From Neodothiora populina (lineage: Eukaryota), in the NCBI RefSeq assembly GCF_041146345.1, contig NW_027191417.1:186001-250000 (forward strand): a DNA stretch of 64,000 bases, in the 5' to 3' direction. Below are positions 1 through 64,000 of this stretch, in pieces. A model generated the notes under the pieces. The model saw only the letters and a list, made by a program, of their open reading frames with translations, ran no database searches and had not been told where the DNA came from. Position numbers and translations under genes: made by a program. Numbering within the stretch: the stretch's first letter is position 1; each line of letters starts with the position of its first letter.

Positions 1-422
1 ACTTATAATAGGAAACACATTCTCGATGGAAGTGAAGACAAAACAGTGATTGCACCGCACCAAAAGGTTTGGAAATGAAGAAAAGAGAAACGGAAATGGT
101 CATCTATCCTCTTCTTTCTTCGTGTCGACGCCTGGTCAGCTTGTGATCTGAGAAGCAGAAGCAGAAGCAGAAGAACAAAAAGAAGAAAATCTGTATACAA
201 CAGAGTTCAATCTGGAAAAGAAACAAAGAAGCAAGGAAAGAAAAAGGTTTCGTTCCCTTGCGCTGCGTGCATGACCCCCGTGTATCGCCCATGGTTCTCA
301 TCATTGCCGTTCGCTGATCTGTCATTTTCTCCTGTCCTGTGGCATGGCCCAGCAGTCCAAGTCGGTCAGTAAGTCACTTTTGCTTGCATCAGCGGTGCGT
401 GGGGTTGTGGTGAGAAAACAGA

Positions 423-1856
423 TCAGTAAACGCTCTCGTCTCTGACGTCCAGACTCATGGCGCCACTGGGTCTACGAAGCAGCGACGGACTGCCCAGCGG
501 CGATCCACTGACGCTCTCGTTCCTGCCGTGGCCGAGCGCGCCACTGCGCACGCTGCCCTCGTAGCCCCTGAGACTGGCGCCGTCGAAATTCAGTAGACTT
601 CGACCGTCCGCGCCACCGCCTTGGAGGTGTACGCTACGCACGCTGCGGCCGTCGGCGTTGTTCGAGTGGTTGTTGTTGGCGGCAGCCTTGTGGCTGCTTG
701 CGTAGAATGAATTGCGCTCACTCACCAGAGCAGGAGCCGAGACGCCCTGATTGGTATACACGCTTGCTCGTTCGTCACGAAGTAGATTATTCGGACGCGG
801 CGCTGACGTGGGCTCGGCGGGAGCAGAGGTTATGTAGTTGCTGTTGTTGTTACCGCCGCCTCCACTGAGTACAGAAAGCGGAAGGGATTCGCGGCTGTCG
901 CCCCAGACACTACGAGGAGCCATGGCGCGCACAGAGGCATCAGTGTCCATCGAACGACGACGACGCTTGGATGAGCTCGCAAGTGTCAGGATGGAAGCGT
1001 TATCGGTAAGGAGGTTATGGGCTGTGGCAGAAAAGTAGGTCGTGGGTTGGTGCGGCTGCTGAGAGGCGGTCTGGAGATGAGAAGGAATGGCCGAGGCGGC
1101 GACAGGGTACTGGTGAGAGAAGTGGACAGGCGGAGTGGAGTGGGCAGTGGGACTACTATTGGTTTGAGGATTGGACGTCGGGTTGGGATTGGTGGGATTC
1201 AAAGCGTTGCTCGACTGAATGGTGGTAAGCGTCGTCGTCAAGGAACGAGTAGACTGATTGGGAGAAGAGAAAGTGCTGTTGGCACCGGCGCCATCGATGC
1301 TGCTGAGTGCACCACCAGCGGTAGTACCAGTGAGGGCACGAGAATACCCAGCGTCCGAGTGTATTGTGCCCGGCTGGGTTTCGACTGTGGGCGCGTTCGA
1401 TCTACTTCGGTGATACATGTCTACGTCGTGGCCGTGACCGTGGCCGTGAGTGTCTTCGCCGTCCTCATCTCCCTCTAATCGACTCTCGGGGAGTGACGAA
1501 TAACTGCCTCGACTGCTGTCCTGCTCGTGGTGTTGCCGACTGGGTGGAGTGACGTATCCGTCCGTGTTCGAGTGCGATGAGTCCGATGGTCTGTAGTCGG
1601 CGCGCCCTGATTGCGGATATGGGTTGTTGTTCTTGGATGCCTTCTTCGACTTCTTGCTCAACGGGTCTTTTGGGCTGTTGTGCGATTTGTTAAGGTTGGT
1701 CACGCGCTTGAGCCATGATGCGAATGGTCGTTTGTGTCCGATACGCTCTGCCACATGCACTACGTTAATTGCTTGGTCTCGAATGCGCCCGACTGTTCTT
1801 CAAACGAATACGACCGACATACCGGAAGGGCGAGGAGCAACATCTGCCGCTGCCAT
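423..1856 (-). CDS. Conserved fungal Ser/Asn-rich, largely disordered hypothetical protein; exons 1856-1823, 1759-423
   Basis: 445-codon ORF. The upstream ATG (1856) joins in frame through a GTATGT...TTAAC..TAG intron (1822-1760). Conserved-looking blocks are TDNASILTLASSSKRRRRSMDTDASVRA and SRESLPLSVLS. Confidence 0.8.
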
Positions 1857-2375
1857 GGTAGAGCAGGAGTCTGACCCTATCTAGACTGCGGCTGAGGGTA
1901 CTGCAGGAGCGGTGGTTCTCTCGAACGGCGTGGTTGGCAATGGGAGAAAGAGAGCGTGATGTATTAGATAGGCAGGCTTGGCTATGCTGCTGTTGATGCC
2001 TGAATTGAAGTGGGCGTCTGCGATAGCTTACGGTTCGATGGGTTATGCGAAGCGGTGAATGCGAGGAGGCAAGCTTGAATAAGGTATACAATACAAGTAA
2101 CACGGGAGAAGGACAAGGAATGACGATGTGTGCCCAGCCTGCAAAAGCACCCGTGCGGCAGTTCAACACGAAATATGACAGGAGAGAAGGATGATTTTCT
2201 TTCTTGGTTGTTCTGGGAGGTGGTTGGAACAAAGGGAGGTTGGATGGTGGAGAAATGCGACGACGGGGAGTGACTGGCTTACGCTGTACTGTAAATATAG
2301 TATCATCAAAAGGTTCAAAAGGCAAGGTAGACGACCACGACCACTACCTACATCAAATCAAAGTAAAAGCAAAGG

Positions 2376-2402
2376 GCGAAAGCGAAAGCGAAAGCGAAAG
2401 CG
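2376..2402. repeat. (GCGAAA)n hexanucleotide microsatellite
   Basis: About 4.5 perfect copies read directly. Confidence 0.9.
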
Positions 2403-3338
2403 AGAGCTGTGTGTTGTGTCCAACGAACCGTCCAACGGTCCCCGTACTGCGTACATGACCTACAGTACAAGTACACTATCATCGTTCCACCCTTGTAGAT
2501 GATAGACTACCTACCTTACACTGCACAACAATGGAAACCATCCCTGCCAGAACCGACCCGTTACTCTAAAGATGCCGCACTGTAAGCGACCCTTTCCCAT
2601 CCCCCCGCGTTTCGTAATCATTCCCTGCAGATTATTCTCCGTCCAGCCAATCGTCGTTTGCTCTCGCCATAAACTCGCAGATAGGGATGACGTTGCCACC
2701 GGTTCTGACAGCAGCCCGCCGTGGGCCCTCCCTTTTCTCCCCACCCGCCGAAATGAGCTTTTCTGAAACCTCGAGGGCCCGTGTAGTGTACAAACTCTCT
2801 ATGCTGCTCCTACAGCATGATGAGTGATCCTACATACGCGAATTCGAAGTGCTGGACGATCCTCGTAACGATGATTCTCTTGGCACCCTGCGGCGACGAT
2901 GAAACACGATCGACAAACTGAACGTCTTTCTGCCGTACGATGCTTTCGCTTGAAGCTGAATGCTCAGTTTGTGGTTTGATCTACCAATCGCTCGCTACTT
3001 CATCGTACTGCTCTTGACACAATCTAATACTGAACACATCCTAGTCGCCAGACCATGTAGTAAGTAAGTGTACAAAACCGAAGAACCTGGAGTCAGCTCC
3101 TGTATGCAGTGACAACTTGATCTACTGCATGTCCGCTCAACGGACAGGGTCGCCCATTTCCACGTCGAGCGTTCGCCAAACTTTACTGCGATTCAAGCCC
3201 TACAAGTAGGTATTCATCCGCCGACTTGGTAAGGGATCAGCACCCTGGCCTCCGACCACACATGTGCTGAGGTGTTTGTTCCACTTTTAGGAATCGGTAT
3301 TTATTCTGGCACCGTGTCTAGTCGGTGTGTGCTTCATT

Positions 3339-5326
3339 TCACTTTGCTTGATGAAACCTCAACAATTCCTCGGCCATGACCAAACGTGCCCGTCGCTCGC
3401 CAGGCTCGCCATTGCTCTTCTGTTGCTTTTTCATGAAAGTGTTCCATAACACGCTTCTCTCAACTTCTCCATCCAAGTCTATACGCTCGGGACTGATGAT
3501 CTTCATTGCTTTCCGCTCCGGCGTGGCCCATACCCAAAACATCATTCGCTTATCCTTGTCCCCTGACACATAAAATGGTGCGCCAATGCCGAATGGTATT
3601 TGAGACGGAAGAGGTGTATATAATTCTCCGCCACGCTGGACGAGCGTGCGGTAGTGGCGTCCACAATTGCCCCAACTTTTAAACACAAAGACAGCTTGTT
3701 CTGGACCACTGCCTTCCTTGGTCGCATCTTCAGCGAGAGCATGAGCGACAGGTGTTAGAAGACCACTATCGGACACCGAGACTTGGTTTCTAGGATCTAG
3801 AAAGTCGTCGATAGTCCACTCCGTCCAGTCAATATGCCTGCGGCTAAATTCCGACTCCACTTCGAGGTCTGCTGCCACTTCTGAATCCGCGACTTCGGAT
3901 TTGCGATTGCTATCAACATTGTTCGTGAAAGACTCACCAAACGTATTGCTATGTGGGTAGTCTTTGGTTGTCCTGCGTAAATCATCAGTCGAGTGGCCGC
4001 CGATGACATTCCTTGGATACAACTACATCTGGGGATCGGCTGAGATACGGACGCCGTGATCGATCAAGTTCTGGTGCAGACTGCTTGCTTGGACTTTGGT
4101 CTTGCCCTCCATGGTGATGAATTCGGGAGATGCTATCGTGTCGTTTGCAGCTTTGAAGAAGATGCGCCTCTCGGGATCGTCTTTGACCACAATGGGTATT
4201 GCAAGTTTCGTAGATTGTTTACTGCTGTCTTCGGGTCCATCCAAGCCAAGGGCGAACAAGGAGTGGTGATGACGGTTGAGTTCCTGAAAGTCGTGGGTTT
4301 TATTCTTCCAGCCTTGAAAAGTGACTCGCGAGTTTTGTGAGCCATGTGCGATACGAACATCGTTTGACCAAGTACGTCCCAAGACGCGGTCGCGAAGCTC
4401 CATCTCGTCGGCCGTCCAGTCATGCCACATGATCATTCGGTCCTCGGGCTGGATTTTAGCTGCGTGCCGCAACGAGGAAGGAATTTTTCCCGTCATCATT
4501 GCACGCTGTTCATCTTCCTGGGCAAAAGCACCAGTCAAGATATTGCGCTCCAGCATCTCGGCTCCAAGAGGACCGACAAATTGAAGCAGCGATTCCGGCG
4601 TGGCATGATCTAGGCTTGGAATATCCAGACCAGGTTCAGGAGTCTGATCGACAATTCGGCCTTGATCAAAGTGCTTAGGATGTAAGGTCTGCAGCGTCAC
4701 ACCAGTCTTGTTCAGCCGATTCAGCAGGGTATGGTGCAGGGGCGCCGGTCCACGAAGACTATAGCATCACAATCAGAGCATGTTCTGTAGGGAAAGAACA
4801 CAACTTCATACTCAGGCAACATGGATGGATGAACATTAAGACCACCATATTTCGCATTGTTGAGTATGCGAGGTGGGACTAGCAAGCCGAAAGAAACCGC
4901 AACGACAAGATTGATCGGCTCATCGCTAGGTCGAGGAGGTGACCATCGAGTAAAAGTGTCAATCTGATGTATGGGCAGTCCTAGCTCCTCCAGAGCTACT
5001 CTCTTTATTGGTACTGATGCGAGAGCTCAGCGAATGCAGAGGACAACAAGATCTAGATCTAAGTGATTACCTTCTTGGATCTTTTTCAAGCCGCGACCTA
5101 CTCGCTTGTCTGGTTTACAGACGACATCTATCGAGGCAACCTTCTCGGGAAACTTCAATCTGACATCGTTTAGTGCTCTGAGGGAGTAGATGCTAAACTG
5201 GTCTGCTCCGCAGAATAGTACTCTCAGAGGATCGTGTATTGCACCGCTGGACCATCGTTTACCAGAGATCGAGCGGGTGCATGACAGGAAACGGCGACTG
5301 CGCGGTCCTGCAGTAGAGCACAGCAT
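3339..5326 (-). CDS. FMT1: Mitochondrial methionyl-tRNA formyltransferase. Exons 5326-5071, 5013-4812, 4758-4023 give a short form of ~397 aa; 4758-4027 plus 3972-3339 give a long form of ~607 aa
   Basis: Arg/Ser-rich presequence MLCSTAGPRSRRFLSC, then LRVLFCG, DKRVGRG, VAVSFG, the catalytic LNVHPSMLP-DLRGPAPL motif and GVTLQTLHPKHFDQG. Introns restore the frame. The last exon is inferred (see findings). Confidence 0.9.
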
Positions 5327-5477
5327 CACATTACCTACTGCCAGACTGGATACGGAGTAGAGGACACTTGCAGTGGAGGATGAATGCCAAGAGGATGCAA
5401 GCAGAGAGAGAGGTCGATGAGAGTCAAGTTTAGACGGCGTCATCACGTGAGCCTTTCCTCAACGCTCGGACCAACAC

Positions 5478-5545
5478 TTCGCTTAGCACAATTTCTGCGA
5501 AAATCGCCAGAATCGGCGGAAAAGCCAAGTCTGCGACTTTTGACG
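5478..5545 (+). promoter_or_regulatory. Putative ribosomal-protein promoter elements TTCGCTTAGCACAATT (5478-5493) and CGACTTTTGACG (5534-5545) in the FMT1/RPL31 divergent promoter
   Basis: Near-identical copies of both occur upstream of RPS23 (51258-51342). Confidence 0.55.
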
Positions 5546-5635
5546 ATTTGTGTGCCTCTTTAGACGACTTTCCTTCTCTCCCATCAACGCCCAGCGATCC
5601 ATCCAGAGTTCTTCTTTCGTCAACTCACCGTCGCC

Positions 5636-6220
5636 ATGTCCAACGTCAAGACCCAGAAGCCCAAGGCCGGCCGCAGCGCCATCTCCGATGTCGTCGCTCG
5701 CGAGTACACCATCCACCTCCACAAGCGTGTATGTAGCTCAGTTTGATGAAGTCCATCAATGGTCGGGCTGTGTATCTGAAAAGAAAAGACCAGCTGGCAT
5801 CGGACGGAAGACTGATTAGAATGTGATTGAATAAAGGTCCACGGTGTTTCCTTCAAGAAGAGAGCTCCTCGCGCCATCAAGGAGATCAAGGACTTTGCCG
5901 AGAAGGCTATGGTATGTTTCTTATTTTTCTTTTCTGCTTGACCACCTTACCATCCTGTTCGCGCACCCCCAAGCAGCGCAGTGAACTGACCTTCTCTTCT
6001 TTCTCTCTCACAGGGCACCCGCGACGTCCGCCTCGACCCCCAGCTCAACAAGAAGGTCTGGGAGGCCGGCATCAAGGGCGTTCCTTTCCGCCTCCGCGTG
6101 CGCATCTCGCGCAAGCGTAACGACGAGGAGGACGCCAAGGAGAAGCTCTACTCCTACGTCCAGGCCGTCAACGTCAAGAACCCCAAGGGTCTCCAGACCG
6201 CCGTCGTCGAGGACGCTTAA
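5636..6220 (+). CDS. RPL31: 60S ribosomal protein L31 (eL31); exons 5636-5728, 5837-5911, 6014-6220
   Basis: Spliced translation [32 protein letters not shown]...DVRLDPQLNKKVWEAGIKGVPFRLRVRISRKRND; GTATGT donors; strong codon bias. Confidence 0.98.
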
Positions 6221-6727
6221 GCGATTTGATCTGCAAATCAAGTTCGACTTTTTAGAATCTGGGGAGGGCGTTGAGAAAGGACAAGAAAAAACAAAAGCAC
6301 CAACAGTGGAGCAAAGGCTCGTGTCGTCGCACATCTTGGTAGTGATGGCCGAATCTCACTCCATATGAAACAGGGGTCAGAAATGGTCGGAATGTTTGCG
6401 AAAAAGGGAGACTCGTTTTTTCCTGAGCGGCGGTTGCGTTAAAAACAATTGTTTTGACTGGTGGCTCGAAAAAACCGGAAAGATTTTGACGAGTCGCCAG
6501 CGACAGTACGATGGGAGTTCAATGATGACGGAAATTCTCAAGTTTCGAGCGCAACATGACGATATTCTGCTGCTGCGTTGAGATACCACAAAATATACCA
6601 CTTTTTCGACCCTTGTATACATGTTCACTTTTTTTTATACTTTTCTTTTCCCCAAATCACTTGACTTTTGCTCTTTGTATGTGTTCATGTCGTATTCTTT
6701 GATTGTTCATGTCTGCCTAATTTTTTA

Positions 6728-8838
6728 TCACTCATAAACCCCTTCTGCGAATTTATCCTCATTCCAGAATCCCGACTTGACGAGCCTGCCGTTGCCCAAA
6801 AAGTCCTGACCCTGGCTGGCTTGGACGGCGCGGTAGGCGCTCAGCGCGCTCGTGAACTTGACAAAGACCGGTGCGTCGTTTTCGTCTTGTTGCTGCTCCG
6901 TCGTCGACGAAGAGGCGTTGTCACGGTGAATGTAAAGCCGCTCGACGTGGCCGTATTCAGCCATCTTCTCGCCCATTCTCTGCATGAGATCGCCGTCCAT
7001 CATCTCGGCGTCAATGTCTAAGCCCTTGAGCATACCCTCGAACCGAGCGACGATGCTCCAGGCGTCCGAGTCATTGTCATCCTCTTGTTGGCCCTCGATC
7101 TTGCGCTTCTTGCCTCCGACGATGCGACCGATGGCTGGACCGGCGAAACCGCCACCTTCGGCATCGGCTTTTTTCTTGCGTTTCTGCGTCTGATGCTGTA
7201 GGATCGTGGTTATGCCTGAGTTGTCTGCTCCGAGTCCTTGGCCTTCTTTCCAGCCGTACTTTTGTAGCAGGCGGCGCGCAAAGCCGGGCTGACCTGACAC
7301 CTTGCTGCGGGGCTGTTCGTCTCTTTCTGGCGATTCGGTGGCCACATTGCTGGCAGCTTCAGCCGCTGATGATGCCGAGCCTAGCCCTCCTCGTTGTGTT
7401 GGTTCCTCTGCGTTCTCTGGTGTCGGTGCAGGTTGGCTGAACATGACTGGGGCGCGAGAGATGACCGGGCCCGACTGAGATTGCGGCGGCGGTACTGGGT
7501 CAGCAGGGGAAGGTGCAGGCGGCGTAGGTGTCGTCGCCGGTAGCAGATGTGCAGGCGTCTGGGCGTGTATGAAGTGCGGTGGAGGGGGACCAGGCATGCC
7601 GGGAGGTGGTGGCGGAATGGGCATGCCTTGGGGCGGTATAGGAGGGAACATGCCGGGGGCCGGTGGTGGAAAGGACATTCCAGGTATGGGGAATGGCATG
7701 CCCGGTGGTGGCGGAGGAAATCCCCCTGGCGGAAGTTGCCAGGGCGAAGGTGGTATAGGCAAGCCTTGCGCCGCTGCCAGGTGTTGTAGGTGGGGTAGAA
7801 ATGGCGGGAGCTGACCAGTGGGCGGTGGGGGAATCTGAGGCACACCATGCATAAAAGAAGGTTGATTCGAGGGCGCGACCGGTGGAGTGGGAGCAGCCGG
7901 CGGAGGCTCATAGTCATCGTCGCCATCCCCAGCAGAATCAAACGACGCTGGTGGAGGGGCTCTATTGTATGAGGTGGTCTGCTCTTGACGATCGCTAACA
8001 GGCTCGTAGCTGGCGGGAGGAGCAAAGGAGGCTGGTGAATTAGTTAGCAACTTCTCGTGGGGAGGGGACCAGGGTGCGATCTCACGTAGTGCTGGCGCTG
8101 CCGCAGGTGCTACAGCGGCGATGGGAGGAGGAGGGACTGCTGCTGCTGCTGCTGCCGCCGCAGCCTGGGCTTCTTGATTCCTCTTGTACTTCTCGTGTGC
8201 GTGCAGCCTCTGCTTCCACTCGTACTTGGCGTCAATCTCTTCGAGACTGCCGTGGTACAGTTCCAGTCGTATGGGTTGCTCGGGATTGTAGATGGCGTTC
8301 CAGTCTTGCTCTACGACTTCGTGGTGCTGGTTCTTCTTCTTGTTGCGACGCTTCTTGGATTCCCTCGCGCGTTCCTTCTCCAGCTGCTTGTGACGCTCGA
8401 ACTCGGAGATGTATTGGTTGTCGGCCTCTGGGTTGATCCAGTCCAGGATCGCGTCACCACTGGGGGCATCATTGGCAGACGCAGACTGATGTGATGCCGA
8501 GGCCGTGTCTGATGGATTTGATTGCTTGTCCGGCGAGGCTGAATGCGCAGAGGGCAGCGATGGTCTCGGTCGGGCTTTGAATTGAGCCTGAGGATTGGGT
8601 CTCTTGATCGAGGGTTGGAAGCGTAGAGCAGCTATATGGGCAAGAACAGAACAGTGAGCTTTCTTTTGTCCAACAATCATCAGCCGGCAAATGCTAAGGT
8701 ACCATCGGGTGCTTTCTTTTCTTCTTTGCTTTCATCTTCGGCTTTCTTGAAGCTGTACTTGACAGGCTCACTCGAAATTGTCGCCGGCGCTGGCGCTGTG
8801 GGATCCTTCTTCTTGAGAAGGTTGGCGTAGAGAGACAT
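6728..8838 (-). CDS. G-patch + RRM/UHM splicing factor, SPF45/RBM17 (DRT111)-like; exons 8838-8703, 8631-8086, 8031-6728
   Basis: N-terminal MSLYANLL, Pro-rich middle, G-patch FARRLLQKYGWKEGQGLGADNSGI, and C-terminal UHM with EYGHVER, VFVKF and FLGNGRLV. Confidence 0.88.
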
Positions 8839-10329
8839 CTCTAATGCCCACTCAGTTGCACCGGCGCGAATGCTATTATGAAGTGACCGTCAGTAACAAA
8901 AACCCAGTGTTCAGTGAGATGGCCCCCAAGCAGCAGGCAGGCAGGCAGGCAGGCAGCAACGGCAGTTGCAGTGGTGGTGGCTGTCGTATACTCTGTAGGT
9001 ATGTGTATACAGAAATAGAAGGTACAGTATCTGTACTTTTGTATACCATATCTACAGCAGCCTGAATTCACTTTCAGCTTCACTGTCTGGCTTCTCTACC
9101 TCCATAGGAACGCGACATTGTGGAGAACGCCATGACCACTGAGCGACCCTGGGCAAACCACTGCTTTATTGTGGTGTGCATCTCCCAGCAAATCCTCCCC
9201 CCTCATATCGGAGCCTGAGTCAACAGCGAATTGGTGGGATTTCCATGAGCACCTGAATTATATTGGCGTTACCTACAGATGTAAAGAGCAAAGTCGGGCC
9301 CGACTACTCGGGTATCCAGTGTGTTTCACGACATCTTCTATGACCTGTTTGTAGTCAGATCAGCTAAATCCATCAAGTTAACAGATAACCACTTAGATCA
9401 AGACTTCGACGTCTTCAAAGACTTGGATTATGTCTCGCGCGATAGATTATTGCACAGCGCCACCAACTCTGCTTTCTGCCCAAGCACGGCGCCGCAAGCT
9501 CTTGGTATCACTTATCCAAATTGCTTGTGTAGTGACTTGCAACGTGGGTCTGACATGTATCGTTGCTCTTGATAGCAATGTAACATACACGGCCACGGGT
9601 ACGAGTACTTGTACCCTGATTCCAGGCTGTAGCAGATCTTGACATTGAGATGTCCAAGCCAAATTCGTGTTTCTGTGCAGGCAAACGTCAGCTATGCACG
9701 ATGGATGCAGGCATACTCCTGCAGTTCAATCAGCACACCGCTTAGACAGCCCCTTACTTGCGCTGCTGAGATGGCTGTATGAGTCTTGTTCACGCATCCA
9801 GTTGATACTTGTAGTGAGCGTTCGGCAGGCTCTATACCACCACCTTTCTCCAAAGATCCCTTCGCGGATCCGCCGATACTATGGATCCATTCCGCGGGTC
9901 AACATCTAGTGGATCTGACTCGTTATAGGCGCCGCTTGCCCAAAGGGGTCAAGTACAGCCTTTTGGATAAGATCAATTTGCGGGGTTATGCGACCATGGC
10001 AGCCACAGCTCCTTCGGTCGAGGTACTGTACAGAACCTGGCGCTGCTCCGCACATCGGCGCCGTAGAGTCACATTCTTTTTTAATGTCTTTTTACCGGCC
10101 TCGGTAGTACGCGACTATGTACGACTCATCTGTAATGGCACAAAATGAGCATTCCTCTCCTTGCTCTTCACCTCCGTACACTTAATTTATCATCTTTCTT
10201 CCTTTCACCAGGTGATCAACTGTGGTTCCTCTTGTGATCTTGGACAGCAGTAGCTGCATATCGTGGGGACGGCTACCATACTCGAAGCTACTCGAACTTA
10301 CATTACCTTTACCATTGCCACTGTCCGTT

Positions 10330-12348
10330 ATGTTTTCTCGTCGAGAGCCACCTATCGCGGCTGAAAGTGAGTCTTCATCTTCTTTACCCGTGGCCACTAT
10401 ATGTACATCGCTATGCAAACATACATATTGTCTTTCATATACCCAAAGCAAAGGCCGTGTCGCGAGCTTCGATCGCATATCCTGTGTCAAGCAAGTGAAA
10501 TGCAATAGCACATCATAACTTACTCGCATAATCAGAACGCCCCGATTCGTTGGAAAAGAACGATCAGCCGTACATCTATCCTGATGGTCACGATGTAATC
10601 TCTGATTACGATGATGACAACCAAGTCCAATGCCCGTCACACACAACCGAACGGAAGCTTCTGACCAAGATCGATTGGCATGTTCTGCCATTCCTGTGTA
10701 TCATGTATCTTTTGGCATTCTTGGACCGGTATGTGACACTTCTTCCATGCGTGTACGTTTACTGATCGCTGTCAGTGTGAACATTGCAAACGCGAATGTT
10801 TACGGCCTGTCCAAAGATCTAGGGCTTCTGGGACACGAATACAACACCGCCCTGGTCATCTTCTTTGTCCCTTACATCCTCCTCGAAATCCCTTCGAACA
10901 TCTTGTTGAAGCGTTTCAGGCCGCACGTATGGTGTAAGTCGCCTACCTATTCAAAGCAAAAGTTGGGGTTGTCATCTAATAGTGATTCTTCAGTGTCTGG
11001 ATGTATGTTTGCATTTGGCATCGTAACCCTGTGTCAAGGCTTCGTGCAAAACTACGGTGGTCTCCTCGCCGTTCGCTTCTTTCTGGGCGTCTTCGAAAGT
11101 TCAATGTTCCCAGGTTGCTTTTACTTGATTGGTTAGTGTTCGAGTGACCACTCCTGCGCACAGACCACCATACTCACAGGGTGATACAGGCATGTGGTAT
11201 AGACGTCAAGAAGCCCAGAAAAGATATTCATTCTTCTTCTGCAGTACAACACTAGCAGGAGCCTTCGGTGGCCTGTTAGCTGCCGTTATTGGTAAAATGG
11301 ATGGTGCTGCAGGCTATGAAGGTTGGCGCTGGATATTCATACTCGAGGGCGCGGTGACCGCGACTGTAGGCATAGCCTTCTTTTGGCTACTCCCGGACTT
11401 CCCAGAACAGTCAAAGTGGCTTGCTGAGGATGAGAAAGCCTTCGTCGCTGCCCGTCTGCGCATCGATCAGGGTCGCAGTGCTGTCGAGAGGAGTATCACC
11501 GCCAAAGACGTCTTCAACGTCTTCAAAGACTTGAAGGTCTTTCTCGGAGGCCTGATGTATGCAGGCCTTATTGTGCCTGCGTATAGTTACGCGTACTTCA
11601 GTCCAAGTCTTGTCAAAAACCTTGGGTACTCGAGTATTCAAGCCCAGCTTCACTCTGTGCCTCCGTGGGCGGCGGCTTTTGGATTTGCTATGCTTATGGC
11701 TTTCTTCTCCGACAAGCTGCGTCACCGAGCTGCCTTCGCAATATTCCCCATCTGCGTGGCAATCGCTGGATTCGGAATCTTGATCTCGGTGCACGACAAT
11801 CCCAATTTGCAGTATGCAGCATTGTTTTTGGTGGCCGTGGGAGCATACTCGGCAATGCCCATTATTGTGTGTTGGTTCAACCTTAATCTAGGGTCTCATC
11901 ATCGAAGAAGTGTGGGCACAGCTTGGCAGGTGTCTTTTGGTAACATTGGAGGTATGTTGACCTTTTTCTTTTCTCGAATATTTTTTCTTTTTTTCGAGGT
12001 TTTTTTTTCTTTTTCCTTTTTGTCGAGTACTCTTTTTTCCTCTTCTTCTCTCCCTGGTTTTCCTTTTTTCTCCAAGTCTTACCTCTACTCCAAACTGAGT
12101 TGAGCTCTCATCTGACAGGTATCATTGCTGTCTACGCATTCCTTGCGAAAGACGCGCCTAACTACCTCACCGGCTACAGTATCTGCCTCGCATTCACCGC
12201 CCTCAGCATCGCATCGTGCATCCTGTACTACTTGGCTTGCAGCATACAAAATCGCAACCGAGACAAGATGCCTCGAGATCTCGGTTTGACCGAGTATGAG
12301 AAGACGGAGATGGGAGATTTGAACCCCGAGTACAGATATTTGTTGTGA
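10330..12348 (+). CDS. MFS transporter, anion:cation symporter family (Tna1/Dal5-like); exons 10330-10366, 10536-10728, 10776-10933, 10994-11131, 11190-11951, 12119-12348
   Basis: ERKLLTKIDWHVLP, LDRVNIANA, FFVPYILLEIPSN, RFFLGVFE, GWRWIFILEG and terminal GDLNPEYRY. Canonical introns keep the frame. Confidence 0.93.
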
Positions 12349-13050
12349 TACAGGTCAGCAAGGACCCATCAGCGCCGGATCTGTGTGGAATGTTACGACA
12401 TTTTCGGTGGAATCTGAGCCGGAAAGACATGATGATAGCTGCTTCGAGCGGAAACCGCGGGCAACAAAAACAATATACTTATGACAATGCATGTACAAAT
12501 ATGATTACGCGTAATAAGAACTACAGCAGAAACTCCATATGATCTGATGCGCACAAGAGAAAGTCGCTTTCTTCTACGTGGGATAGAATTCACGAGCAGT
12601 ATTCCGCTGAACCCAGGATATCTCTCTAAAAGCGCAGATGAAGTGAAATATATTTACCCAGGTCTGCAGTAGTAGTACTATTAAACATCCGCCATACAAC
12701 CCACTTCCCGAAGGTTAATCGCGGGGAAGAAAAAAGTGGAGAGTGCTTCATAGAGCAAAATCTCATGCCTGGAGTTGCCCACATAAGCTTTGTGTTTGTT
12801 ACCTAATTGTTTATGTGATTTGTTTTGGCCGCTATATAAATCTCTACTTGCATAATTGGGATTTTCAATACTTTGTGTTCGAGGTCCGTGCAATAGCAGT
12901 TTTCTAGATACGATAATAACCTGTAAACTTGGTAATTCAGCCGATTGCTTAGGTTCAAGAGGTCACATGTTTATGCGGTTCAGGCAGAGAATCGCACACG
13001 CGTGTTTGAGTACTGTCGTTCAACCTAGGTTGGTTTTTGTGAAGCTTCTA

Positions 13051-13133
13051 GGGGGCGTTCAGTACCCCTAGACCACAATGGCCCAAAAGAACCACAATAT
13101 CCCTACTAAGTAGGGGTGTGACTGAACACACCT
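13051..13133. repeat. Imperfect inverted repeat (GTTCAGT...ACCCCTA / TAGGGGT...ACTGAAC), possible MITE or TIR relic
   Basis: Arms at 13051-13070 and 13111-13133 are reverse-complementary apart from a 3-nt indel and a few mismatches. No target-site duplication found. Confidence 0.4.
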
Positions 13134-13585
13134 CCGTATCATCCAAGGACCCGGACTGTAAGGCGATATTGTCCGGATCGTCACAGTTTTGCTGTTTGAC
13201 TTGCTCGTGATTTTCTCCTATCATTTGTACTATTCATTGCTTCGGAGATATGTTAAGGTACTTTTGTTTTGGACAGAGATCGCAGATGGTGTATGGATTT
13301 AAGAGGATACTGGAGAGAAAGAAAAAGCATCTTTGATACCTTCAGGTCCTTGAGGCAGGATTGATGTGCGTCGAGTTTGTGCTATCAACATATCTGACGG
13401 GAGGAGACATCTATATATGATCGTGCGGGAAACCTAGGTGCCAACCTATATCTGACTGGGTTCAGTGACCCGAGGGAGTGGCTCACTGGCGTGCCCAAGG
13501 ACAGGGTTTGGTATGCACCTCGCGTAGGATTAAGTCGACCATCATCCTCAACCCTACTTCTTACCTTGCCTCATCAGTCTTCCCA

Positions 13586-13793
13586 CCCAGACTTGCCATA
13601 CCTGGGTACTCCCCAGCTGGACTCCCCATCCCTTCCCTCCCCTCCCTAGACTTTTTCCCCCTCCCTGGACTTCCCTCCTAATCTGGCTTTCCATCCCTGC
13701 CTTGGGCTTCCCCTACCTGGACTTGCTCTCATATCTGAGCCTTCCTTACCTGCGGCTCCCCTACCTTGGACTTTCCCATCTAGACTTCCACCA
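13586..13793 (+). repeat. Degenerate 15-bp minisatellite (consensus ~CCTGGACTTCCCNNN, ~13 units), probably a decayed P-G-L-P-x coding repeat
   Basis: Units include CCTGGGTACTCCCCA, GCTGGACTCCCCATC, CCTGGACTTCCCTCC, CTTGGGCTTCCCCTA, CCTGGACTTGCTCTC and TCTAGACTTCCACCA. Confidence 0.7.
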
Positions 13794-14417
13794 CTTCTCC
13801 AACCAAGTCTTTGCACGAATTGACCGAGAGGAAAATCCAGAGCAACGACGAGAAGAGGGCCAATTGACATCAAAAGAAAACAGTCACCAAGAGCAAAGAT
13901 CTCCGACGACCAGGTCTGGAGACACTCCCTCATGGCAGGATTTTCCTCTTGCAGATCTATCTATATACGTACCCAATAAATAGGTCCTGTCTGCTGCTTA
14001 CTTGCTTTGACTCGCTCGCTCGCTTTCTTTTTGACCGCCCGCATGTCGCCCCCCATTCCTTCCCAATCGCTCGAAGATACACACACTCGCCTACCGGACC
14101 ACCGTCGCCTTTGCCACCGTTGCCTATGTGTACACAGGGAAAACAAGGAAAATACTAAAATGGAAAATATAATTTGATAGAAGAGAAATAAGAAAACAAA
14201 CAAATGCTGGTCGCTGTTGAGATGGATAAGAAATGGAATGCCGGATCACAACGCCTCGCCATATGTAACAATGGAAATTAAAGAAATCAACAAAGATGAT
14301 GATGTCGCCTTGCCTGACGCGACGGAGGGGAAGACGTCCAAGTCATCTGAACCCTCTATGGTTTACCCCTCTTCGAGGGGCTCTAAGTGTATGTTCCAAT
14401 GACGACGAAAGAACACC

Positions 14418-15482
14418 TCAAGCCTTGTTTCTGCGGCCACCGAAGATGCTCTTTCTGTCAAACTTGCCAGCCGTCTTCTCGTTCGAGGCAAGGCTGTCGG
14501 AGGTGTATGCTTTCTTGCTACCCTTCTTCCTGCCGGTCCTGACATCGCGTCGGCTCGCACAGCAGCAGCAGAGACACAGCTGGATGATGAACGCTAGGAA
14601 CGAAGAGGCAGCTGCTATCCACATGAACGCAAACATCTTGTTTCCGAGGTTGGCGCCGATGTTAAGCTCGGCGACAGAGGTCAGGACGTTTCGCAGGATT
14701 ATGAACAAGACAGTGGCCACGACTGTTGCGACGCAGGTGAAGAGGGCTGTCAGAAACGTGAAGAACATGATGACAAAGGCCCACCAGCGGGAGAAGACGG
14801 AGACGAATTGCACGAACATCATGACGAAGGACATGCACGCTCCGGTGAGGAAGAGACCGAACATCCATTTCGAGACGATGCGAATCAGGTCGAGATCGTT
14901 GGTCAAATCGGTGGGGAGAGTGACTGTGGGACAATTGTGGTCAGTATGCGAGATGCTGCTGCAGAGGGGGGGGGAGGAGCGGAAGAAAAGGACCGTACTT
15001 GTGGCGCCAGCGAGAAGCTCGCTGAGAATAATGGACACTGGATCGAACCAATATAGCGTCTCCGGCTTGGAGCAATGGGTCACACCCCGGCTGTCATGAT
15101 ATCCTTCACAGAAGTTCCACAGACCAACGCGATAGAAGTCGTGCAGACCGATGGTCTGGGCGATGGAGTTGACGATGGCGGCATTTGGCACAGAGACTGG
15201 GAAAATGTCGGAAAGGTCGACATTTATGAAATAAATGCTGGTGAGTGTACTGAAGCCTCTGTCTGTTTGGGCGACCTCAACGAGGATCAGGAAAATCCAT
15301 GTGAGTAGCAATAAGAAGGTGCATATGAAAGTCCAGATTAGGCGGGTCCGGGTCGCTCTCTTGACTTGATCGTGTGTAAAACCTTCAGTGAGGGTTCTGT
15401 CTGTTTCCATTGAATGGCCTCTTGTGCCGTCCGAAGATGTTGCTTCTTCTTCTCTCGCTGCTCTTTTGGACCTGCCAAACAT
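14418..15482 (-). CDS. SUR7/PalI-family four-pass membrane protein; exons 15482-14999, 14923-14418
   Basis: Signature GLHDFYRVGLWNFCEGY; four hydrophobic helices; Cys cluster CLCCCC; GTACGG...CTGAC...CAG intron of 75 nt. Confidence 0.92.
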   Translation of the reverse strand: MFGRSKRAAREEEATSSDGTRGHSMETDRTLTEGFTHDQVKRATRTRLIWTFICTFLLLLTWIFLILVEVAQTDRGFSTLTSIYFINVDLSDIFPVSVPNAAIVNSIAQTIGLHDFYRVGLWNFCEGYHDSRGVTHCSKPETLYWFDPVSIILSELLAGATSTVLFFRSSPPLCSSISHTDHNCPTVTLPTDLTNDLDLIRIVSKWMFGLFLTGACMSFVMMFVQFVSVFSRWWAFVIMFFTFLTALFTCVATVVATVLFIILRNVLTSVAELNIGANLGNKMFAFMWIAAASSFLAFIIQLCLCCCCASRRDVRTGRKKGSKKAYTSDSLASNEKTAGKFDRKSIFGGRRNKA

Positions 15483-17079
15483 TGTCGATGGTACACTCAA
15501 AGGGACTCGGCGGACAAAAAGTGTGGCTGTGCGTTCTAATTTATGGTCCGAGAATAATCTAGCACTGCCACCGTCTCGTTTCGTAAATACTATATCTGAT
15601 GATGTGAAACCAGGGGCTCGTCCACGGGCGAAGAGAAAATCGTGGAGTATTAGTTCAAACAAAAGGGGGCCAGACGGGCCTCTTGTTCAAACGAGATGAG
15701 ATCTCTTTTCAAGAGGGAGTCAGAGGTAAAAAAAAAATCACACGAGACATAGATTTGGAACTACGGAGCCTAAGAAGAGCAGGGGGAAGGCCATGGAGTG
15801 GATTTTGATCTAACCCCCAGTCCAAGCTCGAAACAACGACATCATGCATCGACTCTACTTGCCCTTCCTCGGGCTTGAGGTTGATTGCGTCGACCCGACA
15901 AAGACGGGAGACGGAGAGACGGGTGATGAGTTGCGGTGCGCCTCTGCTGAACTGGCGATATGAGACCATATTTTCCTTAGCTGATCGCTGGCAGAGTTCA
16001 CGCTTGCGACTACGCTTGCACTTCTTGTTGGGGCTGGGGGGCAGTGTGGGTTGTACATCATCTGTCGTGTCGGTCGGGGCGCATTTTTGCATTCACCATT
16101 CTGCAGCCCTGTAAGGTATGCATCATAAACACGTTCTCACATGCAGCAATGCAGCCACAAGCACAAATTTGGCTCCCCAAACGTCATACCCGCGCGAACC
16201 CGGTAGGGTACGGTAGAGCTAAAAACAGATACGCAGGGACGTAATTTGTAGAAGGCCCAAAGTTAATCTCGACTTCAGATGGTTCATCGTGGAGGTATAC
16301 AAGATGCAAAACTTTTGCTTCTCGAGATGGCTATTCCCAACACTCGAGTTCGCAAAAGGTGTGCGCAGACGAATGAGCCCACATTTCGACTGGACGCTAC
16401 AGGTACATCACGATATCGTATGTGGGACTCCAGACGCGTTGATCCCATCTGTGCATTGAAAATCCCAAGATCCTGATTGTCTCAATAACCACAACGTGAT
16501 TGAACTGCGGCAGAGGGAACTTACGCGGCGTCTTCGGCCGAGAGCCGGCCATTCTGCGCAGATCCAGCGATCCAAGTATCCTAACCCACTCCTCACACCT
16601 TTTCGGTGTGGAAGAAGAAGCACAGAAGCGTTTTTCTTTCTCCAACCTCTCCACACACGTCATGCTTTTGCTGATATTGCAGACCGATATGCTTTTGAAT
16701 CCCTGTGTCCCGAGGATTCACATTGAGGATGCTGCGCATCGCGCGGCACCCAATGCGCATCATGGCCCGAGTTTAGCTTCTGATATACCGTAAAGTAATG
16801 ACCCTTACTGTACGGTGATGTGATAGTGTGTCTGTGTGTCTCTCACTGCCCTACTTTTTGTCACTGTACACATCCCGGAGCTTCCACTCTACCGGCTCTG
16901 CTATCCTTTTTTCTTTCCCTTTATCATCGTTGCGTGCATCCCATATCCCCACATCATCTGTGCTTTTTGGGTGTCTGCTCTGCTACATAGATTCCTGTCG
17001 CTTTTGTCTGCATACCACTGACTGTAGCCCCATTCATCTCACCGCCCCCCTTTCTTTTCTTCTTGGGAACAAGGCAGCA

Positions 17080-18650
17080 ATGCTATCCCGCAATCTCTGG
17101 CTTGTCGCTTTACTGGCGGTAGGCAGCTACGCACAGTCTTCAGACGAAAGCTCGTCTTCAGAATCGTCGAGTTCGTCGAGTTCATCATCCCGAAGAGCGT
17201 CGGGATCCAGCAGTTCTGGCGATGCGAGTATAGTCACTCTCGCCGGCACTGCGTCAGGACCAGATTTCACAGGCAGCCAATACACATACGCATCTGTCTC
17301 AGGCCAACTCACCGCAAGTGATTTATACACGTCGAGATCCAGAACTTCGTCCAGCTCCTCTGCATCGAGCACCGGCACATGCACTCACTCGTCGTGTTCG
17401 AGCGCCTCAGGCAGCCGCACCTCCAGCGTGAGCACCATCACCTCGACCTCCAAGGGATCAACCAGCATCGTTTCTTTGCTTGTCGGTGGCGGCGGCGTCG
17501 TCACTCAGACTATCGTCAACGGCACCGTCACTCTCTCTGCACACCAGAACGCTACCGCAACTACCTCGTCGACTTCTTCTTCTTCTGGAAGCACCTCCTC
17601 TTCGGCAGCCCCTACAAACACCCAACCTTGCAATGGCTGGCCCGAGTTCTGCAACAGAAAGTACGGCAACATCACCGAGGTCTGCGCCCACAATGCCGCT
17701 TTCAGCATCAAGGGTAATGCTGCAAGCAACCAAGACACGACCATAACCCAACAATTGAACGACGGAGTCCGCATGATTCAGGGAGAGACACAATGGGTCA
17801 ACAACACCATCTACAACTGCCACACGAGCTGTGATCTGCTCAATGCCGGCACTTGGCAGTCTGGGCTGGAAGAGGTGGCGGCCTGGGTGCGTGACCACCC
17901 TTACGACGTCGTCACCCTCCTCATCGTCAACAGCCAGTTCATCTATGTGGACAACTACACCGCCCCTCTGCAAGCCTCTGGCCTTGGTCCCTACCTCTAT
18001 GAGCCGCCATACATTCCCATGCGTCTCGATCAGTGGCCTACGCTGTCCGAGATGATTCTCACCCAGAAGCGCGTCGTTGTCTTTATGGATTACATGGCTG
18101 ATCAGACCACGGTGCCTTACATCTTGGACGAGTTCACTCACATGTGGGAGACGCCTTTCTCCCCTACCGATACTTCATTCCCTTGCGACATCCAGCGTCC
18201 TCCAGGTCTCAACGAGACCGTCGGCAGAGACGAGCGCATGTACATGGCCAACCACAACCTGAACGCCGAGATTAGCCTCTTGGGCAACTCTTTCCTCGTG
18301 CCCAATACTGCCGAACTGAACGTGACCAACGCCGCAGGCCTTCAGCAGCAGATGTTGGGTGCCAACGCGGGCAACTGCACCGGTCAGTTCTTTTTTTTTC
18401 TTATACACATCAATGCACAGTGACTGACGTTCTCGCAGAGCGATGGGGCCGCCCACCAAACTTCTTGCTCGTAGACTACTACGACAACGGCAACGGCTCA
18501 GTCTTCGAAGTCGCAGCTAAACACAACAACGTCACGTACGACCGTGCATGCTGCGGCATCGTCACGTCCGACGCTGTACGACACAGCGGGCGCGCGCAAC
18601 TCATCGTCGCCGCTGCTGCTGTGGCGTTTGCCATGAGCCTGGCGTGGTAG
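17080..18650 (+). CDS. Secreted, probably GPI-anchored PI-PLC X-domain (PLC-like phosphodiesterase) protein with a long Ser/Thr-rich N-terminus; exons 17080-18382, 18439-18650
   Basis: Signal peptide MLSRNLWLVALLAVGSYA; CNGWPEFC, CAHNA, QLNDGVRM, CHTSCDLL, WPTLSEMI, WETPF and RPPNFLLVDYY; hydrophobic C-terminus. Confidence 0.9.
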
Positions 18651-19549
18651 AGAAGTAGAGGGTCCATGTATCTATTAATTTTTCTTTAATTTTTTTTTTA
18701 CCTATTGTCACTGTCAACATCAGCATCTTTTTACGAACCAAAGGAAGGCAATACATCTAACACAATAGGAATGGGAAACAGGAAGGGGGGTTGGGCAAGG
18801 GGACGTGGAACATGGTGGCCAGGCGTAACGTTTTTCACTTGAATCTGTCAAGCATCTTTGGTTGGTTGAGCGTGCTTCGTTCTCGACAAGCGCCGCATTT
18901 TGTATTTTTTTTTTTATCTTTTCGCTTCTGATTCTTATCAAAATCCAATTATTTAACAATTCACCCTGCCACTTGACCCTTCTACCGTAGTGCATACATC
19001 CTCATTCTTACTTCGGGCAAATCGCGAGCGAGTTCTAGGATCATATGGTGATTGATACACGGATCACTTTTCGTATTTACTGTGTGTTCTGATGCTCTTT
19101 TCCCTGGAGCGTCGTGAGCGGTAGATGGGCAGTTTTTCGTGCCTCTATGGAGTGGAGTATACATATATATATACATCTCAGCATCTCTGTTTACGTACCT
19201 ATGTTGCGTTACGTTGCATTGCATGGGACGGGCTGGGCAGGTATGGCATCTGGGATCCACGCTGTACCTCCAGACATGTCCAACTACGTGACAAGTCGTC
19301 GCATGGAATAGGTCAGCAGACAGGCAAAGTAGGTGAATTTGCGTGTAGCTTCTTGTAGAGAGCGCATGTCATGGTCATGATTTGGATTTGATGCCGTTTT
19401 TTCATATACTACACTGCACACTACATGCGTACTTACTCCCTTCTGAATAGCGAAGTTATTCGTTTTATTGGTATCTCTTTGCATGTTCGTGACTCTTTCC
19501 TCGACCCTTCTCGAAGAAGCTCTTTCTCTCCGATAACAAGTTACGTTAC

Positions 19550-21719
19550 TCAGAGCTTGCTCTTGTGGAAACTCCTGCTCTTGTCCTCTCTGAACAGCGT
19601 CTCACTGTCAGGATAGGGATCGACGGTGACAGCGTTGAGCGGGTTGAGCTCCGACGCCCTGTGGAACATGTCCTCGTAAACCTTTCCGTCGTGTCTTCCG
19701 AGACTGGAGTCGAGTTGCCAGTCGGGGAAGTCCCACGAGTCGACCAGACGCACGGCGTGGGGTCTGATCTCCTCGAGCAGCTTCATGACGGCCGAGGTGC
19801 GCGCGAGCTGGATCTGGCGCACGGTCACCGCGGCCGAGGTGTAGAACTCCGAGGCCTCTTGCTCGAGAGTGTGTAGCGCATAAAGGCGGAAGAGCTTGTG
19901 CATTATACCCTTGGTCTCCGGGTCGAGGTCGTCGGTCGTCGTGGCGTACAGGGCTTCGTAGAAGTTCTTGACCACCATGTATTGAGAGTGGGCGCGGGAC
20001 AGGCGGTAGAAATCGACGAGCAGCGAGTTCCATGGCTTGTGGGTTTCGTCGCGGTGCTTGAGCGCTTCGAAGGTCAAGAAGGCCGACCGCCAGGCGAATG
20101 CCGAGACGATGTCCGAGTCTGAGTTCAAAATGTCAAAGGCGGCGCCTGTGTCCTGGCGGGAGAGGAAGGTGGTGAGGATCTGAGTCGTGTCGTTGGAGGG
20201 TTCCTGTCCCTTGAGCACGCTGCGGGCGGCCTTGAGAAGCTGTAGTTGGTCACGTGTTAGTCCAGTGAACAATGCTTATGGATTCGACTATAGAAAGACT
20301 TACGTAGCGGGCGACCTGCTGAGTCAACATGTAGTTGTCACCTTCCCACGTTGCAGTCGGCAGGTAATCAGCATACCAGGTACCGATGCCACTGAAACTG
20401 CTGTATCCGTGACCACCGCACGCCCTTCTGCACACCTCGAGACCATCGACGGCGGTGCTCGAAGCGAGTGACTTCAGACCACAGGAAGTGGCGTGCAGAT
20501 CTGCCAACAAATCACTGCCTGCATGAGTCTCCTCGGGTCCGGCACCTCTCTCTTTGGAACCGACCTTGCCGACGTCTTGGCTCATCTTCTTCTGATTGGC
20601 CTCGTAGAGGTTCATCATACCACGACCAGTGAAATGCAGAGCAAAGGTAGTCGCAAGGAGGGTGAGCAGTCTGATCTGCACGGTGGTGTAGTTGAGGACC
20701 TGGTTCTCGCCGGCGGTGTTTTGCGCGTCGCGGTCTTGAAACTGGCGGCGTACAGCTGCATAGCGAGTGGCGATGGTCACACCACGGGCCAGAACACCGC
20801 CTGCCTGCAGAACGATGGTGCTACGGACCCAGGTCAGGGTGCCATAGATGAGAGAAGGCGATGCTGGACGGAGGTATTTCGATGTCTTGGGATCGATGCT
20901 GGAGAATCGGGCAAGCATGCTGATGTGGGGCACCTTGACCTTGTGGAAGAGCAAGAAACCGTTATCCATGGTGTTGTAGCCAAATTTGGGGCCGATATCA
21001 CCAACGTGAATGTTCGGCAAGGGCTGGTGGGTCTTAAGATCCCGGATCTGAACAACAAAGGGATGAGGCCCATAAGGCTTGCCCTTGAGGATGAGCTGAG
21101 CCATGACCACAGCATAGTTAGCTGTTCGGCCGAGCGATCCAATCCACCACTTGGATGCAGTCAGATGCGGTGAATGAATGGTGAAAGTCTTGTCGTCCTC
21201 GTTCCATGTCGCCGTAGTCTCAAGACCACGCACGTTCGAACCGTGACCGAGCTCGGTCTGGGCGTAACAGCCAATGTATTCGTAGTTCTGAGCTTTCTTG
21301 AGAAAGACTTCGTGTTGCTCCGGACTTCCCTGGTCGCGAAGGGTAATCAAGAACATACTCTCGTGCAAGCCGTACGGGCCGGGCTCGGAGATCAGCTCGT
21401 TGGCGCACATCTTGTCCTGCTGCTCCCATTTGTGCTTGACCTCGAGCTGTCTCAGCTTCTTGGCTCTGGCCAGCGCCGTCTCGAAGCGATCTACTCTGCC
21501 AGCATAGTAGTTCTGGCTCTTATCAAACACCTTTTCCTTCTGTAGGATTGCCAAGATGCGTCTTTTCCTCTGCAGACCTTCTTTCTTGTGGAGGAACATG
21601 GCAAGTTGATCAACATTGATCTTTGATTGTGCTCGCTCATTAGCAAGCAATTCACTGCCTTGAGGGCCGGATGGTTTGAGATCCTTGACCCATTGTGGCG
21701 TAGGTACCACGGGTGCCAT
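19550..21719 (-). CDS. POX1: Peroxisomal acyl-CoA oxidase; exons 21719-20304, 20239-19550
   Basis: GCYAQTELGHGSNVRGLETTAT, KWWIG, CRRACGGHGY and TWEGDN; C-terminal PTS1 -SKL. Confidence 0.97.
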
Positions 21720-21915
21720 CTTTGCTACGGCGGGTTGCACAAGACCGGGAAAGCACAGTGAGAATAAAAGATGATCAAGAGGATGTGTCGAGATGTATCA
21801 ATGGATGATGAGATGGTATAAGATGAACAATTCTTAGGGAAGACTGTGAAAAAAGGGAGAGACAGTAGTATATAACTTATCATATGCATCATCGTCCAAT
21901 CGTTCACTCCAAACA

Positions 21916-22101
21916 CCGAGGGGTTTGCCTCGGCTGTCTTGCATGCACGGATCGCTGTGAGGTCTGTCAAGTCTATATCGTCGGTCGCCATATCTGGGGC
22001 TCCGCGCTTGGCGGCACCTCCCCAGCTTCCGGTCCGCTTATCGAGGGTACGATTTGCTTGTGGAAGACGACCGCTGGGCAGCATGAGCGTGATCGCCGAG
22101 G
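21916..22101. promoter_or_regulatory. FarA/FarB (CTF1)-type CCGAGG/CCTCGG fatty-acid response elements at 21916-21921, 21928-21933 and 22096-22101 (another at 22640-22645)
   Basis: Exact hexamers 200-380 bp upstream of the acyl-CoA oxidase ATG; the first two form an inverted pair. Confidence 0.7.
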
Positions 22102-23095
22102 TAAGTCTGGTGTGGGAGATTTCGGCCACATATACCCGCTCACAATCGAGCACATTTTACCGACGCGGACGTAGCCATTTGTCGAACGGGTATCTTCAAG
22201 ATCTGTGTTGTACAAGTATGTGATGTGTTTAGTGTTGTAGAGTTGTAAAGTGGTAGAGTGAGTAAGCAAGTCTGGCCGTCGTTATTGTTCGGAGTCACGT
22301 AGAGCGGTAAAATGAATTCCAAGAAGGTTCTCTGTGGTGACAATACCGAGCGTCTCTTCTACGAGACTTCTCTGTGTCTTCTCTTGTTGTATACCTTGGC
22401 AACTTGGTCTCATAATCACCAAGCGCGGAGAGGTAACAAGACCGTGAGCGAGACCGGACATTACCATCTTCACACCTCGAGTACTTTCAGTGCAGGTTGC
22501 AGGGCGTTGTTGTGGAGGGGAAGGATGCAGAAACAAGGCGTGGTACCTATCGAGTTTCCAGCAGCGGGCCCAGCGATGCAGGTGGTATCGATAGTGTCTG
22601 TTGTCCCAGCGCTGGTCAGAAGACATTCGACACAGAAAACCTCGGCCTTATTTATGTCCTTCTCGTGAGCATGGACCATCCATCGCCGTACCATCGAGTA
22701 CAAGCCACGATAAACATATCCGGTCTGTGAGACTCCAAGATCGATCAGACCCGCACGAATACAAGATGAGGGTTTTCAAGGCGCTTCATTCGTGTTGCAG
22801 CCTAGCTTTGAGTAGGTGACCAAGTACAATCTTCTCCCCTCGCCGAAAATGGACTGGAAAATAGAGAAATGTACTTCAACCCTTTCCTTGAACTCCACAC
22901 GCCTCGCTATTGACCCAGAAACAAACAAGACGCCCCAGAGATGCAGATGCAGTGTTAGATGCAACGCTGGGAAGACATGGAACCGGACCGACCCATATTC
23001 CATCCGAACATTCACAGGCATGTGAGAACTCCCGTTTCCTTGGTCAGTGTGACATGGTATCATTGTGATGCAAACAGGTGCGTGATCCTCTCTCT

Positions 23096-24294
23096 CTATC
23101 TTTTATGCTCATGCCTCGGGTGCACGACTCCGGCCTCCTTTTGCATCTTGATCAATTGACTCTTCAACGTTTCGTAGGTGAACATGGTGGTCATGGCTGC
23201 CGGGACAGCACGTAGCATGTTGGTCCCCAGGCCGTTGTAGAAGGCGCGCCATCCCTCCTCTTTGACTATGAGCTTACACATCATGATGACACCACGGTAG
23301 CGGGGCTTGTTGATCATGCCGTCCGAACTCGCGGTGCCCCTCTGTTGCGTCTGGAGTCGGGTTCGGAGGACCTCGTGGGGATATGTGGCGGTGGTGGCAG
23401 CCATCTTGCTGAGAAAGGTGGCGGCCAGCATGGCGATGTTGTTCTGCGGGGTGCTCTCTGTCTGCTCGCCCATCTCCAGACCGGTGAATCTGAACTTCAA
23501 GTATTCATACAGGGGGAACTGAATGGCGACGTGGGTCAGACCGAGCAGGGCAGGAGCGAGACCAGAGTAGAAGGCCCTGATTCCTTCGCTGCGCCACATC
23601 TGGCGAGCGGCGTCGAAGCTGTTTTCGTAGTGCCACGGCGTGCGGCGGCCTTCGCCTGCAGATGCGGAGATCTGGGACATGAGCCGGGTCTTGATGACCC
23701 AGATGGGATTCGTCGCAGACGTAGAGCAGGCACCGGCGGTGACCGAGGCAGCCATGTGTGCTTGCCATTTCTCGTCTTTTTTTGGGGGGGAATGTATGTT
23801 GGCAAAGGTGTAAAGTTGAGGCGATTGGGAGGGCATCACTTACCAAAGTAGTCTGCATAGTAGTCCTTGGATGTGTCGTAAACGCCCATGTAAACGGCCC
23901 AGGTGGGTATGTAACCAAAAAGCATGGGAGCCAGGCCCCGATACAAGCCCTTCAGACCATCTTGTCTGACAATGGTCTTGGCGGTGCCGACGAGACCACG
24001 ATAGATGACCTCGCCAGAGGGGTGGTAGCTGGCGGATTGCTGCTGACGGAAGGATCCTTGAGCCTGGAGTTTGGTCTTGATGACATCGAGAGGACAAGTG
24101 ACGAAGCCCGAGGCGACACCGGCGACGGAACCACAGAAGGGATTGATCCACACGGGGGGGACCTTCGCGACAAGCTTAGCGAGGGAAGAAGGAGAGCTGG
24201 TGGTGGTGGTGGTGGTGGTGGTGGTGGTGGTGGTGGTGGGTTGAGAGAGTGTTGTTTGGGTGGAGGACCCGAGATCGTGACTGTCGCCGGCCAT
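23096..24294 (-). CDS. NDT1: Mitochondrial carrier, NAD+ transporter (Ndt1/Yia6)-like; exons 24294-23844, 23775-23096
   Basis: Three carrier motifs: CPLDVIKTKLQ, NPIWVIKTRL (the Trp variant typical of NAD/FAD carriers) and YPHEVLRTRLQ. Confidence 0.88.
24198..24239. repeat. (ACC)14 coding microsatellite giving a poly-Thr tract in the carrier N-terminus
   Basis: Perfect TGG run on the + strand. Confidence 0.95.
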
Positions 24295-25040
24295 TTCGAT
24301 CAATGTTCTCGCGCTTTACTAGCGAGTCATTATCGAGGGCAGAGTCGAGGTCGCTGGCTTTCACTGTATAGGTAAAATTGGCTGTCCGAAGGTGGGTTTG
24401 ATTGGGTGGTGGATTGGACAGTACGGTATACAGTACTGTAGTATATGCTGCGGACTGCGAACCTGCGAACAGACCCAGGACCCCGCGACACGGCCAGAAG
24501 TGGAGAACTGCTACCAAGGGCCGGGCATGGACAGGGCAGGTAGACGGACACTGGAGACCGAAATGCGGGTTGGGTCGGAATATACCTAGCTTGGGAGAGT
24601 GACACAAAGGCAATTGCAGGGCGGGTTGTGTATATACAGCAGCCGAGGCAGGTAGTCGTTGGAAATTACACTGATGGCTTGCAGCAAGAAGCGTGTGTGT
24701 GATGGTCAAAGTGATTTGCCTTGGGGAAACAAGGTACAGAAATAGAGTGTGTAATCACAAATGACAAAGAGCTTGAGGTCACTGAATGAGGCAAGGTCGA
24801 GCCTGGTAGTAATTGCGTACAAGTGCTTGTTTCTTTCTTTTGTTCTCCAGATACGGATACACGATGGAGCCCCGCGGCAATAATGGGTGATTTGCAATCC
24901 TTACAGTACAGTAGATGCCCGATATGAGTGACGGTGTACTGAGAGATACGCGCGATAGAAGGAAAGTGAAGGCGGCAGGGCTGAATGCAGCAGAGCAGCC
25001 AATCAGATGCAGACGAGCCCGGATTACTCCGTCCGTTGCA

Positions 25041-25077
25041 GACGCAGAGACGCAGAGACGCAGAGACGCAGAGACGC
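25041..25077. repeat. (GACGCAGA)4+ tandem repeat next to a CCAAT box (24999-25003) upstream of QCR7
   Basis: Read directly. Confidence 0.9.
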
Positions 25078-25160
25078 TCAGCTTTGTCGACACGGCGACA
25101 TACTGCGAGCCTCTCTTTACTACTAGAGACATTCACTCCCACTCCCACTCCACCGCCGCA

Positions 25161-25851
25161 ATGTCGCAACCTTCTCTCACCAACTTCATCGTCAAGCGCC
25201 CATGGTTGAAGAGGTGGATGACTCCCATCGCCAACTGGTACACTGATGCCGCTGGGTACAGAAAGCTCGGTCTCAGGTACGCCCTCCTCGCCCTCCTCGC
25301 CCTCGCCCGCCACGTTCCTCAACACCGCCGCCTTCTCCAGACAGAGCGACGTCTTGCGGTTATGGCATGCCACAATGCATCTCACTGCTCTGGCTGCTCC
25401 ATTGGTCCCCAATTGTCCCTGCAGCAGTCGTGAATCGAGCAGGAAATACTGATGCTGTGCCTCGAAATACAGAGCCGACGATCTGATCCCCGAAGAGTCC
25501 GACGTTGTCCTCCTCGCCCTCAAGCGTCTCCCGCCCAAGGAGGCCTACGACCGCGTCTTCCGCATGCGCCGCGCCTTCCAGGTTCGCATCTGAGACCCCG
25601 GAGTCCTTCCAGCCCATCCCGCATTTCTGACACCGACTTCCAGTGCTCCATCTCACACCAGCTTCTCCCCAAGGCCGAGCAGACCAAGCCCGAAGAGGTT
25701 CATACACACCCTCGTCTCTATCGCTACACAGCCGATCCGCTGACTTACTTCCTTCCAGGACTACCCTTACCTCAGCCCCATCATCAAGGAGATCGAGCAA
25801 GAGAGGAGAGAGAGGCTCGACCTCGACGCAATGGTTGTCAACAAGAAATAG
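25161..25851 (+). CDS. QCR7: Cytochrome bc1 complex subunit 7; exons 25161-25276, 25473-25581, 25644-25697, 25759-25851
   Basis: Spliced translation [56 protein letters not shown]...DYPYLSPIIKEIE. Confidence 0.96.
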
Positions 25852-26733
25852 ACATGACTTTAGGAAGACTCCCTTTGCCTGTACATTCCCCCCTGCCGAT
25901 ACTCTTTGCATGACGCGGCCTGAGCGATTGGCCGTGTGGTTGTATGATATACCGCCATCAAACATCTCTTTTGGACTCTATCCCACTGCCTGTTTCTTTC
26001 ATGGGTTCTCCGATGTCTCAATCCGCAAGCATGTGCTAGATCAGACGTGTTTGTTGGTGTGAAATCTGCCTTGAGATCCTGTTTCACGGACACCATCCAG
26101 AATTGCCCGTTGTAACGATCTGCGCACGTCTCGCACAATCATATTTCTACTCAAACTCGACCCACCAAACAGCGTGTGAAAAGGGTCGTTGGGTACGATC
26201 ACATATACAATTGCAATACCTGCTATGCAAGAACCCCCGCTACGAGTGCTTTCACTATCGGCTCATCGCAATTGATGTCTGTCGAGTCTATGCGATCACC
26301 ATTCTCGGATCTCTTGGCATCAATCAATCGGATGGGTATGCACGGACCCGACGTGCGGCTGCCTACTATCATCGTGTCTCCATCCTGCCATTACTCATCT
26401 GACATTACTTCGTGAGCCGTATCAATTGATACTCGCGAGAAGATTATAATTGCATCAAGCATCCAGAGCCTTGAATTTATACTTGGAGTAGTCTGATTCT
26501 ATGCTCGAATCTGCATCTTGACCCATACCCTGTCCACCCATCCACTGTACAACGACGTCATTGCCCACACCCACTACCATTCTCTTCTCAGATCTGCTTC
26601 TTCCCAGGCTCTATGTTGTAAACTAAAGCATTCCCTATATATGTCCTGATCCTTTCTTCTGTCCTGAACGTGAACTACACTCGACTTCAACTAGCCTTTG
26701 GTCAAGTTGGCAAGCCTCCTCGCAGTGGCCACC

Positions 26734-27894
26734 ATGTCTCTACGACGGTCTGCCCGTGTCCAGGCCATTGAGCCCATGTCAAAAGTGGTCAACCCGAATA
26801 GTCTGAAGAGAGCATTCGCGACTACGAAAGCTGGAACGAGGAGCAAATCTACCAAAGACACCACAAAACCGGATCATGTTGAGAAGGAGAACAGCATACC
26901 CACAGTTGTCCCTTCTACTAAGCGAGATACTCCAGCAAAGCGCCGCAGAGTCGCATCAAGTCCACCGAACATAGCTCCTGTGATAGCATCGCCCACTCCT
27001 CTACATAGCACGGGAGATGTTGACGATGCCATTCCATCAAGCAATGGGGTCAGACCCGTGGACCCTCACATCACCAATGCACCGATCTCGTCGCCTCAGG
27101 ATGGCCATGTGACTACTGCATATTCCAACCATGAGAATGGTGTCCCTATCAACGGACCCGTACCACCGCCAACAGGTACTACATCAACTCTTCTGGACCA
27201 AGCCATTGCACATCTCCTCAAAACAGACACAACCGGACGCCTGGCTCCGGTGATCGCTGCACACCACTGCGCTGTCTTCTCCCCGGCTGGCCTCGCCGAA
27301 ATCATAGATCCCTTCCGCAGCCTCGCGTCAGGCATCATGGCTCAACAAGTCTCGGGCGCCGCAGCTTCGAGCATCAAGAACAAGTTCATCGGCCTCTTCC
27401 CTGCGACGGCTACTCATCTGGGTCCACCTCACTTCCCTTTCCCTGAACTCGTTGCCCAGACGCCTCTGACTACGCTTCGTACGGCGGGACTGAGTCAGCG
27501 CAAAGCAGAGTACATTCAAGGCCTAGCCTCCCATTTTGTATCTGGTGAACTCTCTGCCGAGATGCTCGCTCGCGCATCCGACGACGAAGTCATGGAGCGT
27601 CTCGTCGCTGTTCGCGGATTAGGCAAATGGAGCGTGGAGATGTTTGCTTGCTTCAGTCTCAAGCGCGCCGATGTGTTTAGTACAGGCGACTTGGGGGTCC
27701 AGAGGGGAATGGCAGCCTGGCAAGGAAGAGATGTCGCAAAGCTCAAGTCGAGGGGCTCGGGTGGCAAATGGAAGTACATGTCGGAAAAGGACATGTTGGA
27801 GTTGTCGGCTCCCTTCTCGCCCTATAGGAGTCTGTTCATGTGGTATATGTGGCGAGTTGAGGATGTGGATGTTGGCGCTATACAAAACGCTTGA
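26734..27894 (+). CDS. MAG1: DNA-3-methyladenine glycosylase (HhH-GPD family) with a basic disordered N-terminus
   Basis: IMAQQVSGAAA, LRTAGLSQRKAEYI, HhH motif LVAVRGLGKWSVEM, DVFSTGDLGVQRG and PYRSLFMWYMW. Confidence 0.93.
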   Translation: MSLRRSARVQAIEPMSKVVNPNSLKRAFATTKAGTRSKSTKDTTKPDHVEKENSIPTVVPSTKRDTPAKRRRVASSPPNIAPVIASPTPLHSTGDVDDAIPSSNGVRPVDPHITNAPISSPQDGHVTTAYSNHENGVPINGPVPPPTGTTSTLLDQAIAHLLKTDTTGRLAPVIAAHHCAVFSPAGLAEIIDPFRSLASGIMAQQVSGAAASSIKNKFIGLFPATATHLGPPHFPFPELVAQTPLTTLRTAGLSQRKAEYIQGLASHFVSGELSAEMLARASDDEVMERLVAVRGLGKWSVEMFACFSLKRADVFSTGDLGVQRGMAAWQGRDVAKLKSRGSGGKWKYMSEKDMLELSAPFSPYRSLFMWYMWRVEDVDVGAIQNA

Positions 27895-30232
27895 TATGTT
27901 CCTCTTTTCTTTTTCAAGAGGGCGGTTGTATCTACTTTGCACGTACGTTCGGGAAGAACATGTTCGAGTCATGGTCGCTGTGATATGTATAATGAGTTAT
28001 GATCAAAAGCAGCCGTATCAGCAAACAGGCATGATAAATCATTCCCAAATCTATGATATGAATATCTCATCAATGTTATCGAGACAAGTACATCCTTCTA
28101 TACCAATGCCGGACCGACTGGATATGTCTCATCTATATATCTATTCACTCAGAGCCCTGCATCTAGCTTCTTTCTTTTCGACTCTGATACGGAGACGAAA
28201 AGTTATTACCCCAAGCTAAAGGAAAGGAAGGAAAAAGCAAGGGAAGGCAAGCACCAGCAAAAGATAAAGACTTAAAGACAGATACACTACTATATGACCT
28301 ACACGAGCAGGTTCTCACATGCCGCTCCTCTGATATACTGTTTGTTTACCCATAGATTGCCGTAAGCAGGCAAGTACCAGTGCAGAACACATCGACTACT
28401 TGCGCCCCTACGTACCTAGCTGGGCCAAAGCACGCCGTGAGAACAAAGAGATTGACGCCATCAAATCACCAGTGTCCTGCTTTTTCAGAACATTCGATCT
28501 CTTGACACCTTCATACAACTATGACATTCTTACTTGAGATACTCGAGGCTCCCACTTCTGTTGCATGACATTACATGCAAAGCCATGACCAGAAGCAGAG
28601 AAGTTCCAGAGGCAGGAGAAGAAGGCAACGGTAAGAGATCCGTCGGAGAAGTGACTGCAAAACATCACCTGCCCTCTTTGGATGCTACTTCCGGTCCAGC
28701 CAGTATGTCACTCCATAGCAAAGGATCTGGTCGGCATAAGGTAGGATCTGCTTGTGCGTAAGAGATATACATGGCTTTCGCACTTGTTCCGACTCGAGGC
28801 TAAAGTGCAGAACAAAAAAAGACTGCAGCAAAGGCAGAATCGTAGCCGATCTGCCCCATGCTTCTTCCTGTTCTGTCGTCTACTTAATTATGTGACGACT
28901 ACACGCTCACTGAGCTAGGTAATGACCACTTCCGCGTCGCGAGTAGCACAGAAGATCGGATACGCACATATCTAAGAGAGCAATAAGGAAGGACTTACAA
29001 TATACTATGTCTGCAAGATCCTAGAACAATATCACGCGTGTTTTGTATTCCCGACATATACTTTATTCGAGCATATAATTCTCAACTTCAACAACAGCAA
29101 AAAATAACATATGACAAATAAACGTACATATAATCAACGCTTTACCTCTTCTTTCTTATTACAAATAGAGGTCACGTATGCATAGAAACACAACGAAAAG
29201 TAACAAATCGATAGATGATGGGAAACACCACCGAGTATCATCGTATCGCTGTATTGTATCTATACCTCCTACCTATCCATCAGGCGCTCGCTTCGTCGTT
29301 GTGTGCCACACATTAGGTCTTAACTTCTCTTACGACCTTCTACACCGTACCTACCTTGTTTCATCATCTGAGATGCAAATATGAAATAATTGCAGCGCTT
29401 GATAAAATACACAAGAAGCCCAACCCAAAAAAGGAGCCCGATGTCCAAGGTCATGTGTCTCGGCTATAAATGCCGCAAATCGAACCTCGTCGTATCCCCC
29501 CTCCCCCCTCGTGTTTGTCTTTTTCTTTGCTTTTTTTTCCCAACTTGGCTTGATGATAAACAACCAAACCCAACCTAAGCAAATCTGAAACAGCAGCTTC
29601 ATTCGTGATTAATCTATCTCTTACAAACAACACGACATGCATGCATCGAATCATATCATGTCTCTATGTTCAAACATTAGCACTCAATCGCTCGCACTTA
29701 CTTGCGTTTTTGAGTACTTATTTTCCACGGGGCAAATTTCACATATACAGCACTGTAAAAGATAGAAAAAAGTCGACTCAAGAATCCAAGGTTTTGACAT
29801 CGAAATTATCAACATGAAAAGAGGTAATCCCATACTGGTGACAGTAGTTCTGCAATGAAAAGAAAAAGGAAAAAAGGAGCCTATTACTGCTACAAAGCCA
29901 TATCTTGCCCTGTCAGACGACCTAGAGGCCTTGCCAATATACGTGAAACCATTACGTTGTAAGAGAGTGAGGTTGGAAAAAACAATTTGGGAATGTAGAA
30001 AAATATCAATGCTCGCTTTCCAGTTCTTTTCAAAGAGAGGGTCAGAGGTTTGCCCACTCTAGTGCGAGCTTCTTGGTTAAAAGACCCCCATGTAGATATG
30101 AGGGGAACAGCAACAGTCAGGGATGAGTGACAGCGTACGCCCCCCTCCGCCTAGCATTAGTCTATGCAAGCGACATGAAATGATGGAAAACAACTGAAAC
30201 GCCATGCAACTTCTCGATACCCTTCAGCCACT

Positions 30233-31562
30233 TTACAAGAGACCGAAGATGGCAGCGACAACACCCATGAAGCCGGTGGCGGCAACGGGGATGTACATGC
30301 CAGCAGCGGCGCCGGAGGACGAAGAAGAGCCAGAGCTGGTGGCAGAGGCGGAAGAGGAGGTACCGGTAGGGGTGGAGCCCTGACCTGAGGGCTTCTCCTG
30401 CTGACCAGCGCAGGTGTACTTGCCCTTGATCACACCGTTCTGCTTCTTGAGGGCGTCGAAAGGCTTGCAGTCAAGGACACCAGAGGACTGGAGGTTGAAG
30501 GCACCACGAACGTCAGTGAGAGCAGGGAAAGTGACGCTAGAGGTTTTGTTAGCAATTGCTTATAATTTCAGTGGTAGACAGAGCACTTACTTGGTGAAGT
30601 TGCCGTGGAAGTCAAGGGCACCGCCGACAGTGGTGAGTTTGGGGAAACCCTCAGCGTTGTAAAGCTCGGTGTTGTTGGCGACCTGGAAACCACCGGAGAT
30701 GGTTTTGAGCATGGGCATCGAGACGTTCTTGAGGTCGGTGTTGGAGACAAAGGAAAGAGATCCACCGACGGTAGTCAAGTTGGCGCACTGGACAGACGTG
30801 AACTCGTTGTCGTAGAAACCGAGGGAGCCGTTAACCGACTCGAGCGAGGGAGACGAGAAGGTGCTGACGTTGCGGAGAGTCATGTTGTTGGCCCAGATCA
30901 GGTTGGAGAGGATGACGGAAACGTTGTTTCCGTTGGCCTCGATGGTGAGAGAGTCGGTGATGTTGCCGAGCTGCATCTCGATGTCCTGAAGGTAGTTGTT
31001 GTTGGTGATGTAGACAGTGTCAACGACCTGGAGGTTGATGCCATCGAGGGAGTTGAGCTGGGTGTTCTGAATGTTGAGCTCAGAAGCAGTCTGGACACCA
31101 GAGGTGAAGGAAAGACCCTGGAGGGCAGGGAGAGCCTCCCACTCGAGCTTGCCGACGTCGGTGAGTCTAGGGAAAGTGAGGGTGGACAGAATGGTGAGTT
31201 GGTTGAGGCTGAATGCGCCGGTGATGGTCTCGAGGTTGCCAGCAGAGAGCTGGGTCATCTGCGTGACGTTGTTGGCGACCAGGTCACCGGTGATCTTCTT
31301 GATGCCATCGAGGGCAATGTTGTCGGTGGTACCGGTGGCAATGGCAATGTTACCAGTGAAGGTTGTGCAGGATGCCAAGGCAGAAGCGTCACCAGCGTTC
31401 TGGATGGTAGTGGTTGCGGCACTGCAAGAAGCGCTGCTCTGGGCTGTTTTCGATTTCATATCAGTTCCTGCTTAACGTGATGTGGCAAAGGAAGGAGAGT
31501 GACTGACCCATTACGCTGCCTGCAAGAGCAAGCGCCGGCGCGATGTACTTCATCGACGACAT
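30233..31562 (-). CDS. ECM33: GPI-anchored cell wall protein Ecm33 (receptor L-domain repeats); exons 31562-31508, 31443-30591, 30536-30233
   Basis: Signal peptide, L-domain repeats (FPRLTDVG, FPKLTTVGGA, NLIWANNMTLRN), IKGKYTC, Ser-rich linker and hydrophobic GPI signal. Confidence 0.95.
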
Positions 31563-34500
31563 TATGAGAGGGGAGTATTAACTGTTTTTTTGCCGTCAGC
31601 GAACTGTAAACAAACAAACGCCCATGTCTTTGATGGAAGCCACTTGAGTCGAGTAGAATCATTCGATGTCCTTGTGTTCTTCTTTGATAGGCCTCGACAT
31701 GATGTCTCGATCATTTCTGTTGAACCAGAGCACGAAATCCGTTGAAAAACATACCTTGAAGCTGTAAATGCTACTACAATGGGAGGTCGCTGGGGGATAA
31801 TTGGAAGATGGGAAAGACCAGCGAAGGGAGTCAGTAATGGTTGATGCGATGGATGATTTGAAGCGAGTGAAAGAAGTGAAAGTGACAGGCAGTTATGGAC
31901 GGATGATAAGGATCCGGAGACGCAAGCCACGCAAGCGAAAAGGAAACTGCGAGGGAGGTTGAAGATGAGCTGGGAAGGTGGTGGCTAGGAGGAACGCACG
32001 GCTTAAGAGTAATCAGGGGGCACAGGCGGAAGCTTGCGCCAAGCCAAACTTTTGGTTGCTAGCGTGTGTCGGTCTCGTCGAATCCGGAATTGCGATTCGC
32101 CCGTCGTTGCGAGAAAGTTACTTTGACACAGGGCCAAGCTGGAAGATGGCCAACCAGTGGCAAACATACATGAGGCCCCATACCTCGACTGTTCAACTAA
32201 CCTTACACTACTGGTCCATCTCGGCTCATCTTCATGGCTTGGGGTGCGTACGTCCTCCAGTACCCGCGGAACCTACCCAGCTCATCGAGCAATCATGTGC
32301 TGAACCATTACGCTTCCCAGGGCTTGTTGACCGTGTCTGACTTTTGTGGTCGTGGACACACGCCGTAAGGCCAAGGTACCGAGGGTACGAGCGAACAGGT
32401 AGCAAATCGGAAACATGCATTCCAGCCAGCCCACTCCCAAAATGCAGTTTGTTGTATGTGCCCGCTCGCGCTCGTCGTTGTTCCATGGTCTTACCGTAAA
32501 TAAAGCTTCTTTCAATTACACAAACAGCACAGTGCTGTCTGCAGTGCCTGCCACAGTCCCAAGCATCATCATCAGCATCATCGTCTGCATCATGTCCACC
32601 AGCACAAGCCTCTCGATCATCGACGCTGTTGTCCCCCGTATCTCTTAGTCCCCGCGCATGGACTCAACACTGAGCTCGACGCTCTGCCGCCCTCACACAC
32701 CCTGCAGCCACCGCAATTTCGCCAGACGGTTGATCTATCTCTGATATCAGTCAATCCAATTTCCATGCAATTGCTCGAATGTTACTTCTCGACTGATCGG
32801 GGAATTGTCTTTTCGGCGCTCCTGTCTCGACTCGGTCGCTGCGTCCCGACCTCTTTGACTTGATGCGCTGTTCGATATGATTTAGCTTCTTTTACCCAAG
32901 AGATTCGATTTTCTCCGGTTCCTGACTTTAGTGGTGGCGAGATCTGGGTGGAGACGGTACCAGCCATACTGTATAACACACTCCCCACCATCTCGAACTC
33001 ATGCCCTGTTACAGTAAAGTCGCTTGCCAGTCGTCTGTGAGATCCACATAGGCGGCTATTTCCTCAACCGTTCCCGTAATCATAAAACATTTGTGCATGA
33101 GGATCCTCCATCGCCATCGCGACGCCTCTAATATATAATAATCCTCAAAACAGGGATTCCAACGTCCCATCTCCAGTGCAAATGATGTGGAGCGAACACT
33201 CCCCTTACGCATACAAATAATGCCCGTGACTTTGCGACAGTACTGTACGACAAATGATCTGCATGACAGGACTAAAACCGTCCGCCCGTGTACCACTACT
33301 AGAGAACCCAGCGGCGCCGGCTCGAATTTCTTATATGGCCTTGGCGACCTCCACACGTGTCTCAAGATAGAATACGTTCGGCACGACAGCGAAGTCTCTG
33401 TCGACAAGCAATGTTGCAATATACTTTCGAGGCTCTTCTTAGCCATCATTCTCGAATTGTCATTCACAGATCCCGCAAGATACGTATCCGGTAATCAAAT
33501 GGTCTTGCTTCAGTCCAGCCTTCTTGGTATTGTTCAACACTTCCAATGACGGACCGTACCCACAACCAGTACAGTAACTCCGTAACTGGGGCCGATGTGT
33601 TGCCCATCCGAACATACCGATCTGCAGATCCACCCTGCGAAGTATTTTCTCTACGAGTCTTGCTCGTACAGGTTTTTTTTGGTTTTAGCTCCCGAAAGCA
33701 GGAAGAGACTTCCAATGGCGATCGCTGTTTATTACCAAACACTTGCGTCTGTTCTATCTGGCGAGGTCGCTGATTGTGGTACGGTTTTGGCTGAATGACT
33801 GACTGACTGATTGACTGCTCTCTGCCTGCTTGCAGTCCTTTTCTCCGGTTGGCCGGCCAGCTTACTTTCACTTCCTTGCCTTGGTTGCTCACCCATCCAC
33901 AAAGTTTATCCAGGTCCAAATCTTCTCGCCATGCATATATATGTGTGTTATAACCACTATTTCATCACGAGGGCATGTCTATCGTCTTGAAAGACTGGTT
34001 AGGAACAGCCCATGACACATCAATGTGCTTCTGGGATGCTGCTGCATCCGAGACAAGATACGCATTCGCCGGATCAGGCTACGTGCTTTATACGATACAT
34101 TTGCGGCATCTTGCCAGGGTACCATGTCCTGTATATCACCTTCTCAACAGCACCTTGGGTCTCGACGAGATCGAGTATAGATGAGAAATAGTATGCCCGT
34201 GACAGGAACATCTGCACTGATGCAAAAGGGTCGCTTGCTCATTATTTTTGACACCAAGATTGATCTATGTTCATCACCGTAATTGCATCGAGGCGATGGA
34301 CGAGAACTGTGCAATGTCTCACATGCTGCAGACACATGCCGCACGGCGTTCAACTTTCGACACTCGCATGAGCCGTGCGTCTGGCTTGGTGTGTGTACTG
34401 CAATAATGTAACTTGTACAGCATGTCTCTCCCAGTCGTGGATCCTTGTCAACCAAAGACGATGGCGGACGCGTGTACATAACGTCCCAAAACAGCTACCG

Positions 34501-36593
34501 AGGCAGGGCTAGCCGTTGCGTCAAAGTTAAGGTAGAGCTACAGAGGTACATGTATAAGCAACGCAGCAACATGCATGAACCTTACAGTACTGTCACTGTA
34601 TGGCCGCAGACCTTGCCTCGGGGCCGCATTCGCTGCACCTCGAATAGAACGAATAATTGAGTTTCCAACAAGGTTTCATCTGCAAGTGGCGGACATACGA
34701 ACGCACTGATAAGCTTCACAAGACCACTTGCTTGGACCTGGGTTGGACCTCTGCTATGTCGCACGCACACACCTTCGCACACTGTATAGAGTCTTGGCAA
34801 ATTCGGGATTTGCCTCCTTCGGCCTTGAGAAACCGCCGTGGACAATATTTTGTGGTGAGGAGTGTCTTTGTTGCGCTGTACCTTCCTCTTGGAGGGTTCG
34901 TTTTGCCTAGGATTTCCAGGATGAATCACGAATACGAATGTCTTGTGCAGTGGAGAAGGAAAGACAAGATCCTCCCTGAAGGAAGATCTTTCGTGGATTC
35001 GTCATGTTAATCCCATTTTTGGTTGCTGTTGTGGGTCTCATCCGAATGTGTGGTGCAATGGAATCTTCCATGCAAAGAGACTTCACCACACACAGATAAG
35101 AAAGCTGATGTGTTGCACGACCGACTTCGTTTATGCGGGACATGGTGAACCCTTTGTGATACTGCATACATGGGCTAGAGGCCAAATGTAAGGCCCTGAA
35201 TACCTCCCTATGAGCAATGAAGACGAGAAGAGTATTGAGCAACAGCGGCGACTCGATCTAGCAAAGAAGAACATATGCATGCGGTCTGGAAATTGTTTGT
35301 ATGCTACACAGCGCTGCTCATTGATAGCTACCTTTTGCGTGTGGAAAGACTCGACTCATACTGGCAACGCTAAGGATAAACGGTACCTGACCTTGTGCTG
35401 TACTGTCCGCTCAGCTAGATAGGTAAGCTTGACGAGAGGAAGCCTTGCCCATGGTCCGATCCAGATGTGATGACACTATACCGATACCACTCGTACTTCA
35501 CACACATTTCACTAAAATATACTGTGTACAGTGAAGAAGAAGAACCTGTGTATCAGAAACCAGCACGTGAGACGGTGGTAGACAATGTTAATGTGTTGCA
35601 GACCTGAAACAGGGACGACCTGATAGAGGGGGTTCTTTCTGTCGACGCCAAGGCTTGCGGCGAGGCCAGTCGTTGCAAGAGTCAGGTAAGGGTCGGGAAA
35701 GGTACCTTTGGAGCGTGAGGGAGGTACAGTTGTGATAAGCTTGTGTCGCGGCAGCAGAGTATAGCCGCCCGGGTACTACAGATGAAAGAGTCTCAGGGCC
35801 AGATGGAGTGGGGACATATTTGACCAGGATAGAGTGCCCACCGACACATCTGTGAGTGACGTAGAGAACTGATATAAATCTGTATCCACTGCAGTGTCTA
35901 CATATGGACTTTAGCAGATATGCGGAGGGTAGCGGGCGGAGGCTGAAGGAAAAATAGAGTCAGCGTGGAGCACAAAGCGATGGTTTACGGCCCGCCAAGG
36001 AGAGGATACCATTTCGGGACAAGATCAGCGGATTGCGCATCCACTCCACGTTGACTTGACGGCAGGTGCAGCGACAGCCAGAAGCAGAGAGGCAGGAACC
36101 CCGTACTCGTACCTACCTTACTTGTCCACATCCTACTGGTCTACGCAATCTCTACGCAAGTTGCTCGGTGTTGGGAAGACGCTTTTTTGCCTGTCTATTT
36201 CACTCCATCATTGACTCGCTCGTCCGACATCTGCCATTACGCCATTGTGCGATAGCGATTGATCCTCCGACTGCTCTCAGCGGAGCGCAAAATCACGAGG
36301 ACTCCAGCGCCGACGGGCCTGGCTATCATCGCCAATCTCTAACCATCCAGATCAACTTATCTATTGTCCTTGTGCAAGGCTAGGTCAGCACTCTTGGGTG
36401 TCGGTAATCACTCGCTCACTCGTCCGATCACTCATACTCTCTGAGAGAGTGGTGTGCATCTGCATGTGCGTGTGAGTTGAGTTCCTCGCCCTTTCTGTCC
36501 CTCTGAATTGTCCTCCGAGGACCACGGAGCATTACAACTCCTGCACCATCATCAAATCCATCTTCCCGACTTAATCAACCGCTACACCACAAC

Positions 36594-38035
<1,442 letters not shown>

Positions 38036-39756
38036 GCATGAAAGGGAAGAAAAAGAATATGAAGACTTCCGATTTTCTCTTCCTACCTTGTCCTTTTCTG
38101 TACCTCTTCATCTCTTTATACGAATGGGTGGGCGTGGGGCTTGTGGCTCCACTCTTCTTTTCCCGGTCTATACGCTGTGGGACGAAGAGCATTACTGTGG
38201 CTCTCTACCATAATCGCTGTTTCTATTGCCCCTCCTGTCCTTTTCTTTTCATTCATGCCGGAACAGTTAAAAAGGAAGGTGCCCCTTGAGAAGCCCCATC
38301 GTTCTAAACCCCCTTGGAAATAATTACAATCCCCATACAAGAAAAACTAAAATGACCTTTTACATTGCATTTTCCTATATCTACTGTGCATTCACTGAAT
38401 GACCAACCAACCATCCGCGCCATCACTGCTTACGTGGTCTTGTCTTCAATAATCCGCGTATCGAATGGACATTAGAGGAAATAATTGGGAACATTAATGG
38501 AACAGTGATATATATTGATAACCTCGTTCTGTATAAGGTATTAATCCCAATGTAGTTTATAGATTCACAATGCTTTGTTTGTTCTTTTATGACAACTCAT
38601 TTAGAGGTTTTGAACAATTGATAGTTGGACAGTAAGCAGTAGAACAGCACACATCTCTTATAAGTTTTCTTGCCGAGGGACCTAGGGACTAATAGTACAC
38701 TTTAGGAAGTAAGAGACCAAGGACATACTACATGTATGAATCCAAAGTGGCATTCCCCGCCGATAGCTTCGACGGCATATCCGTCTCGTCTGTTGTTGTT
38801 CTGTCAGGCCTGCTGGTCCTTGAACTTTGCCTGTTCGGAGCGAGGTCCGCTACTCTATTTTTTACTTTGACCTGAATGTCGACGAACGCTTCAGCATGTC
38901 CATCCCCATCCTGTCTTATTTTCTGCAACTGCAGGAACTGGCGGCTAAATTACTCCTTGTGAAAACCCAGAACGAGCCATGTCTTGCTGTTGTCGATGAA
39001 CTTCTCGTTAATGGGATAGGAAAAGAGGCGCGAAGCACAGCCATCAAGCCTTTGTTCCAACATTGCAACGACATTGCTTTCCACAGGATGCATCACCTGT
39101 GTAAGAGATAGAGTAACTCGAAGAGAGGGGTCTTCTGGCACCACTACAGCATCTCGCTCTCCGGATCATAGAGCCGAATCTCGCGTCAATGGTTTGCGAA
39201 CCTCTTAAGCAAAAAAAAACAATTGCGCGCGTGCCCAATCAGACGCCGAATGGCTCGCATAAGCGGATATGTTCTAGGCTGTTAAACGGTTAATTCCTCT
39301 AGTCACCGATTACACTAACTCAAATACTTCCGACTGTATATGCAAACGACTGACTATTTGAGGCCTAGGTTACTACTAGGGCATCTTCGCTCGACTCATT
39401 AGAGTAAAACGGTAAGTGGCCACAGCCTTGGGTCGATTCGCAATGCCCTTTGGGACAGAATGGAATGATACTGGTCTCGGCATCTATGCAGCATGAAATG
39501 TCATTCATATCCTTGGAAGGGAATCGTGCTTCATCCGAACACTACCTTTCTATTCAATTAGCAATTCCGGCGATTCTTGTGGCTTAGGTGATCTCTGCTT
39601 ACAGTATTTCTTTTCTTCCATCACTTAGCCTCGCGCAGCTCGTAGCACCAAGTCATAAAGGTGACCACCAATGGTCTCACGTAAGGTCATTGCATGATGG
39701 CTAACGTGCCTGGAGCGTCTTGCCTCTCTGAAATCGACATTTTTCCATCATACACA

Positions 39757-41570
39757 ATGAAAGAGGAAGTGCCGCCTGGCGGGTCTTCCAGATCGACTTC
39801 AAACCCGCATGAAGACGATCCAGACCGCACCGCCAATTCGGATGACTTAGTCTCACCAACCAAATATTCCGATGACAATGACGTGCAGTGCAGACTGCCT
39901 CGTGAGCAAACCAAAACGGCATGCCTGCGTTGCAAGAAGCGAAAGGGCAAGGTGGGTTCGCATCCCTCGTCACAATTGTGGTTTTGATATCGACGTGTCT
40001 TTCAATAGTGTAGCGGAGAGCGTCCGGTCTGCTCGTACTGTCAGAGGAGGAAGATCGAATGCAGGTACGATACCAGGATTGGCGCCTCCAAACGTGCAGA
40101 GCTCGAACGTCAGTTGGATGAGGTAACGTTTCAATCAATCGGGTTGGGGGCTATATTGCACGCTATGCAATTCGGATCTGACGAGGACTCGACCATGCTG
40201 CTTGCTCGTTTGCGCTTAGGCGAAACATTGGGTGGCCTCGCCAGCTCGCTATCAAAGGTGCACGATCGTCCTGGCACAGCAGTGACAGCAGGGTCACTCG
40301 AAGGCGAGGTGGCCGAATTCCCAGATCTAAGGTACGTGTCATTTGGGGATAGTACCACGGGAGGTGCGCAGCTGACTTGACTGGGATGGGACTATAGATC
40401 AGGCACTACCAGCAATGATGACGATGCATTGCGAACGAGCCCTCGAAACGCTGTTAGCAGCCATAGCCAACAAGAACTGTCAACTACCACCATGGATATC
40501 TACTCTCCGCAGCATCACTATCGCGTACCACTATTCGACAAAGAACGTTGGGCATCCGATGATCTAGATACAGTGAGACGACAACTTCTGGGGGTTGATG
40601 GCAGTGTGGGCACTTCACAGGACTTCGGCGAAATTTTGACTATATCAGGATCGTCGCCTAAACATGAGACCATGGCGAGCATGCAGAATCATCGAGCCTT
40701 CCTTCGAGGCCTCTATGATGGCCAGATTGAGGTTTTGCCTTTCATCACAGTCCACCCTAACATCAAGAACTCATTTGGTAACTTGCCTGTCTCGAGTGCC
40801 GTAACGGCCAATCATTTTCCAGAGCATATTCAGAGTGCTCAGAAGGACAATCTCACGGTACCTGCATGGGCAATGAAGGTTGTGAATGGATCTTGGGATG
40901 GTGTGTACGGCCAGGACCCTATGACATCCTTTCTTTTGGAGCAGCAGACTGCACTCGAAAGAGGTGTCACCCCCGACACAATCTTTGGCGCTCATCCATA
41001 CGTTGGAGCCCTGTCCAATGGCCAGATCTATGATCGTGCGCCTCCTCTCTCACAGTGGTCTGCACGTATGGTCAACAGTATCAAGGAGCCTGACCAAGGA
41101 CTCACCCTGACACGTTGTGCATCAATGTACCACTTCTGGTACGTGATGCGCTGGATGATCTATCCCACAGTTGCGACATACGAGGCGATACCTGCTTGGC
41201 TGAGACCGACACCGTCCCAACTGTTCAAGCCACATCCAATGCTGTATGATTTCATGACGTGGCCGGGGTTGCGTGACATTGCCACAAAAGACCCAGGGCT
41301 GCAGTCAAGGTCCAGATGGCTCTTGGAGCTGGCAAGGACAATTACGTGTCACTGGGACCAAGCTGAATCGGAATTGTTGTGTATCAATCCGGCTACCAGT
41401 GAGATCGATTTATCTCTGGCTGCGAAGGTGTGTTGTAAAGCCGTCCTTTTTGTGCATTACAATCTGACCGATATCAGGAGAATGTAGATCGCGACGACAG
41501 GTGGTCCGTTGGGCCAACCATACGTTATTACTTGAAAGATGCCGATATGCACGTACGTATCCGCAAATGA
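39757..41570 (+). CDS. Zn(II)2Cys6 transcription factor with a C-terminal DUF3425-like domain; exons 39757-39951, 40009-40331, 40398-41427, 41478-41570
   Basis: Spliced zinc cluster ACLRCKKRKGK|CSGERPVCSYCQRRKIEC; C-terminal PAWLRPTPSQLFKPHP..DFMTWPGLRD and WSVGP. Confidence 0.88.
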
Positions 41571-43346
41571 AGCGATCGATCACTTATGGACCCTTCGAGG
41601 ATCGATGTATAAAAACAACCTGAAGAGCCTTTTGGACACACACAATACAACGATATAACGCCACTATAGTCGAAGGAGTTTCAGCTATATTCTTTCCAGA
41701 TTCAGCACGCGGTTTGTATTCCGGTCACACTTCCATACGCACCAATTCTTCGCTTTGTTTCCGACAAGATGTCGTACATCGACAGAAAGTGTATCGACTG
41801 GCGTCAACGCCGTTTGATCATGGAGCCGCGAGAAAGGTCTTTCGGGATTACGCTCACCACTCGGGTAGCGATTATCGCATTTGGACATGAGAAGAAGCGC
41901 AAGAGTCGAGGAAGGAACTTGAGGAATAAGCCCAGTCACGTACTTATATGATAACCGAGGGTCATAGCCTTCATCGAGATGGACAGAGATCGTGTGGACA
42001 GTCGTCTTCCTTCTACTGCAGGAATTTCGCGCTGACTGCACGCACTTGTCGACTAGAGCGTGACAAGTACATGGTGCTGTTGGATAACACAAGCATCTTC
42101 GGTGATCCGGACAGATACACACGCAGCTGACCAGGGATGCACATATCTTGATGCAGCTTTCACAGACTCGACGACAATGAGCTCAAGCTCATTCGCAAAC
42201 TTGTCTCACCGAGATTTGACAACCGTCTCCTCTAGGCCTCGTGAAAGGGGTGAAGACCTCATTCACACATTCCAACTCCTGTGATCGAACCACGACTTTC
42301 CTATCTCATATCGAGTTACGCCCTTACGCGACTGCTACAGCGCGTATGGATAGGCCGATGCGCTCTAGCAAAAGCGCGCCTTGTGCCCTTGACAAGAGAA
42401 AGTCATGTACACAAAAAGATAATAAAAAAAGAATAAAAGGAGAAACATAGATGATGCAAGAGGAAAAACGACCATATAGACTTAGTGTCCAGCAAGATCA
42501 ATTACTACTTTCTTGTGTACTAAAGAAAAACAGTCAATGGACCATATACAGCCCCGGTCGAAGGTACAACTCTACACGGAGTGGAACTCATAACATCAGA
42601 ACCCGAGTGATATCGTAGACGGGGTGCAGTGATATTGCGTAGTGTAGTCCCATGCATGGATTATACTCACATATTCACTCGTATAAACCTCCGTTCCAAT
42701 TCTAGACATCACCATCTTACATCGACTCAAGACTTCCAGCCATACCCAGCAATAGAGCTATAACACGCCTTTGCCACTTTCGCGAGGACAGAGCTAGGGA
42801 TACACCCATGTCCGTCTGACAACCAGTAAGGAAGAGACAAAAGGAAACAGATAGCTGAAAGCCACGACAATGGCTGGCGCAAAAAGGGACAGGGTCGCCC
42901 CTCGATTCGACCTGCCTTGTTGCATCTCGACTTTGTCCTGGTTTTCAGTCATGTTTTTTGCGGACATTATGTCTTGGTCGTTTTGGAAGTATGGCTTTGC
43001 TTATATGTGAACATTCTAGCATGCGGATGGGCTTAGATGGGAAGGATATGAATACCTTACTTGCGGATCAGGGAGATAATTCTGATTTCTGGGGATCGGT
43101 GACGTTTCGAAAGGATGCGCGGTCCCTTTTTCAATCCTTTTTTCCTACTCTCTCCCTTACCTTGTCTACAAGCGACTACGAGATCGGTGTGTTGGAAATG
43201 TGAGTCGTGTGATTGCATCTGTATAGTGTCTTCTGGCATAGTGCACAGGAAGTCAGGTAGCTAGGCAGCAAGCGGTCTTATATACCTGTATCTACAACAG
43301 CTATCACTCGCATTTGCACTACTTATTCTTCGTCTTCCATAAGAAA

Positions 43347-46019
43347 TCATTTCTCTTCTCCTTGCGTCTTCGCACCCCTAGAAGCCGAAGGAGGAGAGAT
43401 AGAAGAAGTTGACGTCTGTTCTCTCTCCCTCTTCTCCTGTCTCCGCGCGTCGAGCCCATCGACGCCCTGTCCCCATGCACCAGCCTTCTTGCCCCATTTC
43501 ATCGTGCCCCAAATATGCGTCCAACTGAACGTCGGAGGCGGCTCTGTCGAGGTACGAAATGGTGATGCCGCTGCTTGCGCCAATGTTTTCGGAGACTGCG
43601 TCTTGTGGGTCTTGTTGGTTGGACGCTGCTTGTTGTCGCCTGCTGCTGCGCCATTGGCGGCTAGCTCAGCTAGCACTTTCTCCTCGTTTGCTCGAGTCAG
43701 CAGTGGGTTTGCGCCGCCCTTGTGGCGGAACAGGACTTCGTCTTTCTGTTCGTCTACATTGGCTGCTGGTCCGATTCCTACGTCTTGATGGTAGGCGAAT
43801 GCATCACCGGCACCAGTTCTGACGGTGCCTTGGTCGGCCATGTAGACTGAGCTAGGAGATGGAGAAGGCGAAGAGGACTGGCCTTCCCATCTCCTCACGT
43901 GAGCCGGCAGAGGTCTGTGCCAACCCTCCTCGCTCCTGGCCCACCATTTCGCGCTGCACATCTCCCAGATACGGCTCTGTGCTCGCTTGAAGGCGAATTT
44001 CTCGTCTTCGCCTGTGAAGGCGCTGGATTTGTTGAAGTCCGGTCCGCCGTTCATCATGGCTCTGCTGATAAGTATGTTGTTGTCTGGGTGGATGGCTCGA
44101 TCCTGTAGAGATCGAAGATAGGGCAGGTCATCGTCCGGGTCTATGGGCCCTGTCGGCGAGTCTGATCTGGTCGATGCAGACCGAGCGAAAGGTGAGTGAC
44201 GACGAACACGATTGGGAGGGTCGTCTTCGAGCGCGTCGGGCGCTAGCATTGCTGTAAATCGCATGTGTGAGTAGTCTACTGGTGCATTGTCGTCCTCTGC
44301 AAAGTCGGGGTTCGAGGCTAAGATATTGGGGCGAAAGGGTGCCGTGGCGTCCTGGTAGGCTTCGGCGAACGTCTCAGCATAGACAGCATCTTCTTGTCCC
44401 TCGAGATTCTTTCTGGCCGTCGGAAAGAAGAGATCATCTGGACCGGCCTCGGCATCGAGGATGAGTAGTTTACAGCGTGCTTCGTAAAGGGCATCGAGAA
44501 GAGTAATGAACCGCCTTGCCTCGTTCTTCTGCAGTAAACTAAGCACTGGAACATTCGTCAAGATGAGGGTGTGGTACGCTGAAGCTAGAGATATGTAATC
44601 AGCAGGACCAAAGGCCGTGGTACTGCAGAGCTCGGCAAAGGTGAAGGAAACGGTTTGGGTGGACGCATTGGTACGTGAGAGGAGAACATTCCGGCCATAT
44701 ACACGCATAGTAGATGGTACCCACTCCGATGGTATCAGGGAAGCGAGAGAGGCTGCATTCGCCTCATACTTCTCGATTTCTTCAGACGATGCGGAAGACG
44801 AAGGTCGTATCAAATAGTTTCGCGGTGCTTGCGGCACGTTTGGTGTGTCCGCCAAAACCTCAGGCTTAGCGACTCTCTCAGGGATCGAAGCAACAGTCTC
44901 GGGTTCTGGAGTGAATGCCGTCAAAACTGGGACACTCTGCAGGTCATGATGCTCATCGAGGTGCCAGATATCCTCCTCATCGATGGCGTCACGTGTTGGA
45001 GCACTGGAATCGACCTCGTGCCGGCGGTAATCTCTGCCGCCTTGCATTTCCCACACTTCGCACCTTGCCTTCAGAACGTCTAAGAAGTTCGCAAACTCGC
45101 CCTGACCTGCAAACATGTTATCGCTACGCCCCTTTGCTGCTCGCCCACCAAGTCCAAAGCTCCAAGCGAGTGAATCCATTCGTGACGGAGGAGGGGCAAA
45201 TGTGATGCCTGCTGCCTTGTGCAGCTCCTCCGGCATTCGGTTAGATGTCGCGATGAGCACACCACCAAGCTGGAAGAAACTAGTCATCAGATTGGTCATG
45301 ATCTTACTAGCCGCTCGATCAGGCAATTGGAACTCGTCTAGGAACAGAATAGGTGAGGTCTGGATCATCTCTCGCGCTAGCCATAACAGAGAGTAGTCAT
45401 CGACATCTGAGCCATTCGTATTCACGGACTGCGGTATCCGCGGACGTAGTCGGTCACGTCGTAGCTCTTCCAGTTTTGCAAAAGTTTCAAGGATAAAGGT
45501 GTTGAAGTGCCATCGAGCCTTCTTACGGTTCGGCAGACAGTCGGCAAAGAGATCAATGAGCATGGATTTGCCGGTACCAACCTCACCATGGAGCATAAGG
45601 CCTTTGGGAGAATCTAGACTCATTGCGGCTTCATGACTGGTCAACGTCCGCGTCAAGGCCAGACTATCCCTCTTCTCCTTCTGAGCCAAGAGAGATTGCC
45701 ATATCCCTCTCTGTCCCAGTGAGCTCGAAGAGACATCTTGTTCTTGGTTGCTCGAGGGTCCAACAGCCTTGGAGATCTGATTCAAGCGATGCTTGTACTC
45801 TACTGTAGGTTCGTAATCTTTCAATCTGTCGTACAACTTCTGCAGATGTATTGCTGGAATAAAAATTGGTATTCAATGCCATAAGTTGTTCTTTCTTTGC
45901 TACCCACCAAGTCTGTGCTGTGAGGGGTCTGGTGTTATACGCTTAGTTGCCACCAATGCTCGATACAAGACGAGCGGATTGGTGATGGCAACACCGGTGC
46001 CCACGGCCGGCAAGGACAT
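43347..46019 (-). CDS. AFG1/ZapE-family P-loop ATPase (long fungal paralog); exons 46019-45908, 45853-43347
   Basis: Walker A GLMLHGEVGTGKS, Walker B ILFLDEFQ, LIATSNRMP, FGPADY, NEARRFITLLDALYE and FTGEDEKFAFKRA. Confidence 0.93.
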
Positions 46020-46391
46020 TGAACAATGATACGAAGGAAAAGAAGCTGGTCAATGTGATATGTACTCGATTCTTCTACATTGTCAGGAGGGTCGTTGTAG
46101 CCAAGTGAATATCATGAGGTACTTTGCGCATGTTGCTCACATATCGTATCAGATGCCGCGATAAGTTTCAAGATCGACTACGTCATCCGAATGTTTCGTG
46201 TCGAATGGCGCGAGTCATGACGCTTGATTGTGCAAATCGTGGAGTTGACGATACGATATCACAGGGTCCCTCGAACTTAGCCCAGTCTAGAATCAACAGT
46301 AGAATCAGAACCAACCACTGAAAAATGTACTCTTCGATATTATGCGTGCTGGTGACTTTATGAGCGGATCTGTCTGCATTTCGACTTTGCC

Positions 46392-49300
46392 ATGAGACAG
46401 GAACAATGGGAGGGCAACATTATTCCTGCCCAGCTGGCTTTCTTTGCCATTTACAGCCCCCCGCTCGGCTTGACTGATGAGACATTCAAGGAGCAAGTGG
46501 TTTTCTATTATTCTCGAGAAGCAAGGGAGGCAAAGCTGCATAAGAAGAAGACGGGCGCAGGGAGTAGTGAAGACGAGGAACATGCTGCGAGAGAAGAACG
46601 AAATGAACAACTGCGACAAGTTGGCCTTGCCCAGGGCATGGTGGACTTCGCGAGGTAATTCACTGACAGCATAATAGTTTGGATATTACAGGTTGGACTA
46701 ATACTGTGCAGGAGTTTTTCCAACGGCGAAGCGGTAGACTCGGTAGACAGCGAGAAGTCGCGGATTATTATGCATGAACTGGAGAAGGGCTGGTGGATGC
46801 TAGCTGTATGTGAATCTAGTAGATTATGTTGTTGTTCTTCTCCTGACTAGACGGGTAGTCCATCGATTTGACTCGACTTGGAACACCAGCTACTGGTGTG
46901 ACTAAAGGGCAGAAGGAACCCCCGAGGGCGAAAGTGGAATATTCGTCGCGAGAAGTCAGTCCTGCGCCGCTGCTTCTTCAACAAGTTCTTACTGCATACC
47001 GCACCTTGCTCCTCCATCACGGCCCACGGCTTAGTGATCTCTACGTGCGCTCAACTAGAGACAAGTTCTGCAACATCATCGATCGCTACTGGACACGCTT
47101 CTGCCGTAATTGGGATGTTCTATTACATGGCAACCCAGCTGTCGAGGCATTTGGTGGTATCAAGCTGGCTGCTGGTGGGGAGTTGGGAGTAGGGGTAGGT
47201 GAAGAAGAATGGGGGAGTGGTGAAAGAGAAGTGCTAGAGGACTTGATACGCCAGACAGAAGGTCTCGTCGACTTGACAGTCTCGAGGTTTGGTCAAGCTG
47301 CTCCGCCGGAGCCAGACAATGCTGCTGATAATCCATCTGGAGAAACTATATCAGAAGCTGCGTCTGGTTTCCCTTGGCTCGGCTGTGGTCATTTGCCTGC
47401 AGCATCGGATGGTGTGATATTCGGTGGTAGTGGTGCCATCACTCGCGCTTCATTACGCGATGTTTCCGAATGGGTACAGCAAATATACACTTATGGGGAG
47501 TATGCATATGGTGTCAAGGACAACCCACAACGCCAGAGGAGGAAGCGGCGACGGCGAGCACAAGGACCGGTCGTAGACGACGATCAAGACGCCAATCTTG
47601 GGCCAACAGACCTGAAAAAATTGGCAGCCGAAACCAACCTTAAGCAGCAACAACAGCAAGACAGATCCGACGAGAAACCGGCGGGAGAGCCATCTATTAT
47701 TCTCCCACACGACCCTCGTCCTCAGGTTCACGATCGCGTTGCCTCACACGACCATGCCACCGGACAGTCCAGTCCGCAGATAGCATCACATCCTGGCATA
47801 CCACCTCCGATCGTCACTGCTGCCGAAGAGTCCTTGAATGCTGCTTCCTCAGCAGCTGATGCGCCAAGAAAAGTGTCTGACGATAGAAGAGAAGCACCGT
47901 CCAGGTTCGGTGTTTCTGACAAATGGGTGAAATACCTTACTCTTGGGTTGAGCACCTACGCCGGCGGTGACGCCCAGAGCAAGTCAAGGCCGGAAGCTCC
48001 CAGGCGAACATCTTCTTCTAGTTCGAGAACGCTTCGAGCTCCTAGATCAAAGTCGAATGTCAGACAATCAAAGGAGCCTGACATTCCGGAAGACGTCGAA
48101 GAGAGTGCTATGGCCATGCTTGATCCTGCGCCAGATGGGTTTGAATTGTCTTCGAAGATTGCAACACAAAGATATCTGGAGAACAAGGGCCATTATCTAA
48201 TTGGCTACAAGGGTGATCTAGATAGCATGCACACGGACGACGACGGTGCTTCAGCGGCATCGGTCCCCGTTGAGGACGGTGGTGAAAGGAATATACTCCG
48301 AGTCCTACAAATCGAGCTGAAACCATCTCCACAACAACAGTCAGAAGACGCAGAAGGAGAAGAGCTAGGGGACTTCTACAAGGAGGACTCTTCTGCGCCC
48401 GAGAACGAAGCAACGAAGAATCATCAACGTCTCCGGGTGCTGGTCTACGTTCACCGCCCATTCATATACACCTTTCTCTTCGAGCAACGCACTGGATCGC
48501 TACAGCTATCCTCTTTCTACAAATCCATACACAACCACCTTCGACCTTTACACAAACCTCTTTTGAGATCAACCTCTTTACAGCAAGTCGCGCAACGAAT
48601 AGCGGAAGCTCACTACAATTCTTCGCAAGAAAAGCCCGACGATCAGTCCCAAAGCACGCCGAATCTAATATCACGCTTCCCGGTGTTCGACCTAGTCTTC
48701 GATCCACTGAAACTAACCACGCACACTTCAATACCCAATATACCCGACCCTGGCACTCCAGCAGCAGAAGGCATAACCACGTCTTCACCATCATCATCAT
48801 CATCATCATCAACAAACTACGCCACGACATCAACAGGCTACAGCGGCCCGCCAAACTGGACCAGACTAGAAGCGATAAACGTGCACTCAGCCATCCTGAA
48901 CACTCTATCCTCAACCTCCAGCAAAGAACGCGACCGGCTCGAGCGAGAACGGACGTCCAAAACATCACGAGGCTGGTGGATAGTATGGATGCGAATCCCC
49001 TCGACGCCGGCAGCGGACAGTGACGGAGAAGAAGGCGCCGTGGCACGAGGACGCGACCGATACGAAGACTGCCGCACGGCGTTCCTCGTCCGCAAAGCCA
49101 GCGACGGCAGCAGTACCTCTGCCTCTTCCGCTGGCGGCCTCTCGACGCTGGGAGGCCTGACGAGCCGCAAAACATCAAGACACGGCCTCCGAGGCGCCAG
49201 TGTAGACTCTGGACGCGCAGGCTACGCCAGTAGAGTCAGTAGCGGCATGGGCAGCATGTTCGGGTTTGGACTCGGGTTCGGAGGCGCGTCGACGTCTTTT

Positions 49301-49471
49301 GCGTCAGCTGCAGCAGGTAACAACAGCAATAGTCCAACGACTACTACTGCGGCTGCGGCTGCGGCGGCGAGTGAGAGCGGAGGAGTCATGGAGGAGGGGT
49401 CGGGCCCGGGGTGGGGACTGGGCATTGATGCTCGGAAGTACGTCGAGGGACTTTTAAGTCTGAACAGATGA
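46392..49471 (+). CDS. CCZ1: Vacuolar fusion protein Ccz1 (longin domains; Mon1-Ccz1 GEF subunit); exons 46392-46654, 46712-46805, 46859-49471
   Basis: IPAQLAFFAIYSP, EQLRQVGLAQGMVDFARSFS, ELEKGWWMLASIDLTR, GVGEEEWGSGEREVLE and ERTSKTSRGWWIVWMR. Confidence 0.85.
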
Positions 49472-50440
49472 GCTAGGCGGGCGCGGAAGACTTTCAGATA
49501 AGACCGAGATTGCGAGAGGAGGAGCACCAAGGACGGAAGAAGAGAGATGGAGGATGGAGGACGGCTTGATGCTGATCAAGACAGCCCATTGAATACCTGT
49601 TATAGAATGGTTCGAGAGCCTCGAAGTGACCTACAATAAACGTACATGGGACACACTATGCATTGTCCGAACTGAAACCTACGATATCTACCTTGTATAC
49701 ATTTCCTTATTCATTTTTGAGTGAGGAAACGGTGATGGGTACTCGGTATACCTTTGTAAGCGGAGAAGATTCTACACTGTCACATTGTTCGGTATGAACA
49801 ATTCCGGGATGAGCAGCATGTTGGTCCACCGGGCGATGGCTGTCTATAGTGTCATAGTCATAGCGTGGGCAGGCATGGGATGTGACTGCTAAGGGTGTTC
49901 TAGTTGTGGAGTGGCATTGAGGATGTGGCATTTTACGAGTACTGATATTGGTCACGATGTACACACGTGCTCGCGTCATATTGTCGTCTGTCATGAGATG
50001 TCACTCGTGCTGGCGAAGAAGGGTCCCGGTTCATCTCCCCTCAATAGCCCAGAAGGAGGCATTCGCAAGAAGATGCAGAAAGGGAATCTCGAAATCTTTC
50101 CTTTTTTGATGTGAACATTTGGATATCGCATTCGCCATGAATTTCTTGGTCCTTTTTTTCTTTTGTCTACCTCAGTCCACCAAACCCCTTCGAGTCATGA
50201 TAAGATAGCAAGAGGCAGCAAAAAGGAAAAAGAAGACGTTGTGTTGTAAGATAAGCTTCGAAGCCCTTTTCCCGAAACGACGACACAGCAATCAAATGCG
50301 AAAAAACCCTTCCTTGGCTCGTTGGCCGTCCCTCAACAGCGTAAGATTCGTCTGGGATTTTTTGTGGTCGACAGCATAGAAAAAAACTCGAAACTCTTCT
50401 CGGGGTGGTTGGTGGTGATGAGAGTAGTGAGAGAAGCAAT

Positions 50441-50980
50441 CTATGATCTGGGCTTCTCCTTCTTCTCCTTCCAGAGGGCGGAAAGACCGACTCCGGAGAC
50501 CTTGACGACCTTGAAACGCACACCGGGAATATCACCCTTGGCCTTGCCCTTACGACCGAAACCGGCGAGGAGGACCTCGTCGTTCTCGTCGACGAAGTTC
50601 AAGCAACCGTCATTGGGGACTGGGAAGTGTTAGTCAAACGGTACTTTTGACTCGGGCTGCCATCTCTTCTTCGTTCTCATATTTCTTTTGGCGCTGACTG
50701 TTCTTCAGGAAAAAGACTCACCGAAAGCAGTGACCTTCTTGCCGTTCTTGATGAGCTGGACACGGACACACTTGCGAATGGCGGAGTTGGGCTGCTTGGC
50801 CTCAACACCGACCTTCTCAAGGACGATTCCCTTGGCGTGGGAAGAACCACCGAAAGGAGAGGACTTGTATGCGGTTCCGAGAAGTCTCTTCTTGTAGTTG
50901 AGATCGGCCCAGCGACCCTCACGGCGGGTGTTCTGGAGCTTGCGCGCGGCGTTCAAACCTCTTGGCTTTCCTTTACCCAT
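50441..50980 (-). CDS. RPS23: 40S ribosomal protein S23 (uS12); exons 50980-50722, 50619-50441, plus a probable 5'-UTR intron at 51211-50986
   Basis: [49 protein letters not shown] and [13 protein letters not shown]. Confidence 0.98.
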
Positions 50981-51257
50981 GTTGGCTGCAAAGAAGAAGA
51001 GATGTTAGTTTTGGAGAGTCTTGTAGAGAAGGACGAATTGATTCAGTGGGTGTGGATGGATGGTGGATGTTGGGTCTCCTCTTGTCTCTGCTCTTTCCAA
51101 ACTGGCGGCAGAGATTCCAGAGCAAGAGATGTCGATGTGGAGCTGACGATGGTGATGATGATGATGATGGTGATGATGGTGATGAGCAGATAAATCCTCA
51201 GGGAGACTGACCGGTTGTTGATGGGGGATTATTGTCGAAAGGGTATCGTCGTCGTCA

Positions 51258-51342
51258 CGTCAAAAAGGTCGAGCGAGGCCTTCGAAGATTCAAGGACGTG
51301 GGCGTCGCAATGTGTCCGTCCGTGCGTTCGCTTAGCAAAATT
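51258..51342 (-). promoter_or_regulatory. Putative ribosomal-protein promoter elements: CGACCTTTTTGACG on - (51271-51258) and TTCGCTTAGCAAAATT on + (51327-51342)
   Basis: They match the motif pair upstream of RPL31. Confidence 0.55.
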
Positions 51343-52066
51343 CGCCCTTTTCCTTTTGGTCATGACTGTGTGCGGGCGTCGGAGAACCGGCGCTTTTCTC
51401 TCCGGAGCTCGCAGGGGCACAGACAGCGTCATGTCTACCTTATCCTCTCTTTAAGGTAAGGTAGTTTTACTGGACTGCCTTATCTTATCACTTTCCCTCG
51501 CTCCTTCCCGCGTCTGTCAACAAATCCAACGTGTATCCCGACGTGTCACGCTGCCTTGTTTGCGAGGTAACAGTAATTACGAGCAATCTTTCCGCTTTTC
51601 TGCACTTTTGTTCCTTATGGCTCTCCTTCTCCCAGAAATACAAAAGTACAGCTAAGACTGTTTCTGCCTTGCCCGTCTGCCCTAGCTTCCCTTTGCGCCC
51701 TGAATGATCTGCCTGACCGCCGCCAACCTGTGTTGCAACCCTGGCAACCAGCCACCTTGATATAGTAGTCCTACTAATGTACTCGTAGCACGACTCAAGC
51801 TAAGTGTGATGATTGTCTTTCTTGTCTGCAGAATTTCCAAAAGTCTTTTTATCTTTCATCAGGTCAGCTCTCTGTCATGTTCATGAGCTGAACAAATCCT
51901 ATTTGTCAACTCCACATCACCGCCTGCTGCGACTCAGGCTCCCCACATCCCATCATCTACTGTACCCCAAACTCGCACGTCCTTGGTTCGGTCCATGCTG
52001 CCATCATAGCGACACACTTTTGTCACCTCCTTGCGCGGCGGCCCGTTCGAGGCGACTACATCACAG

Positions 52067-53801
52067 ATGAGAGATTTCTCACGTTTGCTGATGCTTCCCG
52101 GGGTGTTCGCAACGTTCCTGTCGGTCTTGTCAACTCCTGCGTACTGCGAGCCGTGGCCCTTTGCTCCGCACGAACGCTATTGGCCGGAACACGAACAACA
52201 TCTGAAACGAGACCTTGAGATACAGCAGAGACTAGACACAGATGTCCCGGCGGGAGTGCGCAAGATGTCGGACGACGAGGGCGAGAAGTTCTTCATGGAC
52301 TATTGGCAATTTGGTGATACGCTGGGAGATGCTGGGTCTCAACGGTCAAACACTAACATAGCATCCGATCGAGCCGTTTCCTCGAATCCCAGCTTCGGCA
52401 ACTCCTCGAGTCATTGTGATTTACTACCACCACTTCTTCCTCACAACGATAAGCAGACATTCGTCATTCTGCCTCGTCTGTTCTCGCGCGGTCTCTTCGA
52501 GCGCGACTTCAAATGCCCCGGCGGCACATCGAGTTGCGCATCCATAGGCCAACCGGACACATGCTGTGCGACAGAAGAAACATGCATCACGGTGCAGAAT
52601 ACTGGTAACGGTCCCGTGGGATGTTGTCCGGCAGGCGAGACTTGTGGAGGCGAAGTGACAGGTTGCAATACCGATGCTGGCTACACGAGCTGTCCGGGCT
52701 CGGCTAATGGAGGATGCTGCATCCCCGGCTATGTTTGCCAGGGCGTTGGCTGTAAGCTGCTTTCTCTTCGTATCATTATGCCTGGCGTTAACCCTCACTT
52801 CAGGCGTATACACGGGCTCTTCGACGACGACGACCACTCTTCCAACCGCCACTGTCACGACAGGGGCGACAACTAATGAACCCACGTCTGTGGCCACGAC
52901 AACGACTGCTACATCTGTCCCTGCTGCTTCAGGAACGCCAGTCACCTCTGTGCAAACCGTGACAACAACCATAGTCTCGACACCCCCAGCCAGTACAGCA
53001 GCGACTACGGTCACCCAAACCATAGTTATCTCTCCCTCTATTTCGTCTACTTCCGCCTCCGCTCCTCCTACAGACTCTATCACCACAACATCGTCCACGA
53101 CAAGCTTCGTTTGCACTCAGGGTTACCACTCATGCCCTGTGTCGCTAGGAGGAGGCTGCTGCCCCACCGACCGATCCTGCGCAAGCGACCGTCTCTGCGT
53201 AGCTACAACCACAGACTCATCATCATCCTCTCCCACCTCCTCCCCTACCTCAACCGGCTCACCCGCCCCACCAGTCCGACCCACATCAGGCACCACAGAC
53301 GCCTCATCCGAAACAAGCACAACAACCTACTCAGGCTGCCCGACAGGCTTCTACATGTGCTCAGCCTACTACCTCGGAGGCTGCTGCCGGGTCGGGCGAA
53401 ATTGTGACACGACGTCCTGCCCAGCATCCGACTCGACCTCGGTCGTCGTCACATCCGGCTTGACAATAGTAGCGGGAGGCAGCGGCGCCACCTCCGTATC
53501 GCCGCCTCTCGTGACCATAACCTCGACCACCACTCCTGGGGGAACTTCGACCGCCAGCGACGCGCAAGGCACAGGAACCCAAGGCTCCTGCGCAAGCGCC
53601 TGGTTCTCGTGTGGAGCAGACGTCGGCGGCGGCTGTTGTCCTGTCGGCTTCGTGTGCGGCGCGAGTTGCACCGCGACCGTCAGCGGTCAGAGTAATATCG
53701 GAAAAGACAATCCTAGTAACGACGCTGTTAGAGGGGTCATCTTTGGGTGGGGAGTTGTGTTTGTGGGCCTTGTTACCGGGTGGGGTATGCTGCTGCTTTG
53801 A
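52067..53801 (+). CDS. Secreted, probably GPI-anchored protein with repeated Cys-rich modules and Ser/Thr-rich stalks; exons 52067-52751, 52804-53801
   Basis: Signal peptide, GVRKMSDDEGEKFFMDYW, repeated C..G(Y/F)..C....GG.CC.....C units and a hydrophobic C-terminal tail; 52-nt GTAAGC...TTAAC...CAG intron. Confidence 0.88.
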
Positions 53802-54237
53802 GCATGCTCTTGCCTTTGCTCTTTTCTGTCTATTTTATTGCTATGAGGAGGCACTCCGAAGGCTCGAGCAAGGGGTGGGGATGATGTGGATACGAATGAG
53901 CTATTAGACAGCAGTTATGTGCGTGTTTATATGATTGATATGACGAAGAAGAGGAGAGCCTGCACGATAATGACGAAAAGATGGCTTCTTTGTTGCAAGA
54001 AAGGTATATGTAGATTCCCTTTCCCTTTCTTACGAGAAAATGAAAAAAGTAAAGAGATGAAAGAGAGATTGATTTCACCAGTACCAATATCGAGTCAGGT
54101 CAGAGGATGAACGCAATCGTCATCAGTGCTCAAATAATCATAACATCATATGTGGTGAGACCATCAGCATCACCAACCCTCATACATCAAGACCACAACC
54201 GCGCCCTCATGGTCCGCAATAATCACCCACTACCTAA

Positions 54238-54572
54238 CTAACGCCAGCCGAACCCGCCCGTCCTCTGAAGCTCTGTAGTCTCGTCCTTGACTGGCCCATC
54301 GTCACCGTCACGCTCCGTCTTCACCAAGACCGAGAGCGGCGAAGTAGGAGAAGGAGAAGGAGGGTCATCATCAGATCCCCGTACCGGACTCCTTGTCGTC
54401 ATGTCCGCGCGCACGAACTCGAGCAGGTGGTGGGCGTCTATGACGTCTTGAACCGACATCTTTGTCTGTTTTCGTCGAGACTAGAACCTCGCCCTAGAGT
54501 TTATGTTTCTGGCCTTTTCTTTTCTGGTGGCTGTGAGGTGGCGTTTTGGTTTTTGAGGTGAGCCGTGCAGGA
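54238..54572 (-). pseudogene. Possible small gene or pseudogene fragment (basic region, in-frame TAG, then a 73-aa ORF)
   Basis: CTAAC branch point and CAG acceptor at 54573-54575. The frame is open to 54238 except for TAG at 54481-54483. No convincing upstream exon. Confidence 0.3.
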
Positions 54573-56344
54573 CTGCGGATTACTTTCGCGTGGTACGGAT
54601 CGGTTAGAAAAATGAGATGTTGGGTCGAGGGGGAAAGTCACATAGGCTGCAAATTTTCTGTCGAGCGTGATTCGGGATGGGTGGGTAAATGTACGATGTC
54701 GTGGCAGATGAGTGTAAGACCGAGGAACTGCAGTAAGCTGTATTTCATGGACCTGCGTTTTCGAGGAGCGTGGACAGTCGAGTTATTGAGAAGAGATAGA
54801 CATCGACTGACGAGGGCCGTAGCAGCAGCTTTTATGATATGGACTTGCCAGAGACACACTCACGGATCTCCCAGTCCACAACAATATGCCTCAATGGCGT
54901 TGTACAAAAAGCATAGACTCCCGATGTGATGTGCAACTGGACCTTTGCCCGCTTACCAGCGCTGTGGCTCATCCACTTACCTTGATAACCGCGAGACCCA
55001 TATCCCGACAGTGCAATTGAAAAGCGAACTTGGGAGATGATAATGTCGTGCTGGTGCTCTCCGAGTCACATTGCTGTGTGCGATCCGAGATGCCAAAGTT
55101 TCCGACATGGAGTACAGACTCGGACCAAGAGTCCGCGAATTGTGCGTTATTGGCAGCAGTCTGGAGATGATGTATCGTCGAGAAACGATTTAAGGTCTGT
55201 CTCTCTTGCCGCTGCAACTACCCGACGAGAGAATCTGGCGGATTGTAACAAGCAGCTATGAAGTAAAGGATTGGCATTTGCCGAACAGGTTCTTGGGGGG
55301 CAGCTTCTTGCTTGCCCAATGTTTGCCTTCCTTCGGGAGAGGGGAGTTGCGCACACCGTCGGACCATCGAGTAATTCGAATGCTTCTCGAGCGACGTGAG
55401 GATACTACCTTACTAGTGGCCAGCAGCAAGCAGACTGTCCTCGAACGAGTAGCATTATGACGAAGGCAACCCAAGGTCACGCTCCTGTCCCTACCATGGC
55501 AGAAGAAGGGGGGCACGCCCGTCACGGCAAAGAAGAAGGGCTCATCATGCTCCACACCTTTTATTTACAGACACTTTCCAACCTTTCGAGGCGACGCAGA
55601 AGCTCATATACCTTAGCTTCTTCACATGTGGTCAGAGAGCGTTGACCACGGTATGACAACGAGGTCAAGCTTAAGCGGGTGGCTGCCGGTCGTGGAACTC
55701 TACTTGGTGTAGCACACCCGACCCACGAGTCTACCTTACCTTATGCTTGTGATAGTCACGAGTATACCTTTACTTTTGGCTGCATAGATTGCTGCAGTGG
55801 CTTGATGCAAGTACAATTCTGCGCAGCCAGGCAGCAGAAATTGCGTGACAGAAAGGTGAGTCGGGCATGATTCATGATGCACAGATGCATACGTGAGCTG
55901 ATGTATACTGTCAGGTGAAGTGACGAGGATGCGGGGTCTGAGACGGGCAGGTTCGAAGGCACAAAAGGGGCGGGTGCGGTCAGTCATGACGAGGGAGAAG
56001 AAGAGGTTCCGGTTGTGGTGGGTCTCCATCCCAACACACACGCACCCTTGCTTCTTGCTTTGTCGTCGCGCTCTGCTCTGATGCTCTACACTCATCTGAT
56101 CAGATGCAATAACCATTAGTTACCTAAGTCCGCTCGCCAGAGACAAAAGCACAACATTGTCTAATCAAAAGACTGGTGCAGGGCATCTCTGCGGCGTGCT
56201 GCGGGTAGATTAAAACAAGAGGGGAAAGCGCGGGGTGGAATACCTCAAGGTACCTAAGGTACCTTGCCTACACCCAAGGTGCAGTGGAGTTGGGAGCCAA
56301 TGACGTTGAAGGCTTGGCGGGATTAATGCAGATCAGTGAGGACT

Positions 56345-56820
56345 GATTGCACCGATTGCACCGATTGCACCGATTGCACCTGCACTAAATTGCATACGGT
56401 ACCTTATGATGGAAAGAGCACTACTACTACTACTAGTACTACTACTACTTGCAGTTGCAGCAGTTACGATATTCTGCTTCACTCACTTGTCCATCTCTGG
56501 CACAGCACATGGTTTGGAGGGATCCAGCCATCCACTTCTCCTCCTCCTCCTCCTCCTCCTCCATCGATTACCGTATCCATCTCCTACTGACAATTTAGCT
56601 CGAGGCAGAAGAGAAGGGAAAAAGGAAAAAGGAATTAAAGACATCGCATCATTCATTCTTTCCTTGTCGGCGTCGCCCACCATCACTACCACCACCTCTA
56701 CCACCACCGCCGCCTCCATCTCCACCGTCACCATCGTTCAATCACCCGGTCCTCGCCTCGTCTCTTCCGCAGATACTCTTGCAGTTGCTGCTGCTGCTGT
56801 TGCTGTTGCCGCTGCTGACC
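56345..56820. repeat. Microsatellite cluster: (GATTGCACC)4 at 56345-56380, (ACT)n, (CCT)n, (ACC)n, (GCT)n
   Basis: Read directly; lies upstream of the second carrier gene. Confidence 0.85.
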
Positions 56821-57056
56821 GCGCGCCTGCCCGACTCCCAAAAGGGCCTCGCCCATGATAACTGCTGACGCCGAGCCACACTGATAGGAGCGACATCGTC
56901 TTGTCAATCCTCCCGTCGCGCCCCTTCAGCCTCCATCTCGCCGTCTGAGAGCAGGAATGAAGGCCACTTCGAAGCTGACTTCACCACGCCACCAATTATT
57001 CACCCCCAGCACCACCTGATCTGATCCAACAACCTCTCATTGCGGCTGCTCGAAAT

Positions 57057-58494
57057 ATGGGAAACAACGCCTCCGGCCCATCCATCCAGAGCGAAAAGGA
57101 CCAGGCACAATCTCACACACCAAGGCCAGATTCCAACATGGATCGGGCTATGCGCAACCATCCGACCACATCTGTCATGAACAGCACCAAGCAGGACCAA
57201 GATACGGACCGCCCTCCTCCGGTCAAGAAGAAACAGTACAGCAGCATCATGGCCTTCCGGCTCAGTGACGACGCGAGAAGCTGGATCAAAAGCAACCGCA
57301 CCCCGATTGCTACTGGAATTGCAAGCGTCAGCTCGACACTCATAGCTGTATGTGACTCTCTGACCACATCAATCGTTTGATCAGTTTTGGAAGTTGCTGA
57401 CTCGTCCCAGTATCCGCTGGATTTTGTCAAAGCTCGCATGCAATCGTAAGTCTGATGGTGCTGATCCTCAAAATATACATAAAATATACATGGCTGATCC
57501 GAATCAGCTACAACACCAGATTCGGTGCCACCGCTTATGATGCCTGGAAACATGAAGGAATCAAGGGCATGTACAGAGGTTTGTCAGCCTCCCCGTCTCA
57601 TGTCGCATAAAATCTCTGACTCGACTGGACAGGCTGCCTCACCCCAATCTATACGATAGCGTTTGTGCGAGTCATCTCTTTCACCACTTTCCAGAGCTCC
57701 AAGCACTTTTACGATGATTTCTCCAAGCTGCAGTTCGGCGTCTCGCCACTCGACATGGCCAACGCCCCGGGACAGTACCCGAATATACATACTTTCGGCT
57801 GCTTCTTTTTCGCCGGCTGCGCTGCTGGCGCTGTCATCCCTGCCTTCGCCGCTCCCTTCGAACTGCTGAAGCTTAAGTCGCAATTGGCAGGCAAGATGGC
57901 TCGCGATAGTAACGCAAAAGCCGGCTCTGCCAAATTCAAGACCGGCACCTGGGGCCCCGCACTCGATATGATCCGCGAGCGGGGTGTCTTTTCGCTGTGG
58001 AAGGGTTTTGGGTACCACCTTGCGCGCGACACACTCGGAACAGCCATTTACTTCAGTGTCTACGAAGCAATCAAGCAGACTCTAGCCAATGCTCGTGGCA
58101 ATGACCCTACCGACCGCCGAGCCAGTATGCTCGCCGGTGGGTTTTGTGGCATGGCGAGTTGGATCATTGTAAGCCACTTCCTATCCGCTCTTCCCTCACC
58201 TCGCCCCTGCTAATTCACCCCATTTCAGATTTATCCGATCGATGTCAAGAAAACGCTGTACCAAAAGCGTTTCTTATCTGGTGAACCGCTAAAGGGCCCC
58301 AGCGGCAACAAGCTCAACTACCTCAATGCTGCTGGATATCGCGGTAAGTTGCCGAACTCGTTTGACACAAGCAAGCTCGCATAACTAATCGCCGCAATAT
58401 AGGTCTCGGAGTCTCCATGGTGCGTTCTGGTGTTATCAACGCCATGTTCTTCCCTGTATTCGAAAGTCTGAAGCGCGTCATCAATGCCTTATGA
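57057..58494 (+). CDS. Mitochondrial carrier family protein (substrate uncertain); exons 57057-57347, 57411-57445, 57508-57578, 57633-58168, 58229-58343, 58403-58494; the start may instead be ATG 57249
   Basis: Carrier motifs YPLDFVKARMQ, APFELLKLKSQ and YPIDVKK; EGIKGMYRG, GVFSLWKG and LARDTLGTAIYFSVYE. Five introns keep the frame. Confidence 0.9.
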
Positions 58495-60468
58495 CTACAT
58501 GACGGAGGCCCGGACCACCCCGGAACCGACGTGGATTAATACCACATAGACTCATACCAGAGTGACACAAACTCTGAGATGACCAATACACACCATCCTG
58601 GCGCAGGATGTTCCACTACTGCGTTTGCACAAAGGCAGCGAACGCAAAGTAGTACCACAGTCGACACATCAAGGTCGACTACCACTGTACCTACACCACT
58701 TTGCCTTCCATTCAGCGAGGAGTTTCCAGAGGTTTTAGCATGGGACGGACGATGGTTAACGGGAGTTGCATATTGGGAAGGCGTTGTGCGTTCACTACCA
58801 AAAATACCCATCAAGCCTATGTGGATAGGGGCGGATTCTTATGGCGTTCTCTACTGTACTTTTAGCAAGTAAGCATGCATGCACGGGAAACGAGCCATGA
58901 AGTGAGGGGGAGGGCATGAGCATCGGAAAGACATGCACAGGTATATTTGAGCGCCCCTACTGAAGAAGTGGAAGCGGCCTGCTCTTCTTTTTTTTTTCCT
59001 TTTTCTTTCTTTTCTACATGATCAGAGATGACTTACAATTACTTTCTTTTGAATTTTGTCTTGTCACATGCCGTAGATCTACTTCAGAGGTAGACTCTTA
59101 ACACTGCTTCCGATGCACATGCGACCGTCACGCGCACACGACGTGAGTTGGCGATCGAGAGCAAGCTCTCTTGTGTTGTTTTTTCCATGCCGTAAGAGGT
59201 ACTTGTATGTAGTACGTCACTCACATAGCACTGAGCACATGCTACATACCTTACCTTAGCATTTGCGATGGGAGGCTGGAGGTTCCCGATCACTAGCCTC
59301 AGTGGCGCGCGTCCTTTCATGCACTGTAATCAATACACTGCGGCTTGACACTGACACGACCTAGCTCAGGAACTCTCTTCCTTTCTTTACCTCTGGCTTT
59401 TGTTTTTATATATAAGCGGAATTTTGACTTCCGGTCTCTATCCCGGATAGAAAAGGACCCTTTGAGCGTCTACCGCATGTCATGCACGAGCTAGACCTCA
59501 CTATCTGCCGGTAATTGGTGTCCAGAGGCGTGACGGAAGCTGTGATAGTGGGGCTTTGCTTGAGAACAAGGAGGGGCACGCCTGTGTCAAGAAGTCGAGC
59601 TTAGATCACACCGGCTTGTCAAGAGAGGACATTTGCATCCTCATGTTGAAAAACTTCATTCATAACCGAGCTTTGATTACCTGATCATCACCATCTTACC
59701 GTTTGTCAGACCCTCGAAACCCATCATTGGCACTTCGCAGCAGGTGTCAAACAAAGGCATAAGCTGTGGTGGCTATTGAGCGTTCTTCCAACCGGCAGCC
59801 GGACTTTTCAGCTGTTGCCTTGACAACCAATCTGCATTTCTCCATCTTTCTTCGCAATCCTTCCCTTAAAGATTGGCGTTCCATTGGCTCACATGGCGCA
59901 ATCTCATGGCGCTCTGGTTGCGCGCACCTCCGGGTAGGAAATCAGGGCATGGACTAGCTGAGCAGGGGGTACTCGTACCGCATTTCATACTGCCATTCAA
60001 AGTATGCAATCTAGGTAGGTTCGAGCATGGCCGGCGTGGCGGGCGGTTGGAAAAACGATGTGGCTGGTGCTCACCCAAGGTTGCGCCTCTGTTTATCCTC
60101 GCGAGCAATGAGCCTGGCAGTGTGTGTTTCCCGCACCACCCGCATGTGAGTGATTGATTCTAGCCGTACGGAACATTGCATGGGTGAGTGCCATTATCGA
60201 AGCTCACTACATGTTGCCCTGCCATTCCTTTGAAAGTCTACCATAGTAATCATCTTTCGTGTGTGCGTGTGTGTTTTCTGGAATCCGTACGCTCCACCTG
60301 CGCTTTTCCAGCATCTAAACAACATCTTCGTCTTTGCGGCCAGGAAAGCCTCTATTGTGCGACACCTATCATGGATTGACCGAAGACATTGATCTGCGAC
60401 CTGATCCCCGACCCGGCCTTACGACATCGTGCGCTCTTTCGCGATTCCATGCCAGTCACTATCGCATC

Positions 60469-63400
60469 ATGTTGAGACGAAGGCTCCCGCCACATGTCTT
60501 AGGCATTTTGACACTGGCGACCGCACAGAACATTGCGGCATCCGAACTCCCATACAACCCGACTAGGATCTTCCACGCCAATGCTTCTAGCTATGCCTAT
60601 GTCATCCAACCCGACACCGACTCCAATGGTCAAGCGCAACTAATATCAGTCGATGTGACAAGTACTCTCGAGGCCTCGAGCTTTTCAAAAACCACCCTTT
60701 ACTCGACACTACCATTCTTAGAACAGGACTCCAATGCTGCTTTGTTATCAGTCGCCGACAATGGTGGAAACATAACTCTGGTCTCTGGTGATTGCTCGAG
60801 TCAAGCCCCTCCTCAGATCTGGACATTCACGCCGGATCCAAAGGCAAAGAAAGGCAATGGCACGTGGACACAGCAGACGCTGTCGTCGCAAGATGCACTG
60901 GGAGGAGTCAGGTTCCTAGGGGGTGGCATGGCTTACTCTGAAATAGCGAATGGCAACTCATCCGACACCAACCTCTACACGTACGGTGGCATGTGCCCAA
61001 CCGAAGGAGCGACTGCGGCCACCTGGACTACGGCTGCTAATTATACACATCAAACCGTCGAATTCACTGTAGAGCAAGCAAGTAGCGGAAACACCTCGTA
61101 CGCTGCGAAGGCAATAGCTGGCAGAGGACCGCCAGTTGCAGAAGCAGGCTTCAGCTTGACACCTCTAGTACCCTCATATTCCGCCGATACAACGGATGCG
61201 ACCCAACAGCAAAGCTTTGTCTTGATTGGAGGCCACACCAACGGAGCTTTTATCAATATGTCCCAGGTTGCCATGTTCTCTCTTCCACAGCAGAGTTGGA
61301 CTTTCCTAGGCATCGATAGTGTCGGCAGTGCCAGCTCCAAGGCCAAGAAAAGACTCTCCGCAAGATCCTCCAGCAATAGTGTTGTTGAACCAAGGTCTGG
61401 TCACACTGCCGTGCTCAGCGAGGATGGTGACAGTATTGTGATGTTCGGTGGCTGGGTTGGAGATGTGACCACGCCCGCGAAACCACAATTGGCCATCCTC
61501 GAGCTCGGGTCAGGTTTCGGTGGTGATGGAGACTGGGCCTGGAATGTGCCAACTTCCGGCAGTGCCAATCTGACCGGATCGGGACTTTACGGCCACGGCG
61601 CCGTCATGCTGCCCGGAGGTGTGATGATGCTGTCAGGAGGATTCTCTATCCCATCCCCGAGCGCAACCTCCCGTATGTTTCGAAGGGCAACAACAGCCAC
61701 AAACACTCAGACCCTATTCTACAACGTCACTTCTTCAACATGGCTATCCTCGTACGATCCGCCAGCTGCAGCAACATCTTCTTACTCGTCTTTGGGCAGC
61801 AACGAGAAGAGCAAAAGCCTTTCCACGCCCGGGCAGAAAGCTGGTCTTGGTGTTGGTCTGGTAGTCGGGGTAGTCCTTATCGTTGGACTGGTCGCTTACT
61901 ACTTCTGGCGCGCTCGTCGACAGAAGAAGAAGCGAGAGAACAGATTGAGCGACAAGGAGGGTCTGGTCAGGCGAAGTGACACGTTCGGCAACAACTGGTA
62001 TGCGGGCAGCGACACTGGAATAGATGGAAGAGGGGGCTCTGTCGCAGCTGGTGGAATGTGGGGCGAGAAGCCTAGCACTGCTGCCGAAGGGTACGCCTCG
62101 CTCCCGCAAAACTATAGTGAACAGCCTGTTCCGGAGTCCAGACGAGACGTAGAGCGATCAGGTGTCCTTGTGAATGTCCCCAGCCCGACAAGAGGCTTGA
62201 GGAAGAATGGGCCGACTCGCGCTCAGTATCAGTATCATGCCGCGCCCAGATACGAAGATGGAAGAGTCAGCAGGTCAAGCGGCAATATTCATCCTATCGA
62301 GGAACGCGACGAAGAAGAGGATAGAACCTCAGCGACGGGTGGAATGAAGCCTTTAACCCTAGTCGAACGCAACTTCGGACCAGCCGCAGGTGCCCATGGC
62401 GGAGACAAGAGACAAGACGATCCATTCAAGGACCCACCACCAAATCCCCTACGCAGCCATCCTGTTTCTCCTGAAATCGGTCCTCCTGTAGGCAGTACTG
62501 TTCGTCGCTCGATTACCAATGCGACAAACGCAACGAATATTAGCAACATCACCACTGGCACAGACCAAGTCTCGAATTGGATTCGAGAGTGGACTGCCTC
62601 GTACGCCGCAGCAATGCGTCCAACCTCAGACAATCCAGCTAGTAACAGCAGTGGACGTGTCTCTCCGACCAAGACGGACGAGCGAACCTCATCAAACCTG
62701 AGTGAGCAATCGAATCGTTCTGGTATTTCAGCCGGCGCGACCAGCGTTGCTCGTACTTCATCCACCCGCTCGGCCATGTTCTTTGGTCTGTCCGGGAGAC
62801 CATCCATCACACCTTCACACACACCTATTGAGTCCACATTCCCTAATAACATCTCGGGCCCCAGTCGAAGCGGATCACCTATTCGCAACGAGTTTCGGTC
62901 CCACTCGGGTCATCATCTCGTCGCCGAGCGTCCCTACGCCCAGCGAAGTACAACCGCAGATTCGTACAGTACAGCAGCAACCACCTGGGGTCAACTGATG
63001 GAACAAGGCGAGGCTCTCCTTGGAACTGCCAGTCCGACGCATAATACCAGGAAATATGACACCGCCATTGCACCTCTCAATTACCCCAAGCGACGTAACG
63101 GTCAGAAACCAGGACAATTGCCGCACGAACAATCAGATTCGTACCTTTTGGCTAATGCCGGTCCGACACCTCCAATCCCACCTCGCAGACGACTCGGTTG
63201 GATGGGGAGTCTTCGTCGTGCGCTTGGTACCTACGATCGCAGTTTCTCGTCTGCAGCACCTCTGAATCCTCATCATGGAGATTCGAAGTCAATGCCGCCG
63301 CCCATGCAAGAATACTATGACCACATCGCATCAATCCGTTCCAACTCAACTTCACCGAACAGGGGCCAGCGCGCTGGGGCTCACAGTCGCGCAGGTGCTT

Positions 63401-64000
63401 CGTCCAGCATGTCAAACGGCCCTAGAAGAACAGCGAGCGACAGTTCCGAGTTTCTGCGTCTGAAGCGCGGTAGACGCGACTGGGAGGCTGACGCAGGAGA
63501 CGGAGAGGATCCACGCTGGGCGCCCTACCGCGATGAACCAGACCTGGGCGATTGGGGAGAGGGCATGGTACCGGACATCGTGCTGCAGCGATACTACGAC
63601 GTCGATAAGCCTCTACCTCCTATCACAGGCCCGAATGGCGTCGGAAAGAGGGGACATGGCAGGAACCGAAGTGGAACAGTGCTCAGCTCGCGCAGGCCCG
63701 TCGATAGTGCCATGGATGTAGATCTGCGCCGGGATGCGGGCTCACGACAAGAACCAAGAAAAGCTGGCCCAGACGGCGACGAGGACGGCGAAGGCGATTG
63801 GGACGTCGAAGGGGCGATCGCCAAACGAGACGTCCAGGTCATGTTCACCTTACCCAAAGCTCGCTTACGAGTCGTTAATGCGGACCCGGAGAGTGCGAGC
63901 CAAAGAAGCGTCAGTGGAGGCAGTGCTGCAGCCGTCAATGTGGTGACAGCAATCAATGATCCTACTGCTGTCACCGCGGCTCAGCAGCAGCAGCTTCTGC
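60469..64000 (+). CDS. Kelch/galactose-oxidase-type beta-propeller, single-pass type I membrane protein (3' end beyond the window)
   Basis: Uninterrupted frame of >1170 codons. Signal-like N-terminus, LPYNPTRI, Kelch blades (YTYGGMCP, FVLIGGHT, PRSGHTA..IVMFGGW, LYGHGA..MMLSGG), TM helix AGLGVGLVVGVVLIVGLVAYYFW followed by RARRQKKKR, and a long Ser/Arg-rich tail. Confidence 0.9.
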   Translation, partial: MLRRRLPPHVLGILTLATAQNIAASELPYNPTRIFHANASSYAYVIQPDTDSNGQAQLISVDVTSTLEASSFSKTTLYSTLPFLEQDSNAALLSVADNGGNITLVSGDCSSQAPPQIWTFTPDPKAKKGNGTWTQQTLSSQDALGGVRFLGGGMAYSEIANGNSSDTNLYTYGGMCPTEGATAATWTTAANYTHQTVEFTVEQASSGNTSYAAKAIAGRGPPVAEAGFSLTPLVPSYSADTTDATQQQSFVLIGGHTNGAFINMSQVAMFSLPQQSWTFLGIDSVGSASSKAKKRLSARSSSNSVVEPRSGHTAVLSEDGDSIVMFGGWVGDVTTPAKPQLAILELGSGFGGDGDWAWNVPTSGSANLTGSGLYGHGAVMLPGGVMMLSGGFSIPSPSATSRMFRRATTATNTQTLFYNVTSSTWLSSYDPPAAATSSYSSLGSNEKSKSLSTPGQKAGLGVGLVVGVVLIVGLVAYYFWRARRQKKKRENRLSDKEGLVRRSDTFGNNWYAGSDTGIDGRGGSVAAGGMWGEKPSTAAEGYASLPQNYSEQPVPESRRDVERSGVLVNVPSPTRGLRKNGPTRAQYQYHAAPRYEDGRVSRSSGNIHPIEERDEEEDRTSATGGMKPLTLVERNFGPAAGAHGGDKRQDDPFKDPPPNPLRSHPVSPEIGPPVGSTVRRSITNATNATNISNITTGTDQVSNWIREWTASYAAAMRPTSDNPASNSSGRVSPTKTDERTSSNLSEQSNRSGISAGATSVARTSSTRSAMFFGLSGRPSITPSHTPIESTFPNNISGPSRSGSPIRNEFRSHSGHHLVAERPYAQRSTTADSYSTAATTWGQLMEQGEALLGTASPTHNTRKYDTAIAPLNYPKRRNGQKPGQLPHEQSDSYLLANAGPTPPIPPRRRLGWMGSLRRALGTYDRSFSSAAPLNPHHGDSKSMPPPMQEYYDHIASIRSNSTSPNRGQRAGAHSRAGASSSMSNGPRRTASDSSEFLRLKRGRRDWEADAGDGEDPRWAPYRDEPDLGDWGEGMVPDIVLQRYYDVDKPLPPITGPNGVGKRGHGRNRSGTVLSSRRPVDSAMDVDLRRDAGSRQEPRKAGPDGDEDGEGDWDVEGAIAKRDVQVMFTLPKARLRVVNADPESASQRSVSGGSAAAVNVVTAINDPTAVTAAQQQQLL

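Follow-up and report, generated by a model that had tools for sequence, protein, structure and literature searches.

The window analyzed here, a stretch of 64,000 nucleotides from Neodothiora populina, carries the FMT1 gene for the mitochondrial methionyl-tRNA formyltransferase on the minus strand (3339..5443), which corresponds to the public locus AAFC00_004477. All of the features described below lie on this strand. Two in-frame start codons were found, the first at 5443-5441 and the second, which is the annotated start, at 5326-5324. Exon 1 (5071..5326) encodes a presequence-like N-terminus and the beginning of the catalytic domain, and is followed by the 57-nt intron 1 (5014..5070; GTAATC...CAG), the junction of which (KKIQE/VPIKR) agrees with the Aureobasidium orthologue P0015. 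Exon 2 (4812..5013) encodes part of Formyl_trans_N and contains the ATG at 4822 from which the annotated 458-aa isoform starts. The 53-nt intron 2 (4759..4811; GTATGA...CTGAT...TAG) gives the junction SMLPD/LRGPAP, in agreement with the orthologues, and exon 3 (4027..4758) encodes the remaining catalytic domain and the first, original C-terminal domain, which extends from approximately 4448 (PEDRMIMW) to 4026. The TAG stop codon of the short 397-aa isoform (4023..4025) occupies bases 2-4 of the 54-nt intron 3 (3973..4026; GTAGTT...CTGAT...CAG), in which a branch-like A is located 12 nt from the acceptor; removal of this intron drops the TAG, keeps the frame and gives the joined product ...ADPQM/TTKDY. 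The first part of exon 4 (3846..3972) is an acidic, S/T-rich linker that aligns without conserved columns, and the second part (3342..3845; SRRHIDWTEWT ... ISPERIDLDG) is assigned to a diverged second copy of the C-domain, ending in a conserved helix-like C-terminal tail (ARLV..EEL.RFH) that is absent from the first copy. The long 607-aa isoform terminates at the TGA at 3339..3341, and a possible poly(A) signal, AATAAA (3300..3305; a motif match only), follows 34 nt past this stop. Counted from the ATG at 5326, the two products are 397 and 607 aa long; counted from the first ATG at 5443, they are 436 and 646 aa long.

The public annotation of this locus lists three proteins of 607, 397, and 458 aa, all of which map exactly onto the window, and the exon coordinates derived from the window reproduce the 607-aa protein (P0133) exactly. 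Intron 3 is spliced in P0133 and in the N-truncated 458-aa isoform (P0001), and is retained in the 397-aa isoform (P0132). The initial annotation had proposed that a 54-nt intron at 4026-3973 joins the two parts of the gene and that proteins of approximately 397 and 607 aa are produced; the identical intron is used in P0133 and P0001, and both predicted proteins are public and match the window letter for letter when counted from the second ATG at 5326. Thus, the finding brings nothing new with respect to splicing, because both isoforms were already in public databases, and the second copy is not "hidden," as had been stated, since its spliced form is already present in GenBank, RefSeq, and UniRef. 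Use of the 4027^3972 junction is predicted from these public gene models and from the relatives described below. The donor (GAT/GTAGTT) is presumably weak against the fungal consensus, and the intron motif alone is within chance: a GT..CTRAY..YAG span lying in frame over the stop was obtained in 1,099 of 5,000 shuffles of the local sequence. Read-through or editing of the UAG, which had also been suggested, was discarded, since an ordinary intron suffices to account for the junction in the public models.

The gene is identified from its sequence as that of the Met-tRNA formyltransferase Fmt1, with formylation of the mitochondrial initiator Met-tRNA as its predicted function. Over 368 aa, the spliced model shares 55% identity with the Aureobasidium "Formyltransferase" P0015 (E 2e-127). 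In common with canonical fungal Fmt1, it has the Formyl_trans_N domain, the NVHPSMLPDLRGPAP motif, and a single canonical C-terminal domain at the equivalent position; the 397-aa isoform is co-linear with the canonical proteins and ends at the same point. The conserved N-x-H-x-S-x-L-P-x-x-R-G motif, which we take to be the active-site motif, is present as GGLNVHPSMLPDLRGPAP and spans the exon 2/3 junction. Formyl_trans_N (PF00551) scored 25.9 bits (E 9.7e-6) on the 66-aa piece in exon 2, against a cut-off of 26.1, and was matched by 11 of the 14 aligned relatives (best E 6.9e-19; 64.8 bits for P0015); no Pfam domain was seen in the 458-aa isoform. A profile of the FMT1 alignment (A2) matched solved Met-tRNA formyltransferases with E values from 3.7e-19 (4iqf) and 2.6e-14 (3q0i) to 1.2e-11 (1fmt), and these matches ended at approximately chain residue 220-244, barely reaching the C-domain. 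In the N. populina sequence, the first C-domain gave no match to PF02911 at E<=1; this family was matched weakly by 9 of the 14 related FMT1 sequences (best E 0.0034), and precomputed PF02911 assignments exist for three Aspergillus/Penicillium orthologues.

We then consider the sequence beyond the short reading frame. Past the TAG at 4025-4023, the minus-strand frame is open for a further 227 codons (4022-3342), up to the TGA at 3341-3339, and its earliest ATG is codon 160 (position 3545), which confirms the in-frame extension without an early ATG that had been described from the letters alone. The remaining five frames contain 7-14 stops over the same region, and none of 20,000 mononucleotide shuffles of the 681 nt remained open. 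Since there is no ATG before codon 160, the extension cannot code on its own.

The two C-terminal parts of the protein proved to be similar to each other. BLASTP aligned the C-terminal part of FMT1 with the extension at 24% identity over 158 aa (E 0.001 as a single comparison), and the four motif pairs that the initial annotation had matched by eye all fall within this one alignment. The self-alignment was significant in three lineages, with E values of 1.3e-5, 1.3e-4, and 1e-3 for the first versus the second copy. In addition, an HMM built from the extension scored 26.8, 22.9, and 18.4 bits on the C-domains of N. populina, P0003, and P0013, respectively, compared with 10.8 bits for the next best among 121 FMT1 targets; the maximum was 6.1 bits in 2,420 shuffled controls and 1.4 bits in 121 reversed sequences. 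In hhalign, the extension (5 sequences) matched Dothideomycete FMT1 (16 sequences) with 97.2% probability (E 3.2e-11) over 120 columns, all of them within the C-domain, and with 59 more distant full-length FMT1 sequences it shared only an 18-column RHIDW..W motif (76% probability). In a tree, the five extensions grouped together with an SH-aLRT support of 99, and the long stem of this clade adjoins a Dothideomycete C-domain. Direct assignment of the extension to a family or fold gave no result: no Pfam family matched at E<=1, the extension profile found only unrelated chains among PDB sequences (best E 0.44), and a search of the ESM Atlas reached a best score of 0.77, under the chance-match level. 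AlphaFold2 models were unusable, with a mean pLDDT of 32.8 for the whole of P0001 (single sequence) and 39.6 for the extension (5-row alignment). Both the open frame and the self-similarity exceed chance, and the extension is, as judged from these alignments, the C-terminal domain of FMT1 itself, copied in tandem and since diverged.

A scan of 1.84 billion representatives with the extension recovered four true relatives besides the query itself (P0002-P0005; E 1e-26 to 1.5e-19), which are 35-40% identical to the N. populina extension; 21 alignment columns are invariant among these sequences, and a core motif is conserved. The suggestion that the open frame reflects selection despite the divergence thus gained support, as four further lineages preserve the protein that the frame encodes. 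A further candidate, P0006 (1,356 aa with WD40-like repeats; E 1.7e-6 over 10 short stretches), was rejected as spurious, its W-x-W-x-TPE-like repeats matching FWVWATPE. The arrangement of the copies differs among the lineages. In P0003/P0011, the C-part of FMT1, the C-domain, the linker, and the extension lie in a single unbroken ORF without a stop. The P0013 lineage has a stop approximately 20 aa past the C-domain; here the FMT1 part (P0013, which in alignment A2 shows 61% identity to the FMT1 part) and the extension (P0004) are each found on a contig of 64,870 bases, probably the same one. Separate Met-initiated ORFs were called for P0002 (234 aa), P0005 (214 aa), and P0004 (130 aa); those of P0002 and P0005, with their own ATG, lie on short contigs, and the extension may exist in a stand-alone form in these two lineages. 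In both P0002 and P0005, the first 50-70 residues show no conservation, are S/T-rich, and resemble the linkers of N. populina and P0003.

Outside these lineages, the extension was not found in the annotated proteins of Aureobasidium and Zalaria. A metagenome scan with the FMT1 alignment yielded 45 fungal FMT1 loci, 33 of them with at least 900 nt of downstream sequence, and none with the extension; the best six-frame score of the extension HMM in these loci was 7.5 bits, mostly owing to FMT1's own C-domain motif. None of the 44 pattern matches from a metagenome scan with the extension alignment was confirmed. In a word-indexed protein search with the extension, no protein of similar length was found and the window's own protein was the only longer one; among the 120 matches listed in another search, the extension was likewise covered by this protein only. 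The duplicated tail domain is a lineage-specific trait, real but modest.

The two copies also differ in charge. Across 95 fungal FMT1 C-domains, the median pI was 9.1 (IQR 8.6-9.3), and the first C-domains of the three extension-bearing lineages had pI values of only 6.1, 6.2, and 7.2 (ranks 2, 4, and 9 of 95), a comparison that covers three related lineages. The five extensions had pI values of 7.9, 9.4, 6.7, 9.7, and 9.1, so that four of the five lay between 7.9 and 9.7, and that of P0003 (6.7) was not basic. Because the first copy has lost its basic charge and the second is mostly basic, we infer that the second copy may contact RNA/tRNA in addition to, or in place of, the first.

Taken together, the gene structure, the homology of the copies, the conservation in relatives, and the fusion in one of them indicate that the long FMT1 protein is most likely a real, selected product. 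We propose, with a probability of roughly 0.7, that FMT1 of N. populina carries a tandem-duplicated C-domain that is joined to the gene via a stop-containing intron and kept by selection, with the long form as the main product. According to this proposal, the 3' part of FMT1 encoding a Formyl_trans_C-type domain would have been duplicated in tandem in the ancestor of a small Dothideomycete clade, and the second copy would have diverged rapidly at first and been under purifying selection since. In N. populina, the old stop would have stayed at the end of the first copy, where it now lies within the 54-nt intron; intron 3 may have arisen by intronization around this kept stop. Splicing of intron 3 would then yield a 607-aa Fmt1 consisting of the catalytic domain, the C-domain, the linker, a second C-like domain, and a short conserved tail. 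We take the 607-aa protein to be the main functional product of FMT1, and the 397-aa protein, which is translated from intron-retained transcripts and corresponds to a canonical Fmt1, may be a by-product.

Alternatively, both products could be functional, with the ratio of the 397- and 607-aa forms set to tune mitochondrial initiation or the location of the enzyme, and the old stop, as the intron's first codon, preserved to serve such a switch. Several observations fit such regulation: both isoforms are publicly annotated at one locus; the short form ends at the orthologue end point, 13 aa past the aligned region versus 9 aa in Aureobasidium P0015; the intron 3 donor is presumably weak against the consensus; and the P0013 lineage likewise has a stop after the C-domain, with the extension ORF on an equally long contig. 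However, P0003/P0011 have no stop between the copies, and the stop-in-intron arrangement is therefore not clade-wide; as their single ORF does not allow the short form to be made in the same way, this counts against a switch shared by the clade. An early in-frame stop is, moreover, expected by chance in any intron. Among splicing variants in fungi, intron retention is the most frequent and often lacks a function, and the retained-intron FMT1 mRNA would have a 3' UTR of approximately 700 nt, which might make it a target of nonsense-mediated decay. The 458-aa isoform resembles retention of intron 1, after which the ORF from the ATG at 5326 ends after 99 aa, suggesting that the annotation of this locus records unspliced transcripts. 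On balance, we regard a regulated switch as unlikely. Slightly more doubtful still, and put forward as speculation, is that by keeping the ancestral stop as the first full codon of a new intron one gene came to supply both a canonical Fmt1 and a two-tailed Fmt1, in which the distal, basic copy would have altered or assumed RNA recognition or would guide the enzyme to a different partner or compartment; if true, a Dothideomycete clade would control N-terminal formylation through the splicing of a single 54-nt intron.

A reading in which the extension forms an independent downstream gene or protein, its start supplied in N. populina by an unseen upstream exon, and in which the fused models are read-through artefacts, appears very improbable. 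The calling of P0002, P0005, and P0004 as separate Met-starting ORFs would agree with this, but the window has no in-frame ATG before codon 160 of the 227, the unconserved S/T-rich N-termini of P0002 and P0005 fit gene callers starting at the first ATG past an intron or stop, FMT1 and the extension are fused in the ORF of P0003/P0011, and the extension originates from FMT1's own tail. Least credible of all is a decaying relic of the duplication that happens still to be open, the long isoform being non-functional, an artefact, or made only by rare UAG read-through: most fungi lack the extension and it received no direct family or fold assignment, but the frame is open in five lineages with its invariant columns and core motif maintained, no shuffled sequence stayed open, and between N. 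populina and P0003 the extension (38% identity) is conserved at least as well as the first C-domain (29%).

The selected duplication that we favor sets the N. populina protein apart from the systems to which it is otherwise similar. Fmt1 is normally a two-domain protein of approximately 400 aa across fungi, as in Aureobasidium (P0015, 398 aa), Zalaria (P0014, 385 aa), and Aspergillus (approximately 399 aa); unlike these, the long isoform adds a linker of approximately 55 aa, a diverged C-like domain of approximately 150 aa, and the conserved tail, and its first C-domain is unusually acidic. The bacterial enzymes that the FMT1-part profile matches (4iqf, 3q0i, 1fmt/2fmt) have one C-domain, which in E. 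coli FMT is reportedly a beta-barrel in contact with the initiator tRNA. ArnA and related formyltransferase-fold fusions, which the FMT1 profile matches with E values of approximately 2.5e-8, similarly extend the core by C-terminal modules; however, the module added in ArnA-type proteins is an unrelated enzyme domain, whereas that of N. populina is a copy of its own C-domain. Intron retention is a known form of alternative splicing in fungi, and introns newly formed after a tandem duplication are known to remove a stop. The N. populina case resembles these in that the intron is short, its retention truncates the protein, and the kept stop lies exactly at the ancestral gene end; it differs in that one relative (P0003/P0011) attains the fusion without any stop. 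No description of a duplicated-tail Fmt1 was found in a literature search, and an Fmt1 in which selection maintains a tandem copy of the tRNA-side domain, as in this small clade, appears to be an architecture not reported before. It would provide a clean example of gene growth after internal duplication, in which one lineage splices out the old stop with an intron and another lacks the stop altogether. With an acidified first copy and a basic second one, it also offers a testable case for a possible division of labor between duplicated putative RNA-binding modules. The FMT1 proteins are named "hypothetical" in the public record; with this naming, and with Pfam blind to both C-terminal copies, the annotation of the locus can be improved.

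The mitochondrial methionyl-tRNA formyltransferase gene FMT1 (locus AAFC00_004477) lies on the minus strand of the window, and removal of intron 1 (5070-5014, 57 nt) and intron 2 (4811-4759, 53 nt, with a CTGAT branch motif) leaves a frame that ends at the short-form stop, TAG 4025-4023. Past this TAG, the same frame remains open for 227 codons (hereafter the extension) up to the long-form stop, TGA 3341-3339, and its first ATG is codon 160. Each of the other five frames of the segment contained 7-14 stops, and none of 20000 shuffles of the extension's 681 nt was open. The TAG occupies bases 2-4 of an intron-like span, intron 3 (GTAGTT...CTGAT...CAG; 4026-3973, 54 nt), which shares its length class and CTGAT branch motif with intron 2 and whose removal keeps the frame (...ADPQM|TTKDY). 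The motif of intron 3 alone is weak evidence: 1099 of 5000 local shuffles likewise placed the stop within an in-frame GT..CTRAY..YAG span. The initial annotation had described both the open frame without an early ATG and the 54-nt candidate intron that holds the stop and rejoins the frame, and this observation was correct in every detail. Two in-frame ATGs, 39 codons apart, could start the gene: the annotated ATG 5326-5324 gives a presequence similar in length to that of Aureobasidium, and the upstream ATG 5443-5441 would add 39 S/L-rich residues.

When used as a query, the extension retrieved a single protein at 99% identity, the hypothetical protein AAFC00_004477 of Neodothiora populina, whose 90% cluster consists of three NCBI isoforms from one locus, all matching the window-derived products letter for letter. 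P0133 (607 aa; exons 5326-5071, 5013-4812, 4758-4027, and 3972-3339) is named methionyl-tRNA formyltransferase in UniRef, P0132 (397 aa) retains intron 3, and P0001 (458 aa), from which introns 2 and 3 are removed, begins at ATG 4822. The 397-aa product of retention and the 607-aa product of splicing that had been predicted are therefore on public record at those exact lengths, and the second copy, which had been described as hidden, is not so. Multiple isoforms at one locus usually reflect transcript-based annotation. If intron 1 (5014-5070) is kept, the upstream ORF ends after 99 aa, and P0001 looks like the longest ORF of such an intron-1-retaining transcript. Its first residue is a Met inside exon 2, and most of the catalytic domain is missing from it. 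As P0001 represents the cluster, the entry carries the label "hypothetical protein" and shows no Pfam domain.

Pairwise and profile comparisons showed that the extension is a copy of FMT1's own C-terminal domain (C-domain). In BLASTP, the C-terminal part aligned with the extension at 24% identity over 158 aa (E 0.001), and the four motif pairs first matched by eye all fell within this alignment. An HMM built from the extension and those of four relatives was run against 121 FMT1 sequences with extensions removed; it scored 26.8 bits on the N. populina C-domain and 22.9 and 18.4 bits on those of two relatives' proteins, P0003 and P0013, and it matched nearly all other targets weakly at the corresponding position, where the C-domain begins with xDRxIxW..W (controls: maximum 6.1 bits in 2420 shuffled and 1.4 bits in 121 reversed targets). 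Aligned profile to profile with 16 Dothideomycete FMT1 sequences, the five extensions reached a probability of 97.2% (E 3.2e-11), and the 120 aligned columns all lay within the C-domain. With a set of 59 full-length FMT1 sequences from more distant sources, the alignment was limited to the 18-column motif (76% probability, P 2e-5). Self-similarity was found independently in P0003 (E 1.3e-5) and between P0013 and a relative's extension, P0004 (E 1e-3). The proposal of a diverged second copy was thus upheld by both kinds of check. A quick tree was built from the five extensions and 25 C-domains (30 FMT1 chosen, five left out where the motif for cutting was not found). The extensions grouped in a single clade (SH-aLRT 99) with a long stem (1.49), and this clade adjoined a Dothideomycete C-domain with a support of 92. 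These results fit one duplication, a burst of change, and later constraint. Pfam gave no match to the first C-domain in N. populina, and its Formyl_trans_C matches in 9 of 14 relatives were weak (best E 0.0034); the first copy would be a far-diverged Formyl_trans_C. Matches to PF00551 in 11 of the 14 relatives and to 4iqf (3.7e-19) mark the whole family, on sequence grounds, clearly as Met-tRNA formyltransferase. The extension had no matches in the ESM Atlas or PDB sequences.

Scanned with the extension, 1.84 billion representative proteins yielded six matches: that of the window itself, four true relatives (P0002, 234 aa; P0003, 481 aa; P0004, 130 aa; P0005, 214 aa), and a WD40 repeat protein judged spurious. 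P0003 clusters with P0011 (528 aa), and each of the two is a single ORF in which the FMT1 catalytic part (from inside), the C-domain, a 75-aa S/T-rich linker, and the extension follow one another with no stop. P0013, a 292-aa FMT1 part (61% identical to the FMT1 part in alignment A2), ends about 20 aa beyond its own C-domain; both it and P0004 come from contigs of 64870 bases, so their genes are probably neighbours. Among 120 listed of 247 FMT1 matches, only the window's own protein covered the extension, and the annotated Aureobasidium and Zalaria proteins (385-416 aa) covered about half of the query. No extension was encoded at 45 metagenomic fungal FMT1 loci, 33 of them with at least 900 nt past the gene (best six-frame score 7.5 bits). 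With few carriers among proteins and none among these loci, the extension is restricted to a small clade. A 73-aa ORF of a close relative in Logan (P0134) matches exon 2 with a few substitutions and continues into intron 2; a near relative has thus been sequenced, and its data could serve to estimate dN/dS in the extension.

All five extensions have in common 21 invariant columns, a strong core (YRKL.YRG.ELYTPLP...F.IGAPFF.S.DP.KRL.FWVWAD...VVSPE), and, absent from the first copy, a conserved tail (ARLV...EL.RFH). Between N. populina and P0003, identity was 57% in the catalytic part, 29% in the first C-domain, and 38% in the extension; the corresponding values for P0013/P0004 were 76%, 48%, and 40%. 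These identities suggest that the second copy is as constrained as the first, in agreement with the selection initially suggested. The C-domain of bacterial FMT contacts tRNA. In fungal FMT1, a basic C-domain is the norm (median pI 9.1, IQR 8.6-9.3; 95 located of 121). The first copies of three extension-bearing lineages had pI values of 6.1, 6.2, and 7.2 (ranks 2, 4, and 9 of 95), that of P0003 being 5.6 with the linker trimmed off, and the five extensions had values of 7.9, 9.4, 6.7, 9.7, and 9.1. The acidified first copy and the mostly basic extensions lead us to infer, at low confidence, that the distal copy has taken over part of the basic function facing RNA.

We propose that the long form is most likely functional, because it is the sole form possible in the lineage of P0003 and because the extension in N. 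populina cannot be translated alone. A regulated switch, in which splicing or retention of intron 3 sets the long or the short form, seems unlikely. In its favour, the short-form stop lies exactly where orthologues end, the donor of intron 3 is weak, and a short isoform is annotated. Against it, one lineage has no stop between the copies, early stops within introns are expected anyway, an intron-retained mRNA would have a long 3' UTR, and the 458-aa isoform, also of the retention type, suggests that unspliced RNA is simply what the annotation records. The initial interpretation was largely right in proposing a spliced isoform with a second C-domain; its switch would be the less likely part. 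The long form, in which a tandem, selected copy of the C-domain is attached through an intron spanning the former stop, appears to represent a new architecture for a well-known enzyme, and literature searches found no description of a two-C-domain FMT1. In yeast, according to a review (PMC3978653), loss of FMT1 is mild unless AEP3 is also lost. An enzyme this dispensable may tolerate remodelling of this kind.

Divergent from FMT1 lies a gene for ribosomal protein eL31 (5564-6220, plus strand; PF01198 matches 5990-6217 at E 5.8e-17 and the first exon, 5564-5743, weakly). Its first-exon ORF starts about 120-240 bases from the two candidate ATGs of FMT1, so a short promoter region is probably common to both genes. 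A low-complexity purine/pyrimidine run (2179-2502, either strand), which translates in one frame as KGRKRKRKRKRE, lies some 900 bases past the FMT1 stop on its downstream side.
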